This document shows positions 1-64,000 of a DNA stretch of 64,000 nt, piece by piece. The notes beneath the pieces were generated by a model. That model was not told where the DNA came from and searched no databases. It worked only from the letters and a program-made list of their open reading frames with translations. This DNA comes from an archaeon (GTDB lineage Archaea; Nanobdellota; Nanobdellia; SCGC-AAA011-G17; GW2011-AR17), in the NCBI GenBank assembly GCA_043825775.1, contig JBDRRK010000002.1, forward strand, positions 1,308 to 65,307, given 5' to 3'. Positions within the stretch are counted from its first letter, which is position 1; each line of letters begins with the position of its first letter. The position numbers were made by a program, and so were the translations under genes.

Positions 1-10217: not shown

Positions 10218-11165
10218 TTACTTTTTTGAAGAATTTCCGGAATTGTTTTTATTCCTGTATTTTTTAATATAATTTCTTAGTTTTTCTATTTTTTTTGTAG
10301 GGATTAATTTTTTGAAGTTTATATTTACTTTTAAATCCATTTCTTTGAATTTGGTTTCTCCTATTTTCTTTCTTAATTTATTGTAGATTCTGTTTTTTCT
10401 TTTTTCTATTCTTGCTAATCTTTTTTCTTCTTTTTCTTTATCTTTAATTTCTTTATGTTCATCTTCAATGTTTTGTATTTGTTTAATATATCCTTTCACT
10501 GTTGCTACTTCTATAATCTTTTTAGACATTTTTATATAACTATAATATCCTTTAATTTTTCCAATCTTTTGATATTGATGAACTGTTTTTAGATTTTTAC
10601 AGTAAATAGTTTTTATTTTTTTATTATTCTCAATATAATATAGATTCATTATTATTTCTAATAAATATCCCGATTCTTCTGGAACTGTTATTTTTTCAAA
10701 GTCTTCTCTCCAGAAAGCTCTTTCCCCACCAAAAAATCTTGCTCCGTTTGTCCAGCCCCATATTGCTTCTCTGTCTCCTTGTCTATCTAAAATAGTCATA
10801 TCATATTCTTTATTTAGAATTAAGTAAATCATTTTTGAGATATTTTCATGTGAAAGTTTAATTAAATCAGCATCAATTAAAACTATTAATTCACCTCTGC
10901 TTTTTTTAATTCCAGTTAGTACTGCTGCTGTTTTTCCTTTGTTTTTTTCATGTTGTATTAATCTTACTTTTGGAAATTTTTTTACCTCTTGTGAAGTGTT
11001 ATCTTCAGAACCATCATCAACAACAATTATTTCATTAAAGTGAGGAAAGGTAGTTACTGTTTTTAGAACTCTTTTGATATTTTTACCTTCGTTCCATGCA
11101 GGTATTATACAAGTAATAAGTGTAGAATTTTTTACTTTTGCTACTTCTTGTGTGTAGTTTGTCAT
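10218..11165 (-). CDS. Glycosyltransferase family 2 with basic C-terminal tail
   Basis: IIPAWNE, IIVVDDGSEDNT, NKGK, LIDAD motifs. Confidence 0.9.
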   Translation of the reverse strand: MTNYTQEVAKVKNSTLITCIIPAWNEGKNIKRVLKTVTTFPHFNEIIVVDDGSEDNTSQEVKKFPKVRLIQHEKNKGKTAAVLTGIKKSRGELIVLIDADLIKLSHENISKMIYLILNKEYDMTILDRQGDREAIWGWTNGARFFGGERAFWREDFEKITVPEESGYLLEIIMNLYYIENNKKIKTIYCKNLKTVHQYQKIGKIKGYYSYIKMSKKIIEVATVKGYIKQIQNIEDEHKEIKDKEKEEKRLARIEKRKNRIYNKLRKKIGETKFKEMDLKVNINFKKLIPTKKIEKLRNYIKKYRNKNNSGNSSKK

Positions 11166-11178
11166 TTTAAAGTATGAA

Positions 11179-11262
11179 TGTGCGGGACAGGGTTCGAACC
11201 TGCGTAAGCACTAAGCTACTGGGTCCTAAGCCCAGCCCGTTTGACCACTCCGGCACCCGCAC
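11179..11262 (-). tRNA. tRNA-Leu(UAG), intronless
   Basis: Reverse complement GTGCGGG...CTGGG-CT-TAG-GA-CCCAG, long variable arm, GCAGG-TTCGAAC-CCTGT, CCCGCAC-A. Confidence 0.95.
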
Positions 11263-11306
11263 ATATAGATAATTAGAAAAAGCTTTATCTTAAAAAAGTA
11301 TCGGAA

Positions 11307-11486
11307 CTAAGGTTTTCGCTTAGTATCCTTTTGCCAATTATATTTTCTTAATTTAGAAGTTTTACCATATCCACAGCTGGAACAGATTCTATTTATTTTA
11401 TGGTAGGAGGGTTTTCCACATCTCCTACATCTGATATGAACGTCCTTACCGGACTTCTTACCCATAGACGCTGTTCCTTTTGTCAT
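11307..11486 (-). CDS. rpl37e: 50S ribosomal protein L37e (not in ORF track)
   Basis: [29 protein letters not shown]...[17 protein letters not shown]; conserved position downstream of Lsm. Confidence 0.95.
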
Positions 11487-11490
11487 TTTT

Positions 11491-11715
11491 CTAAGCTGGT
11501 GATATTAGAATTATAGTATCCCCTCTGATGAATGCTTTTCCAAGCTTTCTTTTCATTTGTCCATTTTCCCACTCTTCTGCATCTTCCAAAACAGTGTTTA
11601 TGTGAATATCAAATGCTTTTAATTTTCCAGTTAACTGAACTTTATTCTTAAGTTCGACGATAACTCTTTGTCCTCTTGCTTCATTCAAAGCGTCTAACGG
11701 TCTTTCTGATTCCAT
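11491..11715 (-). CDS. lsm: Sm-like archaeal protein (Lsm/SmAP1)
   Basis: [27 protein letters not shown] Sm1/Sm2 motifs. Confidence 0.95.
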
Positions 11716-11824
11716 CTTAAATAAAACCCTCCAATGGAGTTTATAAAAAAATGTACTATATATAAATGTTTCTAAAAGAAATAGAGGGAAAAGTATATAA
11801 ATGGCTTATTTTTCTAAAAATGTT

Positions 11825-12199
11825 ATGTTAACTAAACAACGAGGAAAAAGAAAAACTAGTGGGGGAAGATATATTTCTGCTAGAGGTAAAAGAATCTTTG
11901 AGAAGAGAGGAAAGGCTACTTTAACTAAACTTGGAGAGAAAAAAGTTAAAGAGGAAAGGACTAGAGGAGGAGATTCTAAGCAAAGGTTGTTGATGGCTAA
12001 CATGGTTAATGTTTATGATCCTAAAACTAAAAAATATTATAATCTTAAAATTAAAACAATTGTAGAGAATACAGCAAATAGACATTTTGTAAGAAGAAAC
12101 ATTTTAACTAAAGGTGCTGTGATTGATACTGATAAGGGAAAAGCAAAAGTAACTTCTAGACCTGGTCAAGAAGGTATGATTAATGCTGTTCTAGTTTGA
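11825..12199 (+). CDS. rps8e: 30S ribosomal protein S8e
   Basis: RKTSGGR, RTRGG, NRHFVRRNILTKGAVIDTDKG, VTSRPGQEG; likely start ATG 11825. Confidence 0.95.
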   Translation: MLTKQRGKRKTSGGRYISARGKRIFEKRGKATLTKLGEKKVKEERTRGGDSKQRLLMANMVNVYDPKTKKYYNLKIKTIVENTANRHFVRRNILTKGAVIDTDKGKAKVTSRPGQEGMINAVLV

Positions 12200-12293
12200 T
12201 TCTTTAGTGATTTTTATTTAAACTTACCGAAAAGCTTATAAAGGGGAGTTTATTTTCATATATAAATCTTATGTTTTCACGGAGGCTATCAAA

Positions 12294-13214
12294 ATGAGTC
12301 AATATATCAAAAAATGTCCAGAATGTGGCAGTATTAACCTAATTATAAATAAAGAGAAAGGAGAAGTGGTTTGTAAGAGCTGTGGACTTGTTATTGAAGA
12401 AAAGATGGTTGACTTTGGTCAGGAGTGGAGAGAATTTGATTCTGATGATGCTGATAAAAGGAGAAGGACTGGAGCTCCTATGACTTATACTAAGTTTGAC
12501 AAAGGTTTAGGAACTGATGTTGGACAGAAACAGGATATTTACAAGTTGGGTGGAAAGGGTAAGAATAAATTCTTTAGATTAAGGAAATGGCAGTATAGAA
12601 TAAGTACTGCAATTGAAAGAAATCTAAAATTAGCTTTGGCTGAATTGAAAAGAGTTGCTTCATATTTGAAATTACCTAAATCTGTTGAAGAAGAGGCTGC
12701 AAGGATTTATACTTTGGCTGTTCAGAAAGGTTTAGTAAGAGGTAGATCAATGGAGTCGGTAGTTGCTGGTGCACTTTATGCTGCATGTAGGAGACATGAG
12801 GTTCCAAGAACTTTAGATGAATTATCAGAAGCTTCAGGTATTGATAAAAAAGAGATTGGAAGAACTTATAGATTTGTAACAAGAGAATTAGGTATTAGAG
12901 TTCTGCCTTCAAATCCAATTGATTATATTCCAAGATTTGCTTCAGCTTTAAGATTGAGTGCAGATACACAAAGTAAAGCTGTTGATATTCTACAGATGGC
13001 TCAAGATTCTGAGTTAACTTCTGGTAGGGGGCCTACGGGAATTGCTGCTGCTTCATTATATGTTGCTGCTCTTATGAATAATGAAAAGAGAACACAAAGA
13101 GAAGTAGCTGATATTGCAGGAGTTACTGAAGTTACAATTAGAAATAGGTATAAAGAATTGTTGAAAAAACTTAATCTTAAAGATAAGATTAAAAAATTAA
13201 AGAAAGAAGATTAA
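12294..13214 (+). CDS. tfb: Transcription initiation factor IIB
   Basis: Zn ribbon CPECG..CKSCG, EWREF, GAPMT, two cyclin repeats, GVTEVTIRNRYKEL. Confidence 0.97.
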   Translation: MSQYIKKCPECGSINLIINKEKGEVVCKSCGLVIEEKMVDFGQEWREFDSDDADKRRRTGAPMTYTKFDKGLGTDVGQKQDIYKLGGKGKNKFFRLRKWQYRISTAIERNLKLALAELKRVASYLKLPKSVEEEAARIYTLAVQKGLVRGRSMESVVAGALYAACRRHEVPRTLDELSEASGIDKKEIGRTYRFVTRELGIRVLPSNPIDYIPRFASALRLSADTQSKAVDILQMAQDSELTSGRGPTGIAAASLYVAALMNNEKRTQREVADIAGVTEVTIRNRYKELLKKLNLKDKIKKLKKED

Positions 13215-13258
13215 TTTTTTTAGTTAATTTTATATATTAAATTGAGTTAGTTATTTAT

Positions 13259-14647
13259 ATGAAAAAAGAGTTGATGGTAGCAATTGCTATTCTAGTTGTT
13301 TTTACAATGTTACTTCAGGTTTCAATTATTGGTAATATTACTTTCTTAAGAAATCCAACATTTAATCTTCCTGTTACAACTTTAAGTTGTACACAAGGAG
13401 ATTGTGATTTAGATGCAAAAAAATGGTGCGATGGTTCTGGGACTTGGATCATAAATGGTTATGAACAAGAATGTGGAACACAAGATTATGATTATAACAA
13501 AACTTATTGTGAGATAGGAAGTTGTGATTATAATAATTATTTTTATTGTGCAAACAATCAATGGTTTAGTGATTATTATTGTGATGATTCTAATTGTGGT
13601 AATGAAGCTGAGTCTGCAAGTTATTGTTCTTGTACTAATCCAGTTACTGAAGTTTGCATAAATAACAAAGATGATGATTGTGATGGAAAAGTAGATTGTT
13701 TAGATACTGATTGTGGTGATTGTGCTTGTGTTGAAGGAGAGACTATAAGTTGTAGTACTGATGTTGGTGAATGTACTTTAGGAGTTCAATATTGTGAGAA
13801 TGGAAATTGGGGAAGTTGTACTGGAGTTGAACCAAGTTCTGATGTTTGTGATGAATTGGATAATGATTGTGATGGTCAAGTAGATGAAGACTGTCTCTGT
13901 GTTCAAGGGGAGATAAAAGATTGTGGTAGTGATATTGGAGTTTGTAATGCTGGAACACAAGTTTGTGTGGATGGAAGATGGAGTATATGTTATGGTGCAA
14001 GTTATGCTGCTTCTGGTGATGAGATTTGTAATGGAAAAGATGATGATTGTGATGGAGAGATAGATGAAGGTTGTGGATGTGTTCATGGAGTTGTTCAAAG
14101 TTGTGGAACAGATGTTGGATTGTGTGAAAAAGGGGAACAAACTTGTGAATCTGGTTCATGGGGAGAGTGTTTGAATGGAATTGAACCTTTTGCTGAAGTT
14201 TGTAGTGATGGTTTGGATAATGATTGTGATGGTAAAGTTGATACTGATGATGAAAATTGTGCTGGTGCTGAACAGATTTTAGAAGAAACCAATGAAGAGA
14301 TTGAGGTTGAAACTAAAATCTATGAAAAGAAAGTAGTTGTTGAAGAGGAAGAGGAAGAAAGAGTCGTTGCAGTTCCAGAGGAAAGTAGTTTTGATATTTT
14401 TTGGATTATAATTCCTGTAATTATTGTTTTAGGTCTTGTTGTGGGGGTTATATTTTATTTAAAATCAAAGAAGAAAAAACCAATTAAAGGTGGATTGAGT
14501 AGCAAACCTATTCAAAAAAGAATTCCTTTACAAAGGCCTTTACAAAAACCTACTGGTAAGCCTACAATGAGGCCAGTAAAAAAAACTAAATTAGATGATG
14601 CTTTAAGCAATTCTTTTAAAAAGACAAAGGAATTATTTGGAAAATAG
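13259..14647 (+). CDS. Membrane-anchored Cys/Asp-rich repeat protein (MopE-like putative metal-binding repeats)
   Basis: Tandem ~58-aa units GxCxxGxQxCxxGxWxxC...ExCxxxDxDCDGxxD; N-terminal hydrophobic segment and C-terminal TM plus basic tail. Confidence 0.8.
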   Translation: MKKELMVAIAILVVFTMLLQVSIIGNITFLRNPTFNLPVTTLSCTQGDCDLDAKKWCDGSGTWIINGYEQECGTQDYDYNKTYCEIGSCDYNNYFYCANNQWFSDYYCDDSNCGNEAESASYCSCTNPVTEVCINNKDDDCDGKVDCLDTDCGDCACVEGETISCSTDVGECTLGVQYCENGNWGSCTGVEPSSDVCDELDNDCDGQVDEDCLCVQGEIKDCGSDIGVCNAGTQVCVDGRWSICYGASYAASGDEICNGKDDDCDGEIDEGCGCVHGVVQSCGTDVGLCEKGEQTCESGSWGECLNGIEPFAEVCSDGLDNDCDGKVDTDDENCAGAEQILEETNEEIEVETKIYEKKVVVEEEEEERVVAVPEESSFDIFWIIIPVIIVLGLVVGVIFYLKSKKKKPIKGGLSSKPIQKRIPLQRPLQKPTGKPTMRPVKKTKLDDALSNSFKKTKELFGK

Positions 14648-14687
14648 ATTGATAATTCTTATAAATAGACTGTAAGTTTTTCTTCTA

Positions 14688-15551
14688 ATGTTTTTGGAAT
14701 TTATTAGGGTTAAACAGTATTATAAGAATTTATTAGTATTCTTAGTATTAATTTTTGCTGGTGAATTTTTTAATTTGCAATCTGTTAGTTTGATAATTTT
14801 AGGGTTTATTTCACTTTGTTTGATTTCATCTACTAATTATATATTAAATGATATTTTTGATGTTGAATCAGATAAGAAGCATTCAGAGAAGAAAAAAAGA
14901 GCTATAGCTTCTGGTAAAATTTCTGTATTTTGGGCTACTATTGTTGCGATGGTTTTTGCTGTTGTTTCTTTAGTAATTGCCTGGTATGTTGCTGAATATT
15001 TCTTTTATCTAGTGATATTATTGTTTTTATTGACTCAAGTGTATACTTTATTTTTTAAGAATGAAATATTTTTAGATGTGTTATTTATTGCTGTTAATTT
15101 TGTTTTGAGGGCTGTTTCAGGAGCTTTGATATTGCATGCAAGTATTAGTCCTTGGTTGGTTTTGTGTGCTTTTTTCCTTAGCTTATTTTTAGCTGTGGGG
15201 AAAAGAAGAGGAGATCTTATTTTTTTGGGTACAAATGCAGTTAAACATAAAAAGGTTTTAGGAGTTTATACAAAAGAGTTGTTAGATAAGATATTAATTG
15301 TAGTTTTAGCATTGTTGTTTTCTTCATATAGCTTATATTCATTTTTAAGAGGTTATCCTATGCTTGTTACATTGCCTGTTGCTTTATACTGTGTTCTACG
15401 ATATCTATATTTAATTGAGATTAATTCTTCAATTATTAGAAGTCCAGATAGAGTCTATAAGGATTGGAAGCTGTTATTAGGTATATTTATATGGGTTGTT
15501 GTGTCATTTTTTATGCTTTACTTTTATCCTTTGGTTGCACAAAGCTTATAA
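14688..15551 (+). CDS. UbiA-superfamily protein, decaprenyl-phosphate phosphoribosyltransferase-like
   Basis: IRVKQYYKNLLVF, YILNDIFDVESDKKHSEKKKRAIASG, LAVGKRRGD; multi-TM. Confidence 0.85.
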   Translation: MFLEFIRVKQYYKNLLVFLVLIFAGEFFNLQSVSLIILGFISLCLISSTNYILNDIFDVESDKKHSEKKKRAIASGKISVFWATIVAMVFAVVSLVIAWYVAEYFFYLVILLFLLTQVYTLFFKNEIFLDVLFIAVNFVLRAVSGALILHASISPWLVLCAFFLSLFLAVGKRRGDLIFLGTNAVKHKKVLGVYTKELLDKILIVVLALLFSSYSLYSFLRGYPMLVTLPVALYCVLRYLYLIEINSSIIRSPDRVYKDWKLLLGIFIWVVVSFFMLYFYPLVAQSL

Positions 15552-15574
15552 ATTTATTATTGTTTTTTTTATAG

Positions 15575-16150
15575 ATGAAAAGAGTGCTTTTATTTGGATT
15601 GTTTATAATTTTATTAGCTAGCTTTGTTTCTGCTGGTTATAGTACTAATATTGCTTTTGAAGGAGGTAATAGTCAAATAGTCGTTATGGATGTAGGAGAT
15701 GAGGTTAGGTTTGAGATGGATGGTGATTGGCATTCTATATATGTTACTGATATTTCTGAAAGTACTGGCTCTTTTAAATTTAAGGTTGCTCCTTTTTTAA
15801 GTAACGGAACAAATACATTTCCTGGTTTTTGTAATATGGATATAACTACTAGATTAGATTTACAAAAAGATGGGATATATGATTTGTATGTTGGGTTATA
15901 TTCTTTTGCTGATGATGGAAGGGTTATGGTATTGTTTAGGCCTATTGTTGATGATAATGTTATTACTGGTGATGTTCCAGGTGTTGTTGATGATTCTGTT
16001 GAAAAATCAAATAAGGCACTGTATTTGACACTTATTGGTGTTGTAGTTGTAGTTCTTGTGTTGTTTTTAGTCTTTAGGAATATGGGCGGAAAGGAAATTC
16101 AAGAAGAGATTCCTACTGAAGAAAAGGTTGATGAAGTTGATGAAAAGTAA
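15575..16150 (+). CDS. Secreted, C-terminally anchored surface protein
   Basis: Signal peptide ending FVSA; DLQKDGIYDLYV motif; C-terminal TM. Confidence 0.75.
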   Translation: MKRVLLFGLFIILLASFVSAGYSTNIAFEGGNSQIVVMDVGDEVRFEMDGDWHSIYVTDISESTGSFKFKVAPFLSNGTNTFPGFCNMDITTRLDLQKDGIYDLYVGLYSFADDGRVMVLFRPIVDDNVITGDVPGVVDDSVEKSNKALYLTLIGVVVVVLVLFLVFRNMGGKEIQEEIPTEEKVDEVDEK

Positions 16151-16186
16151 GAAACTTTTATATATTTAGATTTCTTGTATTCTTGT

Positions 16187-17452
16187 ATGGGTTTAATAGC
16201 TAATGTTGAAAAGAAGAAAAAAGAGTTGAAAAAAGAACCTAAAATTGAAAAAAAAGAAGCTTCTACACAAAATAGATTAGATAATTTTGATAGGACAGAG
16301 AAACCAAAAGAAAAAGTTGATACTGATCAAGATATATTAGCCAAGCTTGATAGAATAAAAAAACAAGAAGAAAAACCAGTTGTTGAAGAGAAGTTAGATG
16401 TTGAAAAAGAAGTATTAGAAAAACTTGATAAGATAGAGAAACCAAAAGAAAAAGTTGAAGAAAAGAATATTGATACTAATCAAGATATACTAGAAAGACT
16501 TGATACAATAAAAAAACAAGCAGAAATAAAACCTTCTGAAAAAAAAGAAGATAAAACTATTTCTAAAGAAAAAGAGATAATAGAAAAAGTTGTTGATGCA
16601 GTTGAAAAACCTAAGAAAAAATCACCCTTTGCAGAAATTAAAAGACAGATTGAAGGAAAATTGAGAAGAAGCAAACCTGAATTTAATCTTAAAGAAACTA
16701 TGGAAGATATAAAAGAGGAAATTGAAGATGAATTAGGAACTGAAAAGAAGTTTGTTAAAACTAAAGGACGTATTGCTACTGGATTGCCTGGTTTGGATCA
16801 ATTGATGGAGGGAGGTTTTTTAGATAAGAGTATGGTTTTGGTTGTTGGTGGAGCTGGTTCTGGGAAGTCTATTTTTTCTATGCAATTTTTAGTTAATGGT
16901 GTTCAAGATTATAATGAGACTGGAATTTATATTACATTTGAACAGAATGAAGAGAAGGTTTTGAGAGATTATGAAAGATTTGAATGGAATATCGTTGATA
17001 AGGTTAAAAAAGGAAATTTGGTTATCTTACCTTATACTCCTGAACAGGTTGATAGATTTTTAGATTCTGGAGGAGGAATTGTTAGAGATATTATTGATAA
17101 GATTGGAGCTAAGAGAGTTGTTGTTGATTCTGTTAGTGCTTTTTTATTATTGTTTCCAAATGAATTAGACAAAAGGAGAGCTGTGTTTAGATTATATGAA
17201 ACAATGTCAAAATGGGGTTGTACAACTTTGTTGATTGATGAGCATGAACCACACCCAAAGATTCATGAGAGTACTGTTATAGAATTTCAAGCTGATACTG
17301 TTTTACTTCTTTATAATCAAAGAAAGGGGGATATAAGGGAAAGAAGTATGGAAATTTTTAAGATGAGGGCTACTCAACATACTCAAAAGATATTTCCAAT
17401 GAAGATAGATGATTCTGGAATAACTATCTATCCAGATGCGAGTGTATTTTAG
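16187..17452 (+). CDS. KaiC/RecA-superfamily ATPase with long charged, repetitive N-terminus
   Basis: RIATGLPGLD, Walker A GGAGSGKS, ITFEQ, RVVVDS, IFKMRAT; N-terminal EKPKEKV/DTxQDIL repeats; ATG at 16187. Confidence 0.88.
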   Translation: MGLIANVEKKKKELKKEPKIEKKEASTQNRLDNFDRTEKPKEKVDTDQDILAKLDRIKKQEEKPVVEEKLDVEKEVLEKLDKIEKPKEKVEEKNIDTNQDILERLDTIKKQAEIKPSEKKEDKTISKEKEIIEKVVDAVEKPKKKSPFAEIKRQIEGKLRRSKPEFNLKETMEDIKEEIEDELGTEKKFVKTKGRIATGLPGLDQLMEGGFLDKSMVLVVGGAGSGKSIFSMQFLVNGVQDYNETGIYITFEQNEEKVLRDYERFEWNIVDKVKKGNLVILPYTPEQVDRFLDSGGGIVRDIIDKIGAKRVVVDSVSAFLLLFPNELDKRRAVFRLYETMSKWGCTTLLIDEHEPHPKIHESTVIEFQADTVLLLYNQRKGDIRERSMEIFKMRATQHTQKIFPMKIDDSGITIYPDASVF

Positions 17453-17465
17453 AAAGGTTTATATT
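17451..17465 (+). promoter_or_regulatory. BRE/TATA promoter for the minor-pilin operon (probably leaderless)
   Basis: AGAAAGG-TTTATATT, ~23 nt before ATG 17488. Confidence 0.55.
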
Positions 17466-17487
17466 AATTATTTATTTGTATGTATAT

Positions 17488-19536
17488 ATGATAAAGAGAG
17501 GTCAGGCTTCTACTGAGATGTTAATCCTTATTGGTATGGCTGTAATAGTTATTGGGCTTTTAGTTGTTTATTCACAAACTACTTTGTTTTCTGCTAAGGA
17601 TCAATATAAAGAAGAGCAAGCTAGATTAGCTGTTGAGGATATAACAAGTACTGCTGAATATATTTATCAACAGGGTTTAGGTGCGAAGACAAGAGTTTAT
17701 GTTACTATTCCAAATAATGTTGCTTATACTAATGTTACTTCAAATTATGTTTCAATAACTTTTGATAATGGTAATAGTGTTGTTTCTTCTGTTGATTTTG
17801 ATGTTACTGGTTCATTGCCTGAAAATGATGGAAGTTATTGGATTGAAATAGAGAGTCAAGGTAATTATGTTTATATTTCAACAAATGTTTCTGAGATTGT
17901 TGTTGAAACTTGTGGCGATGGTACTTGTAGTGCTGGAGAGAATTGTCCTGCTGATGTTATTAGTTGTGTGGATAATGTTTGTTATGAACCTACTTGTGTA
18001 AGTGGTTGTGGTCAAACTGCAATTGTAAGTGCTGTAGATGTTGGAGAGTGTGATTCTACAACTGTTGCAGGAAGTTGTGTTGATGTTCCTTGTATTTGTA
18101 GTGGAGTTAGTGTTTGTGTTGATGTTGTTGCAAATGATACTACTGCACCGGTTGTTAGTTTGATAGCACCTGCAAATGGAAGTACCAATACAATTGGTAC
18201 AATTGATTTCTTGTATAATATTACAGATGCAAGTATGGTTAGTAATTGTAGTTTGTATGTAAGTAGTGTTTTGAAAGGAACTGATTTAAGTGTTAGTACT
18301 GGAGTTACTAAGAATATAACTTCAACTTTATCAAATGGAGCTTATACTTGGTATATAAGTTGTGTTGATGCAAGTAATAATGTGGGAATATCTTCAACTA
18401 GGTCTTTGACTGTTGGAGAAGTTTTATATTTAGATTTATGGTCTTTTAATGAAATCTATCCTGTTAGTTTTGATACAGGTGTTAATTCTACTGCAAATAC
18501 TTTTTGGTTAGTAGGAGGAAGTGATGGATGGGATTGGATTAATGGAACTTATATGGGTGGACCAAGTAATTTAGATACTTGTATTAATTTTGGAAATAAT
18601 TCTCAGATAGAAGTTTATGTTGGGGATGAGAATTGTGGTTCTGGTGATGATTTAGGACAAGGTTCAGGTGCTTATGGAATTGAGTTTTATGTTGATTCAA
18701 GTACTTATAGTTTAATTGATGTTGGAATTGCAAATCTTTCTTTTTCTTGGGAATATTCTCCTATGGCTGGACAGTTGGATGCTAGTGAAGATGTTTGGGT
18801 TAAGGCAACTATTGGAAATGAAACAATATTTGGTTATGAGGATTTTGAGTCTAGTTATTTAGGTTCTAGTTATTCTTGGGTTGGAGGTTTTGGTTGGCTT
18901 TATGATTGGTATCGATCTGGAGCTGGAACAGATACTATTGGGACAACTGAGTATTCAGGTAGATATGCAATGCAGTTAAGTGGAGAAAATAATTGGGTAG
19001 ATAGAGCTATTGATTTGCATTTTGCTACAAATCCAAAAATTACTTTTTATGCTATGTGTACTGGTTTAGAAAGTAATGATCATGCTTATTTTTATGTAAG
19101 TCCTGATGATTCTGTTTATACTGAATTACAAAGTTGGACAAATGGTGATGATGATGGAGTTTGGAGAGAGTATACTTTTGATTTGACTTCTTACTTTGCA
19201 AGTTCAAATGAATTTTGGATTGCTTTTGAAACTCCTGATTTTAATAATGCTAATGATAAATGTTATTTTGATCAGATTATTATTTATGAAGGAGATATTA
19301 ATTATTTGGGTGATGATTTGGATTCAGGTGTTGATCAGAGTGATGTTTCAAATGAGATATATTGGGAAAATAATCCTGGGACTGGAGCTAATGGTTTTGT
19401 AAGTTATGATATTTCAAGTTATATCCAAGGTGAAGGTTGGTATTATCTAACTTTAGGGGGACAAGTTTATAGGTGGAATGCTGCGAATGAAGGAGCTAAT
19501 TTTTACTTTGATGATGTAATGATTTATGTTGAATGA
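17488..19536 (+). CDS. Large minor pilin/adhesin with class III signal peptide, Cys-rich, Ig-like and beta-sandwich domains
   Basis: MIKRG/QASTEMLILIG; ETCGDGTC Cys repeat; DTTAPVVSLIAP Ig-like unit; Trp/Asp-rich C-terminal region. Confidence 0.8.
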   Translation: MIKRGQASTEMLILIGMAVIVIGLLVVYSQTTLFSAKDQYKEEQARLAVEDITSTAEYIYQQGLGAKTRVYVTIPNNVAYTNVTSNYVSITFDNGNSVVSSVDFDVTGSLPENDGSYWIEIESQGNYVYISTNVSEIVVETCGDGTCSAGENCPADVISCVDNVCYEPTCVSGCGQTAIVSAVDVGECDSTTVAGSCVDVPCICSGVSVCVDVVANDTTAPVVSLIAPANGSTNTIGTIDFLYNITDASMVSNCSLYVSSVLKGTDLSVSTGVTKNITSTLSNGAYTWYISCVDASNNVGISSTRSLTVGEVLYLDLWSFNEIYPVSFDTGVNSTANTFWLVGGSDGWDWINGTYMGGPSNLDTCINFGNNSQIEVYVGDENCGSGDDLGQGSGAYGIEFYVDSSTYSLIDVGIANLSFSWEYSPMAGQLDASEDVWVKATIGNETIFGYEDFESSYLGSSYSWVGGFGWLYDWYRSGAGTDTIGTTEYSGRYAMQLSGENNWVDRAIDLHFATNPKITFYAMCTGLESNDHAYFYVSPDDSVYTELQSWTNGDDDGVWREYTFDLTSYFASSNEFWIAFETPDFNNANDKCYFDQIIIYEGDINYLGDDLDSGVDQSDVSNEIYWENNPGTGANGFVSYDISSYIQGEGWYYLTLGGQVYRWNAANEGANFYFDDVMIYVE

Positions 19537-19934
19537 TGAAAAAAGGTCAAGCAAGTGTGGATTTATTAATTGTATTGGGGATTTTGTTAATTGTCTTTGC
19601 AATTTTATTTGAGTTTGTTGTTTATGATAAATTTCAAGAAAGATTTGAGAAGCAAGTTATGTTAGATGCAAGAGAACAAGGAGAGAAGGTTGCAATGGCA
19701 ATCAATGAGGTTTATCTTGCAGGTGAAGGAACAAATAAAACAATCTATTTACCTGATAATTTAATTCATTCTAGTAAGTATAATGTTACTGCTTACAATT
19801 CTGGTACTGTTATTGTTGAGGTTTTGAATAAAAGAGAGAGTACTCCTACCTTAACTGGAAATTTTGATAATACCCTTTTTTCTTCAGGTGAGAATAAGAT
19901 AAGAAATGTAAATGGGGTGATTGTTTTTGAATAA
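19533..19934 (+). CDS. Class III signal peptide (pilin-like) protein
   Basis: MKKG/QASVDLLIVLGILL. Confidence 0.82.
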   Translation: MMKKGQASVDLLIVLGILLIVFAILFEFVVYDKFQERFEKQVMLDAREQGEKVAMAINEVYLAGEGTNKTIYLPDNLIHSSKYNVTAYNSGTVIVEVLNKRESTPTLTGNFDNTLFSSGENKIRNVNGVIVFE

Positions 19935-20427
19935 AAGAGGACAGATTTTTTCATGGGATTTATTGATAGCTGTTGCTCTTTTTATTTTTATATTAATGGC
20001 TTCTCTTTATATGTGGGAATTTTATAGAGAGAAGACTGAATTAGTTGATTTAAGGGCTGATATGGAGTTTAATGCTAGAAATGGTATGGTTTCTTTGTTG
20101 ACGACCTCTGGAAATCCTACTAATTGGAATACTCAACCTATTTTCAATGTAACTTCTTTTGGAATTGTTTCTGGAGATTTTGTTTTAGATGAGAACAAGG
20201 TTTCTAAATTTGAAGAGTGGAATAATACCTATTACAAAGAAATAAAAGGTTCATTAGGAATTAGAAAATATGAATTGTATGTTGATTTTTTGAATGCTTC
20301 TGATGTTAGTTTATATAAATTTGGAATTGAGAGCCCTATTTCTGCTAATGAAGTTGTTAGAATTGAGAGATTAGCTTTGATGGATGGAGATATTATTAGA
20401 GTTGTTATGGAGGTGTGGGATGGATAA
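19921..20427 (+). CDS. Class III signal peptide (pilin-like) protein
   Basis: NKRG/QIFSWDLLIAVALF; SGNPTNW motif. Confidence 0.82.
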   Translation: MFLNKRGQIFSWDLLIAVALFIFILMASLYMWEFYREKTELVDLRADMEFNARNGMVSLLTTSGNPTNWNTQPIFNVTSFGIVSGDFVLDENKVSKFEEWNNTYYKEIKGSLGIRKYELYVDFLNASDVSLYKFGIESPISANEVVRIERLALMDGDIIRVVMEVWDG

Positions 20428-20830
20428 AAGAGGGGTATTTTTTTCAATAGATGCTATAATTGCATTATTGGCTGCTATAATTTTGATAAGTATGATATTT
20501 GTGTATTTAGGACAGTTGAATGTTAAAGATGCTACACAGAATGAGTTATTAGAATACTCAAGAAGTGTTTTTACTGTTATGGAAAAGGGAGATTATTTAG
20601 AGGGTGTTGTTGATACTGGTTCTTTAGATAATGTTAGTTCTTTTTTTAATAATTTTACAAAAGATTCAGTATGTTTTAATCTTACTATCTATGATTCTTC
20701 TTTGAATGATCTAAATTTAGGAAAATTAAAAGATGGTTGTTCAATTTCTGAAGAAAAAGTTGTTGTTAGAAGATCTTTTATCTATGGTGAAAATGTTTAT
20801 TTAGCAAAAATGGAGGCACATTATGAATAA
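20420..20830 (+). CDS. Class III signal peptide (pilin-like) protein
   Basis: MDKRG/VFFSIDAIIALL; start at 20420 follows GGAGGTG. Confidence 0.82.
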   Translation: MDKRGVFFSIDAIIALLAAIILISMIFVYLGQLNVKDATQNELLEYSRSVFTVMEKGDYLEGVVDTGSLDNVSSFFNNFTKDSVCFNLTIYDSSLNDLNLGKLKDGCSISEEKVVVRRSFIYGENVYLAKMEAHYE

Positions 20831-21671
20831 AAAAGGATTTTTATTTACAATATTTACTTTACTAGTTTTAGTTTCATTACTTTTAATTAGTTTTGCTTAT
20901 CTTGATTGGTTTTCTAGTTATAAACAGAATGTTGTTTTTGGAATGTCAAATGCCCATAAAATTTCATATATTTCTGATGATATTTCTTATGATTTGGCTG
21001 ATTTATTTGATTTTAATGATTTTACTATTACTAGAGATAATGGCAGGGTTTTTTTAACTTTAAATAATATATTTAATACTACTAAGGATTATAATGTTTC
21101 TTTAGAGGATTATTTTTCTTTTGTTGAAAATGGGTATAGTGATGAAGTAAAAGCTGATGTTATTTTAGATGATGTTTCTTATTCAATGGATGTTTCAGGT
21201 TATAATATAACTTCTTATCAAGTAGGTCAAGATTATTATGTTACTACAGATGATTATCAATCTATTCTAGCAATTAACCTTACTGTTACTTTGTATAATG
21301 TTTCTGTTTTGACAAATACATTTTCCCCTAATGATGATGGAGATTCATATCCTTGGGTTCATGTTACTGTTTACAATAAGTATGGAGATCTTTTTTTGAA
21401 AGATTCAAAAAGATTAAATCCTACTCAGAATAATCCGAGGTTTACTGTTAATTTTTTAACTGGTGATGATTTAGATGTTTATTTTGAGAATAATCCTCAA
21501 GATGGAAGTTTACATTTAAATTATGAATATAATTTTACTGTAGATGAATTAGTTTATACAATGGTTGATAATAATCAAAGTATTTCTTTTGGAATGGAGG
21601 GAAATATCTTTATTGATCCTCATGTTAGTGATATTGAAAGATATACTGAATTAGTTGCTGTAGAGGGATAG
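20823..21671 (+). CDS. Class III signal peptide (pilin-like) protein
   Basis: MNKKG/FLFTIFTLLVL. Confidence 0.75.
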   Translation: MNKKGFLFTIFTLLVLVSLLLISFAYLDWFSSYKQNVVFGMSNAHKISYISDDISYDLADLFDFNDFTITRDNGRVFLTLNNIFNTTKDYNVSLEDYFSFVENGYSDEVKADVILDDVSYSMDVSGYNITSYQVGQDYYVTTDDYQSILAINLTVTLYNVSVLTNTFSPNDDGDSYPWVHVTVYNKYGDLFLKDSKRLNPTQNNPRFTVNFLTGDDLDVYFENNPQDGSLHLNYEYNFTVDELVYTMVDNNQSISFGMEGNIFIDPHVSDIERYTELVAVEG

Positions 21672-21703
21672 ATTTATATATTAAAATATATTGAATTAAT
21701 TAT

Positions 21704-22618
21704 ATGAAGAGGTCGTTATTAGTTATAGTTCTTTTAGTTATTTTAGTCTTAGCTGGGTGTAGTAATGAACCTGTAGAAAGAGGTATTGGACCTGATGAAA
21801 GGGTTTATGAAGATAATTCTAATTTTTTAATAGATAATTTATTTTATTTTGGTATTGGACTTGTAGGGGTTGTGGTTTTAGGCTTAATTTTTATTTTTAG
21901 AAATTCTATTTTTAGTATTTTTAAGAAGAAAGGAAAAAACCTTCCAGCTTTTAAGGAATTAATGAGTTTTGTTAGAGAAGCTGTTAAGGAAGGGAATAGT
22001 AATGAACATATTATTCAAGTTTTAGTTTCAGAAGGTTGGCCTAAAAAAGAAGTAGGTTTAGCTTTGGACAAAGTTCATAGGGAGAGACAAAAAAAATTAT
22101 TTGGTTTTATTCCAATTAAAAGAACTTCTGAAGAAGAAAGAATAGAGAATCATTTTAGAAATATTTTAAGAGATAAAGATAAAAGTAAAGATGAATTACA
22201 AAAAGATATTGATGAGGCTATGGATTTAAAGGAGAGGGAAGAACAGTTTATGGAAATAAAAAAAGAAATTAAAGAGGAAGTACCAAAAATATTAACTGAA
22301 GAAGTTAAAAGAGTATTAAGAGTTACTGATGATTTATTAGGAAAGATGCCTGAAAATATGTTAGAAGAGTTTGTTCATTCTGCTGATTTTGGAACTTACA
22401 AAAAAGTAATGAAAAAAGTACATGAACCTGTAAAAGAGAATGACAAAGCAATAGACAAAATGGATAAAGTCTTGACTTTGTTAGAGAAGGATGTTATTTC
22501 AAAAGATGAAGCTAGAAGAATGTTGGGGTTTAGCAAATTTTCTTCTCATAAAGTTGAAAAAACAGATAAGAAAAATATGTTGAAAAAGATTAAAGAAAGT
22601 AGAAAATACGAAAATTAA
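21704..22618 (+). CDS. Membrane protein with lipobox-like LAGC, second TM and charged cytoplasmic domain
   Basis: MKRSLLVIVLLVILVLAGC; TM; helical EGNSNEHIIQVLVSEGW motif. Confidence 0.65.
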   Translation: MKRSLLVIVLLVILVLAGCSNEPVERGIGPDERVYEDNSNFLIDNLFYFGIGLVGVVVLGLIFIFRNSIFSIFKKKGKNLPAFKELMSFVREAVKEGNSNEHIIQVLVSEGWPKKEVGLALDKVHRERQKKLFGFIPIKRTSEEERIENHFRNILRDKDKSKDELQKDIDEAMDLKEREEQFMEIKKEIKEEVPKILTEEVKRVLRVTDDLLGKMPENMLEEFVHSADFGTYKKVMKKVHEPVKENDKAIDKMDKVLTLLEKDVISKDEARRMLGFSKFSSHKVEKTDKKNMLKKIKESRKYEN

Positions 22619-22644
22619 TAAATGAGTTTATTCTTTAGAGAGCT

Positions 22645-23346
22645 ATGGGAAAGGTGATTGGTGTTATTTCTGTTAAGGGGGGAGTTGGAAAGACCTCTTG
22701 TACAAGTAATATAGGTGCAATGTTGTCAAAAGAGTATGGATTGAAAACCTTACTTATTGATGCTAATTTTTCTGCTCCAAATTTAGGATTACATTTGGGA
22801 ATTGCTGATCCAGATAGAACAATTCATGATGTTTTGGCTGGAAAGTGTTCTATTAATGATGCTATTTATGAGTATAGTGATACATTGCATGTGATTCCTG
22901 CGAGGTTGAATGTTAGGAAGAGAGTGGACTATGATAAATTTAAATCTAAATTAGGAAGAATAAAGAAAAATTATGATTATATTATAATTGATTCTTCTCC
23001 ATCTTTGAATTCTGAAATAAAAGCTACAATCAGTGCTTCTGATTATTTACTTGTTGTTACTAGTCCTGATTATCCAACAATTGCAACAACTATTAGTACT
23101 GTTAATGAAGTTGCTGCTTCAAAAAAACCTGTTTTGGGTTTAATTGTTAATAAATTTAGAAATAAAAGATTTGAACTTTCTATTAGAGATATTGAAGAGA
23201 CAATTGGTGTTCCAGCTGTTTCTATTTTACCTGATGTTTTTAAAATGAGAAAGAGTCTTGCTAAAACCACTCCTTTTGTTTTGTTATATCCTAGAAATAA
23301 GTTTAGTAAAGGAGTTAGAAAATTAACTTCTATGCTGTTGGAGTAA
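22645..23346 (+). CDS. MinD/ParA family ATPase
   Basis: Deviant Walker A KGGVGKT; LIDAN..APNL; YDYIIIDSSP; GLIVNK. Confidence 0.9.
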   Translation: MGKVIGVISVKGGVGKTSCTSNIGAMLSKEYGLKTLLIDANFSAPNLGLHLGIADPDRTIHDVLAGKCSINDAIYEYSDTLHVIPARLNVRKRVDYDKFKSKLGRIKKNYDYIIIDSSPSLNSEIKATISASDYLLVVTSPDYPTIATTISTVNEVAASKKPVLGLIVNKFRNKRFELSIRDIEETIGVPAVSILPDVFKMRKSLAKTTPFVLLYPRNKFSKGVRKLTSMLLE

Positions 23347-23378
23347 AGCTTATATAATTAATTACTTTATATTTTAAT

Positions 23379-24254
23379 ATGGGCTTGTTTGAAAAAGGGG
23401 TAGAAAAGGAAAAGAATTCTATAAAACCAAGAGTTTTGGTTGGAAAAAATGAAAAAAAAGAGATTAAGGAAAAAACTGTAGTAAAAAATGATTCAAAAAA
23501 AGAAGTTGAGAAATACAAAACAGATATTGATAGGTTGTTGAGTTTGGTTCATACTTCTAAAAGTGTTAATATGGATAAGATCCCTAATATTTTGGGGATA
23601 GATATTGTTCAAGTTGAAGAATTGGCAAAAACTTTAGAAAAAAGTGGGTTGATTGAAGTATATTATCCAGCAATGGGTTCTCCTTTGTTAAGAACTAAAG
23701 GGTTTGCAAAGAGAGATGAAAAAGATAAAACAAAGAAAAAGATAGAAATTGCTAAAATTTTAGGAAGTAAGTATGTTTATTTGAGTATTGTTGTTTTGGT
23801 TGTTGTTAGTTTGATTATAGGATCAATTTTTTTGTATAGTTTTATTAAAAAAGATGTTAAAGCAGTTGTAGAAGAGGATATTGTTGAGGAAGTTGTGGAA
23901 GAAGTTGTAGTTGGAGATATATTTAATGAAGAAGTTGTTAGTTTAGAAATGGCTTTTTCTGGAAGTGGTTCTTATTATTGTGATGCTACAAAGTCAGGAT
24001 ATAATACAGAGTATTGGATTTTAGATGAAGATGAAAAGTTGATTACTAGTTTAGGAAATAGTGATTCTACTGTAATAATCAAAGATGATACAATTTATAC
24101 TTATATTGAGAGTTCTGATACTTGGATTACTAGTGATGTAACAGATTCTACTTCTAGACCTGGAAGTAGTGTTCCTGACCTGGATAGTGCAGTTTGTAAA
24201 ACTTTTTTAGTAAATGAAACTTTTTTTAACATTGAAGAAGGAAAAATACAATGA
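23379..24254 (+). CDS. Bitopic membrane protein with N-terminal winged-helix-like region
   Basis: KTDIDRLL...VEELAKTLEKSGLIEVYYP; one TM; extracellular beta-rich domain. Confidence 0.65.
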   Translation: MGLFEKGVEKEKNSIKPRVLVGKNEKKEIKEKTVVKNDSKKEVEKYKTDIDRLLSLVHTSKSVNMDKIPNILGIDIVQVEELAKTLEKSGLIEVYYPAMGSPLLRTKGFAKRDEKDKTKKKIEIAKILGSKYVYLSIVVLVVVSLIIGSIFLYSFIKKDVKAVVEEDIVEEVVEEVVVGDIFNEEVVSLEMAFSGSGSYYCDATKSGYNTEYWILDEDEKLITSLGNSDSTVIIKDDTIYTYIESSDTWITSDVTDSTSRPGSSVPDLDSAVCKTFLVNETFFNIEEGKIQ

Positions 24255-25735
24255 AAAAGGTTATTGAAGAGTATAAAATTGAAGCTGATGGAGTTGTTGG
24301 AGATGTTTCTATTTATGAAGATAGTAATGAAAATGTTTATATTTATGATTTAAAGATTGTTGAGCTGGGGTTAGGAACAAAAGCCTTGATGGATCAATTA
24401 AGGGAAGAAATGGCTAAAGAGATTCCTATCTCTATTGATGAAATTACAGATCCTAGGAAGATAAATGCTTTGAAAGATAAATTTTACAAGAAGGCTGTTT
24501 CTAAGATTAAAGAGAGATTGCCAAATCTTGAAGAAAAAGATCAAGGTGTTTTGGCTGGAATGCTGTTGCATGATATGTATGGATTAGGATGGGTTGAAGT
24601 TTTGCTTGGAGATGATTTTTTAGAAGAAATTGCTATAAATAATTCAGAGACTCCTATTGCTGTTTACCATAAAAAATATGGCTGGTTGAAATCTACAAAT
24701 AAACTTGATTCTGAGATGGAAATTTATAATTTTGCTTCACAAATTGGAAGAAAAGTGAATAGACAAATTACTACTTTAAATCCGCTGATGGATGCACATC
24801 TATTAACTGGAGATAGAGTTGCTGCTACTTTATTTCCTATTTCAACTTTTGGAAATACAATAACAATAAGGAAATTTGCAAGGAATCCCTGGACAATTAT
24901 TTCTTTGATTGAAAATGGAACAACTTCAAAAGAGATTGTTGCTTTTCTTTGGTTATGTATTCAATATGAGATGAATATTATGGTTGTTGGAGGTACTGCT
25001 TCTGGTAAGACTAGTTTTATGAATGCATTGGCTGCTTTAGCTCCACCCTTTCAGAGAATTATTAGTATTGAGGATACAAGAGAGATTACTTTACCCGAAC
25101 CATTACATTGGAATTGGATTCCTTTGACTTCAAGAGATGCAAATCCAGAAGGACAGGGAAAGGTTTCTATGCTTGATTTAATGGTTTCTTCATTGAGAAT
25201 GAGACCTGATAGAATAATTGTTGGGGAAGTTAGAAGAAAGGAACAGGCAGAGACAATGTTTGAGGCTATGCATACAGGTCATTCAGTTATTACTACGATG
25301 CATGCGGATACTGTTGAACAGATTAAAAGAAGGTTGATGGAAGAGCCAATTTCAATTCCAAGAAATGAATTAGAAGGGTTACAATTATTTGTTGTTCAAT
25401 TTAGGGATAGAAGGAAGAATATAAGGAGAACATTGGAAATTGCAGAGGTTTCTTTAGGAGGGGAAGAAGGGGATTTACATACTAATACTTTGTTTAGATG
25501 GAGACCAAGAGATGATAAGGTTGAAAAAGTTAATGAAAGTGCTAGAATATTTGAAGATTTAAACTTACATACTGGAATGACTTTGAATGAGATTAAAGAG
25601 AATTTACAAGAGAAAGAAAAGATAATTCAATGGATGTTAGACAATAAAATGGAGAATATAGAATCTATTGGAAAGATAATGGAAGAGTATTATAGAAATC
25701 CTAAAGGACTTTTAGAGAGAGTTGGAGGAAGTTAG
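24251..25735 (+). CDS. Type II/IV secretion system ATPase (CpaF/VirB11/ArlI family)
   Basis: TIRKF, Walker A GGTASGKT, SIEDTRE, LRMRPDRIIVGEVR, AMHTGH..ITTMHA. Confidence 0.95.
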   Translation: MKKVIEEYKIEADGVVGDVSIYEDSNENVYIYDLKIVELGLGTKALMDQLREEMAKEIPISIDEITDPRKINALKDKFYKKAVSKIKERLPNLEEKDQGVLAGMLLHDMYGLGWVEVLLGDDFLEEIAINNSETPIAVYHKKYGWLKSTNKLDSEMEIYNFASQIGRKVNRQITTLNPLMDAHLLTGDRVAATLFPISTFGNTITIRKFARNPWTIISLIENGTTSKEIVAFLWLCIQYEMNIMVVGGTASGKTSFMNALAALAPPFQRIISIEDTREITLPEPLHWNWIPLTSRDANPEGQGKVSMLDLMVSSLRMRPDRIIVGEVRRKEQAETMFEAMHTGHSVITTMHADTVEQIKRRLMEEPISIPRNELEGLQLFVVQFRDRRKNIRRTLEIAEVSLGGEEGDLHTNTLFRWRPRDDKVEKVNESARIFEDLNLHTGMTLNEIKENLQEKEKIIQWMLDNKMENIESIGKIMEEYYRNPKGLLERVGGS

Positions 25736-26623
25736 ATGAGAGTTCCTTTGATGTTATTGAATTATAATTGGTTAAAGGTTATTTTAAGACCCTTTTTAGG
25801 TTTAGGAAAAATAATTGGTAAGATTTTTCCTGGATTAGAATTTGATTTGGTTGAGGCTGATTTAAATTTGAATGTTGCAGAGTATACAACTACTACTTTT
25901 TTTAATTCAATTTTTTACTTTGTTGTATTTTTTCTTTTAATGTTTGGTCTAAGTTTTAGAATCGCTGCTAGAGATCTAATTTATTCTTTATTTTTAAGTT
26001 TGGGTGTTGCAGTTGGTTTGTTTATTCTATTTTTTATTATTTTGATGAGATATCCAAAGGTTCTTTCTGGAAAGAGGGCAGAGAATGTTGATAAAACTTT
26101 ATTATTTGCTCTGAAAGATTTATTATTGCAAGTAAGTTCTGGAGTTAGTATCTATAATTCATTTGTTAATATTTCTCAGGCAAAATATGGTTTAGTTAGT
26201 GATGAGTTTAGATTGGCTGCCCAAGAAATAAATACTGGGACTGATATGGAAAGGGCTTTAGAGCATATGGCCAAGAGAACAAAGTCTACCTATTTGAGAA
26301 GGAGTCTATGGCAGTTAGTAAATACTATGAAGGTTGGGGCTAGTTTAGAAGGAGCTTTGAAGACAATAATTGAAGATTTAGCAAGAGACCAAAGATCTAA
26401 GATAAAAGATTATGCAAAGGAATTGAATTTGTGGACTTTGCTGTATATGTTGTTTGCAGTTGCTATTCCTACTTTGGGAGTTACTATGCTTGTTGTTTTA
26501 AGTGGGTTTGCTGGTTTTGGTGTTTCTAGTGGAGCTTTTACTTTTTTGATTATTGTTGTCATTATTATTCAAATTGCAATTATTGGTTTTATTAAAACAA
26601 GGAGGCCCATTGTACAACTATGA
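25736..26623 (+). CDS. Type II secretion system F (TadB/TadC-like) platform protein
   Basis: TMs flanking cytoplasmic domain YGLVSDEF...EINTG...ALE; directly downstream of the ATPase. Confidence 0.88.
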   Translation: MRVPLMLLNYNWLKVILRPFLGLGKIIGKIFPGLEFDLVEADLNLNVAEYTTTTFFNSIFYFVVFFLLMFGLSFRIAARDLIYSLFLSLGVAVGLFILFFIILMRYPKVLSGKRAENVDKTLLFALKDLLLQVSSGVSIYNSFVNISQAKYGLVSDEFRLAAQEINTGTDMERALEHMAKRTKSTYLRRSLWQLVNTMKVGASLEGALKTIIEDLARDQRSKIKDYAKELNLWTLLYMLFAVAIPTLGVTMLVVLSGFAGFGVSSGAFTFLIIVVIIIQIAIIGFIKTRRPIVQL

Positions 26624-27585
26624 AATTTAGAAGAAGAATATATAGATGGCTTGCAAATTTTTATCCTAATAAATATAAAATCTATTTAGCAAAAGAATTG
26701 GTTTATGGGGGGGAGAAAGACCATGTTGATTATTGGTTAGGCACTTCTTTTGCATTAGCATTTTTTTCAACTTTGGCTGTTTTATTATATCCTTTAGTTT
26801 TAATGGCAAAATATAATTATTTTTTTATTTTTTATGCTTTTGTTGTTTTTTTCTTGATGCATTTTATTGTTTATATGATTGTTTATTATAAACAGATGGA
26901 TAGGACTCAAAGGATTGAAAATTCTTTGCCTGATATGTTGCAGTTGGTTGCTTCTAATTTGAAAGCTGGTATGACTCCTTACCAATCATTAAAGATGGCT
27001 TCAAGAAAAGAATTTGGGCCATTGAGAGAAGAGATTGATTATGCAACCACTAAAGCATTAGGTATTGAAAATTTTGGTGATGCTTTAATGGCTATTAGGG
27101 ATCATGTAAAGTCTGATATGCTAGATAGAGCTTTGAAATTGTTAACAAGTTCTTTAAAGGCTGGTGGGAGATTAGCAGAAGTTTTAGAAAATGTTTCTTT
27201 AGATATTGCAGAAACAAGAGAGTTGAAAAGAGATTTGGTTACAAGTACTAAGAGTTATTCCATGTTTATTATGTTCATGGTTGTTTTTGGTGCACCATTA
27301 TTATTAGGAATTTCATTTCAGTTTTTAACAATGGTTACTGATTTGTATGAGAGTAGTGTATTTGAGGGAGGAGGATTAATTGGAGAGATTGCAATAACTC
27401 CTTTTTATTTTTCTAATTTTGCAATTATTTTTTTATTAATAACCTCTATTTTAGCTAGCTCATTAATGGGAACAATAAAAGAGGGAGATTTTAAATATGG
27501 TTTGAAAAATTTTCCTATTATCTTTTTTGGTTCTGTTATTTTGTTTTTTGTAGTTCGATATGTTGTTGGAAGATTACTCTTTTGA
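26620..27585 (+). CDS. Type II secretion system F (TadC-like) platform protein
   Basis: IENSLPDMLQLVASNLKAGMT, EFGPLREEI, GGRLAEVL. Confidence 0.9.
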   Translation: MKFRRRIYRWLANFYPNKYKIYLAKELVYGGEKDHVDYWLGTSFALAFFSTLAVLLYPLVLMAKYNYFFIFYAFVVFFLMHFIVYMIVYYKQMDRTQRIENSLPDMLQLVASNLKAGMTPYQSLKMASRKEFGPLREEIDYATTKALGIENFGDALMAIRDHVKSDMLDRALKLLTSSLKAGGRLAEVLENVSLDIAETRELKRDLVTSTKSYSMFIMFMVVFGAPLLLGISFQFLTMVTDLYESSVFEGGGLIGEIAITPFYFSNFAIIFLLITSILASSLMGTIKEGDFKYGLKNFPIIFFGSVILFFVVRYVVGRLLF

Positions 27586-27634
27586 GAAAGGTTTATAAAT
27601 AATATTATTATTGTATAAAATATTTAAGGAGGTT
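27586..27634 (+). promoter_or_regulatory. BRE/TATA plus Shine-Dalgarno of the probable major pilin
   Basis: GAAAGG-TTTATAAA (27586-27599); AGGAGGT at 27627-27633, 7 nt before ATG 27641. Confidence 0.65.
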
Positions 27635-27640
27635 ATTATA

Positions 27641-28090
27641 ATGAAAAGAGGGCAGGGTGCAACAGAATATTTGATTATTCTAGCTATTGTTATTGTTATC
27701 GCGTTAATTGTTATTGGTGTTTTAGGTACTATTCCAGGAATTGGTGGAAATGCTAAACAACAAGCATCAGAATCATATTGGGAAACAGCTGAAATAGGTG
27801 TGGTAGATTATTATAATACTTTTTCTACTGATATTTTAACTGTAAATGTAAAAAATAACCAAGAGGATACTATTACTATTGATAGTGTAACTATTGATGG
27901 AACTGTTGATAATACAAATAGTTCATTATCCCCTGGAGAAGAAGCAACATATACATTTTCTAAATCTTGTGAGAATAATGGAGATTCTTTTGAGTATGGT
28001 GTATCTGTAGTTTATGCTAATTCTGGGGCAGGAGATACAATGTTTACATTTACAGGGACTCAGAAACTAATCGGAACATGTTCCGCTTAG
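27641..28090 (+). CDS. Probable major type IV pilin (class III signal peptide)
   Basis: MKRG/QGATEYLIILAIVIVIALIVIG with E at +5; has its own promoter, SD and T-run terminator. Confidence 0.88.
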   Translation: MKRGQGATEYLIILAIVIVIALIVIGVLGTIPGIGGNAKQQASESYWETAEIGVVDYYNTFSTDILTVNVKNNQEDTITIDSVTIDGTVDNTNSSLSPGEEATYTFSKSCENNGDSFEYGVSVVYANSGAGDTMFTFTGTQKLIGTCSA

Positions 28091-28104
28091 TTTTTTTCTT
28101 TTTT
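28091..28104 (+). terminator. Oligo-T terminator
   Basis: TTTTTTTCTTTTTT immediately after the stop codon. Confidence 0.6.
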
Positions 28105-28157
28105 ATAATTATTTAAAAAACTATATCTTTTTAAATAATTCTTGATTTTGTGTATAG

Positions 28158-29717
28158 ATGGAAGAGGAACCTAAAAGATCCCTTAAAGAACATTTTGAGA
28201 AATATTATAAATATTATTTAATTGGGATTTTAGTTTTTGCTTTTATTATAAGACTTTATATGTTTGTTAAGTTTCATGCTGCAGGGGTTTGGTGGGATGA
28301 GGCTGATTATTTGGCTTTAGCTAGGAATTTTGCTTTTGGAACTCCAGAACAGGCTCCTCCTTACAGGGCTTGGGGAATAGCTGTTTTGTATACACCTTTA
28401 TATTGGTTAGGTTTTGGAGAATATACTTTTAAGTTCTTAGAGATAATATTTTCTGTTTTAGGTGTTTATTTGACTTATCTGATTGGTAAGGAATTTTTTG
28501 GAAAAAGAGTTGGATTGATCGCTGCTTTTGGAATGAGTACTTACTGGGTTCATTTGTTTTGGACTGCTAAAATTTCAATGGGTGTTATTGGAATGTTGTG
28601 TTCATGTGGTGCTGCTTTATTTTTCTATAAAGGGTATATTAAAAATGAAGGAAGAAAGTATCTTATTTATGCAGGAGCTTTAATTGGATATGGTATTATT
28701 CTCTATGAATCTGTTGGTTTTATTATACCTTTTATGATTTTATTCCTTTTAGTTACTGAGAAATGGAGATTCGTTTTAAATAAGAAATTTTGGATTTTTA
28801 TATTAGCTATGTTCTTAGCTGCTTTACCATTTTTAATTGCTAATCAAGTTATGTATGGTTCTCCTTATGCAAGGTTGGATATGTTTTTTAATTTTAAAGA
28901 TATTGGTAGTTCTGATGTTGGTGTTGGTGGAGGTGTTTTAGAAAGTTTAGGATTGGAAGAGAATGCAGGACAGATTATTTGGCAGTCAATTAGTATTTAT
29001 TTTGTTAATCTTCCTATGATGATTCAATGGGGATTTTTGATATTAGTAATTATTGGGTTATATGGTTTTTTGAATATGTTCCTTGGTTTTGATTTGGTAT
29101 GGAAAAATAAATCTTCTAAATTAAAAAAAGATTTTTATGTTTTATTATGGCCATTATCCCTTTTGGTTATTGTGGGTTATTTGGTTTCTAGTGGGCATGG
29201 GTTTTATTTTGAACCTAGGTTTGCTTTCCCTGCAATGCCTATGATTTTTGCCATAGCTGGAAGTGGTGCTTTGATATTGTATGATTCCTTAAAGAAATAT
29301 AATAAAATATTAGGTATTGTTGTTGTTTTAGGACTTTTAATTTGGGGGGGTTATTCAGGAGTTAAATATGGTATTGATTTGAGTGAAGCAAAATACACTG
29401 CATTTTATTATGAAAGAGAGGCTGGAGAATGGTTGAAGGAAAATAGTGAAGAAGGAGATGTTTTTATTGCATGTTCACAGGCAGTTCCATTGATTTATTA
29501 TGCTGAAAGAGATATTTATACTTTTCATGATACTATTGAAAGTTATGAGGGGCAAATGGAAGAATATGATCCCACATATATTATATTTGATTTCTATGGA
29601 ATGTGTAATGGAGACCTCATTACTCAGAACTTTGAGGATTTGGAGCTTGTAAATGCATATTTTATGGATGAAGCTAAACAACAACCTATTATATTGATAT
29701 TTAAACAAAGAGCATAA
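28158..29717 (+). CDS. GT-C fold glycosyltransferase (ArnT/PMT, family 39-like)
   Basis: WWDEADY after first TM; about 12 TMs; EPRF; EAGEWLKENS C-terminal domain. Confidence 0.85.
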   Translation: MEEEPKRSLKEHFEKYYKYYLIGILVFAFIIRLYMFVKFHAAGVWWDEADYLALARNFAFGTPEQAPPYRAWGIAVLYTPLYWLGFGEYTFKFLEIIFSVLGVYLTYLIGKEFFGKRVGLIAAFGMSTYWVHLFWTAKISMGVIGMLCSCGAALFFYKGYIKNEGRKYLIYAGALIGYGIILYESVGFIIPFMILFLLVTEKWRFVLNKKFWIFILAMFLAALPFLIANQVMYGSPYARLDMFFNFKDIGSSDVGVGGGVLESLGLEENAGQIIWQSISIYFVNLPMMIQWGFLILVIIGLYGFLNMFLGFDLVWKNKSSKLKKDFYVLLWPLSLLVIVGYLVSSGHGFYFEPRFAFPAMPMIFAIAGSGALILYDSLKKYNKILGIVVVLGLLIWGGYSGVKYGIDLSEAKYTAFYYEREAGEWLKENSEEGDVFIACSQAVPLIYYAERDIYTFHDTIESYEGQMEEYDPTYIIFDFYGMCNGDLITQNFEDLELVNAYFMDEAKQQPIILIFKQRA

Positions 29718-29749
29718 GGTTTAAAAATAGATTTTAATAAATTTCTTTT

Positions 29750-30235
29750 ATGGAATTTGTTTATAAATTGTTGAAAAGGTTGAGATGGAGAGCTGTTAGG
29801 AAAGTTATAGGTGGAAATGGGAAATTATTAGATATTGGTGCTCAAGATTTATATTTTTATAATCAATTGAAAAATAGATTTGATATTGTTTTATCTGATT
29901 TTGATCCTAAATTAGATATTATTAAGAAAGAGGATGTTCAGAACTTATCATTTGAAGATAATACCTTTGATGTTGTTTTATGTCAAGAGGTTTTGGAACA
30001 TGTTCAAGATCCAGTTAGAGCTATTAAGGAATTGAAAAGGGTTTGTAGGAAAAGATTAATTATTACTGTTCCAAATGAGCCTTATTTTACTTTATTAAGA
30101 GGATTTAAATGGGATAGAGAACATTTATGGGCTTTGACTCCTAGGCTGTTTAAAACTTATTTAGGAAGACCTGTTTATGAGAAAAAGATTGTTTGTAAAA
30201 GATATTATTTAGGGGTTTGGGAATTTGAAAAATAA
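29750..30235 (+). CDS. Class I SAM-dependent methyltransferase
   Basis: LLDIGA, LSFEDNTFDVVLCQEVLEHV, IITVPNE. Confidence 0.88.
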   Translation: MEFVYKLLKRLRWRAVRKVIGGNGKLLDIGAQDLYFYNQLKNRFDIVLSDFDPKLDIIKKEDVQNLSFEDNTFDVVLCQEVLEHVQDPVRAIKELKRVCRKRLIITVPNEPYFTLLRGFKWDREHLWALTPRLFKTYLGRPVYEKKIVCKRYYLGVWEFEK

Positions 30236-31154
30236 ATGGTTTAAGCTGGTTAAATGGATTATTGCTGTTGTTATTTTATATTTCTTGGTTGATTATTTTG
30301 TTAAGAATTATAGTCAAGTTGACTGGAGTGTTTTGAGTTTTGATTATAGGTATTTGATTATAGGTATTGTATTAGTTATTATTAGTAATTTGTTGTGGCC
30401 AGTTCTATGGCGAATGATTGTTAAGAGGATGGGTTATAATATTAAATTTTTGAGATCTTGTAGAATATTTTTTACATCACAAATTGGAAGATATGTTCCT
30501 GGTAAGGCAATGCTATTATTAACTAGAATTTATTTAACTGAGAAACAAGGTGTTGGAAGGAAGGAAGCTTTTACCTCTGTTGTTTTGGATTTAGCTTTGT
30601 TTTCTTTGTCAGGAGTGTTGTTATTTTTGATGTTTTTACCTTTCTTTACTGGTTTGCCTAATTGGATTATTTATTTAAGTATTCTTTTTAGTGTTGTTTT
30701 CCTTGTTTTTATTCATCCTAGAATTTTAGAGAGTATTATTAATTTAGGTTTGAGAATTTTTAAGAAGGAAGAATTAAAGATTAATTTTAATTATGGTTTT
30801 GTTTTGTTGCTATTAGTTTTGCATGTTTTGAGATGGTTTGTGCATGGAATTGGTTTATTTTTCTTATTGAAATCAATTATTGATGTTCCTTTTGTGTTGT
30901 TTTGGTTACTTCCTGGAATTGTTTCATTGAGTATTGTTTTAGGGATGTTGGTTTTAATATCTCCAGGAGGGCTAGGGGTAAGAGAAGGAATAATAGTATT
31001 GTTGTTGAGTCCTTTTGTAGTAGGAAGTGTTGCTATTGTATTTTCTATTTTAGCTAGATTGTTGTTGAGCGTTGTTGAGGTTATACTTGCAGGATTGTTT
31101 GAATTAATAGTTAGAAGAAAAAAGATATTTAAACTATTGTTACGTTCATATTAA
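30225..31154 (+). CDS. Lysylphosphatidylglycerol-synthase TM-like / flippase-like membrane protein (UPF0104)
   Basis: QIGRYVPGK and SPGGLGVREG motifs. Confidence 0.85.
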   Translation: MKNKWFKLVKWIIAVVILYFLVDYFVKNYSQVDWSVLSFDYRYLIIGIVLVIISNLLWPVLWRMIVKRMGYNIKFLRSCRIFFTSQIGRYVPGKAMLLLTRIYLTEKQGVGRKEAFTSVVLDLALFSLSGVLLFLMFLPFFTGLPNWIIYLSILFSVVFLVFIHPRILESIINLGLRIFKKEELKINFNYGFVLLLLVLHVLRWFVHGIGLFFLLKSIIDVPFVLFWLLPGIVSLSIVLGMLVLISPGGLGVREGIIVLLLSPFVVGSVAIVFSILARLLLSVVEVILAGLFELIVRRKKIFKLLLRSY

Positions 31155-33762
31155 CTAAATATGGAAGATAGTATTCTTCTGGAACATCTAAATTATTTGG
31201 ATATGAAACTTCCCAAATTTTTAATGGACCTATTAATCTTCCTTGGTATAGAGATAATGGCATTGTAGATTCATCATTATATACAAGATTAAAGTGAGGA
31301 AATTCTTCATTTCTTTCAAGTAAATAGAGTTGTGCAAATAGTCCTCTCATTACTCTTGGAGATAGGTATAATGATGAACCAATTCCATTTACACCATTTC
31401 CATCTATTGTTGGGATAATCATTAAGCATCCTTCTAAATATTCATCATCACCTTCAAAGATATATTCTTTTTTCTCAAAGTATACACATCTTAATGGAAC
31501 TCCATATTGTTGACCTTGGTAGACAATAACTGCTATTGGGTTATCAATACTCTGTAATGTTTTGTTTTCATCAATATTTAAACTCATTGTTACTCCAACA
31601 ACCCCAGCACTTCCAGCAGGGAATATTTTGTCTTGGAATATAAAATCCTCATCTAGTGCTGCTCCACCTGTATATGCAACAACTGTTCCATTTCTTGTTT
31701 CTTGAATTTGATTTAAATCTAAATTAAAATTTGGTATCCAAGAGTATCTATCATAATTTTCATCTGAACCAATTGAGGAGTATGCTCCGTATTTTCCAAT
31801 TTCATCACTGATTATTAATAGATGTGTTGCTTCTCTTGCTTTCATATATTCTAATGCTTCTGTTTCTGTTTCTCCAAGTAAGATATGCCTTCCTATGTAA
31901 TAATTTAAGACACCTACTGCATTTCCACCATCAGCTATTGTTGCTCTTTCTCCTCCATAGGTTACCCAGTAACCATAGTCCCACCAGTGTGCGAAAACAG
32001 AATCTTCTGCTGTATTGTCTCTAACCCATTGCATTGCTACTTGCCATTGTTGGTTATAACTTGGACCTGTGTATTGTGCTTGTCCTTCAGTTAGTTGATA
32101 ATTATCATAAAGTAAGTATCCAGCAAGAATTACAACTGCAATTATTATTGTAGCCATTATTACTTTGTCTTTTACTTTTTGTGCTTTATCAATAGCATAG
32201 AATATTGTGTAACCCATTAGTATCGTAGTTATTGGTGCAAATAAGAAAATAAGTCTTGCTGCTGTTCTTGCTCCTACTAATAAGAAGAAGAATACAACTA
32301 ATATTAAAATTAAGGTTCTATCAAATTTATGAAACTTTTCGAATGTATCTTTGTCTTTGTAATATTTGTAAATGTAATAGTAGGCTAATCCTAAAATGAA
32401 TACTGCTAATGAACCTCCATACATTACTAATGATTGTGTAGAAGTTCCGTTTAATATTGGAGATGCTGCACTATATCTACTGAATGTGAAAAGTAATATG
32501 AAAGTTGCAAATCCTGCTGTTAGATAATATTTTTCTTTTACATTTTTTACTAATTCATAGAAGAGTAATATTGCTCCAATGAAAACTAAGATTAAGTATA
32601 CTTGTCCAAATTGGGATATTACATCTTGAAAATATGGTTGATGAGATTCGGCTACAGTAAGGATCCATCTTGAACCAGCTTCTGTAATGAATGTTGACCA
32701 TATTCCTGTAATTTTATCAATTAAGAAACTTTTTCCATCCACTAAAAACCCATAAATTAATGCAATCACTATTGTTATTATTAATGATGTTAATCCTGCT
32801 GGAAGTTTGTATGGAATTTTATCTTTTATTTTTAGGAGATTTTTTTGAAAGATTATATAGTTAATTAGTGCAACAATAAGTGCAATGAACATTAACCCAC
32901 TTGTATAGGAACCTAATAGATTTAAGAGACCATATTTAGATGGATAACCTACCTTTAGAACAAGTAACATTATTATTATTAATAAAGAGTATCCATAGAA
33001 ATCTTTTTCTTCAAATTTATTTAAGAAGATTGCGATTAATACAAATGAACCTATGATTAAGAATAGAGAAGATACTCCTCCCCAAATTATACCCATAAAC
33101 CCTATTCCAGTTCCTGCTAATGCGGCATAGAGTAATTTGTAGGTTAGTTTTTTTTCTTTAATGTACATTACAAAGAAAAATAATGCCATGAACAAGAACA
33201 TCATTGCTGCACTTTCTTTATCAGAGAATCCAGCCATTGTTCTATAAAGGTATGCTGGAATAAATGCTAGGAATGCTGTTGATAATAAACCAATTCTCCA
33301 GTCAAATACTTTTCTTACAAATAGGAAGAAGAATAATAAACCAATAACAAAACATATTGGAGGATAGAGTACATGAACTTCTTGTATTGTTAGTGCAGGC
33401 ATGAAGAAATGTAGAAATTTGTACATATATACAATTAAATAACTTAGAAATCCAAATTCATCTAATTGGGAATAACCAAAAGGATAGTAACGCATTGTGT
33501 CGAATGCCATCAGTTTTCCGTTTTCAAATATATATTCTACATATCTAAGGAATGCAAAAGGGTCTAAAGCAATGGGGATGTATTTTCCAGTTGTAACATC
33601 AGTAAGATATCCTAGATTGCTTACTCTTATTTTATAGCCCAAATAAGCGATTACTGCAAATATAATATATGCTATTAAGGATTGGTTTGACTTTAATTTA
33701 TTTAGAAAAACTTCTTTTCTTTTTTTTAAAGTCTCCTCTTGAGAATCTTGCAATCCTTCCAT
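31129..33762 (-). CDS. aglB: Oligosaccharyltransferase AglB (STT3)
   Basis: ALDP, RTMAGFSDKE, TVAE, WWDYGYW, DGGN motifs; ~13 TMs. Confidence 0.93.
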   Translation of the reverse strand: MEGLQDSQEETLKKRKEVFLNKLKSNQSLIAYIIFAVIAYLGYKIRVSNLGYLTDVTTGKYIPIALDPFAFLRYVEYIFENGKLMAFDTMRYYPFGYSQLDEFGFLSYLIVYMYKFLHFFMPALTIQEVHVLYPPICFVIGLLFFFLFVRKVFDWRIGLLSTAFLAFIPAYLYRTMAGFSDKESAAMMFLFMALFFFVMYIKEKKLTYKLLYAALAGTGIGFMGIIWGGVSSLFLIIGSFVLIAIFLNKFEEKDFYGYSLLIIIMLLVLKVGYPSKYGLLNLLGSYTSGLMFIALIVALINYIIFQKNLLKIKDKIPYKLPAGLTSLIITIVIALIYGFLVDGKSFLIDKITGIWSTFITEAGSRWILTVAESHQPYFQDVISQFGQVYLILVFIGAILLFYELVKNVKEKYYLTAGFATFILLFTFSRYSAASPILNGTSTQSLVMYGGSLAVFILGLAYYYIYKYYKDKDTFEKFHKFDRTLILILVVFFFLLVGARTAARLIFLFAPITTILMGYTIFYAIDKAQKVKDKVIMATIIIAVVILAGYLLYDNYQLTEGQAQYTGPSYNQQWQVAMQWVRDNTAEDSVFAHWWDYGYWVTYGGERATIADGGNAVGVLNYYIGRHILLGETETEALEYMKAREATHLLIISDEIGKYGAYSSIGSDENYDRYSWIPNFNLDLNQIQETRNGTVVAYTGGAALDEDFIFQDKIFPAGSAGVVGVTMSLNIDENKTLQSIDNPIAVIVYQGQQYGVPLRCVYFEKKEYIFEGDDEYLEGCLMIIPTIDGNGVNGIGSSLYLSPRVMRGLFAQLYLLERNEEFPHFNLVYNDESTMPLSLYQGRLIGPLKIWEVSYPNNLDVPEEYYLPYLVNMNVTIV

Positions 33763-33843
33763 CCTAGGATTGATTTTAGTGTTATTTATATAATTTATGG
33801 AAATTACGAAATATATTTAAGGGTTATAGCTGATTTAGATATT

Positions 33844-35019
33844 ATGGTAAAGAAAGGCTATGGCTGGTTTGCATCTGTTTTATTTGAACCTTGGTTAAAT
33901 TTATTTGCTAAACTTTTTCCTAAAAAGTATAGTAAATTTGTGGAAAGAATTAATTATTCAGGTTTAGGTGTTTTACCAAATGAGTATTTAGCATCAATGT
34001 GGTTGACAAGCTTCTTAGTATTTTTTATTTCATTAGCTTTGTTGGTTGTTTTGTTGTTTCAATATTCAATTGTATATGCTTTTGTTATTGCAATTTTTGT
34101 TACTTTTTTGGTTAGAATTGTTTTTAGTTTATATCCTAGATTTTTGATTGTTAAACGAAGAAGAGAGATGGAAAGAGAATTGCCTTTTTTTGTTAGTTTA
34201 TTATTTTCATTTGCAAAAGAGGGTTATTCTGGAGAGAGGTTGTTTAGACCTATGTATGCATATCACGAATATAGAATTGAGATAAGTAGAATTTTTAATT
34301 ATATGAATTATGCAAATAAATCATTAGGGGAAGCTTTGATAGAAACATCTAATATGATTCCTTCTGAGAAAGTTAAAGATTTTTTTGTAGGTATGGCAAT
34401 TGTTGTTAATAATAAGACAACAATGATGAAATATTTAACTGATAGAGCTAGTAATTATATTGTTGATTATAGATTGAATAAGAAAGTTAAAAAAGAATTG
34501 TTTAAAGAGACAGGAGATTTGTTTTTTAAGGCAAGATTTAATATGTCTTTATTTCTAGGGATTATTATTTCTGTTGTTTTTTTGATTATTGTTTTTTTAC
34601 TCTTTTTTGATTTTGATATGTATACTGGACCATTTTATTTTTATTTACTTTTGATTACAGGAGTTTTTATTGGATTCTTGCCTGTTATTAAATTTGTTCA
34701 TAAAAAGTTTAAGAGAGATAGGGTTGTGGATAATGCTTTCTTTAGATTTGCAGAAGATTTGTATAAGAATGGAACAAATTTGAATCCAAAATCTTATGGT
34801 ATTCTTTCTAAAGATGTAACAAAGTTTATAAGCAAACACAAAAAAGGAGTTTCATTGAAGACTTGTTTTCAGACGATGGCTATTGATTTGAATAGTGAAC
34901 TAGTTACACAGGTTATAAGAATGGCTCTTGAAGATGAGAATAAATTGCTTACAAGGGTTTATTTGATTACAAGGCCATTTGTTTTGAGGAATAAGTTAAG
35001 GTTTGAAGATGAAATATAA
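33844..35019 (+). CDS. Divergent T2SS-F/ArlJ-like membrane protein
   Basis: YPRFL...RREMERELPFFV, IPSEKVKDFF.G; two cytoplasmic lobes between TMs; likely start ATG 33844. Confidence 0.6.
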   Translation: MVKKGYGWFASVLFEPWLNLFAKLFPKKYSKFVERINYSGLGVLPNEYLASMWLTSFLVFFISLALLVVLLFQYSIVYAFVIAIFVTFLVRIVFSLYPRFLIVKRRREMERELPFFVSLLFSFAKEGYSGERLFRPMYAYHEYRIEISRIFNYMNYANKSLGEALIETSNMIPSEKVKDFFVGMAIVVNNKTTMMKYLTDRASNYIVDYRLNKKVKKELFKETGDLFFKARFNMSLFLGIIISVVFLIIVFLLFFDFDMYTGPFYFYLLLITGVFIGFLPVIKFVHKKFKRDRVVDNAFFRFAEDLYKNGTNLNPKSYGILSKDVTKFISKHKKGVSLKTCFQTMAIDLNSELVTQVIRMALEDENKLLTRVYLITRPFVLRNKLRFEDEI

Positions 35020-35419
35020 ATTTATTGAGGATTTGACTTCAGATGTATTGTTTGAAGCTAGGGGAAAAACACTAAATGAGTTGTTTGAAAATGCAGCTTT
35101 AGCTATGTTTGATGTTATTTGTAAAGTTGATATGGTTGGGGAGAAGAAAAAGATTAAGGTTGAAGTAAAAGCTGGAAATTTAGATGATTTGATGTTTCAA
35201 TGGTTGCAGCATTTGATTGCTTTAGTTGATATTGAAGAGATGTTTTTTTCAAGGTTTGAAGTTGAAGAGATTAATGATAATAAATTAATTGCTTATGTTT
35301 ATGGGGAGGAAATTAGTCCTGCGAAGGGTAATACTGTTGTTAAGTCTGTTACAAATTATGGTTTTAAGTTATGGAAAGAGAAGAGTAAATATTTTGTAAC
35401 TGTAAGTTTGGATATTTAA
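35009..35419 (+). CDS. Archease
   Basis: YKFIE..TSDVLFEARGKTLNELFENAALAM...VKSVT...LDI C-terminus. Confidence 0.92.
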   Translation: MKYKFIEDLTSDVLFEARGKTLNELFENAALAMFDVICKVDMVGEKKKIKVEVKAGNLDDLMFQWLQHLIALVDIEEMFFSRFEVEEINDNKLIAYVYGEEISPAKGNTVVKSVTNYGFKLWKEKSKYFVTVSLDI

Positions 35420-36060
35420 ATTCCTAATTCTTTTTCTTCTTTCTTTAATTTCTTTGCTATCTTCTTTTCTGTTTTAATTATATCTTTTTCTATAATTTTC
35501 ACTTCTTTTTTTGCAGGTGCTTCATGTAAGTGATGCTTTCCTGTTGGTTTTTCATAAAATGGTAAGGCTTTGATTAGTCTTGGAGAACGTTGTATTGGTT
35601 TGAAAAATCTAACTATCTGTTTTACTCTTGATACTTTTCCTGCTTGTTCTGCTTCTTGAATTATTTTTCCACCTTCTTTAACTATTTTTGATCCTGATTT
35701 TTCAAGTTCTAATCCTTCATGAAATAAAAGTTGGAATTGTGTAAAACTTCCTGAAAGTTCTGCAAGTATTATAAAACGTTCAAGCATTCTGAAAATTAAG
35801 AAGAAAGGAAATACTGCTAAGATGTCAAGCCAACATTCTTTTATGAAATTGTTTATATTTCTAATCCTTAGGTATTTGAAAATTAGGTCTATTATGAAAA
35901 CTGAAATGATAAAGTAATCTCCAATTAAGATGTATAGGTGATAGTGTTCTGCTGTTTCTGGGAAAAAAATGTCTAGGATGATTATTATTAGTAAAAGTGC
36001 AATACACCAAGGAATTATCCAATCCACTGCTACTTCTATTTTATGCCAGAACTTTTTCAT
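35416..36060 (-). CDS. Ion-transport/voltage-sensor-like membrane protein without pore domain
   Basis: GDYFIISVFIIDL, FIKECWLDILAVFPF, Arg/Lys-periodic RVKQIVRFFKPIQRSPRL. Confidence 0.6.
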   Translation of the reverse strand: MKKFWHKIEVAVDWIIPWCIALLLIIIILDIFFPETAEHYHLYILIGDYFIISVFIIDLIFKYLRIRNINNFIKECWLDILAVFPFFLIFRMLERFIILAELSGSFTQFQLLFHEGLELEKSGSKIVKEGGKIIQEAEQAGKVSRVKQIVRFFKPIQRSPRLIKALPFYEKPTGKHHLHEAPAKKEVKIIEKDIIKTEKKIAKKLKKEEKELGI

Positions 36061-36134
36061 ATGCTTTTATTGTATGTTTATTGTTATAAATTTTTCCAAA
36101 AATTATATAAAAGAATAAACTATTAATTTGTTAA

Positions 36135-39100
36135 ATGAAAAGAGGTATGATTATAATAATTATTCTTTTAAGTATATGTTTTGTTAGTGCTGATAATGGT
36201 TGTTGTGCTGAAAAAAATGGAATGTATTGTGTTTATACTGCTGAAGAAGAGTGTACTGGTGATTTTGTAGCTAATGCTGTTTGTGATGATGTTTCTTTTT
36301 GTGATTTAGGTTGTTGTGTTACCGATGATGGTATTTGTGCTCAGCAAACTGGTAAGTATACTTGTGAACAGAATAATGGGGAATGGAGTGATGATGCTAG
36401 TTGTAGTTATTCAGAGTGTGATAAAGGGTGTTGTCAGTTTGGAAATGAGTATAGTTTTACAACTGCTTCTCATTGTTCTGCTGTATATGCTGATTATGAA
36501 ATGGAACCTTCTTTTGATGCTAGTGTTACTGATGAAAGTGAATGTGTTATGAATAATTATTTGGAAGATTATGGTTGTTGCATTACTGAAGATTCATGTG
36601 GTTATGTTACTGGAGAGGAATGTGTTGCTGAAGGGGGGGATTTAGAGAAGGACATCAATACAGGTTATGGTTTTTATGGTGGACAGAGCTGTAAGAGTAT
36701 GGGTGCACTTTTGGATACTGGTGATTATGAGGCTTCTTGTGATTGTGTTTCTACAGATAGTTTAAAATGTACAACTGACCATGATGTTTATGAAACAAAT
36801 ACTTGTGGTGATGTTATAATTGTTGATTCTTGTAGTTATCCTAATTATGCTTGTTCTGAAATGAGTGGAAGTGCGGAGTGTATTTCAACTTCATGTGAAG
36901 ATACTTTTTCTTTTGAGGAGAATAGTGAAACTTATTTTAAAGATTTTAATAGTTATAATGTGTTTTATGATGATAATGGTAAATTAGGTGTAAAAGAGTT
37001 TACACTTGGTGGAAGAAAAGATAATTTTGATACTTGGTGTATTTATGAGAGTCCAGTAGGTAGTTTTAGAGATAGGGTTGGTAGTCAGCAATATAGATCT
37101 TATTGTATTGATGGTGTGGAGTTTATTGAAAGCTGTGGTGAGGCAAGAGAGAAATATTGTGCTATGTATTATGATTCTGATAGAGATGAATTTCATGGAG
37201 ATTGTGTAGATAATAACTTTGAGGAATTTTATGGTTTTGAAGATGTGGAAACTGAAGAAGGTGTAGATAGTGAAAGATTTTATGGTTCTATTAATTATCC
37301 TGTTGAAGATTCTGAAGAAAATTTAGGAGTATCAACTGTTTCTCTTGCAGGAAATAATTATTGTGAATCTGCTTCTATAACCTGTGAAGTTGTTTATGGT
37401 GATTCTGAGTATAAAAATTCTGAAAAATATGGTTGGGAGCCTTATTTGAATACAATCTGTTTAAGACCTACTTTTGCTGCAACAGCTGCAGAGTATTGTA
37501 GTTCAAGAGGAGATTGTGGGATGGAATTGAATGTTCTTGGAATTGAAGGGCAGGATTCTGTAGAGTCATTTAATATTGATTATGATACTTCATTTATTGA
37601 TGGTCTTTGGATTGTTAAAGATGAAAAAGAAATGAACTTTGGAATTGGTCCAACTTGTTTTGATCCTAATGTTATAGGTAAAGAACCACAATTAGCAGTT
37701 ACTTTGCAAGGGCTTGATGGATTTAGTTCTTTTAAATTTATGAGTGAGATGATGTTTATGGTTACTGTTGCACAACCAGATCCTGCGACTTTTATAACAA
37801 CCTTAATTCAAACTTTAATTGTACTTTCTGAACAAGAAGATAATTGTCAATTAATAGAAAAAAATACTTTTGAAGATGATTATTATACAGGTTTAAAAGA
37901 AATTTTTGTTGTTAATGTAAATTTTCTTTCTGATGATATGATACCTTTATGGTTTCCAACTGAAGAAATGGTTTATTATAGTACTTATTGGTTAGAGAGT
38001 TGTGATTCTTCAGATGATAAAGGAAATATGTTAAGTTATAATTTGGGAACAAATTTAGATACTGGAGATTTAGATTTAGATCCAGTTTCACAAGAAAATA
38101 CAGAACAAAGTGTATTTTTTAATTCATTTATTTCTCCTTTATCTGGAGGAATAAGCAATTTGATTATATTGGGTGCAGATATTTCTAAAGTTCAATATAA
38201 TCAACTTAGTGGAGATCCAATTGAATTTGATTCTACAGATCCTCTTACAAATTTACTTTCTGATGCTTTAATTGAAGAATCTAGTGAGGTTAGAAATAAT
38301 TTTGTTATATCAAATGAGTATGGTTTGATAAATCAATTTAAGAGTATAAAACCTTGGATAATGAATAAAAAAGCTTTAACTCCCTATTCTTCAAATCTTG
38401 GAACTTTGTCTAGTTTAGAACATCCAGATGCTTTAACACAATTTGTTGGTTATAGGGCTGCTGATTGTAGTACTGGAGATTCAGAATGGATTGGATTGAT
38501 AGATGAAGATGAGCATTTATTACCTGCTTCAGTAATATATCAATGTGGAGAATGGCAAGCTCCTACTGGAGGAGAGTATTGTGAGTTGTGTGATACTCCA
38601 ACTGAAGAGGGTGGAATATGGTTTAGTAAGGATGGAAGACCTTTTTATGGTGCTGAATGTAATAAATATAGATGTGAAAGTTTAGGAAGTGATTGTAGAT
38701 ATATTGAACAGAATAGGGGAAGTGATCAACCTAAGTGTGTTTCAGTTGATTGTGAACCTGGAGTTCAAGTTGTTAGAACTATGTATGAAGAAGCAATTGA
38801 TGAGTCTACTGCAAATTATCCAGAAATGATTACAAAAGACGAACAACAATATGGTTATACATTAACAAATGTTCCTCCTTCAACTTTATTTTCATTTGGA
38901 GTTGAAACAGATGAATTTGCAGCTTGTAAATTTGTTTCAGATGAAGCAGTACAACAAGTTTTTGAAGCTAATGAAGTAAGTAATTTTGAAGGTTTACTTG
39001 CTATAGGTTATACTTTAGAAGATTTATATGATTTAATGAGTGGAGAAGGTGTTACAAATACTCCTTCTTGGGGAACTGAATGTAGTCCTGAAGATGAAGA

Positions 39101-40109
39101 TTGTAGTCCTGGAATGACTAAACAACATAACATTACTGCAAATGTTATGGGTAGTAGTGAAGAATCAATTTATTATGTTTGGTGTAAAAATCCTTGTGGA
39201 AAAATTAATGATGCTCCCTATATGATTAGATTAGAATCTTCTGAGATTGATCCAACTTATCCTCCAACAATTCAGAGTATTAGTCCTAGTGATGGAGGGT
39301 ATGCAAGATATGATGAAGATAGTGTTGAGACTTATGTTTATACTGACAGACCTGCTACTTGTAGATATTCAAATGCACCAAGTGATAGTTATTCAATAAT
39401 GCAAAATGAATTTTCACAATGTCAGGATGAGAACTTGAATATTATTAATGGAAATTATCAGTGTAGAGAATTTTTAGATATTGGTGATGACTTGAATACA
39501 TTTTATTTTTTATGTAAAGATAATTATGGAAATGAGATGACACAAGCAAAAGAGTGGAGTATCACTAAAAGTGATCCCCTGTTAATTTCACAAACTTCAC
39601 CTTCTGGAACTTTGTATTACAATGATGTTACATTGCAAGTTAGAACACAACAAGGTGCTGAGCAAGGAAAAAGTATATGTTATTTTAAAGAAAATAATCA
39701 GAATAATTATGTTCAAATGTTTGAGAGTAGTGATAATGAATTGTGGTTGCAAGAGTTAAGTGATTTATCAAAAGGAACTTATGAATATGATATTTATTGT
39801 GAAGATGTTGCAGGTAATAGAAATGAAACTACTATTTCATTTACGGTTGATGTTGATAGTTATGCTCCACAGATTGAAAATATTTATTATTTGGGAAGTA
39901 CTCTTTATGTTGTGACTGATGAGGTTACTGATTGTGAGTATGAAACTAGTTCATTTTCTTTTGGAAATGGTTTTTCAATGGCTGGTTCTGCAAGTACTGA
40001 TCATAGTTTTACTGTAACACCTGGCTTTAATGTTTATTATGCAGTTTGTGAAGATGTTTATGGTAATCAAAATTCTCCTTTAATTATAAATTTAGAATAT
40101 TTACAGTAA
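36135..40109 (+). CDS. Large Cys-rich secreted protein, paralog 1 (1324 aa)
   Basis: Signal peptide; CC repeats; WCIYE..DRVGSQQYRxxC; GDCG; WQAPTGGEYCELC; C-terminal Ig-like repeats (CEDVAGN). Confidence 0.85.
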   Translation: MKRGMIIIIILLSICFVSADNGCCAEKNGMYCVYTAEEECTGDFVANAVCDDVSFCDLGCCVTDDGICAQQTGKYTCEQNNGEWSDDASCSYSECDKGCCQFGNEYSFTTASHCSAVYADYEMEPSFDASVTDESECVMNNYLEDYGCCITEDSCGYVTGEECVAEGGDLEKDINTGYGFYGGQSCKSMGALLDTGDYEASCDCVSTDSLKCTTDHDVYETNTCGDVIIVDSCSYPNYACSEMSGSAECISTSCEDTFSFEENSETYFKDFNSYNVFYDDNGKLGVKEFTLGGRKDNFDTWCIYESPVGSFRDRVGSQQYRSYCIDGVEFIESCGEAREKYCAMYYDSDRDEFHGDCVDNNFEEFYGFEDVETEEGVDSERFYGSINYPVEDSEENLGVSTVSLAGNNYCESASITCEVVYGDSEYKNSEKYGWEPYLNTICLRPTFAATAAEYCSSRGDCGMELNVLGIEGQDSVESFNIDYDTSFIDGLWIVKDEKEMNFGIGPTCFDPNVIGKEPQLAVTLQGLDGFSSFKFMSEMMFMVTVAQPDPATFITTLIQTLIVLSEQEDNCQLIEKNTFEDDYYTGLKEIFVVNVNFLSDDMIPLWFPTEEMVYYSTYWLESCDSSDDKGNMLSYNLGTNLDTGDLDLDPVSQENTEQSVFFNSFISPLSGGISNLIILGADISKVQYNQLSGDPIEFDSTDPLTNLLSDALIEESSEVRNNFVISNEYGLINQFKSIKPWIMNKKALTPYSSNLGTLSSLEHPDALTQFVGYRAADCSTGDSEWIGLIDEDEHLLPASVIYQCGEWQAPTGGEYCELCDTPTEEGGIWFSKDGRPFYGAECNKYRCESLGSDCRYIEQNRGSDQPKCVSVDCEPGVQVVRTMYEEAIDESTANYPEMITKDEQQYGYTLTNVPPSTLFSFGVETDEFAACKFVSDEAVQQVFEANEVSNFEGLLAIGYTLEDLYDLMSGEGVTNTPSWGTECSPEDEDCSPGMTKQHNITANVMGSSEESIYYVWCKNPCGKINDAPYMIRLESSEIDPTYPPTIQSISPSDGGYARYDEDSVETYVYTDRPATCRYSNAPSDSYSIMQNEFSQCQDENLNIINGNYQCREFLDIGDDLNTFYFLCKDNYGNEMTQAKEWSITKSDPLLISQTSPSGTLYYNDVTLQVRTQQGAEQGKSICYFKENNQNNYVQMFESSDNELWLQELSDLSKGTYEYDIYCEDVAGNRNETTISFTVDVDSYAPQIENIYYLGSTLYVVTDEVTDCEYETSSFSFGNGFSMAGSASTDHSFTVTPGFNVYYAVCEDVYGNQNSPLIINLEYLQ

Positions 40110-40143
40110 GGTTTTTAAATAACTAAGTTATTAATTCTTTATT

Positions 40144-43100
40144 ATGAGGGGTGATTTTCTTAAGTCTAAAGCAATTTTTATGACTTTTCTAATTATTGCT
40201 TCTATTTTTACTGTTTACAATATTAAGTTGGTTACTGCAGAAGATGAAACTAATTATTGTTGTGAAAAGACTACAGATGGAGAATATTGTAGGTATACTT
40301 CACCTTCTGAATGTGACTCTGCTTATTCTTCTGCTGCTGTAACTTGTGAACAAACTTCTTTTTGTGAGGGTGGCTGTTGTATTTCTGATGAAGGAAAGTG
40401 TTCTAAGAATGTTCCAAAAAGTGTTTGTGAAAATACTGAAGGATATAGTTGGGGAGAGGGTGCTGAGTGTGATATTGCTGCTTGTGAAAAACAATGTTGT
40501 ACTGTAGCTGATTCAATTTGTTCATATACTACAGCTGCAAATTGTGAAGTTATTGATTCTGGTTATCCTGAAGTTGAAGCAGAGTTTGTTGATGTTGGTT
40601 CTGAATTAGAATGTGTTGATATTTGTACTGAATCAAATAAAGGTTGTTGTGTTAGTCCTGATGGTTGTGAGTATACAACAAAAGGAATGTGTGAGAATGC
40701 TGAGATTAATTTAGAAGGTGGAACTGGTTTTTATGATAATAGATATTGTTCTGATTTGAATTTGTGTGGTTGTGTTGAACATTTTGAAAAGAGATGTGTT
40801 AATGAAGATGTTTATTGGTTTGATAGTTGTGGAAATCAAGAAGAGGTTGCAGAAGATTGTGATTATACAAGAGGTTCATGGTGTGGAACTGATGAAGTTG
40901 GAGAAGCTTATTGTAAAGATGTTAATTGTGAAACTAGTTTTGATGGAATTTATAATATTGAAGGAGCAAATGTAAAGAATGTTCATGATTCAACTTTAGG
41001 AGATGCAAAACAGCATGGTGAAAGTTGGTGTTTATATGAAGGTCCTGCTGGAGATTATTTAGATAGACCTGGTTCACAACATTATAGAACTTATTGTTAT
41101 TTTGGTGAACAAGTAATTGAACCTTGTAGAGATTATAGAGAGGAAATTTGTTTACAGTATCCTATGGGAAGTGAAGATGGAGAAAGAGGAAGTGCTTGTT
41201 TAGATAATGATATTTATGAAGAAAGTTTAATTCAAACAGAAGTATCTACTGTTCCTACTGGAAATAAATTCTGGAGTGAGAGTCAAGAAGTTTCAACTTG
41301 TTCTGAAGGTTCTGTAAGTTGTGATGTTGTTTTTGTTAAAGAGAGTAGAACTGCAACAAAATGGAAATGTGCTGAAAATTGTGAATGTCTTTCTGATTAT
41401 TGGATGATTAATGCTTCTAAATGGTGTAGTTCAAAAGGAGATTGTGGTGCAAATTTTAATATTTTAGAACAATTTTCTGATGATGGTTTTTATATGACAA
41501 GAAGTCAAGATACTTTAGAAGCAAATGATCAATATACTGCAATTGCTTATGATTTATTATGTGAATATGAATATAATTCTCCTGTGTATGGTGAGATTGG
41601 AGCTTTATGTGCAAATTCTTGTACTGGTTTTGATAATGCTCCTCAAGCAATTGCAGCATCAATGTTGACTGGAATTCCACATCAAGTTGGTTCTTTACCA
41701 TCATGTGCTTATTTTAATTCTTTAAATCAAACTTCTTGGTATACTGGACATTATGATGGAGACGAAAGAAGATTAGATGAGGAATATTTACATGATGGAC
41801 AGAATATGAAAGATGCTTATGGTGTTCATGGAGGATTGTTGGCAATGTCTGAGGTGATTGGTACTTTTGATTTACAAGGAATAGCTGATGCTTGGTTATC
41901 TGATTATCAAAAAGGTGGACAGATTGTAGCTGTTATTGCTGGTGCATTTGCTGCTTCTATTATTTTAACAGCATATATTGTAGGAACAGCTATTGGTGTT
42001 ACAGGTACAGTTGCTGCATTAGGGGCAGGATTTATGTTAACCCCTGCTGTAGTTGGAACAGCTGTAGCAACCCAAATATCCACAGCTATAACTACTACTA
42101 CAACTGCAGCAGCAGCATCAGCAGCAATTCAACCAGTGGCAACTGCAACAATTTCAGCAGCATCAGCAGGTCCAGTTGGTTTTGTCGTTGCTTTAGTTCT
42201 TGTTGTTATAGTTATTTTAACTTTAATCTTCACTTCAGGAGGAGAGACAACAACAATAACTGTTACTGCAAATTGTGAAGGTTGGCAACCACCTACTGGA
42301 GGAGAATTTTGTGAGTTGTGTGATATCCCTGTTTCAGAAGGTGGGTTGGCTATCGACGATGGTTATGGTAATGTTCTTCCTGGATATGAATGTACTGAAT
42401 ATAAATGTAAATCATTAGGTGCTGCTTGTGAATATATTACTGAAAATTCAGGAACAGATAGAGAGAAATGTTACAATGCACATGTAAATGATGTGAATCA
42501 TCCTGTTATAACTCCAAATACAGAAATATTTGATTTATATGGTTATGATTATGAACAAACAAGTGATAGGTTTATTGAAGTTTTTGATATTGAACCTTAC
42601 ACCAAATTTAATTTTGGAATTATAACTGATGAATTAGCTCAATGTAAAATTGATACTAACTTACCAGATGATTATGATTCAATGTTAGAATTATTTCCAG
42701 ATTCTTATTATTCAAAATCTAAAAATCAGACAAGAGTTTTAGTTCCTGAAGAAGAAGTTAATTATTATATTAGATGTCAAGACTTGAATGGCAATTATAA
42801 TATAGATGCTTTTACATTTAAAGTTCATGCTTTAGCTGGTGAAGATTTACAGGCTCCAATTATCAAGGCTACTGATATTGCATCTGGTTCTTTTGTAGCA
42901 AATGATGTTACACAACCAGTTGTTACAGTGTTTACGAATGAACCTGCTCAATGTAAATGGAGTACTGGTGACCAAGATTATGATATTATGGATCAATGGA
43001 TGTTGTGTTCTGGTTCAAGTTTAGCTTCACAAACAGTTTACTTTGATTATAGTTGTACTGCTGCATTAAATATTACACATCCTGAAACAAATTATTATTA

Positions 43101-43647
43101 CTTTGCTTGTGAAGATAATAATGGAAATCAGAATTCAGATACTTATGCATTTACTTTACAAGGTTCAGAACAATTAAATATTGATAGGGTTTCACCGAAT
43201 GGAACTTTGTATTATGATGATGTTGCTTTACAAGTTTATACTGCAGTTGGTGCACAGGATGGAAAGGCTGTTTGTTATTACAACAATATTGCATTTTTCA
43301 CAACCAATAATACTTACCATGAACAATTGTTTACTGGTTTAAGTGAGAGTTCATATAGTTATGATATTTTATGTCAAGATGTTGCTGGTAATCAAAATGA
43401 AACTATTATTTCATTTACAGTTGATGTTGATGAATCAGCACCAGAATTAATAGAAATTTATCAAAAAGAAAATACTTTATATTTTACTACAGATGAAACT
43501 TCAACTTGTGAATATTATTATGAAGACTTTGATTTTGGTGAGGGTTTAAACACAGAAGGAACTATTGCAATGGCAGATGCAACAACTTATTATATCAAGT
43601 GTGAAGATGAATTTGGTAACGAGGGAACATTTATTATAGAAGTTTGA
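40144..43647 (+). CDS. Large Cys-rich secreted protein, paralog 2 (1167 aa), with central Gly/Ala hydrophobic segment
   Basis: Same motif order as paralog 1; hydrophobic ~105-aa core at ~41920-42234. Confidence 0.85.
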   Translation: MRGDFLKSKAIFMTFLIIASIFTVYNIKLVTAEDETNYCCEKTTDGEYCRYTSPSECDSAYSSAAVTCEQTSFCEGGCCISDEGKCSKNVPKSVCENTEGYSWGEGAECDIAACEKQCCTVADSICSYTTAANCEVIDSGYPEVEAEFVDVGSELECVDICTESNKGCCVSPDGCEYTTKGMCENAEINLEGGTGFYDNRYCSDLNLCGCVEHFEKRCVNEDVYWFDSCGNQEEVAEDCDYTRGSWCGTDEVGEAYCKDVNCETSFDGIYNIEGANVKNVHDSTLGDAKQHGESWCLYEGPAGDYLDRPGSQHYRTYCYFGEQVIEPCRDYREEICLQYPMGSEDGERGSACLDNDIYEESLIQTEVSTVPTGNKFWSESQEVSTCSEGSVSCDVVFVKESRTATKWKCAENCECLSDYWMINASKWCSSKGDCGANFNILEQFSDDGFYMTRSQDTLEANDQYTAIAYDLLCEYEYNSPVYGEIGALCANSCTGFDNAPQAIAASMLTGIPHQVGSLPSCAYFNSLNQTSWYTGHYDGDERRLDEEYLHDGQNMKDAYGVHGGLLAMSEVIGTFDLQGIADAWLSDYQKGGQIVAVIAGAFAASIILTAYIVGTAIGVTGTVAALGAGFMLTPAVVGTAVATQISTAITTTTTAAAASAAIQPVATATISAASAGPVGFVVALVLVVIVILTLIFTSGGETTTITVTANCEGWQPPTGGEFCELCDIPVSEGGLAIDDGYGNVLPGYECTEYKCKSLGAACEYITENSGTDREKCYNAHVNDVNHPVITPNTEIFDLYGYDYEQTSDRFIEVFDIEPYTKFNFGIITDELAQCKIDTNLPDDYDSMLELFPDSYYSKSKNQTRVLVPEEEVNYYIRCQDLNGNYNIDAFTFKVHALAGEDLQAPIIKATDIASGSFVANDVTQPVVTVFTNEPAQCKWSTGDQDYDIMDQWMLCSGSSLASQTVYFDYSCTAALNITHPETNYYYFACEDNNGNQNSDTYAFTLQGSEQLNIDRVSPNGTLYYDDVALQVYTAVGAQDGKAVCYYNNIAFFTTNNTYHEQLFTGLSESSYSYDILCQDVAGNQNETIISFTVDVDESAPELIEIYQKENTLYFTTDETSTCEYYYEDFDFGEGLNTEGTIAMADATTYYIKCEDEFGNEGTFIIEV

Positions 43648-43677
43648 AAACATTTATAAATGAGAGAGTCTTAAAAA

Positions 43678-44448
43678 ATGATTATGAATAAAAGAGGTCA
43701 GACAACTGTATTTATTATAATTGGAATTGTAGTTGTTATTATTGTAGCTTTGTATATTGTACTTACTCAAACTAAAATTATTCCTCCTTTATTAGGTGGT
43801 GGTGATGCCAGTGATCAGATGAGTGATATTGATGAGCATATTTCTGAATGTATGCAAGAGGTTGGTGGAGAATATTTAACTAGGATAGGACAGCAAGGAG
43901 GATATTTAGGAGTTGTTCCTGATTCATATAGAACTTATAATGATTCTTCTGTTAGTTATTTGTGTTATAACCAACCTGGACAGATTACATGTTCAAATAG
44001 ATTGTTGACTGTTGCACATATGGAAAATGAATTAGAAGAGGTTATTTCACAAGCTTTGGAATCTTGTATTAATGTTTATGATTATAGTGATGATGTTAGA
44101 GCTGCTGAGGATTGGACTTTACAAGTTGAAATTTTTAATTCAGCTGTTGACATGACTTTAGTCTATCCTGTTGAAGTTATAAAAAGTGATGAAGATAAAC
44201 AGAAAAAAGAAGAGTTTACATATACTTTTGATGATGTTCCTTTAGGTGAATTATATGATGTTTCAATGGATATTGTAAATTCAGAAGCTTCATTAGGAGA
44301 TTTTGATCAGTTGTTGTATATGTTACAGAAATTTTCAAAATATAATATTTACAAATATAGACCTTACCCTGATAAAATTTATCAAGTTAAGTTAAGGGAA
44401 GGTGGATATGTATTCCAGTTTGCAATTGAAGGCGAAGATACTACATAA
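43678..44448 (+). CDS. Class III signal peptide (pilin-like) protein
   Basis: MNKRG/QTTVFIIIGIVVVII; IGQQGGY; ends FQFA. Confidence 0.82.
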   Translation: MIMNKRGQTTVFIIIGIVVVIIVALYIVLTQTKIIPPLLGGGDASDQMSDIDEHISECMQEVGGEYLTRIGQQGGYLGVVPDSYRTYNDSSVSYLCYNQPGQITCSNRLLTVAHMENELEEVISQALESCINVYDYSDDVRAAEDWTLQVEIFNSAVDMTLVYPVEVIKSDEDKQKKEEFTYTFDDVPLGELYDVSMDIVNSEASLGDFDQLLYMLQKFSKYNIYKYRPYPDKIYQVKLREGGYVFQFAIEGEDTT

Positions 44449-44494
44449 GCCAAGTCTAACTACTGTAAAAAGCCTAATGACACCAATTCTTAGG

Positions 44495-44545
44495 TTTCAA
44501 AAAAGTCACGCACTGCGTGACCAATTGACTTAGATTTATTATAAG
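44495..44545 (+). repeat. Degenerate copy of an internal yhcG segment with perfect 7-bp inverted repeat
   Basis: 40/51 identity (counted by eye) to 44911-44961; GTCACGC-ACT-GCGTGAC at 44505-44521. Confidence 0.85.
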
Positions 44546-44649
44546 TGGAGTGGGGGGTTGTTACCTGTGACTTTATTACATTGAATTTCTGAAAGATTTC
44601 CGGATTTTTTTAGTAAGAGTTTATTAAAAATGTTGATGACTGTTAGTTT

Positions 44650-45651
44650 ATGCTACCAGACAAAACTTATCAAACAATAAAAGAAGTATTAGAAAAAGCA
44701 AGAAATTATGTATATAATCAGGCTAATTTTGCTATGGTTCAAGCTTATTGGGAGATTGGGAGGGTTATTGTTGAAGAGGAGCAGAAGGGCAAAAGAAGGG
44801 CTGAGTATGGTAAGAAATTGATAAAAGAGATTTCTAAGAGGTTGACTAGGGATTATGGAAAAGGGTTTGATGAATCAAATTTAAGGTATATTAGATTGTT
44901 TTATTTATCTTTTCCAAAATGTGACTCACTGCGTCACGAATTGACTTGGACCCATTATAGGATGATTATGAGACTAGATCAAGAGAATATAAGAAATTTC
45001 TACATGATTGAATCAATAAACAATAAATGGAGTACAAGGGAGTTAGATAGACAGATAAATTCCCTTTTGTATGAGAGAATTTCATTAAGTAGAGATAAAG
45101 AAGGAGCAAAAAAATTATCATTAAAAGGGCAGGAAGTTTTGGAGCCAAGAGATATCTTAAAAGATCCTTTTGTTTTGGAATTTTTGGATTTAAAAGAAAA
45201 TTATTCTGAAAAGGATGTTGAAGAAAAGATAATTAATAGATTAAAAGAATTTTTACTTGAATTGGGGAAAGGGTTTTCTTTTGTTGGTAGACAGAAGAGA
45301 ATAACTGTTGATGGTGACCATTATTATATTGATTTGGTTTTTTATAATTACTTGTTGAAATGTTTTGTTTTAGTTGACTTGAAGATGGGGAAGTTAACTC
45401 CTAAAGATATTGGGCAGATGGACTTTTATGTTAGATTTTTTGATAAAGAAGAGAGATTAAAAGAAGATAATCCAACTGTTGGAATTATTCTTTGTAAAGA
45501 TAAGAAAAAAATGATGATTAAATATACTTTGTTGGAGGAAAGTAAACAAGTATTTGCTTCCAAGTATAAGTTATATCTTCCTACAGAAGATGAGTTAAAG
45601 AAAGAATTAGATTATTACATTTATGATGAATCTACTAGTGAAAAGGATTAA
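44650..45651 (+). CDS. yhcG: YhcG/DUF1016 family PD-(D/E)XK nuclease-like protein
   Basis: YWEIGRVIVEEEQ, GKGFDESNL, LTWTHY, WSTREL, KDPFVLEFL, FLLELGKGFSFVGRQ, IDLVFY, GQMDFY, GIILC, ASKYKLYLPTEDEL. Confidence 0.93.
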   Translation: MLPDKTYQTIKEVLEKARNYVYNQANFAMVQAYWEIGRVIVEEEQKGKRRAEYGKKLIKEISKRLTRDYGKGFDESNLRYIRLFYLSFPKCDSLRHELTWTHYRMIMRLDQENIRNFYMIESINNKWSTRELDRQINSLLYERISLSRDKEGAKKLSLKGQEVLEPRDILKDPFVLEFLDLKENYSEKDVEEKIINRLKEFLLELGKGFSFVGRQKRITVDGDHYYIDLVFYNYLLKCFVLVDLKMGKLTPKDIGQMDFYVRFFDKEERLKEDNPTVGIILCKDKKKMMIKYTLLEESKQVFASKYKLYLPTEDELKKELDYYIYDESTSEKD

Positions 45652-45718
45652 TATGGTGTAAATGAGAGTTAGGGTATAAGAAATCTTTATAAATATTAAG
45701 AAGATATAAATATTTAAT

Positions 45719-48700
45719 TTGAAAAGAGGTAATATAATATTAATTATTTGTATATTGATAGTTCTTTTAGTTTCAAGTGTAAGTGCGTTGAATGCTTGTT
45801 GTGAAGTTACAAGAGATGGTGAGTATTGTAGATATGCTGATGAGAGTGAATGTGCTTCTGATTCCCAGGCTGCTTATGCAACTTGTGAGCAAACTTCTTA
45901 TTGTCAAACGGGTTGTTGTTATTCTTCTGATTCTGGTTTATGTTACAAAAATACTGCAAAAGCAAGATGTGAAGAAGAGGAAGGGAGTACTTGGGTTGAT
46001 TCTGCAAATTGTGAAATAGAACAATGTGATTTGGGTTGTTGTGTTTTAGCTGACCAAGCTTTTTTTGTTACTGAAGTTAAATGTAAAGAAACTGCTTCAC
46101 AGTTTGAAGATTTAGAAATTAATTTTGATAATGATATTGCAACTGAATATGAATGTTTGGAATCTGTAAAGAATCAAGATTGGGGTTGTTGTGTTGAAGG
46201 TGATGATTATGAATTTACAACAAGAGATAATTGTGGAAGTGCTTCATCTGAGGTAACTGTTGATTTTGTTGAAGAAGGTTTTCATCAAGGAATGTTATGT
46301 TCAAATGATTTGTTAAGTGCTGATTGTGCAAAACAACAGTATACTGGTTGTTATGAAGGAAAGGTTTACTGGTATGATAGTTGTGGAAATAGAGAGAATA
46401 TTTATGATGTTGATAAGACTGCAAGTTTTAATGATGGTTATATATTAGAAGATGGAAGTTGTACTTTGAATAGTGCTTATGATTCTAGTTGTGGAAATTG
46501 TGATTATCCAACTGGAACTGTTTGTGGTTCAGATGTTGGAAATGATATGCCTGTTGGTGAGTTTACTTGTGTGGATATAAATTGTTATGATACTTATGAT
46601 GATGATGTTAGTCCTGCAACTGGTGGAGATAAGTTGAATGGTGAGTCCTGGTGTGTTTATGATTCCTTTACTGGAGAGGCAAGGGATGCTGTTGGTTCAA
46701 GACATTATAGATATTTGTGTATTAATGGTGAAGAGGTAGTGGAGCCGTGTACTGATTTTAGAGAACAGATTTGTATTCATGGTATTTTAAGTGCAGATGT
46801 TTTAGGAACTTTGGAATCTTTAAGGTTAAGTGATAATAATAATTATGTTGAAGCTGCTTGTAGGGAAAATAGAAATGAGGATTGTGATGCTTGTAATGAT
46901 TTGGCTACTGAAGATGAAATAATTTCTTGTTGTTCAAATGAAGATTATAGAGATTGTTATTTTTTAGAGGGTGAAGTTGCTAGAGTTGAAAGAGGTACTA
47001 ATATTCCTTTGACTAAATTACAAGAAGAGAATGAGAATTTAGCTTTGGATGCTGTAGTTGGTGGTACTTGTGTTCCACAGATTCCTCCTGGTGAGAAATT
47101 CTGGACTGATAATGGTGATGCTGATAGTGCTTCAACTTCAGATGTTTGTAATGTTGCAACAAGAGAGTGTACTGCTACATGGAGAATTGGTGGTTGGAAG
47201 AAATTATTTGGTGGTAAGGGGAATCCGGATGCTTGGAGTATTGTTGAAGAGAGTCCTGAAGGTTGTACTGAAAGGAGTTGGTTAGTTTCTCAAAATACAC
47301 TTTGTAAAGCTCAAGGTGATTGTGGTGCTTATTATAATTATTTAGGTGAAGCTGGTTTTGATGGTTTTACAAGTGATATGTTAGGAGAAGAGTTTTTCTT
47401 TAATTATGATGAGTTGGATTCTTCAGATTTGGATGATTGGGATTATTTGATTAATACTGGTGGGGGAGAGATAAAGTATTATGGTCCTAAGTCTAGATAT
47501 TTCTATACTAATCCCGCTTTTGCAGTTGGAATTGCTTCTTTTACTGCTGGGGGAATTGCAAATGTAGTTTCTTGTAGTGAAGCTAAAGGTGCTGGATTGA
47601 GTACTAAGTTTGGAGATGCAGGAAATAGTTTACAGAGTATTTTATCTTTTGGTTCTACTGCTGCTGGAGGAGCAAAAGCTTTAGGTTTAGCTACTGGTGT
47701 TGATATGGTTACTGGAAATGCTGTTGTTGCTGATGATCCATGTAGTATTTATGATTTGTATGCATGTAATGAACAATATAACACTTTTTACATATGTGAA
47801 GAAGATGATATAGGAGATAAGTATTGGAGAATAAAAGAAGCTTGTGGAACCTCTGCATATTGCGATGCTGACTTATGTTCTATTGGAACAAGCAAAGATG
47901 ATTGTTGTATAGATTTACCTGAAGAAGAAATTGTTACTGAAGAAGATACAACAATTCCAGAGACAAAAGATTTGGTTCCTGAACAAAAAAAAGTTGTTGA
48001 AGAAAAACCAACTGAAGAGAAAGTTGCAGAAACAATTGGAAATTATATTATTCAAGGAGGAGATAGTCTTTCAGAAATTGCAAGTAAATGTGGTACTACA
48101 GTTGATGCTTTACAAAAATCAAATCCTTCTATAACTGATGTTGATAAAATTGTAGAGGGTTCAAGGTTAAATATTCCTAATTTCGATGATTGTAAATTTG
48201 GAACAACTAAAAGTACTGTTGAAAGTGCAGTTGGTGCTGACAAAACTTTAGACTTTATGGAAGGGATTGGATGTTTTTTAACAGGAGCTACTCCTATTGT
48301 TGGTTTGTTTGGAAAACCAGCTGGTACAACTACTGAAGGTTGGGAAGATAGAGTTACAGAAGCTGCTGGAGATGGTGCAACTGGAATTATAAGCTCAATT
48401 AAAAAAGCTAAAGGGGCAAAAACAGTTTCAAGAGTTTCAAATGTTGTTACAATTGCAATGGCTGCTTATCTTGCAGTAGAATACTTAGCTGATAATGAAA
48501 CTACTATTACTTATACTGCTGAATGTAATCAGTGGCAACCACCTAAGGGTGGAGAGGATTGTGAATTGTGTAATGATGAGAATAAACCTTGTTCAGAATA
48601 TAGATGTAGATCTTTAGGGGCTGCTTGTGAATTAATTAATCAAGGTTCAGAAAATGAAACATGTATATCTACAAATGTTAATGATGTTAATAGTCCTCAG

Positions 48701-49936
48701 TTAAGTGTAAATTTAGATTTATTAAGTGATGATTATACAATTAAAGAAACAACAGAGGAAGGAAATAAAGGATTTATACTTAATGAGTTGGTTCCACCTT
48801 TCACACCTGTTCAATTAGGTATTACAAGTGATGAACCGGCAACATGTAAGTATGCAACGCAGCCAGGATTGGAGTATGATGAGATGAGTTATACTTTTGG
48901 TTCTGAATTATACTTGTATAATCATGCTTTACTAATGTCTTTAGGAGATGGGGTTACTATTGAAGAAATTTTAGCTTTAACTAATGGAGAATATACAATT
49001 TATGTAAGATGTTCTGATTATCAAGGTAATGCAAATGAAAGAGATTATTTCATTAGATTTACCGTTGAAGACACGCCGGATTTAAGTCCTCCACAGATTA
49101 TGTTTACCTCTGTAAATGATGGAACTTACTTGGCTTATAATGTTAATGAGACTAGCTTTGCTATTTATACTAATGAGCCTGCAACATGTAAGTGGGATTT
49201 ACAAGATACTTCTTTTAATGTTATGGAAAATGAAATGAGCTGTGTTGAAAGTAGTTATCAGCAATCATCTATTTATTATGGAACATATCCTTGTTCAGGA
49301 ACAATTAAAGGAGAGAATGATGAGTTGAATTATTTCTACTTTAAATGTCAAGATAGAGAAGGAAATACTAATGAAGATAGTTTTAAATTTACTTTGAAGT
49401 CTTCTGACGAGGAATTAACAATTAGTTCAATGGAACCTGAAGGTGTTTTATATAATGATTCTATTACAGTTACTGTTGAAACAGATGGTGGAGCTGATAG
49501 TGGAGTTTCTGAATGTGGATTTAGCATGGATACAAATGATTTCCAAGATATGACTTTGTTTTTGAATACTAATAGTTCAAAACATTCACAGGAATTGAAT
49601 TTATTTACTGGAGATTATACTTTGTATGTTACATGTCAAGATGTAGCTGGTAATATGGATTCAACAAGTAGAGAGGTTAGTGTAGAAACGGATGATAAAG
49701 GGCCAAGTATCGTTAACTTTTACATTGATGAAGCTTATTATACTTTAATTTTAGAAACTAATGAGGAAGCTGCTTGTGAATATGCAACTGAACCATTTAC
49801 CTTTGGAGAAGGAGTAGAGATGTCAGGGACTGTTGTTCATGAGGCAACAATTGGACAATTATTATATTATGTTACTTGTGAGGATACAAGAGGGAACCAA
49901 GGTTCTTACATATTAGATATATCATTGTGGGTGTAA
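45719..49936 (+). CDS. Large Cys-rich secreted protein, paralog 3 (1405 aa), with central LysM domain
   Basis: Same conserved ends as paralogs 1 and 2; LysM YIIQGGDSLSEIASKCGTTVDALQKSNPSITDVDKIVEGSRLNIP at 48044-48178. Confidence 0.87.
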   Translation: MKRGNIILIICILIVLLVSSVSALNACCEVTRDGEYCRYADESECASDSQAAYATCEQTSYCQTGCCYSSDSGLCYKNTAKARCEEEEGSTWVDSANCEIEQCDLGCCVLADQAFFVTEVKCKETASQFEDLEINFDNDIATEYECLESVKNQDWGCCVEGDDYEFTTRDNCGSASSEVTVDFVEEGFHQGMLCSNDLLSADCAKQQYTGCYEGKVYWYDSCGNRENIYDVDKTASFNDGYILEDGSCTLNSAYDSSCGNCDYPTGTVCGSDVGNDMPVGEFTCVDINCYDTYDDDVSPATGGDKLNGESWCVYDSFTGEARDAVGSRHYRYLCINGEEVVEPCTDFREQICIHGILSADVLGTLESLRLSDNNNYVEAACRENRNEDCDACNDLATEDEIISCCSNEDYRDCYFLEGEVARVERGTNIPLTKLQEENENLALDAVVGGTCVPQIPPGEKFWTDNGDADSASTSDVCNVATRECTATWRIGGWKKLFGGKGNPDAWSIVEESPEGCTERSWLVSQNTLCKAQGDCGAYYNYLGEAGFDGFTSDMLGEEFFFNYDELDSSDLDDWDYLINTGGGEIKYYGPKSRYFYTNPAFAVGIASFTAGGIANVVSCSEAKGAGLSTKFGDAGNSLQSILSFGSTAAGGAKALGLATGVDMVTGNAVVADDPCSIYDLYACNEQYNTFYICEEDDIGDKYWRIKEACGTSAYCDADLCSIGTSKDDCCIDLPEEEIVTEEDTTIPETKDLVPEQKKVVEEKPTEEKVAETIGNYIIQGGDSLSEIASKCGTTVDALQKSNPSITDVDKIVEGSRLNIPNFDDCKFGTTKSTVESAVGADKTLDFMEGIGCFLTGATPIVGLFGKPAGTTTEGWEDRVTEAAGDGATGIISSIKKAKGAKTVSRVSNVVTIAMAAYLAVEYLADNETTITYTAECNQWQPPKGGEDCELCNDENKPCSEYRCRSLGAACELINQGSENETCISTNVNDVNSPQLSVNLDLLSDDYTIKETTEEGNKGFILNELVPPFTPVQLGITSDEPATCKYATQPGLEYDEMSYTFGSELYLYNHALLMSLGDGVTIEEILALTNGEYTIYVRCSDYQGNANERDYFIRFTVEDTPDLSPPQIMFTSVNDGTYLAYNVNETSFAIYTNEPATCKWDLQDTSFNVMENEMSCVESSYQQSSIYYGTYPCSGTIKGENDELNYFYFKCQDREGNTNEDSFKFTLKSSDEELTISSMEPEGVLYNDSITVTVETDGGADSGVSECGFSMDTNDFQDMTLFLNTNSSKHSQELNLFTGDYTLYVTCQDVAGNMDSTSREVSVETDDKGPSIVNFYIDEAYYTLILETNEEAACEYATEPFTFGEGVEMSGTVVHEATIGQLLYYVTCEDTRGNQGSYILDISLWV

Positions 49937-50032
49937 TTCTCTTCAATTTATTCCGAAAATCTTCTGGATTTTTCACCTAAAACTTATTAAATTCCTTACA
50001 TTAAATTATATAAACCAAGAGGTATTTTTAAA

Positions 50033-59414: not shown

Positions 59415-61004
59415 GTGGTAAAAATCAAAAGAGGAATAAAAACAGGAATAATATTTTTAATAATAGCTTTAATTTTATGCATTACTTTAGTATTTGCAGA
59501 TAATTTAATAGTCACACCAACTGCTCCTGCAAATGGAACATTTTGGAATGGAACTTGTATGAACTTTACTTTTACAGCTGTAGGAAATGATACACAGTTT
59601 GACAATGCTTCACTATATATTGATAGAGTTTTTTCTGGTTTTGTAACAAATGTTATTAATAATACTGCGACAACAAATCTAACTAATTGTTCTGAAGATT
59701 CTATTGCTGAAGGAGGACATAGTTGGTATATTAATGTAACAGAAGGTTCAGCAAGTGTTTGGGCAAATGGATCTTATGTTGCAGGTGCAAATACAAACAT
59801 GTCATTCATTGTTGATAGAACACTTCCTATTTATGATGTAGGTGTATTCTATACAAATCAGAGTCAAAGAAAACAGAACAATATTTATGTAACTATAAAT
59901 ATAACAGAAATATATGGAGCTAATGTTACCTTTACTTTGTTTAATATATCTAAAGATGAACAAAATAATACTGTAAATAGGACTGTAAAAACACTTAATG
60001 CTAGTGCATTTCAAATTGTAACAATGAATTGGACTGATTTAAGTGATGGAAACTATAGTTATAATGTGACTGTTACTGATTTTGCTGGAAATACAAATAA
60101 AACTAAAGAATTAGCACTTAGAAATGGATATCTTCTTTCCTATATGGTGATAGACACTACAGCTCCAGTTGTTAATATTGTAAGCCCTACGGCATCAAGT
60201 ACAGAAGAATATGATGGGGTTATAACCTTTAATTATAACTTTACAGATGTTAATCAGGTTATAAATTGTAGTTTGTGGCTTGATGGAGTTCACAATGCAA
60301 CTAACACATCTATTGCTCAGAATGTACAGTATAATATAAGTGTAGTAGGTTTACCTTTGAATAGCAATGCTTATTCATACTATATTAAGTGTGAAGACAA
60401 TGCTTCAAACATAGGAAATTCAGTTACACGGTATTTAGATACATATAGAGATCCAGCAGCAGGTACTGGAGATAGTAATGTAGCAACAGGAACAACTACA
60501 ACAACATCAACTACACACGATGGTGGAACAATTGATGCAGGTGGTTACAGCCAGAGTGTTGCTGAAGGTGAAAAAGTAACATTTGAGTTGAGAGATGAAG
60601 ACTTCAAGATTAGAGTGGATAGTGTTGGTACAACTACAGTTGATGTATATCTATATGAAGCAGATTCAACAGTGACAATAACAAAAGGAATGAAGAAAAA
60701 GGTTGACTTGAATGGAGATGGTGTATATGATGCATATATCTCTTGTGTAGACATTGAAAATGGTGAAGCAACTATACAAATCGACTTGTATGAAGCATCA
60801 GCAGATACCACACCTGAAGTAGAAGAAGTGGCAATACCAGAAGAGGAATTACCAGCAGCTGAAGTTGTTGAAGATGAAGGTGGTTTCTTTGCAGGAACTC
60901 CTGGAGAAGGTTGGTATATGAATGCATGGAACTGGGTATTGATTGGATTGTTAGTTACTGGTGGAGTGCTAGCAGGACTTTGGTACTTTGTTTGGAGAAA
61001 GTAA
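59415..61004 (+). CDS. Membrane-anchored surface glycoprotein with Ig-like repeats
   Basis: Signal peptide; many N-x-S/T sequons; DRTLP and DTTAP Ig-like units; Thr linker; DLNGDGVYD domain; C-terminal TM. Confidence 0.82.
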   Translation: MVKIKRGIKTGIIFLIIALILCITLVFADNLIVTPTAPANGTFWNGTCMNFTFTAVGNDTQFDNASLYIDRVFSGFVTNVINNTATTNLTNCSEDSIAEGGHSWYINVTEGSASVWANGSYVAGANTNMSFIVDRTLPIYDVGVFYTNQSQRKQNNIYVTINITEIYGANVTFTLFNISKDEQNNTVNRTVKTLNASAFQIVTMNWTDLSDGNYSYNVTVTDFAGNTNKTKELALRNGYLLSYMVIDTTAPVVNIVSPTASSTEEYDGVITFNYNFTDVNQVINCSLWLDGVHNATNTSIAQNVQYNISVVGLPLNSNAYSYYIKCEDNASNIGNSVTRYLDTYRDPAAGTGDSNVATGTTTTTSTTHDGGTIDAGGYSQSVAEGEKVTFELRDEDFKIRVDSVGTTTVDVYLYEADSTVTITKGMKKKVDLNGDGVYDAYISCVDIENGEATIQIDLYEASADTTPEVEEVAIPEEELPAAEVVEDEGGFFAGTPGEGWYMNAWNWVLIGLLVTGGVLAGLWYFVWRK

Positions 61005-61122
61005 ATTTTTCCTTTTTTTTCTTTAATTTTTATTTCTAAAAATTTTTTATTATAATGTTAAGTTTACAGTAAACTTTATAAATAAATAAATGATATTATA
61101 GTTAATAACTATATAGGGGAGA

Positions 61123-63036
61123 ATGTCTAAAATGAAAAGAGGAATCTTAATGTTAATTTTTATTATTCTAGTATTACCAACAGTCGCAGCAACAGTAAGT
61201 ATTACTGGTCCGGAACAATCTAAGTATAATATAGGAGATACTATTGATGTTTCTGGCTATGTTTTTGAAGCAGAAGACCTGACTGGTTTTTTGCAGATGA
61301 ATGTTGAATGTAATAATGCTTCTTTTCCTAAACAATTGATTCCTATTAGTTTAAATGGTGGCGAACAGAAAACTTTCTCTCAATTAGGCATTCCTGATGT
61401 TACTACAACTTCTTCCATGGCTGGAACTTGTTCCTTAAAAATAACATTATTAGTTGGTGGTTTGGTTGTGGAAGAAGATAGTTCAAGTTCTTTTACTATT
61501 ACTAAAGATTTAACTGGTTTATTTGATGTTGATAAAACTAAAATACAGATGGGTGATTCTTTTCAATTGAATGGAGTTATCACAAAAATTAATGGTGAAA
61601 AGGTTACTGGTTCTGCTGAGATTTATTTTGAAAGAGAGGGAGTTGAATATTTAATTGATTTAGTTCCTGTTTATGGTGGAACACTTTCATATGTTTATGA
61701 TTCTTCAAATAGTTATCCTGCTGATTATGCTATAAATATAATTGTTAGAGATAGTTATGGTAATGAACAAAGGTTTGATAATGTTGAAACTGTGCAGATT
61801 ATAGATGAGATTTCTGTTTTCTTAGATACTGAAGAGGATTCTGTTCTTCCTGGAGGTTTATTAGAAGTTTTTGGAACTGTTATGGATATTGAACAAAATC
61901 CAGTTGAGCAAGCGACTGTCGAACTTAGTTTTGATGATTCTGAATTATTAAGCACAAGTTTAATTGGTGGTGCTTTTAGTACAACTTTACAAATTTCATC
62001 AACATTAACTTCTGGTGAACATACATTAGAGGTTTTTGTAGAAGACTTAAATGGAAATAAAGGAAGAGCTACTGCAGTAGTAGAGATTATTCCAGTTGTA
62101 ACATCTCTTAAGAATAATTTTGGAAATGCTTCTTTTAATCCTAGCGATTCATTAGAGTTAGAGGTTTTAATGTATGATCAGGCTGGAGATTTAATGACTG
62201 GAAATATTGTTGTAGAAATTTATGATTCTACTGAAATTATGATTTCACAGAAAGAGGTAAGTTCTTCTGAAAGACTATTGTTTGAAATTCCTGAATTTGC
62301 TAATCCTGGCAGTTGGAAAATAGTTTCATATAATGGAGATGTTAGAGATGAAGATGAAATAAATGTTAATACTATTCAAGATTTAGTTATGTGGGTTGAA
62401 AATGAAGTTCTTTATATTAAGAATATAGGAAATGTAAGATATAAAGATGATTTGAATTTGGCAATTTCAGGAGCTGGATATGATTATAATATTAAAAAGA
62501 CAAAGAGTATTGCTCCTAATGAAACAATAATGATTGATTTGGCTAATGAGTTGCCTTCTGGTAGTTATTCAATTGAATTACCTACTGGAAATGCTCTTTT
62601 GAATGTTGATGATGTTGAAATTTTAAATGGAACTTCAAGGTATAAAATGACTTGGATGTATATTATACTTGCTTTGATTTTTGTTGGTGGTTTATCATAT
62701 ATGGTTTATGGTAGAGTTAAAGCTGGTAAGAAACCAACAGAGGAAAGAAGGTTTGGTAAGAGACCTGCTGAAGCTCCTATGATTATAAAGAAAAAGAAAT
62801 TACAACAAAAACCTTCATTGACTTTTGGTAAAGAGGAAGGTTTAGCTGATTTTAAAAAAAGAGTTGTTAAAGATATTAAAGAGACTGAAGAGAAGTTTAG
62901 GAGAGATGAGGAACTTAAGAATAGAGATAGGATGAGAGGTGGTGGAAGTTTGGCTACTGTTATGGGAAAGAATCCTAGAGAGGCTCCTAAACAAGAAGCA
63001 AAACAAGAGAATTTCTTTGGAAAGTTATTTGATTAA
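61123..63036 (+). CDS. Membrane-anchored beta-sandwich surface protein with basic cytoplasmic tail
   Basis: Signal peptide; repeated DSYGN/DLNGN Ig-like units; IKNIGNVRY; TM. Confidence 0.75.
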   Translation: MSKMKRGILMLIFIILVLPTVAATVSITGPEQSKYNIGDTIDVSGYVFEAEDLTGFLQMNVECNNASFPKQLIPISLNGGEQKTFSQLGIPDVTTTSSMAGTCSLKITLLVGGLVVEEDSSSSFTITKDLTGLFDVDKTKIQMGDSFQLNGVITKINGEKVTGSAEIYFEREGVEYLIDLVPVYGGTLSYVYDSSNSYPADYAINIIVRDSYGNEQRFDNVETVQIIDEISVFLDTEEDSVLPGGLLEVFGTVMDIEQNPVEQATVELSFDDSELLSTSLIGGAFSTTLQISSTLTSGEHTLEVFVEDLNGNKGRATAVVEIIPVVTSLKNNFGNASFNPSDSLELEVLMYDQAGDLMTGNIVVEIYDSTEIMISQKEVSSSERLLFEIPEFANPGSWKIVSYNGDVRDEDEINVNTIQDLVMWVENEVLYIKNIGNVRYKDDLNLAISGAGYDYNIKKTKSIAPNETIMIDLANELPSGSYSIELPTGNALLNVDDVEILNGTSRYKMTWMYIILALIFVGGLSYMVYGRVKAGKKPTEERRFGKRPAEAPMIIKKKKLQQKPSLTFGKEEGLADFKKRVVKDIKETEEKFRRDEELKNRDRMRGGGSLATVMGKNPREAPKQEAKQENFFGKLFD

Positions 63037-63477
63037 AATATAATCTTTTTCTTCTTCTATTAATTTTAAATTTAATTCTTTAATTAGTTTATTTGTTATT
63101 TCTTTTGATTTCTTTGCTTTTTTCAATACTGTTATGCAGATACTGCCTTTACAGACACGTTTTATTTCGTTTATGGCTTTGTTTAAGTTACAATGGTGGA
63201 TTGCTGTCAAACATATTAAAGAATTGAAATAATTATCTTTAAAGGGTATATTTTCAGCCTTTCCACAGATGACTTTTCCTTTTGCTTGTTTTAATAGTTC
63301 TGTTGATGGGTCTAGGCCTATTGATTCTATATTAAAGAATTCCATTGCAATACCTGTTCCACAACCTAGATCTAGTAGAATTGGTTTTGGATGGAAATAT
63401 TGCTTTATTATATTTAGTTTCTTTAATTGTTCTTCTTTGTATAAGTTGTTGTAACCTTTTGCTATTTCATTATACAT
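63025..63477 (-). CDS. Class I SAM-dependent methyltransferase
   Basis: LLDLGCGTG, GLDPS, AENIPFKDNYF, TAIHH. Confidence 0.88.
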   Translation of the reverse strand: MYNEIAKGYNNLYKEEQLKKLNIIKQYFHPKPILLDLGCGTGIAMEFFNIESIGLDPSTELLKQAKGKVICGKAENIPFKDNYFNSLICLTAIHHCNLNKAINEIKRVCKGSICITVLKKAKKSKEITNKLIKELNLKLIEEEKDYILIK

Positions 63478-63656
63478 TAAAATAGAAAATAATATATAGC
63501 TTTTAATCTTTTTGGATGGAATGGTTGCTTAAATTGGCCTTTCCAGAGGCCAAAATTGCTGAAAACTTACCTACTTTTAAGAAAGATTTGCCTAAGTTGA
63601 AAAATTAATATATTTCCATAAAGCTTATAAATAATAAAAATTAACTATTGTTAATT

Positions 63657-64000
63657 ATGGAATTACCTCAAGAAGTTGAAGTATGGTATGTTATTCCTGC
63701 TTTAAGGAAAGGGTTAGCTAAGTCTCTTTTAGAGTTAGGTTTATCTCAAAAGGAAATTGCTAAAAAATTGCAATTGACTGAACCTGCAGTTTCTCAATAT
63801 TTGAAAGGGAAGAGAGGGAATGATGTTAAGTTTAGTGAGAATGCTTTGAAGCAAATCAAGAGTTCTGCTAAGAAAATTAAAGTTTCCAATTCAAAAACAA
63901 TTGCTGGTAAAGAATTGTTTAGATTGACCGCTTATGTTAGAAAAACATGTTTATGTAAAATTCATAAAGGCTTGGAAAAAAATAGAGGTACTTGTAATAT
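63657..64000 (+). CDS. Archaeal HTH transcriptional regulator (3' truncated; not in ORF track)
   Basis: MELPQEVEVWYVIPALRKGLAKSL.ELGLSQKEIAKKLQLTEPAVSQYLKGKRG...LCKIH; TATA at ~63625. Confidence 0.88.
   Translation, partial: MELPQEVEVWYVIPALRKGLAKSLLELGLSQKEIAKKLQLTEPAVSQYLKGKRGNDVKFSENALKQIKSSAKKIKVSNSKTIAGKELFRLTAYVRKTCLCKIHKGLEKNRGTCN

Follow-up and report, generated by a model that had tools for sequence, protein, structure and literature searches.

Nearly all genes of the YhcG (DUF1016) family in Bacteria and Archaea carry a palindrome in their coding DNA at a fixed codon position. Its arms read as free in sequence with complementarity kept, and the encoded peptide appears to follow the DNA rather than the reverse. 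Our starting point was a 64,000-nt stretch of an archaeal contig (the window), in which an earlier note, made from the sequence alone, had pointed to a palindrome inside a yhcG gene and to a co-varying second copy upstream of it (hereafter, the orphan). We consider it roughly an even bet that the in-gene element is a maintained coding DNA palindrome, upheld by copying between its arms together with selection, and that the upstream copy is left over from a yhcG segment and lies at the edge of a cassette. The literature searched held no published description of a palindrome of the yhcG family. The features of the locus are collected in Table 1.

Table 1. Features of the yhcG locus, in positions of the window
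Feature	Position	Strand	Remarks
~1.2-kb insertion	44475..45676	+	Orphan, promoter region and yhcG; edges good to about 10 nt, from same-genus synteny
18-codon open frame over the orphan	44477..44533	+	Presumably a relic reading frame rather than a gene
Orphan palindrome module	44495..44543	+	Putative relic of a ~50-nt yhcG segment; reads ..FQKSHALRDQLT*IYY
Orphan core	44505..44521	.	GTCACGC-ACT-GCGTGAC, perfect 7-bp inverted repeat
Possible archaeal TATA-like box	44620..44630	+	~20-30 nt before the ATG at 44650; read from sequence only
yhcG-family gene	44650..45651	+	333 codons plus stop; from ORF, Pfam and PADLOC
In-gene palindrome core	44921..44937	.	Codes C-D-S-L-R-H (residues 91-96); 3-nt loop

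A yhcG gene inserted between two surface-protein genes

By its sequence, the window gene is a member of the DUF1016/YhcG nuclease family, with both domains present and nuclease activity predicted. Pfam placed the helical DUF1016_N domain (PF17761) at residues 10-143 (1.3e-43, profile positions 2-137 of 137) and the PD-(D/E)XK nuclease domain YhcG_C (PF06250) at residues 168-320 (5.2e-60); residues E204, D228 and K245 are invariant among 17 aligned YhcG sequences. PADLOC returned PDC-S02 (9e-141 to PDLC04807), which is a match in name only. NCBIfam holds no family for the YhcG protein, and a search of the PDB by sequence gave nothing relevant, leaving it without a solved relative, while Foldseek found the fold core to be weakly like NucS/EndoMS and Hjc (E 6e-3 to 3e-2). 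In the structure model, the palindrome codes for a loop (residues 88-99, pLDDT about 87-91) between a helix at residues 75-87 and the helix bearing the LxWxHY motif. YhcG is predicted to form a symmetric homodimer through residues 1-69, with a score of 0.59 as compared to 0.00 for the best control (contact agreement of at least 52% and partner pLDDT of at least 66 in the homodimer runs); in the calibration of this score, 20 of 30 proteins solved as two copies of one chain attained that mark, versus 1 of 23 solved as single chains.

Relative to same-genus genomes, yhcG was inserted into this locus on a piece of ~1.2 kb. In the genomes G001, G002 and G005, about 40-50 nt separate the homolog of the upstream 256-aa gene from that of the 1405-aa gene behind it, and the intergenic promoter stretch shared with them picks up again in the window near 45677. 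None of these genomes carries yhcG, nor did they give a match to the palindrome module (best E 0.076, elsewhere in the genome). The insertion site lies between two surface-protein genes and not in a defence island. No recombinase is encoded by the insert (there is no further ORF of at least 120 aa between 44449 and 45718), the 942-kb genome holds a single yhcG copy, and no donor bearing this orphan turned up; L108, the closest relative at 70% identity, is without an upstream copy.

Two copies of the palindrome in the genome, both at yhcG

A recount bore out the match of 44495-44545 to 44911-44961 at 40 of 51 positions, and a repeat tool delimited the pair as 44495-44543 and 44911-44959 (49 nt, 80%, spacing 416), the longest direct repeat within 43600-46000. 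The compensatory C/G change described in the earlier note is likewise real: the third pair of the stem reads C-G in the upstream copy and G-C in the in-gene one, so that both bases have truly changed. The dyad symmetry claimed for both cores is perfect upstream and imperfect in the gene, where the core (GTGACTC-ACT-GCGTCAC) forms six of seven Watson-Crick pairs plus a T.G, with the C/G swap still compensated. Similarly, the description of the copies as GC-rich islands applies to the 17-nt cores (11 and 10 G+C of 17) and is weak for 100-nt windows, in which GC amounts to 0.32-0.37 over the copies versus 0.23-0.33 nearby. The in-gene palindrome lies in the register of the family, its centre codon being six codons before the W of LxWxHY.

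A chance origin of the pair was ruled out by a pattern scan, a palindrome census and a covariance model. The degenerate palindrome pattern occurs at just these two sites in the 942-kb genome (reversed control, 0); the search for further copies thus ended with two sites in all, both at yhcG. Perfect palindromes with a stem of at least 7 and a loop of 3 number 159 in the genome, and in three of them, the orphan core included, stem GC is at least 50%. When run on the genome, the covariance model, built from 66 yhcG family members, matched the in-gene site at 44902-44955 (52.4 bits, E 1.5e-11) and the upstream copy at 44499-44531 (26 bits, E 6.4e-4), the next match having an E of 0.7. The orphan core folds well in both forms: as DNA at -8 kcal/mol (z -3.9; none of 200 shuffles did as well), as RNA at -11.5 kcal/mol (z -3.5). 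The in-gene core alone folds weakly and no better than shuffles (DNA z -1.26, RNA z -0.45); if a hairpin is needed, the window's in-gene copy would be a weakened one.

Symmetry is kept across the family

The covariation seen in the window holds for DUF1016 genes at large, in the segment before LxWxHY where the earlier note had proposed to look. Palindromes of 6-13 bp were found in 23 homologs from relatives, with differing arms and a constant codon register. In 66 genes anchored on the W and compared without gaps, stem pairs 1-7 are Watson-Crick in 51-55 genes, and pairs summed over 13 positions reach 554 as compared to 150-292 in six shifted controls. By a pair-counting tool, the covariation score was 0.597, versus 0.165 ± 0.014 for shuffles (0/500 reached it) and 0.05-0.13 when the register was slid, and paired cells made up 76.5% versus 28-38%. 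A set of 146 genes from Archaea and Bacteria gave 100 distinct cores, 82 of which have at least six of eight Watson-Crick pairs; in shifted registers, six or more pairs were reached by at most 4 of the genes counted. At L069 the palindrome is displaced by an insert, and several other non-intact cores are alike. In a second set, comprising 80 loci from named archaeal and bacterial genomes found by a single-protein query, the covariance model matched at the expected site in all 80. The palindrome of an E. coli yhcG pairs at 17 of 18 positions and lies at the family position.

On a tree of 133 proteins built with the palindrome-coded segment left out, the Watson-Crick pair types went through at least 131 compensated switches, each a double change, a count that is to some degree inflated by the FastTree topology. 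Between genes with 92-95% identical flanks, the core differs at 4 of 19 positions, symmetric pairs included, and yhcG paralogs of one genome differ in their arms. The palindrome is kept in genes down to about 30% protein identity, in Bacteria and Archaea.

The symmetry probably belongs to the DNA

Synonymous sites follow the palindrome. In the NCN codon at W-7, the third base is A in 36 of 40 genes (33% elsewhere), and in the Leu/Val codon at W-6 it is G in 37 of 39 (33% elsewhere), a bias for which binomial p-values overstate the effect, the sequences being related and many of them near-identical. These results rule out a protein-level cause of the covariation. The loop is A-N-T in 45 of 59 cases, the symmetry reaching down to a single central base. 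Mismatches comprised 12 G.T, 15 A.C and 15 others in a first count and 24, 17 and 30, respectively, in a second; the pattern expected of an RNA hairpin, with G.U tolerated and A.C not, is thus absent. Symmetry at synonymous sites, together with the lack of preference for G.T, argues for an element of the DNA over a hairpin in the RNA or a motif of the peptide.

The upstream copy reads as a short piece of yhcG

The 18-codon frame over the orphan reads MTPILRFQKSHALRDQLT*, in register with the gene segment FPKCDSLRHELTW, as had been noticed before. Its stop codon TAG stands at the place of the gene's TGG (W100), and the later differences are G>A or C>T. The profile match of the orphan to yhcG covers 14 residues (E 0.14). 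A decayed yhcG pseudogene extending around the orphan, which the earlier note had set against its own proposals along with a lack of symmetry in homologs, was ruled out: a profile search in three frames of 44401-44660 with filters off found no further yhcG homology, the similarity stopping at about 14 codons, and homologs keep the symmetry. Over 45 positions, the orphan shares most with the module of the resident gene (35) and with that of L042 (34), the median for 66 family modules being 23, and its 17-nt core recurs identically as an in-gene tandem module in L127. It sits within the insertion, about 20 nt from the approximate left edge, and its core begins 57 nt past the stop codon of the upstream 256-codon gene. 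Contigs of four runs over 43900-46100 showed no joint or indel at either palindrome, rare variants being invisible to contigs, and a second groundwater sample contributed one 254-nt contig that spans the orphan and agrees with it throughout.

Comparable pieces occur at other yhcG loci. In-frame tandem modules are present at L008, L012, L018 and L020; upstream orphans reading as yhcG peptide at L030, L041, L081, L017, L051 and L078; and downstream orphans close to the gene at L004, L015 and in E. coli, where the orphan lies 16 nt past the yhcG stop, between convergent genes. Four different modules precede the gene at L110, and at L029 a full gene is preceded by an N-terminal fragment together with several palindrome modules in tandem. 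At L041, the orphan is of another allele type than its gene. Orphans were found via a palindrome search or a model that rewards pairing, by which decayed relics are missed, so that the impression of relics staying perfect is biased. The distance from upstream orphan to in-gene copy is about 350-430 nt in several cases (416 in the window, similar at L030, L051, L078 and L081), which would be expected under a two-site model and not under a pure relic model. Upstream copies are infrequent, with covariance-model matches (E up to 0.05) at 1 of 80 loci (L110), and most of the first 73 sources lack them. The first set showed a modest enrichment, with 10 palindromes at 9 loci lying -290 to -460 from the W; in the second set of 80 loci this enrichment was absent (the -400 bin held 4 and the -300 bin 0, like other bins), and upstream enrichment as a general rule was dropped. 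Other repeated palindromes at L014, L021 and L029, in non-coding DNA, and tRNA-like ones near yhcG at L007 are unrelated to the module.

Proposed maintenance of the coding palindrome, and competing explanations

We infer that quasi-palindrome template switching during replication copies one arm onto the other, by which changes would come to lie on both arms, that selection acting on the DNA guards the element from decay, and that a DNA reader exists, for which the predicted symmetric YhcG dimer would be the most economical candidate. Such an element would be prone to in-frame duplication as well as to breakage or joining. The orphan would then be a ~50-nt relic from the same allele group that came in at the left edge of the ~1.2-kb piece and remained perfectly palindromic while undergoing one compensated double change; a role as a dedicated operator is improbable for it. 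Of the three functions put forward in the earlier note, a recombination or hairpin site fits best, given the in-frame duplications, the arrays and the positions at fragment or cassette edges.

A real, if minority, possibility is that the quasi-palindrome perpetuates itself without function, template switching outpacing mutation in a tolerant loop and leaving orphans and arrays as by-products. This would explain why arm sequence is free and symmetry alone is kept, why the core evolves faster than its flanks in near-identical genes, and why even dead orphans are perfect, with compensated differences (window, L030, L081). It also agrees with the segment being a loop that tolerates insertions of 13-39 residues and with a report (PMC5941160) that template switching conserves non-coding inverted repeats in Proteobacteria. 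However, a purely mutational process should make and lose repeats anywhere, whereas in the gene such palindromes are confined to a single place, the element is hardly ever lost from it (at the anchored position, 82 of the 100 distinct cores are unbroken), and its retention spans both domains at the protein divergence given above. We regard as quite improbable a two-site autoregulatory operator, the first of the functions considered previously, in which a dimer would bind the upstream and in-gene palindromes, by looping or as a roadblock, to limit a potentially harmful nuclease through allele-specific sites. The predicted homodimer and its score would suit such a model, as would symmetry to a single central base, as found in protein-binding sites, the similar spacing, the differing arms of paralogs within one genome, and upstream copies that share most of their arm sequence with the in-gene copy (window, L030, L081). 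Yet upstream copies are sporadic and do not regularly accompany the gene, some orphans are situated downstream of it (L004, L015, E. coli) or belong to another allele type (L041), their flanks read as yhcG peptide and hence as gene relics, and the two window cores differ at symmetric position 3.

Storage of loop versions, or the marking of N-terminal swap points, by the orphan and the arrays acting as silent cassettes or gene-conversion donors appears very improbable. The orphan does code for another loop in frame (SHALRD versus CDSLRH), the modules of L110 differ from each other, the fragment and tandem modules of L029 could serve in such exchange, and foreign contigs match the window gene at 44909-44957 only; but the genome has one orphan, with a stop codon inside it, the insert comes without a recombinase, and the contigs over the locus gave no sign of exchange, against what the earlier note had suggested. 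Least probable of all are RNA hairpins, the in-gene copy acting in mRNA stability or translational pausing and the orphan as a 3'-end hairpin of the 256-codon gene. The folding of the orphan as RNA and its place shortly after a stop codon, shared with the E. coli orphan, speak for this; the mismatch counts (12 G.U-type vs 15 A.C; 24 vs 17) speak against it, as do the shuffle-like RNA folding of the window's in-gene copy, the lack of any Rfam match near the gathering score on 44300-45200, and the complementarity of the first and third loop bases, which is useless to a 1-nt loop. Archaeal termination needs no hairpins, which also counts against an RNA role.

A further reading, which we hold to be doubtful, takes the palindrome for a cis site private to each allele and recognised by the YhcG dimer, through which the nuclease would regulate or spare its own gene. 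If so, each allele's mark would be written in the loop codons beside the LxWxHY helix, orphans and arrays would be spare sites or joints for the exchange of N-terminal modules, and the principle may extend to RhuM-type passenger genes of restriction loci.

Relation to known systems

Few uncharacterised nuclease families are commoner than YhcG/DUF1016 on plasmids and integrative elements or within restriction loci, and E. coli K-12 carries yhcG. E. coli YhcG (COG4804, PDC-S02) resembles the window protein in both Pfam domains and in the conserved acidic and lysine residues, and its gene has the palindrome at the same place and an orphan after the stop codon. The window copy differs in being short (333 aa, single module), in its slightly degraded palindrome, and in residing in a DPANN-type archaeal genome (a small groundwater archaeon), within a surface-protein gene cluster. 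The nuclease function of YhcG/DUF1016 is given as a prediction only in PMC1189080, and Table 2 of PMC9881135 mentions the family, whose genes are often carried in restriction-modification loci. Indeed, at L068 yhcG rides in a locus of restriction-modification type.

Several other systems couple palindromes to genes. Restriction-modification C-boxes are upstream palindromic operators, conserved in sequence, that are read by a dimer and check a nuclease gene. They share with yhcG the combination of palindrome, predicted dimer and nuclease gene, binding being putative here, whereas the constant yhcG site lies within the coding sequence and is free in sequence. REP/REPIN elements with RAYT transposases are short hairpin palindromes with co-varying arms beside a gene. 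In contrast to these, no dispersed family was met in the window's genome, which has two copies only, the main one coding; a search of this genome (96% complete) for the Y1 (HUH) transposase PF01797 gave 0 matches, as compared to matches in 6 of 14 control genomes. Rickettsia palindromic elements are mobile, measure about 100-150 bp and occupy many unrelated genes of one genus; Ogata et al. are said to have described them as lying in frame within genes and adding peptide segments. The likeness is that palindromic DNA is tolerated in coding sequence, but the yhcG element keeps to a single family and a single codon position, and both copies in the genome lie at yhcG. Organelle genes of Nematomorpha likewise contain perfect in-frame inverted repeats in functional genes, protein and DNA symmetry occurring together. 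There, many long repeats (up to 284 bp) affect many genes of one organelle lineage, whereas yhcG has one short element (7-18-bp arms) at a fixed position in one family across Bacteria and Archaea.

A mechanistic counterpart is quasi-palindrome correction by template switching in replication (PMC5941160, PMC8794818), which would change both arms at once and keep imperfect repeats perfect, and the compensated changes between near-identical yhcG genes match it. The cases described are non-coding repeats and RNA genes, besides mutational hot spots; it is not known to have been described for a coding element fixed in position across a whole protein family, as in yhcG, where the mechanism is a proposal. 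The yhcG palindrome may serve as a natural test of the power of template switching, acting alone, to preserve a palindrome in coding DNA through deep time, and DNA symmetry that overrides protein sequence at a fixed spot would provide a concrete handle on YhcG function. For annotation, the palindrome would explain the variable 'inserts' of YhcG proteins, many split or truncated models of the family, and short gene-adjacent hairpins that resemble terminators or small ORFs.

A palindrome is repeated within and upstream of yhcG

As the earlier note had reported, positions 44495-44545 and 44911-44961 are identical at 40 of 51 positions; expressed as a direct repeat (44495-44543 and 44911-44959), the two copies agree at 80% over 49 nt at a spacing of 416 nt, which makes this the longest direct repeat within 43600-46000. 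The core of the upstream copy (hereafter the orphan; 44505-44521) indeed forms a perfect inverted repeat of 7 bp around a 3-nt loop. In the core inside the gene (44921-44937), the stem consists of six Watson-Crick pairs and one T.G; the third stem pair is C-G in the orphan and G-C in the gene, a compensated difference, as the earlier note had reported. The in-gene palindrome folds like its shuffles (z -1.26 as DNA, -0.45 as RNA), while folding of the orphan is good (z -3.9 and -3.5, respectively).

When the 942-kb genome (17 contigs, 96% complete) was searched for further copies, a degenerate pattern matched only these two places and the reversed-pattern control gave 0 matches. The orphan core is among only three GC-rich perfect palindromes of its kind, out of 159 genome-wide, and a covariance model of the family segment recovered only the gene (52.4 bits) and the orphan (26 bits, E 6.4e-4), the next match having an E value of 0.7. 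Based on the two-site pattern, the rarity of GC-rich palindromes and the covariance-model matches, we reject a chance origin of the pair. Separately, contigs of other organisms from three groundwater runs match yhcG only at 44909-44957, i.e. the palindrome and the LTWTHY stretch, with 4-6 differences in 43-49 nt and unlike flanks; this is the best-conserved yhcG DNA across alleles.

Features of the yhcG locus and its neighbours
Feature	Position	Strand	Remark
yhcG-family gene, 333 codons	44650-45651	+	ORF
DUF1016_N domain	residues 10-143		1.3e-43
YhcG_C PD-(D/E)XK nuclease domain	residues 168-320		5.2e-60
256-codon gene	43678-44448		5' neighbour of insertion
1405-codon gene	45719-49936		3' neighbour of insertion

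A symmetric element occupies a fixed coding position across the family

A palindrome ahead of the LxWxHY motif, for which the earlier note had proposed to examine other DUF1016 genes, is present in nearly all of 23 homologs from related genomes. It lies two codons before L[ST]W[ST]HY in a constant codon register, with differing arms (left arms include GGAACGC, TCCACGC, GTCAGAC, GTGAGAC, TCCTCCGC, CTCTCAGC and CTCGCACC). In these homologs the -1 codon is always NCN, and the residue pairs at -1/+1 about the central Leu or Val (T-S, A-R, A-L, S-T, P-V, P-G) are dictated by base pairing of the first codon positions. Bacterial plasmid genes (Clostridium, Hydrogenophaga, Klebsiella, Leptolyngbya, Arthrobacter, Methylomonas, Legionella, Frondihabitans, Piscinibacter) carry the same element with arms of up to 13 bp, and in an E. 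coli yhcG, flanked by yhcF and nanQ, 17 of 18 pairs are formed by a palindrome that codes for SAKIWQTLSAKSFP.

Pairing was counted, ungapped and anchored on the tryptophan (W) codon of LxWxHY, in 66 genes (67 less one excluded for an N). Each of the stem pairs 1-7 is a Watson-Crick pair in 51-55 of the 66, with 3-4 pair types each, and the Watson-Crick sum across 13 pairs is 554; six shifted controls gave 150-292. When these sequences were aligned with MAFFT, the covariation score was 0.597, versus 0.165 +/- 0.014 for shuffles (none of 500 as high) and 0.05-0.13 for slid partners, and paired cells made up 76.5% as compared to 28-38%. In a further 80 loci from named genomes of many phyla, the covariance model matched at the expected position in every case. 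The 146 pooled genes comprise 100 distinct 19-nt cores, 82 of which form 6 or more of the 8 pairs (all 8 in 26 cores); in shifted registers, at most 4 of the genes counted reach 6 or more.

Since related sequences share changes by kinship, switch events were also counted on a phylogeny of 133 proteins, built with FastTree after removal of the palindrome-coded residues; the remaining 13 of the 146 had been excluded because they were truncated or contained X. The minimum numbers of Watson-Crick pair-type switches for pairs 1-8 are 4, 12, 10, 12, 30, 30, 22 and 11, a total of 131, each requiring a change of both bases. Among Clostridia genes with 92-95% identical flanks (795 nt), the 19-nt core differs at 4 positions, symmetric compensated pairs included. 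The core thus evolves faster than its surroundings yet keeps its symmetry. What the analysis shows is a symmetric element of the DNA that keeps one coding position throughout the family.

The symmetry is a property of the DNA rather than of peptide or RNA

Synonymous positions follow the symmetry of the palindrome. At the NCN codon seven codons before W (W-7), the third base is A in 36 of 40 canonical genes, as compared to 33% for the other NCN codons of these genes, and at the Leu/Val codon W-6 it is G in 37 of 39 (33% elsewhere); the effect is large, although kinship among the genes makes the binomial p-values overstate it. In 45 of 59 genes the loop is A-N-T, and complementarity thus extends to the single central base. 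A hairpin cannot make use of such pairing, which would, however, arise in a duplex site of two-fold symmetry or through copying of one arm onto the other. Mismatches in otherwise intact stems (12 G.T, 15 A.C, 15 other; on distinct cores 24, 17 and 30) showed no wobble preference in either count.

The orphan originated within inserted DNA

The upstream frame is, as claimed, in register with the protein segment (FQKSHALRDQLT*IYYK versus FPKCDSLRHELTWTHYR). Its stop, TAG, stands in place of the TGG of the gene, and the differences beyond it are G>A or C>T. We also looked for a decayed yhcG pseudogene of which the orphan might be part; with filters off, the family profile, run on all three frames of 44401-44660, aligned just these 14 residues, so that no longer pseudogene surrounds the orphan. 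Over 45 nt, the orphan is nearest the resident module, i.e. the palindrome-coded segment (35 matches), and that of the homologous locus L042 (34), against a median of 23 across 66 family modules, which places its origin in the same allele group as the resident gene.

In three related genomes, two of the same genus and one of the same family, the homolog of the 256-codon gene is followed after ~40-50 nt by that of the 1405-codon gene, and a shared promoter-like stretch picks up again near 45677 in the window. None of the three has yhcG or a match to the module (best E 0.076, elsewhere in the genome). This synteny identifies ~1.2 kb, roughly 44475-45676, as an insertion. The orphan lies ~20 nt in from the left end of this piece; its ends are known approximately, and no clear target duplication was found at them.

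The cluster into which yhcG inserted (36135-49936), syntenic in related genomes, is co-directional and encodes very large Cys-rich proteins of 1324, 1167 and 1405 aa, the last with a LysM domain, and a 256-aa protein. Two other genomes of the same family (G017 and G023; 1.4-1.5 Mb) contain 10-11 YhcG matches, comprising intact genes, fragments and copies with stops. This is a very high load for such small genomes; the genome of the window carries a single copy, and its two relatives from the same genus carry none.

Orphans and arrays recur sporadically near other yhcG genes

Extra copies near other DUF1016 genes, which the earlier note had also proposed to look for, do occur (L-numbers denote homologous loci from other genomes). 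In L030 (22 of 27 matches) and L081, an actinobacterial plasmid, an upstream copy shares arms with the palindrome of its own gene and the differences are compensated. Upstream copies are legible as yhcG peptide in L017, L051 (SSALRSQLSW), L078 (PIIPMVSGQLA*) and L041 (WNALRSEL, a different allele type). A copy lies within the last codons of the ORF in L004 and at or just past the gene 3' end in L015. In E. coli, a yhcG-type palindrome with a perfect 11-bp stem (L188:1772-1796) lies 16 nt past the stop codon of yhcG, in the gap separating this gene from the convergent nanQ; it is a possible terminator.

Upstream of yhcG in Methanoperedens (L110:1211-1385), four different modules lie within 200 nt, ~40-55 nt apart, all of another allele type than that of the gene. 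At L029:2546-3067 (- strand), part of a yhcG N-terminus (query residues 4-98) precedes several palindrome modules in tandem, and a complete yhcG, which is of another type, lies immediately downstream of this arrangement. In-frame tandem modules in L008, L012, L018 and L020 add 13-39 residues at the connection formed by residues 88-99, each with its own palindrome, and the exact 17-nt core of the window orphan occurs as an in-gene tandem module of L127. The element is thus prone to duplication and tends to lie where gene fragments, and the insertion in the window, end. Upstream matches at E up to 0.05 were found in only 1 of 80 loci; as orphans were detected by tools that reward pairing, such counts do not yield the share of relics that stay palindromic.

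YhcG is a candidate reader of the palindrome

The window yhcG is assigned by PADLOC to the single-gene defence candidate PDC-S02, and its closest named relatives include Nanoarchaeota, Methanoperedens and Methanophagales assemblies along with many bacteria. The genome is probably that of a DPANN-type archaeon; one groundwater-metagenome run contains the window in full and may be its source. In the AlphaFold model, residues 88-99 join helix 75-87 to helix 100-106 (mean pLDDT 68, versus 85-92 for the N-terminal domain). A symmetric homodimer of YhcG, joined by the first two long helices of the protein, is predicted with a score of 0.59 (best control 0.00), a mark reached by 20 of 30 proteins solved as one-chain pairs and 1 of 23 solved single chains; at least 52% of contacts agreed between runs, with a pLDDT of at least 66. 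For the YhcG nuclease core, NucS/EndoMS and Hjc, a junction resolvase, are weak matches (E 6e-3 to 3e-2). Given the predicted dimer and this resemblance, YhcG itself is the most economical candidate reader of the palindrome DNA.

On the conjugative plasmids L066, L070 and L071, the stop codon of a site-specific integrase gene is overlapped by a yhcG-family gene. L068 has such a gene between a type I methylase and the S subunit belonging to it, and the one in L079 is flanked by BREX pglX and a Shedu gene.

Arm-to-arm copying and selection on DNA as a proposed combined explanation

We give a probability of about 0.5 to a composite reading in which arm-to-arm copying and selection on the DNA act together and the orphan stems from inserted DNA. 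Template switching during replication would be the simplest route to the many double changes and could keep dead copies perfect. If copying acted by itself, the palindrome would be purely neutral, which we consider rather unlikely: copying alone should not prevent its loss over the divergence depth of the family and leaves unexplained why only one spot per gene has such a repeat. Both points suggest that selection on DNA is also at work. Against the composite reading count the imperfect in-gene palindrome, which folds no better than shuffles while the orphan folds well, the lack of a donor with the same orphan among the loci compared, and the position of several upstream orphans ~350-430 nt from the in-gene site, a spacing that a relic model does not predict. 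Contigs from four runs, which prove little, likewise showed no rearrangement at the palindromes.

That orphan and in-gene palindrome serve as a two-site operator appears improbable, and a silent cassette highly so. Least probable is an RNA hairpin, given the missing wobble preference and a loop complementarity that would be of no use to it.

Among the closest described phenomena are the in-frame palindromic elements of Rickettsia and C-box operators. REP/RAYT systems differ, as the window genome has two copies only and no Y1 transposase. Similarly close are coding palindromes in nematomorph mitochondria (PMC6649704) and quasi-palindrome correction by template switching, a mechanism described for other repeats (PMC5941160; PMC8794818). 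Literature searches returned no published description of a palindrome in DUF1016/YhcG/COG4804 or PDC-S02 genes, and the accessible portions of published DUF1016 accounts cover phylogeny and gene neighbourhood only. New here are an archaeal case whose insertion is mapped by comparison with genomes of the same genus, tree-based counts of switch events, tests of synonymous sites and of wobble, and the recurrent orphans and arrays.

Additional observations

Other 8-bp-stem palindromes, unrelated to the yhcG module and possibly a genome-specific repeat, occur in non-coding DNA near yhcG in two related genomes (L021:3605-3623, L029:612-630 and 3369-3387, L014:516-534). In many loci, an AT-only palindrome ~626 nt downstream of the W codon (L108:2410-2426, L139:2407-2423, L050:2391-2409) overlies a conserved K-Y-K-L-Y-L motif near the C-terminus; its sequence is near-constant and hence without covariation, and it may simply follow from AT-rich codons. 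The window tRNA genes at 8427-8527, 11179-11262 and 59205-59332 are 84-128 nt long, lengths that suggest introns as in archaea. Finally, 4 of 11 RhuM-family genes (L087, L089, L090, L091, from related genomes) share the motif x-A/R-K-F/I-A/R-x as the site of a perfect palindrome of 6-7 bp around a 3-nt loop, with arms that vary (GTGCAA/TTGCAC for A-K-F-A, TCCGGA/TCCGGA for R-K-F-R); RhuM may thus be a second passenger-gene family that obeys the same palindrome rule.

Follow-up and report, generated by a model that had tools for sequence, protein, structure and literature searches.

What would a bacterial-type LysM domain be doing in the middle of a giant protein of an archaeon? The question is raised by a window of 64,000 nucleotides (the whole stretch of DNA that was analyzed) from the 942-kb genome of a Woesearchaeales-type DPANN archaeon found in groundwater. 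Giant Cys-rich paralogs are encoded here in tandem, within an envelope cluster that also holds AglB/STT3, glycosyltransferases, pilin-like genes and an S-layer protein. The third of these paralogs (paralog 3) carries the domain. It lies among the following features:

36135..40109, + strand: paralog 1, 1324 aa, without a LysM and without an internal TM-like segment (Pfam, alignment, hydropathy)
40144..43647, + strand: paralog 2, 1167 aa, without a LysM, with two clear TM helices in its center at residues 594-612 and 678-696 (Pfam, alignment, hydropathy)
44650..45651, + strand: gene for a YhcG/DUF1016 PD-(D/E)xK nuclease, immediately upstream of paralog 3 (Pfam)
45719..49936, + strand: paralog 3, 1405 aa, giant and Cys-rich (75 Cys), with a TTG start (open reading frame list, translation, family searches)
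50033..50617, + strand: gene for a DUF2204-like nucleotidyltransferase, immediately downstream of paralog 3 (weak Pfam match, 19.2 bits versus 20.3)
50858-51349: KRGQ-type pilin-like open reading frame (open reading frame list and Pfam neighborhood)
53562-55847: S_layer_C protein (open reading frame list and Pfam neighborhood)

The unannotated, Woesearchaeales-wide family of giant Cys-rich proteins to which paralog 3 belongs is present in 37 of 41 related genomes. Membership was established by aligning paralog 3 with the other two paralogs, 251 homologs from the database and 19 orthologous pieces that come from 18 genomes. All family hallmarks are present in paralog 3: the N-terminal Cys-rich block, the motifs GDCGA and C..WQ.P.GG..CE.C, and C-terminal Ig-like repeats. 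The named homologs are all annotated as 'hypothetical protein' and come from Woesearchaeota/Nanoarchaeota MAGs; in the literature outside subscription journals, we found nothing that describes the family or reports a LysM on a surface protein of DPANN archaea. The nuclease and nucleotidyltransferase genes on either side of paralog 3 had no counterpart, by synteny BLAST, in the corresponding locus of a genome of the same genus (G002). Along its length, paralog 3 is built as follows:

45719..45790, + strand: N-terminal hydrophobic signal segment, residues 1-24 (KRG, a hydrophobic run, then SVSA; hydropathy)
45791..47518, + strand: conserved N-terminal Cys-rich block, residues 25-600 (in 50-residue windows, 58-84% identical to G002; alignable with paralogs 1 and 2)
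47519..47734, + strand: Gly/Ala-rich hydrophobic stretch 1, residues 601-672 (marginal TM propensity; hydrophobic character kept in orthologs)
47735..47926, + strand: small Cys-rich mini-domain, residues 673-736, with 8 Cys at 675-730, the start of a species-specific block (Cys positions)
47927..48043, + strand: Pro/Glu/Lys/Thr-rich spacer, residues 737-775 (translation; predicted disordered, AF2 pLDDT about 30)
48044..48178, + strand: LysM domain, residues 776-820 (PF01476, 30.9-37.1 bits versus a cutoff of 20.9; solved LysM relatives)
48179..48253, + strand: post-LysM tail of the block, residues 821-845, with Cys825 (Cys positions)
48254..48490, + strand: Gly-rich hydrophobic stretch 2 (residues 846-864), basic loop and conserved helix (residues 906-924) (hydropathy; ortholog conservation)
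48491..49933, + strand: conserved C-terminal block that contains Cys knots and Ig-like repeats (Big_13, DUF4625 and Y_Y_Y matches sub- or near-threshold; in 50-residue windows, 52-68% identical to G002)

The domain is a canonical LysM in a new archaeal context. Nucleotides 48044-48178 map exactly onto residues 776-820, which a Pfam scan of the whole protein matched to PF01476 at 30.9 bits (E = 2.6 × 10−7; curated gathering cutoff, 20.9 bits) over the full length of the model (1-43 of 43). Scores were 35.4 bits (E = 1.1 × 10−8) for a 141-aa segment of paralog 3 alone and 37.1 bits in a six-frame scan of the genome. Every consensus position of PF01476 is kept, and the LysM consensus (Y/h-x-V/I-x-x-G-D-T/S-L, IA, G, L, N, I, G-x-x-L-x-I/V-P) is complete, as checked by alignment with the LysMs of LytE, Ecp6 and T. 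thermophilus. An earlier note on this DNA had recognized the domain from a residue pattern, which agrees with the translation position for position, and had proposed the Pfam scan that now places it above the cutoff. The surroundings that it described were also found, namely the 8-Cys domain, the Glu/Lys linker (residues 737-775, also with Pro and Thr) and the Gly/Ala-rich stretches (601-672 and 846-924). Pfam was blank for a LysM in paralogs 1 and 2 at E ≤ 0.1, so among the three paralogs the domain is limited to paralog 3, as the note had said.

Near-identical short contigs spanning the spacer and the LysM recur in two groundwater runs from a different study than the one from which this DNA probably came; the LysM allele is therefore not an assembly artifact. 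No contig joining across the block was found in four sequencing runs, parts without coverage being uninformative. An AF2 model of residues 520-1010, built with 17 orthologs, none of which covered the LysM, had a mean pLDDT of 44 and a pTM of 0.27. It placed two helices roughly where the beta-alpha-alpha-beta fold is expected to have them, but at a pLDDT of only about 33-37, too low to be relied on, and gave the mini-domain a beta-hairpin at a pLDDT of only 52-71. Among the matches listed from 1.84 billion representatives, none had a best stretch covering residues 690-726 of the mini-domain (query 1-37), residues 675-689 lying outside the query.

The nearest sequence relatives of the domain are LysM repeats in bacterial proteins, with named examples from Streptococcus and Christensenellales-like bacteria and a value of 64% over 44 aa against the LysM of a PT-HINT/RTX giant protein. 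A search of PDB sequences likewise gave the LysM repeats of Bacillus subtilis LytE as the best solved match (8i2e, E = 4 × 10−9). The LysMs of bacterial wall hydrolases (LytE; the T. thermophilus NlpC/P60 protein, 4uz2/4uz3, of which 4uz2 is also a solved relative; SafA, 7r1l) belong to the same Pfam family and have the same length and the same consensus as that of paralog 3 (GDS/TL..IA..G.T...L...N.....I..G..L.IP). LysM modules of this kind bind GlcNAc-containing glycan strands. In those proteins, however, they are terminal tandem repeats on an enzyme, in a bacterium with its own wall, whereas the LysM of paralog 3 is single, sits mid-protein and belongs to a nonenzymatic 1405-aa protein of an archaeon with no murein genes detected.

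The other solved relatives point to a different ligand. Ecp6 (4b8v, E = 5 × 10−6), CERK1 (4eby, 3 × 10−5) and a fern chitinase LysM (1 × 10−4) are chitin binders with similar E-values, and chitin, too, is a LysM ligand, which speaks against peptidoglycan. Ecp6 and the CERK1 ectodomain are noncatalytic extracellular recognition modules, and both have Cys in and after the domain, as paralog 3 does (Cys791 and Cys825), in the manner of disulfide-stapled fungal and plant LysMs. The alignment with LysM3 of Ecp6 extends past the end of the domain, so that Cys825 is aligned with the Cys located after LysM3. A Cys825-Cys791 disulfide is possible. PMC12352652 also mentions chitin binding by LysM. An exposed LysM could thus bind chitin, chito-oligosaccharides or another GlcNAc polymer of the aquifer and attach the cell to particles or to eukaryotic or fungal material. 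We consider this unlikely, as the closest relatives overall are the bacterial cell wall-type repeats, and the companion enzymes described below resemble muramidases or lytic transglycosylases. Ecp6 and CERK1 also differ from paralog 3 in being eukaryotic proteins with three packed LysMs, a composite high-affinity chitin site and no common scaffold.

The LysM is part of a species-specific block of about 170 aa (residues 673-845) that runs from the 8-Cys mini-domain through the Pro/Glu/Lys spacer to the LysM. In the positional ortholog of G002, which has the same flanking genes, about 45 unrelated residues stand in its place, between flanks of 58-84% identity (50-residue windows); the mini-domain is absent from the orthologs of G002 and G001, although the G001 assembly has a break in the region of residues 600-900. 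In paralog 3, this species and G002 are about 35% diverged. With a GC content of 0.316 (gene, 0.338) and a GC3 of 0.098 (gene, 0.147), the block is as AT-rich as its gene, and a foreign base composition was rejected. Target-site duplications or flanking repeats bracketing the block were not found; the only matches were 10-25 nt long, at 68-100% identity, and of chance size. Because its base composition is native, the insertion is lineage-specific and not demonstrably recent. The earlier description of a recently inserted module therefore holds for the insertion, given the unrelated residues of G002 between conserved flanks, and finds no support as to its recency, given the native composition and the divergence of the two species.

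Comparison across the family suggests that turnover of a hypervariable cargo site looks a better fit than a clean insertion. Among the best 120 of the 251 homologs, both anchor motifs of the site were found in 82, and the site is 93-529 aa long in these. Each of 10 close homologs examined at full length had a different Cys-rich or acidic cargo in its center. A diversity-generating retroelement was rejected as the cause, because the variation consists of whole-domain replacement and not of adenine-directed point changes.

Among these varied cargoes, the LysM is the only one that Pfam recognizes. Its distribution, which the earlier note had proposed to examine, is narrow: it occurs in a single one of the 120 homologs listed, and not in same-genus orthologs. 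A family member from another taxonomic family (G166; 32-34% identical) carries a separate LysM (23.5 bits) at the corresponding place in its center. As the LysM of this distant member is unrelated, the domain must have been gained at least twice. The earlier suggestion that the LysM serves as a target-recognition module is plausible, and this second, independent arrival at the same site strengthens it. Elsewhere in the genome, LysM is confined to two copies in one unrelated open reading frame on another contig (contig 15). Duplication of these copies was rejected as the origin of the domain, since the sequences are not close by eye and the nearest database relatives are bacterial repeats.

This narrow distribution bears on whether the domain might hold on to the cell's own surface. 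The LysM could bind the GlcNAc N-glycans of its own envelope, on the S-layer or on neighboring giant proteins, and so tether the central loop to the cell's own surface, much as autolysins are held by LysM on the wall of their own cell. The earlier note had named this alternative, and the position of the gene beside the AglB/STT3, glycosyltransferase, pilin-like and S-layer genes agrees with it. A scaffold function of this kind predicts, however, that the LysM should be common. Its presence in a single listed homolog, its absence from the same genus and the finding of only two LysM matches in giant open reading frames among 240 genomes of the order all make a self-binding role improbable.

Any recognition role depends on the domain being outside the cell. 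From its sequence, the central region of paralog 3 is probably surface-exposed. In approximate script calculations, the N-terminal segment (residues 6-24) had a Kyte-Doolittle value of 3.18 and a Hessa sum of −4.8, versus 1.57 and +4.0 for residues 601-619, and 1.44-1.51 and +5.0 to +5.2 for stretch 2 and the conserved helix (846-924). The segments of the G166 member equivalent to these internal hydrophobic stretches contain polar residues. Moreover, the cargo is Cys-rich without the CxxC spacing of zinc-binding sites, and 23 of the 24 closest homologs have an even number of Cys in their center. We favor exposure because of this combination of a strong signal-like segment, marginal internal stretches, polar equivalents, Cys-rich cargo and even Cys counts.

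Against exposure stands paralog 2, whose two unambiguous TM helices occupy homologous positions. Basic residues precede the conserved helix of paralog 3 (906-924) and a conserved NET sequon follows it, an arrangement compatible with a membrane hairpin whose loop lies in the cytoplasm. The center might therefore be a loop of this kind, with a membrane helix on either side; alternatively, the LysM might have been carried along as a neutral passenger while cassettes turned over, and bind no glycan. The site tolerates almost any sequence, and the other LysM protein of this genome has a C-terminal HTH that shares one half of the protein with the LysMs, so LysM need not be extracellular in this organism. 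Nevertheless, we regard a cytoplasmic or passenger LysM as quite unlikely: The hydropathy, G166 and Cys evidence given for exposure counts against a loop, and the domain has kept all Pfam consensus positions and has been acquired twice.

The earlier note had paired the LysM with a lysozyme-like domain at about 6.7 to 7.1 kb, which lies within a separate gene about 40 kb away:

6610..7230, + strand: lysozyme-like domain near the C terminus of a 2253-aa open reading frame, 736-7497 (homolog names, AF2, fold alignment, motifs)

No Pfam, NCBIfam (E ≤ 0.1-1) or PDB-sequence match was found for this region. It has 578 homologs of 113-363 aa, and the 120 listed include eight named 'lysozyme family protein', three with PF01471 and one with PF01476. 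The AF2 model has a pLDDT of 78.3. Foldseek against the PDB gave a best E of 0.23 and nothing at E ≤ 0.001. By VIA-align, the folds that aligned best were those of lytic transglycosylases and goose-type lysozymes, though with modest scores: The top chain was MltF (5aa1_A; Z = 7.4, rmsd 3.6 over 125 residues), and nearly all of the 16 chains at Z ≥ 5 were muramidases or lytic transglycosylases, although all scored Z < 8, too low to exclude that the match reflects a common arrangement of helices. The motifs H-x-R-E-S and E..YNG.GY are invariant in 35 aligned sequences; E67-S68 of the segment, inside the first of these, closes helix 57-68, and E67 may be the catalytic Glu. A lysozyme-like fold is thus moderately supported by the model and by homolog names, as the earlier note had it, although no curated family model matches. 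That the LysM complements this domain is circumstantial, as both occur sporadically in relatives.

A second lysozyme-like domain is encoded on contig 13, and the family to which the two belong has no Pfam model. The two open reading frames beside this second gene were considered as an M15-like peptidase and a SleB-like hydrolase, and both assignments were dropped for lack of Pfam support. Across the genome, there was no match to SLT (PF01464), PG_binding_1, transpeptidase or FtsW/RodA models, and so we see no sign of murein synthesis by the archaeon itself. A single Mur_ligase_M match was rejected as such a sign because the same model also matches two archaeal control genomes. In the order as a whole, 25 other LysM open reading frames were scanned, of which 10 also had SLT and two an M15 peptidase; these lie on MAG contigs, and the binning of the LysM+SLT contigs is uncertain. 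That LysM is joined mainly to SLT or M15 murein hydrolases in this order again argues against chitin.

Other archaeal proteins have acquired bacterial-type wall-targeting modules in a similar manner. PMC12352652, on modular peptidoglycan hydrolases, and PMC9723730, on a Woesearchaeota 'large lytic murein transglycosylase', report that such modules and murein hydrolases figure prominently in Nanoarchaeota/Woesearchaeota and interpret them as antibacterial tools. As described there, these proteins are enzymes with binding domains, whereas paralog 3 has no recognizable catalytic domain and its genome no SLT match.

We therefore predict, at about even confidence, that the LysM is a surface-exposed binder of GlcNAc glycans, most likely of bacterial peptidoglycan. 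Peptidoglycan is favored because of the two lysozyme-like domains, the lack of any sign of own murein, and the LysM+SLT and LysM+M15 open reading frames of the order. We infer that paralog 3 is an exported giant Cys-rich envelope protein whose N- and C-terminal blocks would serve as a conserved scaffold. Between these blocks, some 300 residues would make up a hypervariable, probably surface-exposed cargo site, which in this species holds a mini-domain rich in disulfides, a flexible Pro/Glu/Lys spacer and a single LysM of bacterial type. The LysM would bind GlcNAc-containing glycan strands, with the peptidoglycan of neighboring bacteria as the favored ligand. Note that a single LysM usually binds weakly; many copies of paralog 3 on the surface could together act as an adhesin for bacterial walls.

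More speculatively, and in our view with a small chance of being right, the giant Cys-rich proteins of Woesearchaeales could be modular display adhesins, in which a central cassette swapped between lineages on a conserved scaffold sets the partner cell, much like the swapped tail-fiber tips of phages. If so, the two LysM arrivals would mark lineages that switched to peptidoglycan-walled hosts or prey, and the cargo of one gene family could predict the partners of uncultured DPANN archaea. A LysM on a major surface protein hints, without proof, at the gripping of bacterial walls or similar sugar polymers, and the module might be used to search groundwater samples for the partner. As a defined site of hypervariable cargo within the family, the center of these proteins is a candidate determinant of partner specificity across the entire order.

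By every sequence criterion, the candidate domain in paralog 3, a giant Cys-rich protein, belongs to the LysM family. The Pfam model (PF01476) matched residues 776 to 820 over all 43 of its positions, scoring 30.9 bits (cut-off 20.9, E = 2.6 × 10−7), and the segment scored 35.4 bits when searched alone with Pfam and 37.1 bits in a six-frame scan of the genome. The earlier note had placed a LysM domain here and in neither of the other two paralogs, preceded by a small Cys domain and a linker and lying between two Gly/Ala-rich hydrophobic stretches. All of this was confirmed: Pfam search detected no LysM in paralogs 1 and 2, and the remaining elements were located in the translation of paralog 3. 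Paralogs 1 and 2 have the same N- and C-terminal blocks as paralog 3, with 30% identity for paralog 1 and 35% for paralog 2. The features, with paralog 3 taken from the ORF list and its translation, are as follows.

36135–40109: paralog 1, without LysM, conserved N- and C-terminal blocks
40144–43647: paralog 2, without LysM, conserved N- and C-terminal blocks
44650–45651: YhcG/DUF1016 PD-(D/E)xK nuclease gene, adjoining paralog 3 upstream, absent from the syntenic G002 locus
45719–49936 (+): paralog 3, 1405 aa, TTG start
Residues 601–672 and 846–924 of paralog 3: Gly/Ala-rich hydrophobic stretches
Residues 675–730: Cys mini-domain with eight Cys
Residues 737–775: Pro/Glu/Lys/Thr spacer
Residues 776–820 (exactly 48044–48178): LysM
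50033–50617: DUF2204-like nucleotidyltransferase gene, adjoining paralog 3 downstream, absent from the syntenic G002 locus

The block comprising the Cys mini-domain, spacer and LysM (residues 673 to 845) is lineage-specific, because its flanks match the ortholog in G002, a genome of the same genus, while the block itself faces ~45 unrelated residues there. This best same-genus match is a positional ortholog: both genomes share the gene order orf214, p1, p2, orf256, p3, orf163, orf326, orf172, with one additional giant paralog (a fourth) in G002. Identity is 58 to 84% per 50-residue window in the flanks and falls to 4 to 34% over residues 601 to 900. In G001, also of the same genus, the ortholog is split across two contigs exactly at the cargo site (the variable centre, residues ~600 to 910), and the remaining sequence matches G002. 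The pieces are the end of G001:C71 and the start of G001:C67 (loci L044 and L045), and the break could reflect strain heterogeneity at the site. Gene turnover seems to be concentrated at the paralog 3 locus. The block is native in base composition (GC 0.316 versus 0.338 and GC3 0.098 versus 0.147, block versus gene), and we found no repeats bracketing it. Thus, of the proposed recent insertion, lineage specificity holds and recency is not borne out. In the likely source run, the stretch lies within one contig at depth 27 with zero differences. Two runs from a different groundwater study contain short contigs that cover parts of the spacer and LysM (47953–48023, 47961–48139 and 48100–48258) and are identical or have 2 differences; in the sequencing runs compared, no contig joins across the block.

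Beyond the LysM domain alone, the special feature is the site itself. The giant Cys-rich family occurs in 37 of 41 related genomes, mostly as multiple tandem copies, and the named homologs of paralog 3 come from Woesearchaeota/Nanoarchaeota MAGs. When 19 orthologous pieces from 18 genomes were aligned, the centre, from a conserved hydrophobic segment (~600) to a conserved helix (~910), was unalignable past the nearest genera. Among ten close database homologs compared in full (37 to 64% identity), each carries different cargo, drawn from small Cys-rich modules of other kinds, spacers of acidic or coiled-coil type and, once, a metal-binding-type motif. Where both anchor motifs were found (82 of 120 listed homologs), the centre spans 93 to 529 aa (median 258.5) with 0 to 20 Cys. 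Precomputed Pfam matches place LysM on only one of the 120, the window's own protein. Within the close clade (P0006 to P0011), a short I/V-T-G-N/D-A motif recurs directly ahead of the cargo (residues ~660 to 668 here) and a conserved G-x-G-C-F..GA.PI.GL segment follows it; these may be the boundaries of an exchangeable cassette.

The archaeal window (GC ~31%, almost all genes on the same strand) encodes TFIIB, AglB/STT3 and an S_layer_C protein, together with a class III signal pilin and the ATPase and platform of an archaeal type IV pilus; its genome is 942 kb and 96% complete. In this neighbourhood, the giant Cys-rich proteins are encoded alongside pilin-like genes and an S-layer gene. Paralogs 1 (36135–36200) and 3 (45719–45790), and most close paralog 3 orthologs, have a K-R-G start and then a hydrophobic run. 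The same kind of start (KRGQ...) is seen in the pilin-like ORF at 50858 (50858–50940), and paralog 2 begins M-R-G with its hydrophobic run set back. A 462-aa ORF (13259–14647) carries a MopE-type 'putative metal-binding motif' (PF11617, 47.9 bits), and a similar motif appears in the central cargo of the paralog 3 homolog P0009.

We searched residues 690 to 830 of paralog 3 against 1.84 billion representatives and obtained 6003 matches at E ≤ 0.001. The 150 listed best stretches all fall within query positions 38 to 141; none covers positions 1 to 37 (residues 690 to 726, part of the Cys mini-domain), and every listed match is therefore due to the spacer and LysM. The closest single LysM (28 of 44 identical) belongs to a protein of 2966 aa that also has PT-HINT and RTX domains. 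Relatives that carry a name are bacterial proteins labelled 'LysM peptidoglycan-binding', and B. subtilis LytE, Ecp6, the T. thermophilus NlpC/P60 LysM and CERK1 are the nearest solved structures. The domain is thus a generic bacterial-type LysM, whose 45 residues are insufficient to name a donor.

Genome context favours peptidoglycan as the candidate ligand. Across the order, 25 other LysM-bearing ORFs include 10 that also carry SLT and 2 with an M15 peptidase (E ≤ 1e-4; on contigs of MAG bins with unconfirmed binning). A peptidoglycan wall of the archaeon's own is unlikely: profile searches of the genome found neither SLT nor PG_binding_1, transpeptidase or FtsW/RodA, and its lone Mur-ligase-type match also occurs in archaeal controls. 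Murein hydrolases have been reported in Woesearchaeota/Nanoarchaeota and interpreted as aimed at bacteria (PMC9723730, PMC12352652). Chitin or other GlcNAc glycans, a less probable ligand, are favoured by the chitin binders among the solved LysM relatives and by Cys within and after the domain that recall the disulfide-stapled eukaryotic type. Three further features bear on peptidoglycan or LysM in this genome (G000).

6610–7230: lysozyme-like domain, C-terminal part of a 2253-aa ORF (736–7497)
G000:C13:68721–69272 (locus L049, ORF 1498–2538, minus strand): second copy of that domain (48% identical), in a 346-aa lysozyme-like paralog with hydrophobic N-terminal segments
G000:C15:78902–79198 (locus L002, ORF 4–2529): sole additional LysM protein of the genome, 841 aa or more, highly acidic, one hydrophobic segment

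Both lysozyme-like copies fall in a large family (578 homologs, 113 to 363 aa) that no Pfam model represents and that has an invariant H-x-R-E-S motif; among 120 listed homologs, 8 bear the name 'lysozyme family protein', and the fusion partner is PG_binding_1 in 3 and LysM in 1. An AF2 model of the domain (pLDDT 78.3) aligned best with MltF, Slt70, MltE, goose-type lysozyme and FlgJ, at Z of only 5 to 7.4, and Foldseek gave E ≥ 0.23. Pfam search of the two ORFs downstream of the C13 gene returned no match. The proposal that LysM complements the lysozyme-like domain is circumstantial, since that domain belongs to a different gene ~40 kb away and occurs in only 2 of 41 relatives. In the C15 protein, a C-terminal HTH-like region comes after two LysM domains (jointly 53.1 bits), which would be an odd pairing of wall-binding and DNA-binding modules; same-genus genomes have 619- to 622-aa relatives with a partial LysM match.

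The LysM and central region of paralog 3 are probably surface-exposed, which is the weakest link of the whole reading. We counted for exposure the strong N-terminal signal-like segment (KD 3.18, Hessa −4.8), the marginal internal hydrophobic stretches (KD 1.4 to 1.6, Hessa +4 to +5), the polar residues at equivalent segments in a member from G166 (another taxonomic family of the order), and cargo that is Cys-rich throughout the family without zinc-type CxxC spacing. Of the 24 closest homologs, 23 have an even number of central Cys, a weak sign that depends on region boundaries. A central region inside the cell, the less probable arrangement, would fit the two unmistakable TM helices of paralog 2 at homologous positions, helix 906–924 of paralog 3 with basic residues before it and a conserved NET sequon after it, and the HTH domain on the genome's other LysM protein. 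In paralog 2, the centre (residues 594 to 696) consists of these two strong helices joined by an Ala/Thr/Gly-rich stretch instead of variable cargo, and paralog 1 lacks a hydrophobic centre altogether. Whether and by what means each protein is anchored in the membrane may vary among the three paralogs.

LysM is uncommon among relatives (5 of 41), across the order (33 of 240 genomes) and across the class (38 of 401 sampled genomes). Inside open frames above 1000 aa, it occurs only in paralog 3 and G166:C12 in the order, and only in paralog 3 in the class sample. Our literature searches returned no description of the giant Cys-rich family or of a DPANN surface protein with LysM. The unusual feature is the setting: one LysM lies embedded within a putatively non-enzymatic giant Cys-rich archaeal envelope protein, at a hypervariable site with defined limits, and this has occurred twice in the family. 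The G166 protein (1206 aa), 32 to 34% identical to paralog 3 over both conserved blocks, is by sequence a true family member. Its LysM (residues 629 to 672, 23.5 bits) is likewise central, with a local context unlike that of paralog 3, and no alignment of the two LysMs was obtained, which indicates that LysM has entered the cargo site at least twice. Two entries argue that this is a place where a putative glycan-binding module is useful. It is conceivable, though doubtful, that the family acts as a display adhesin with swappable cargo, in which the cassette would set partner specificity.
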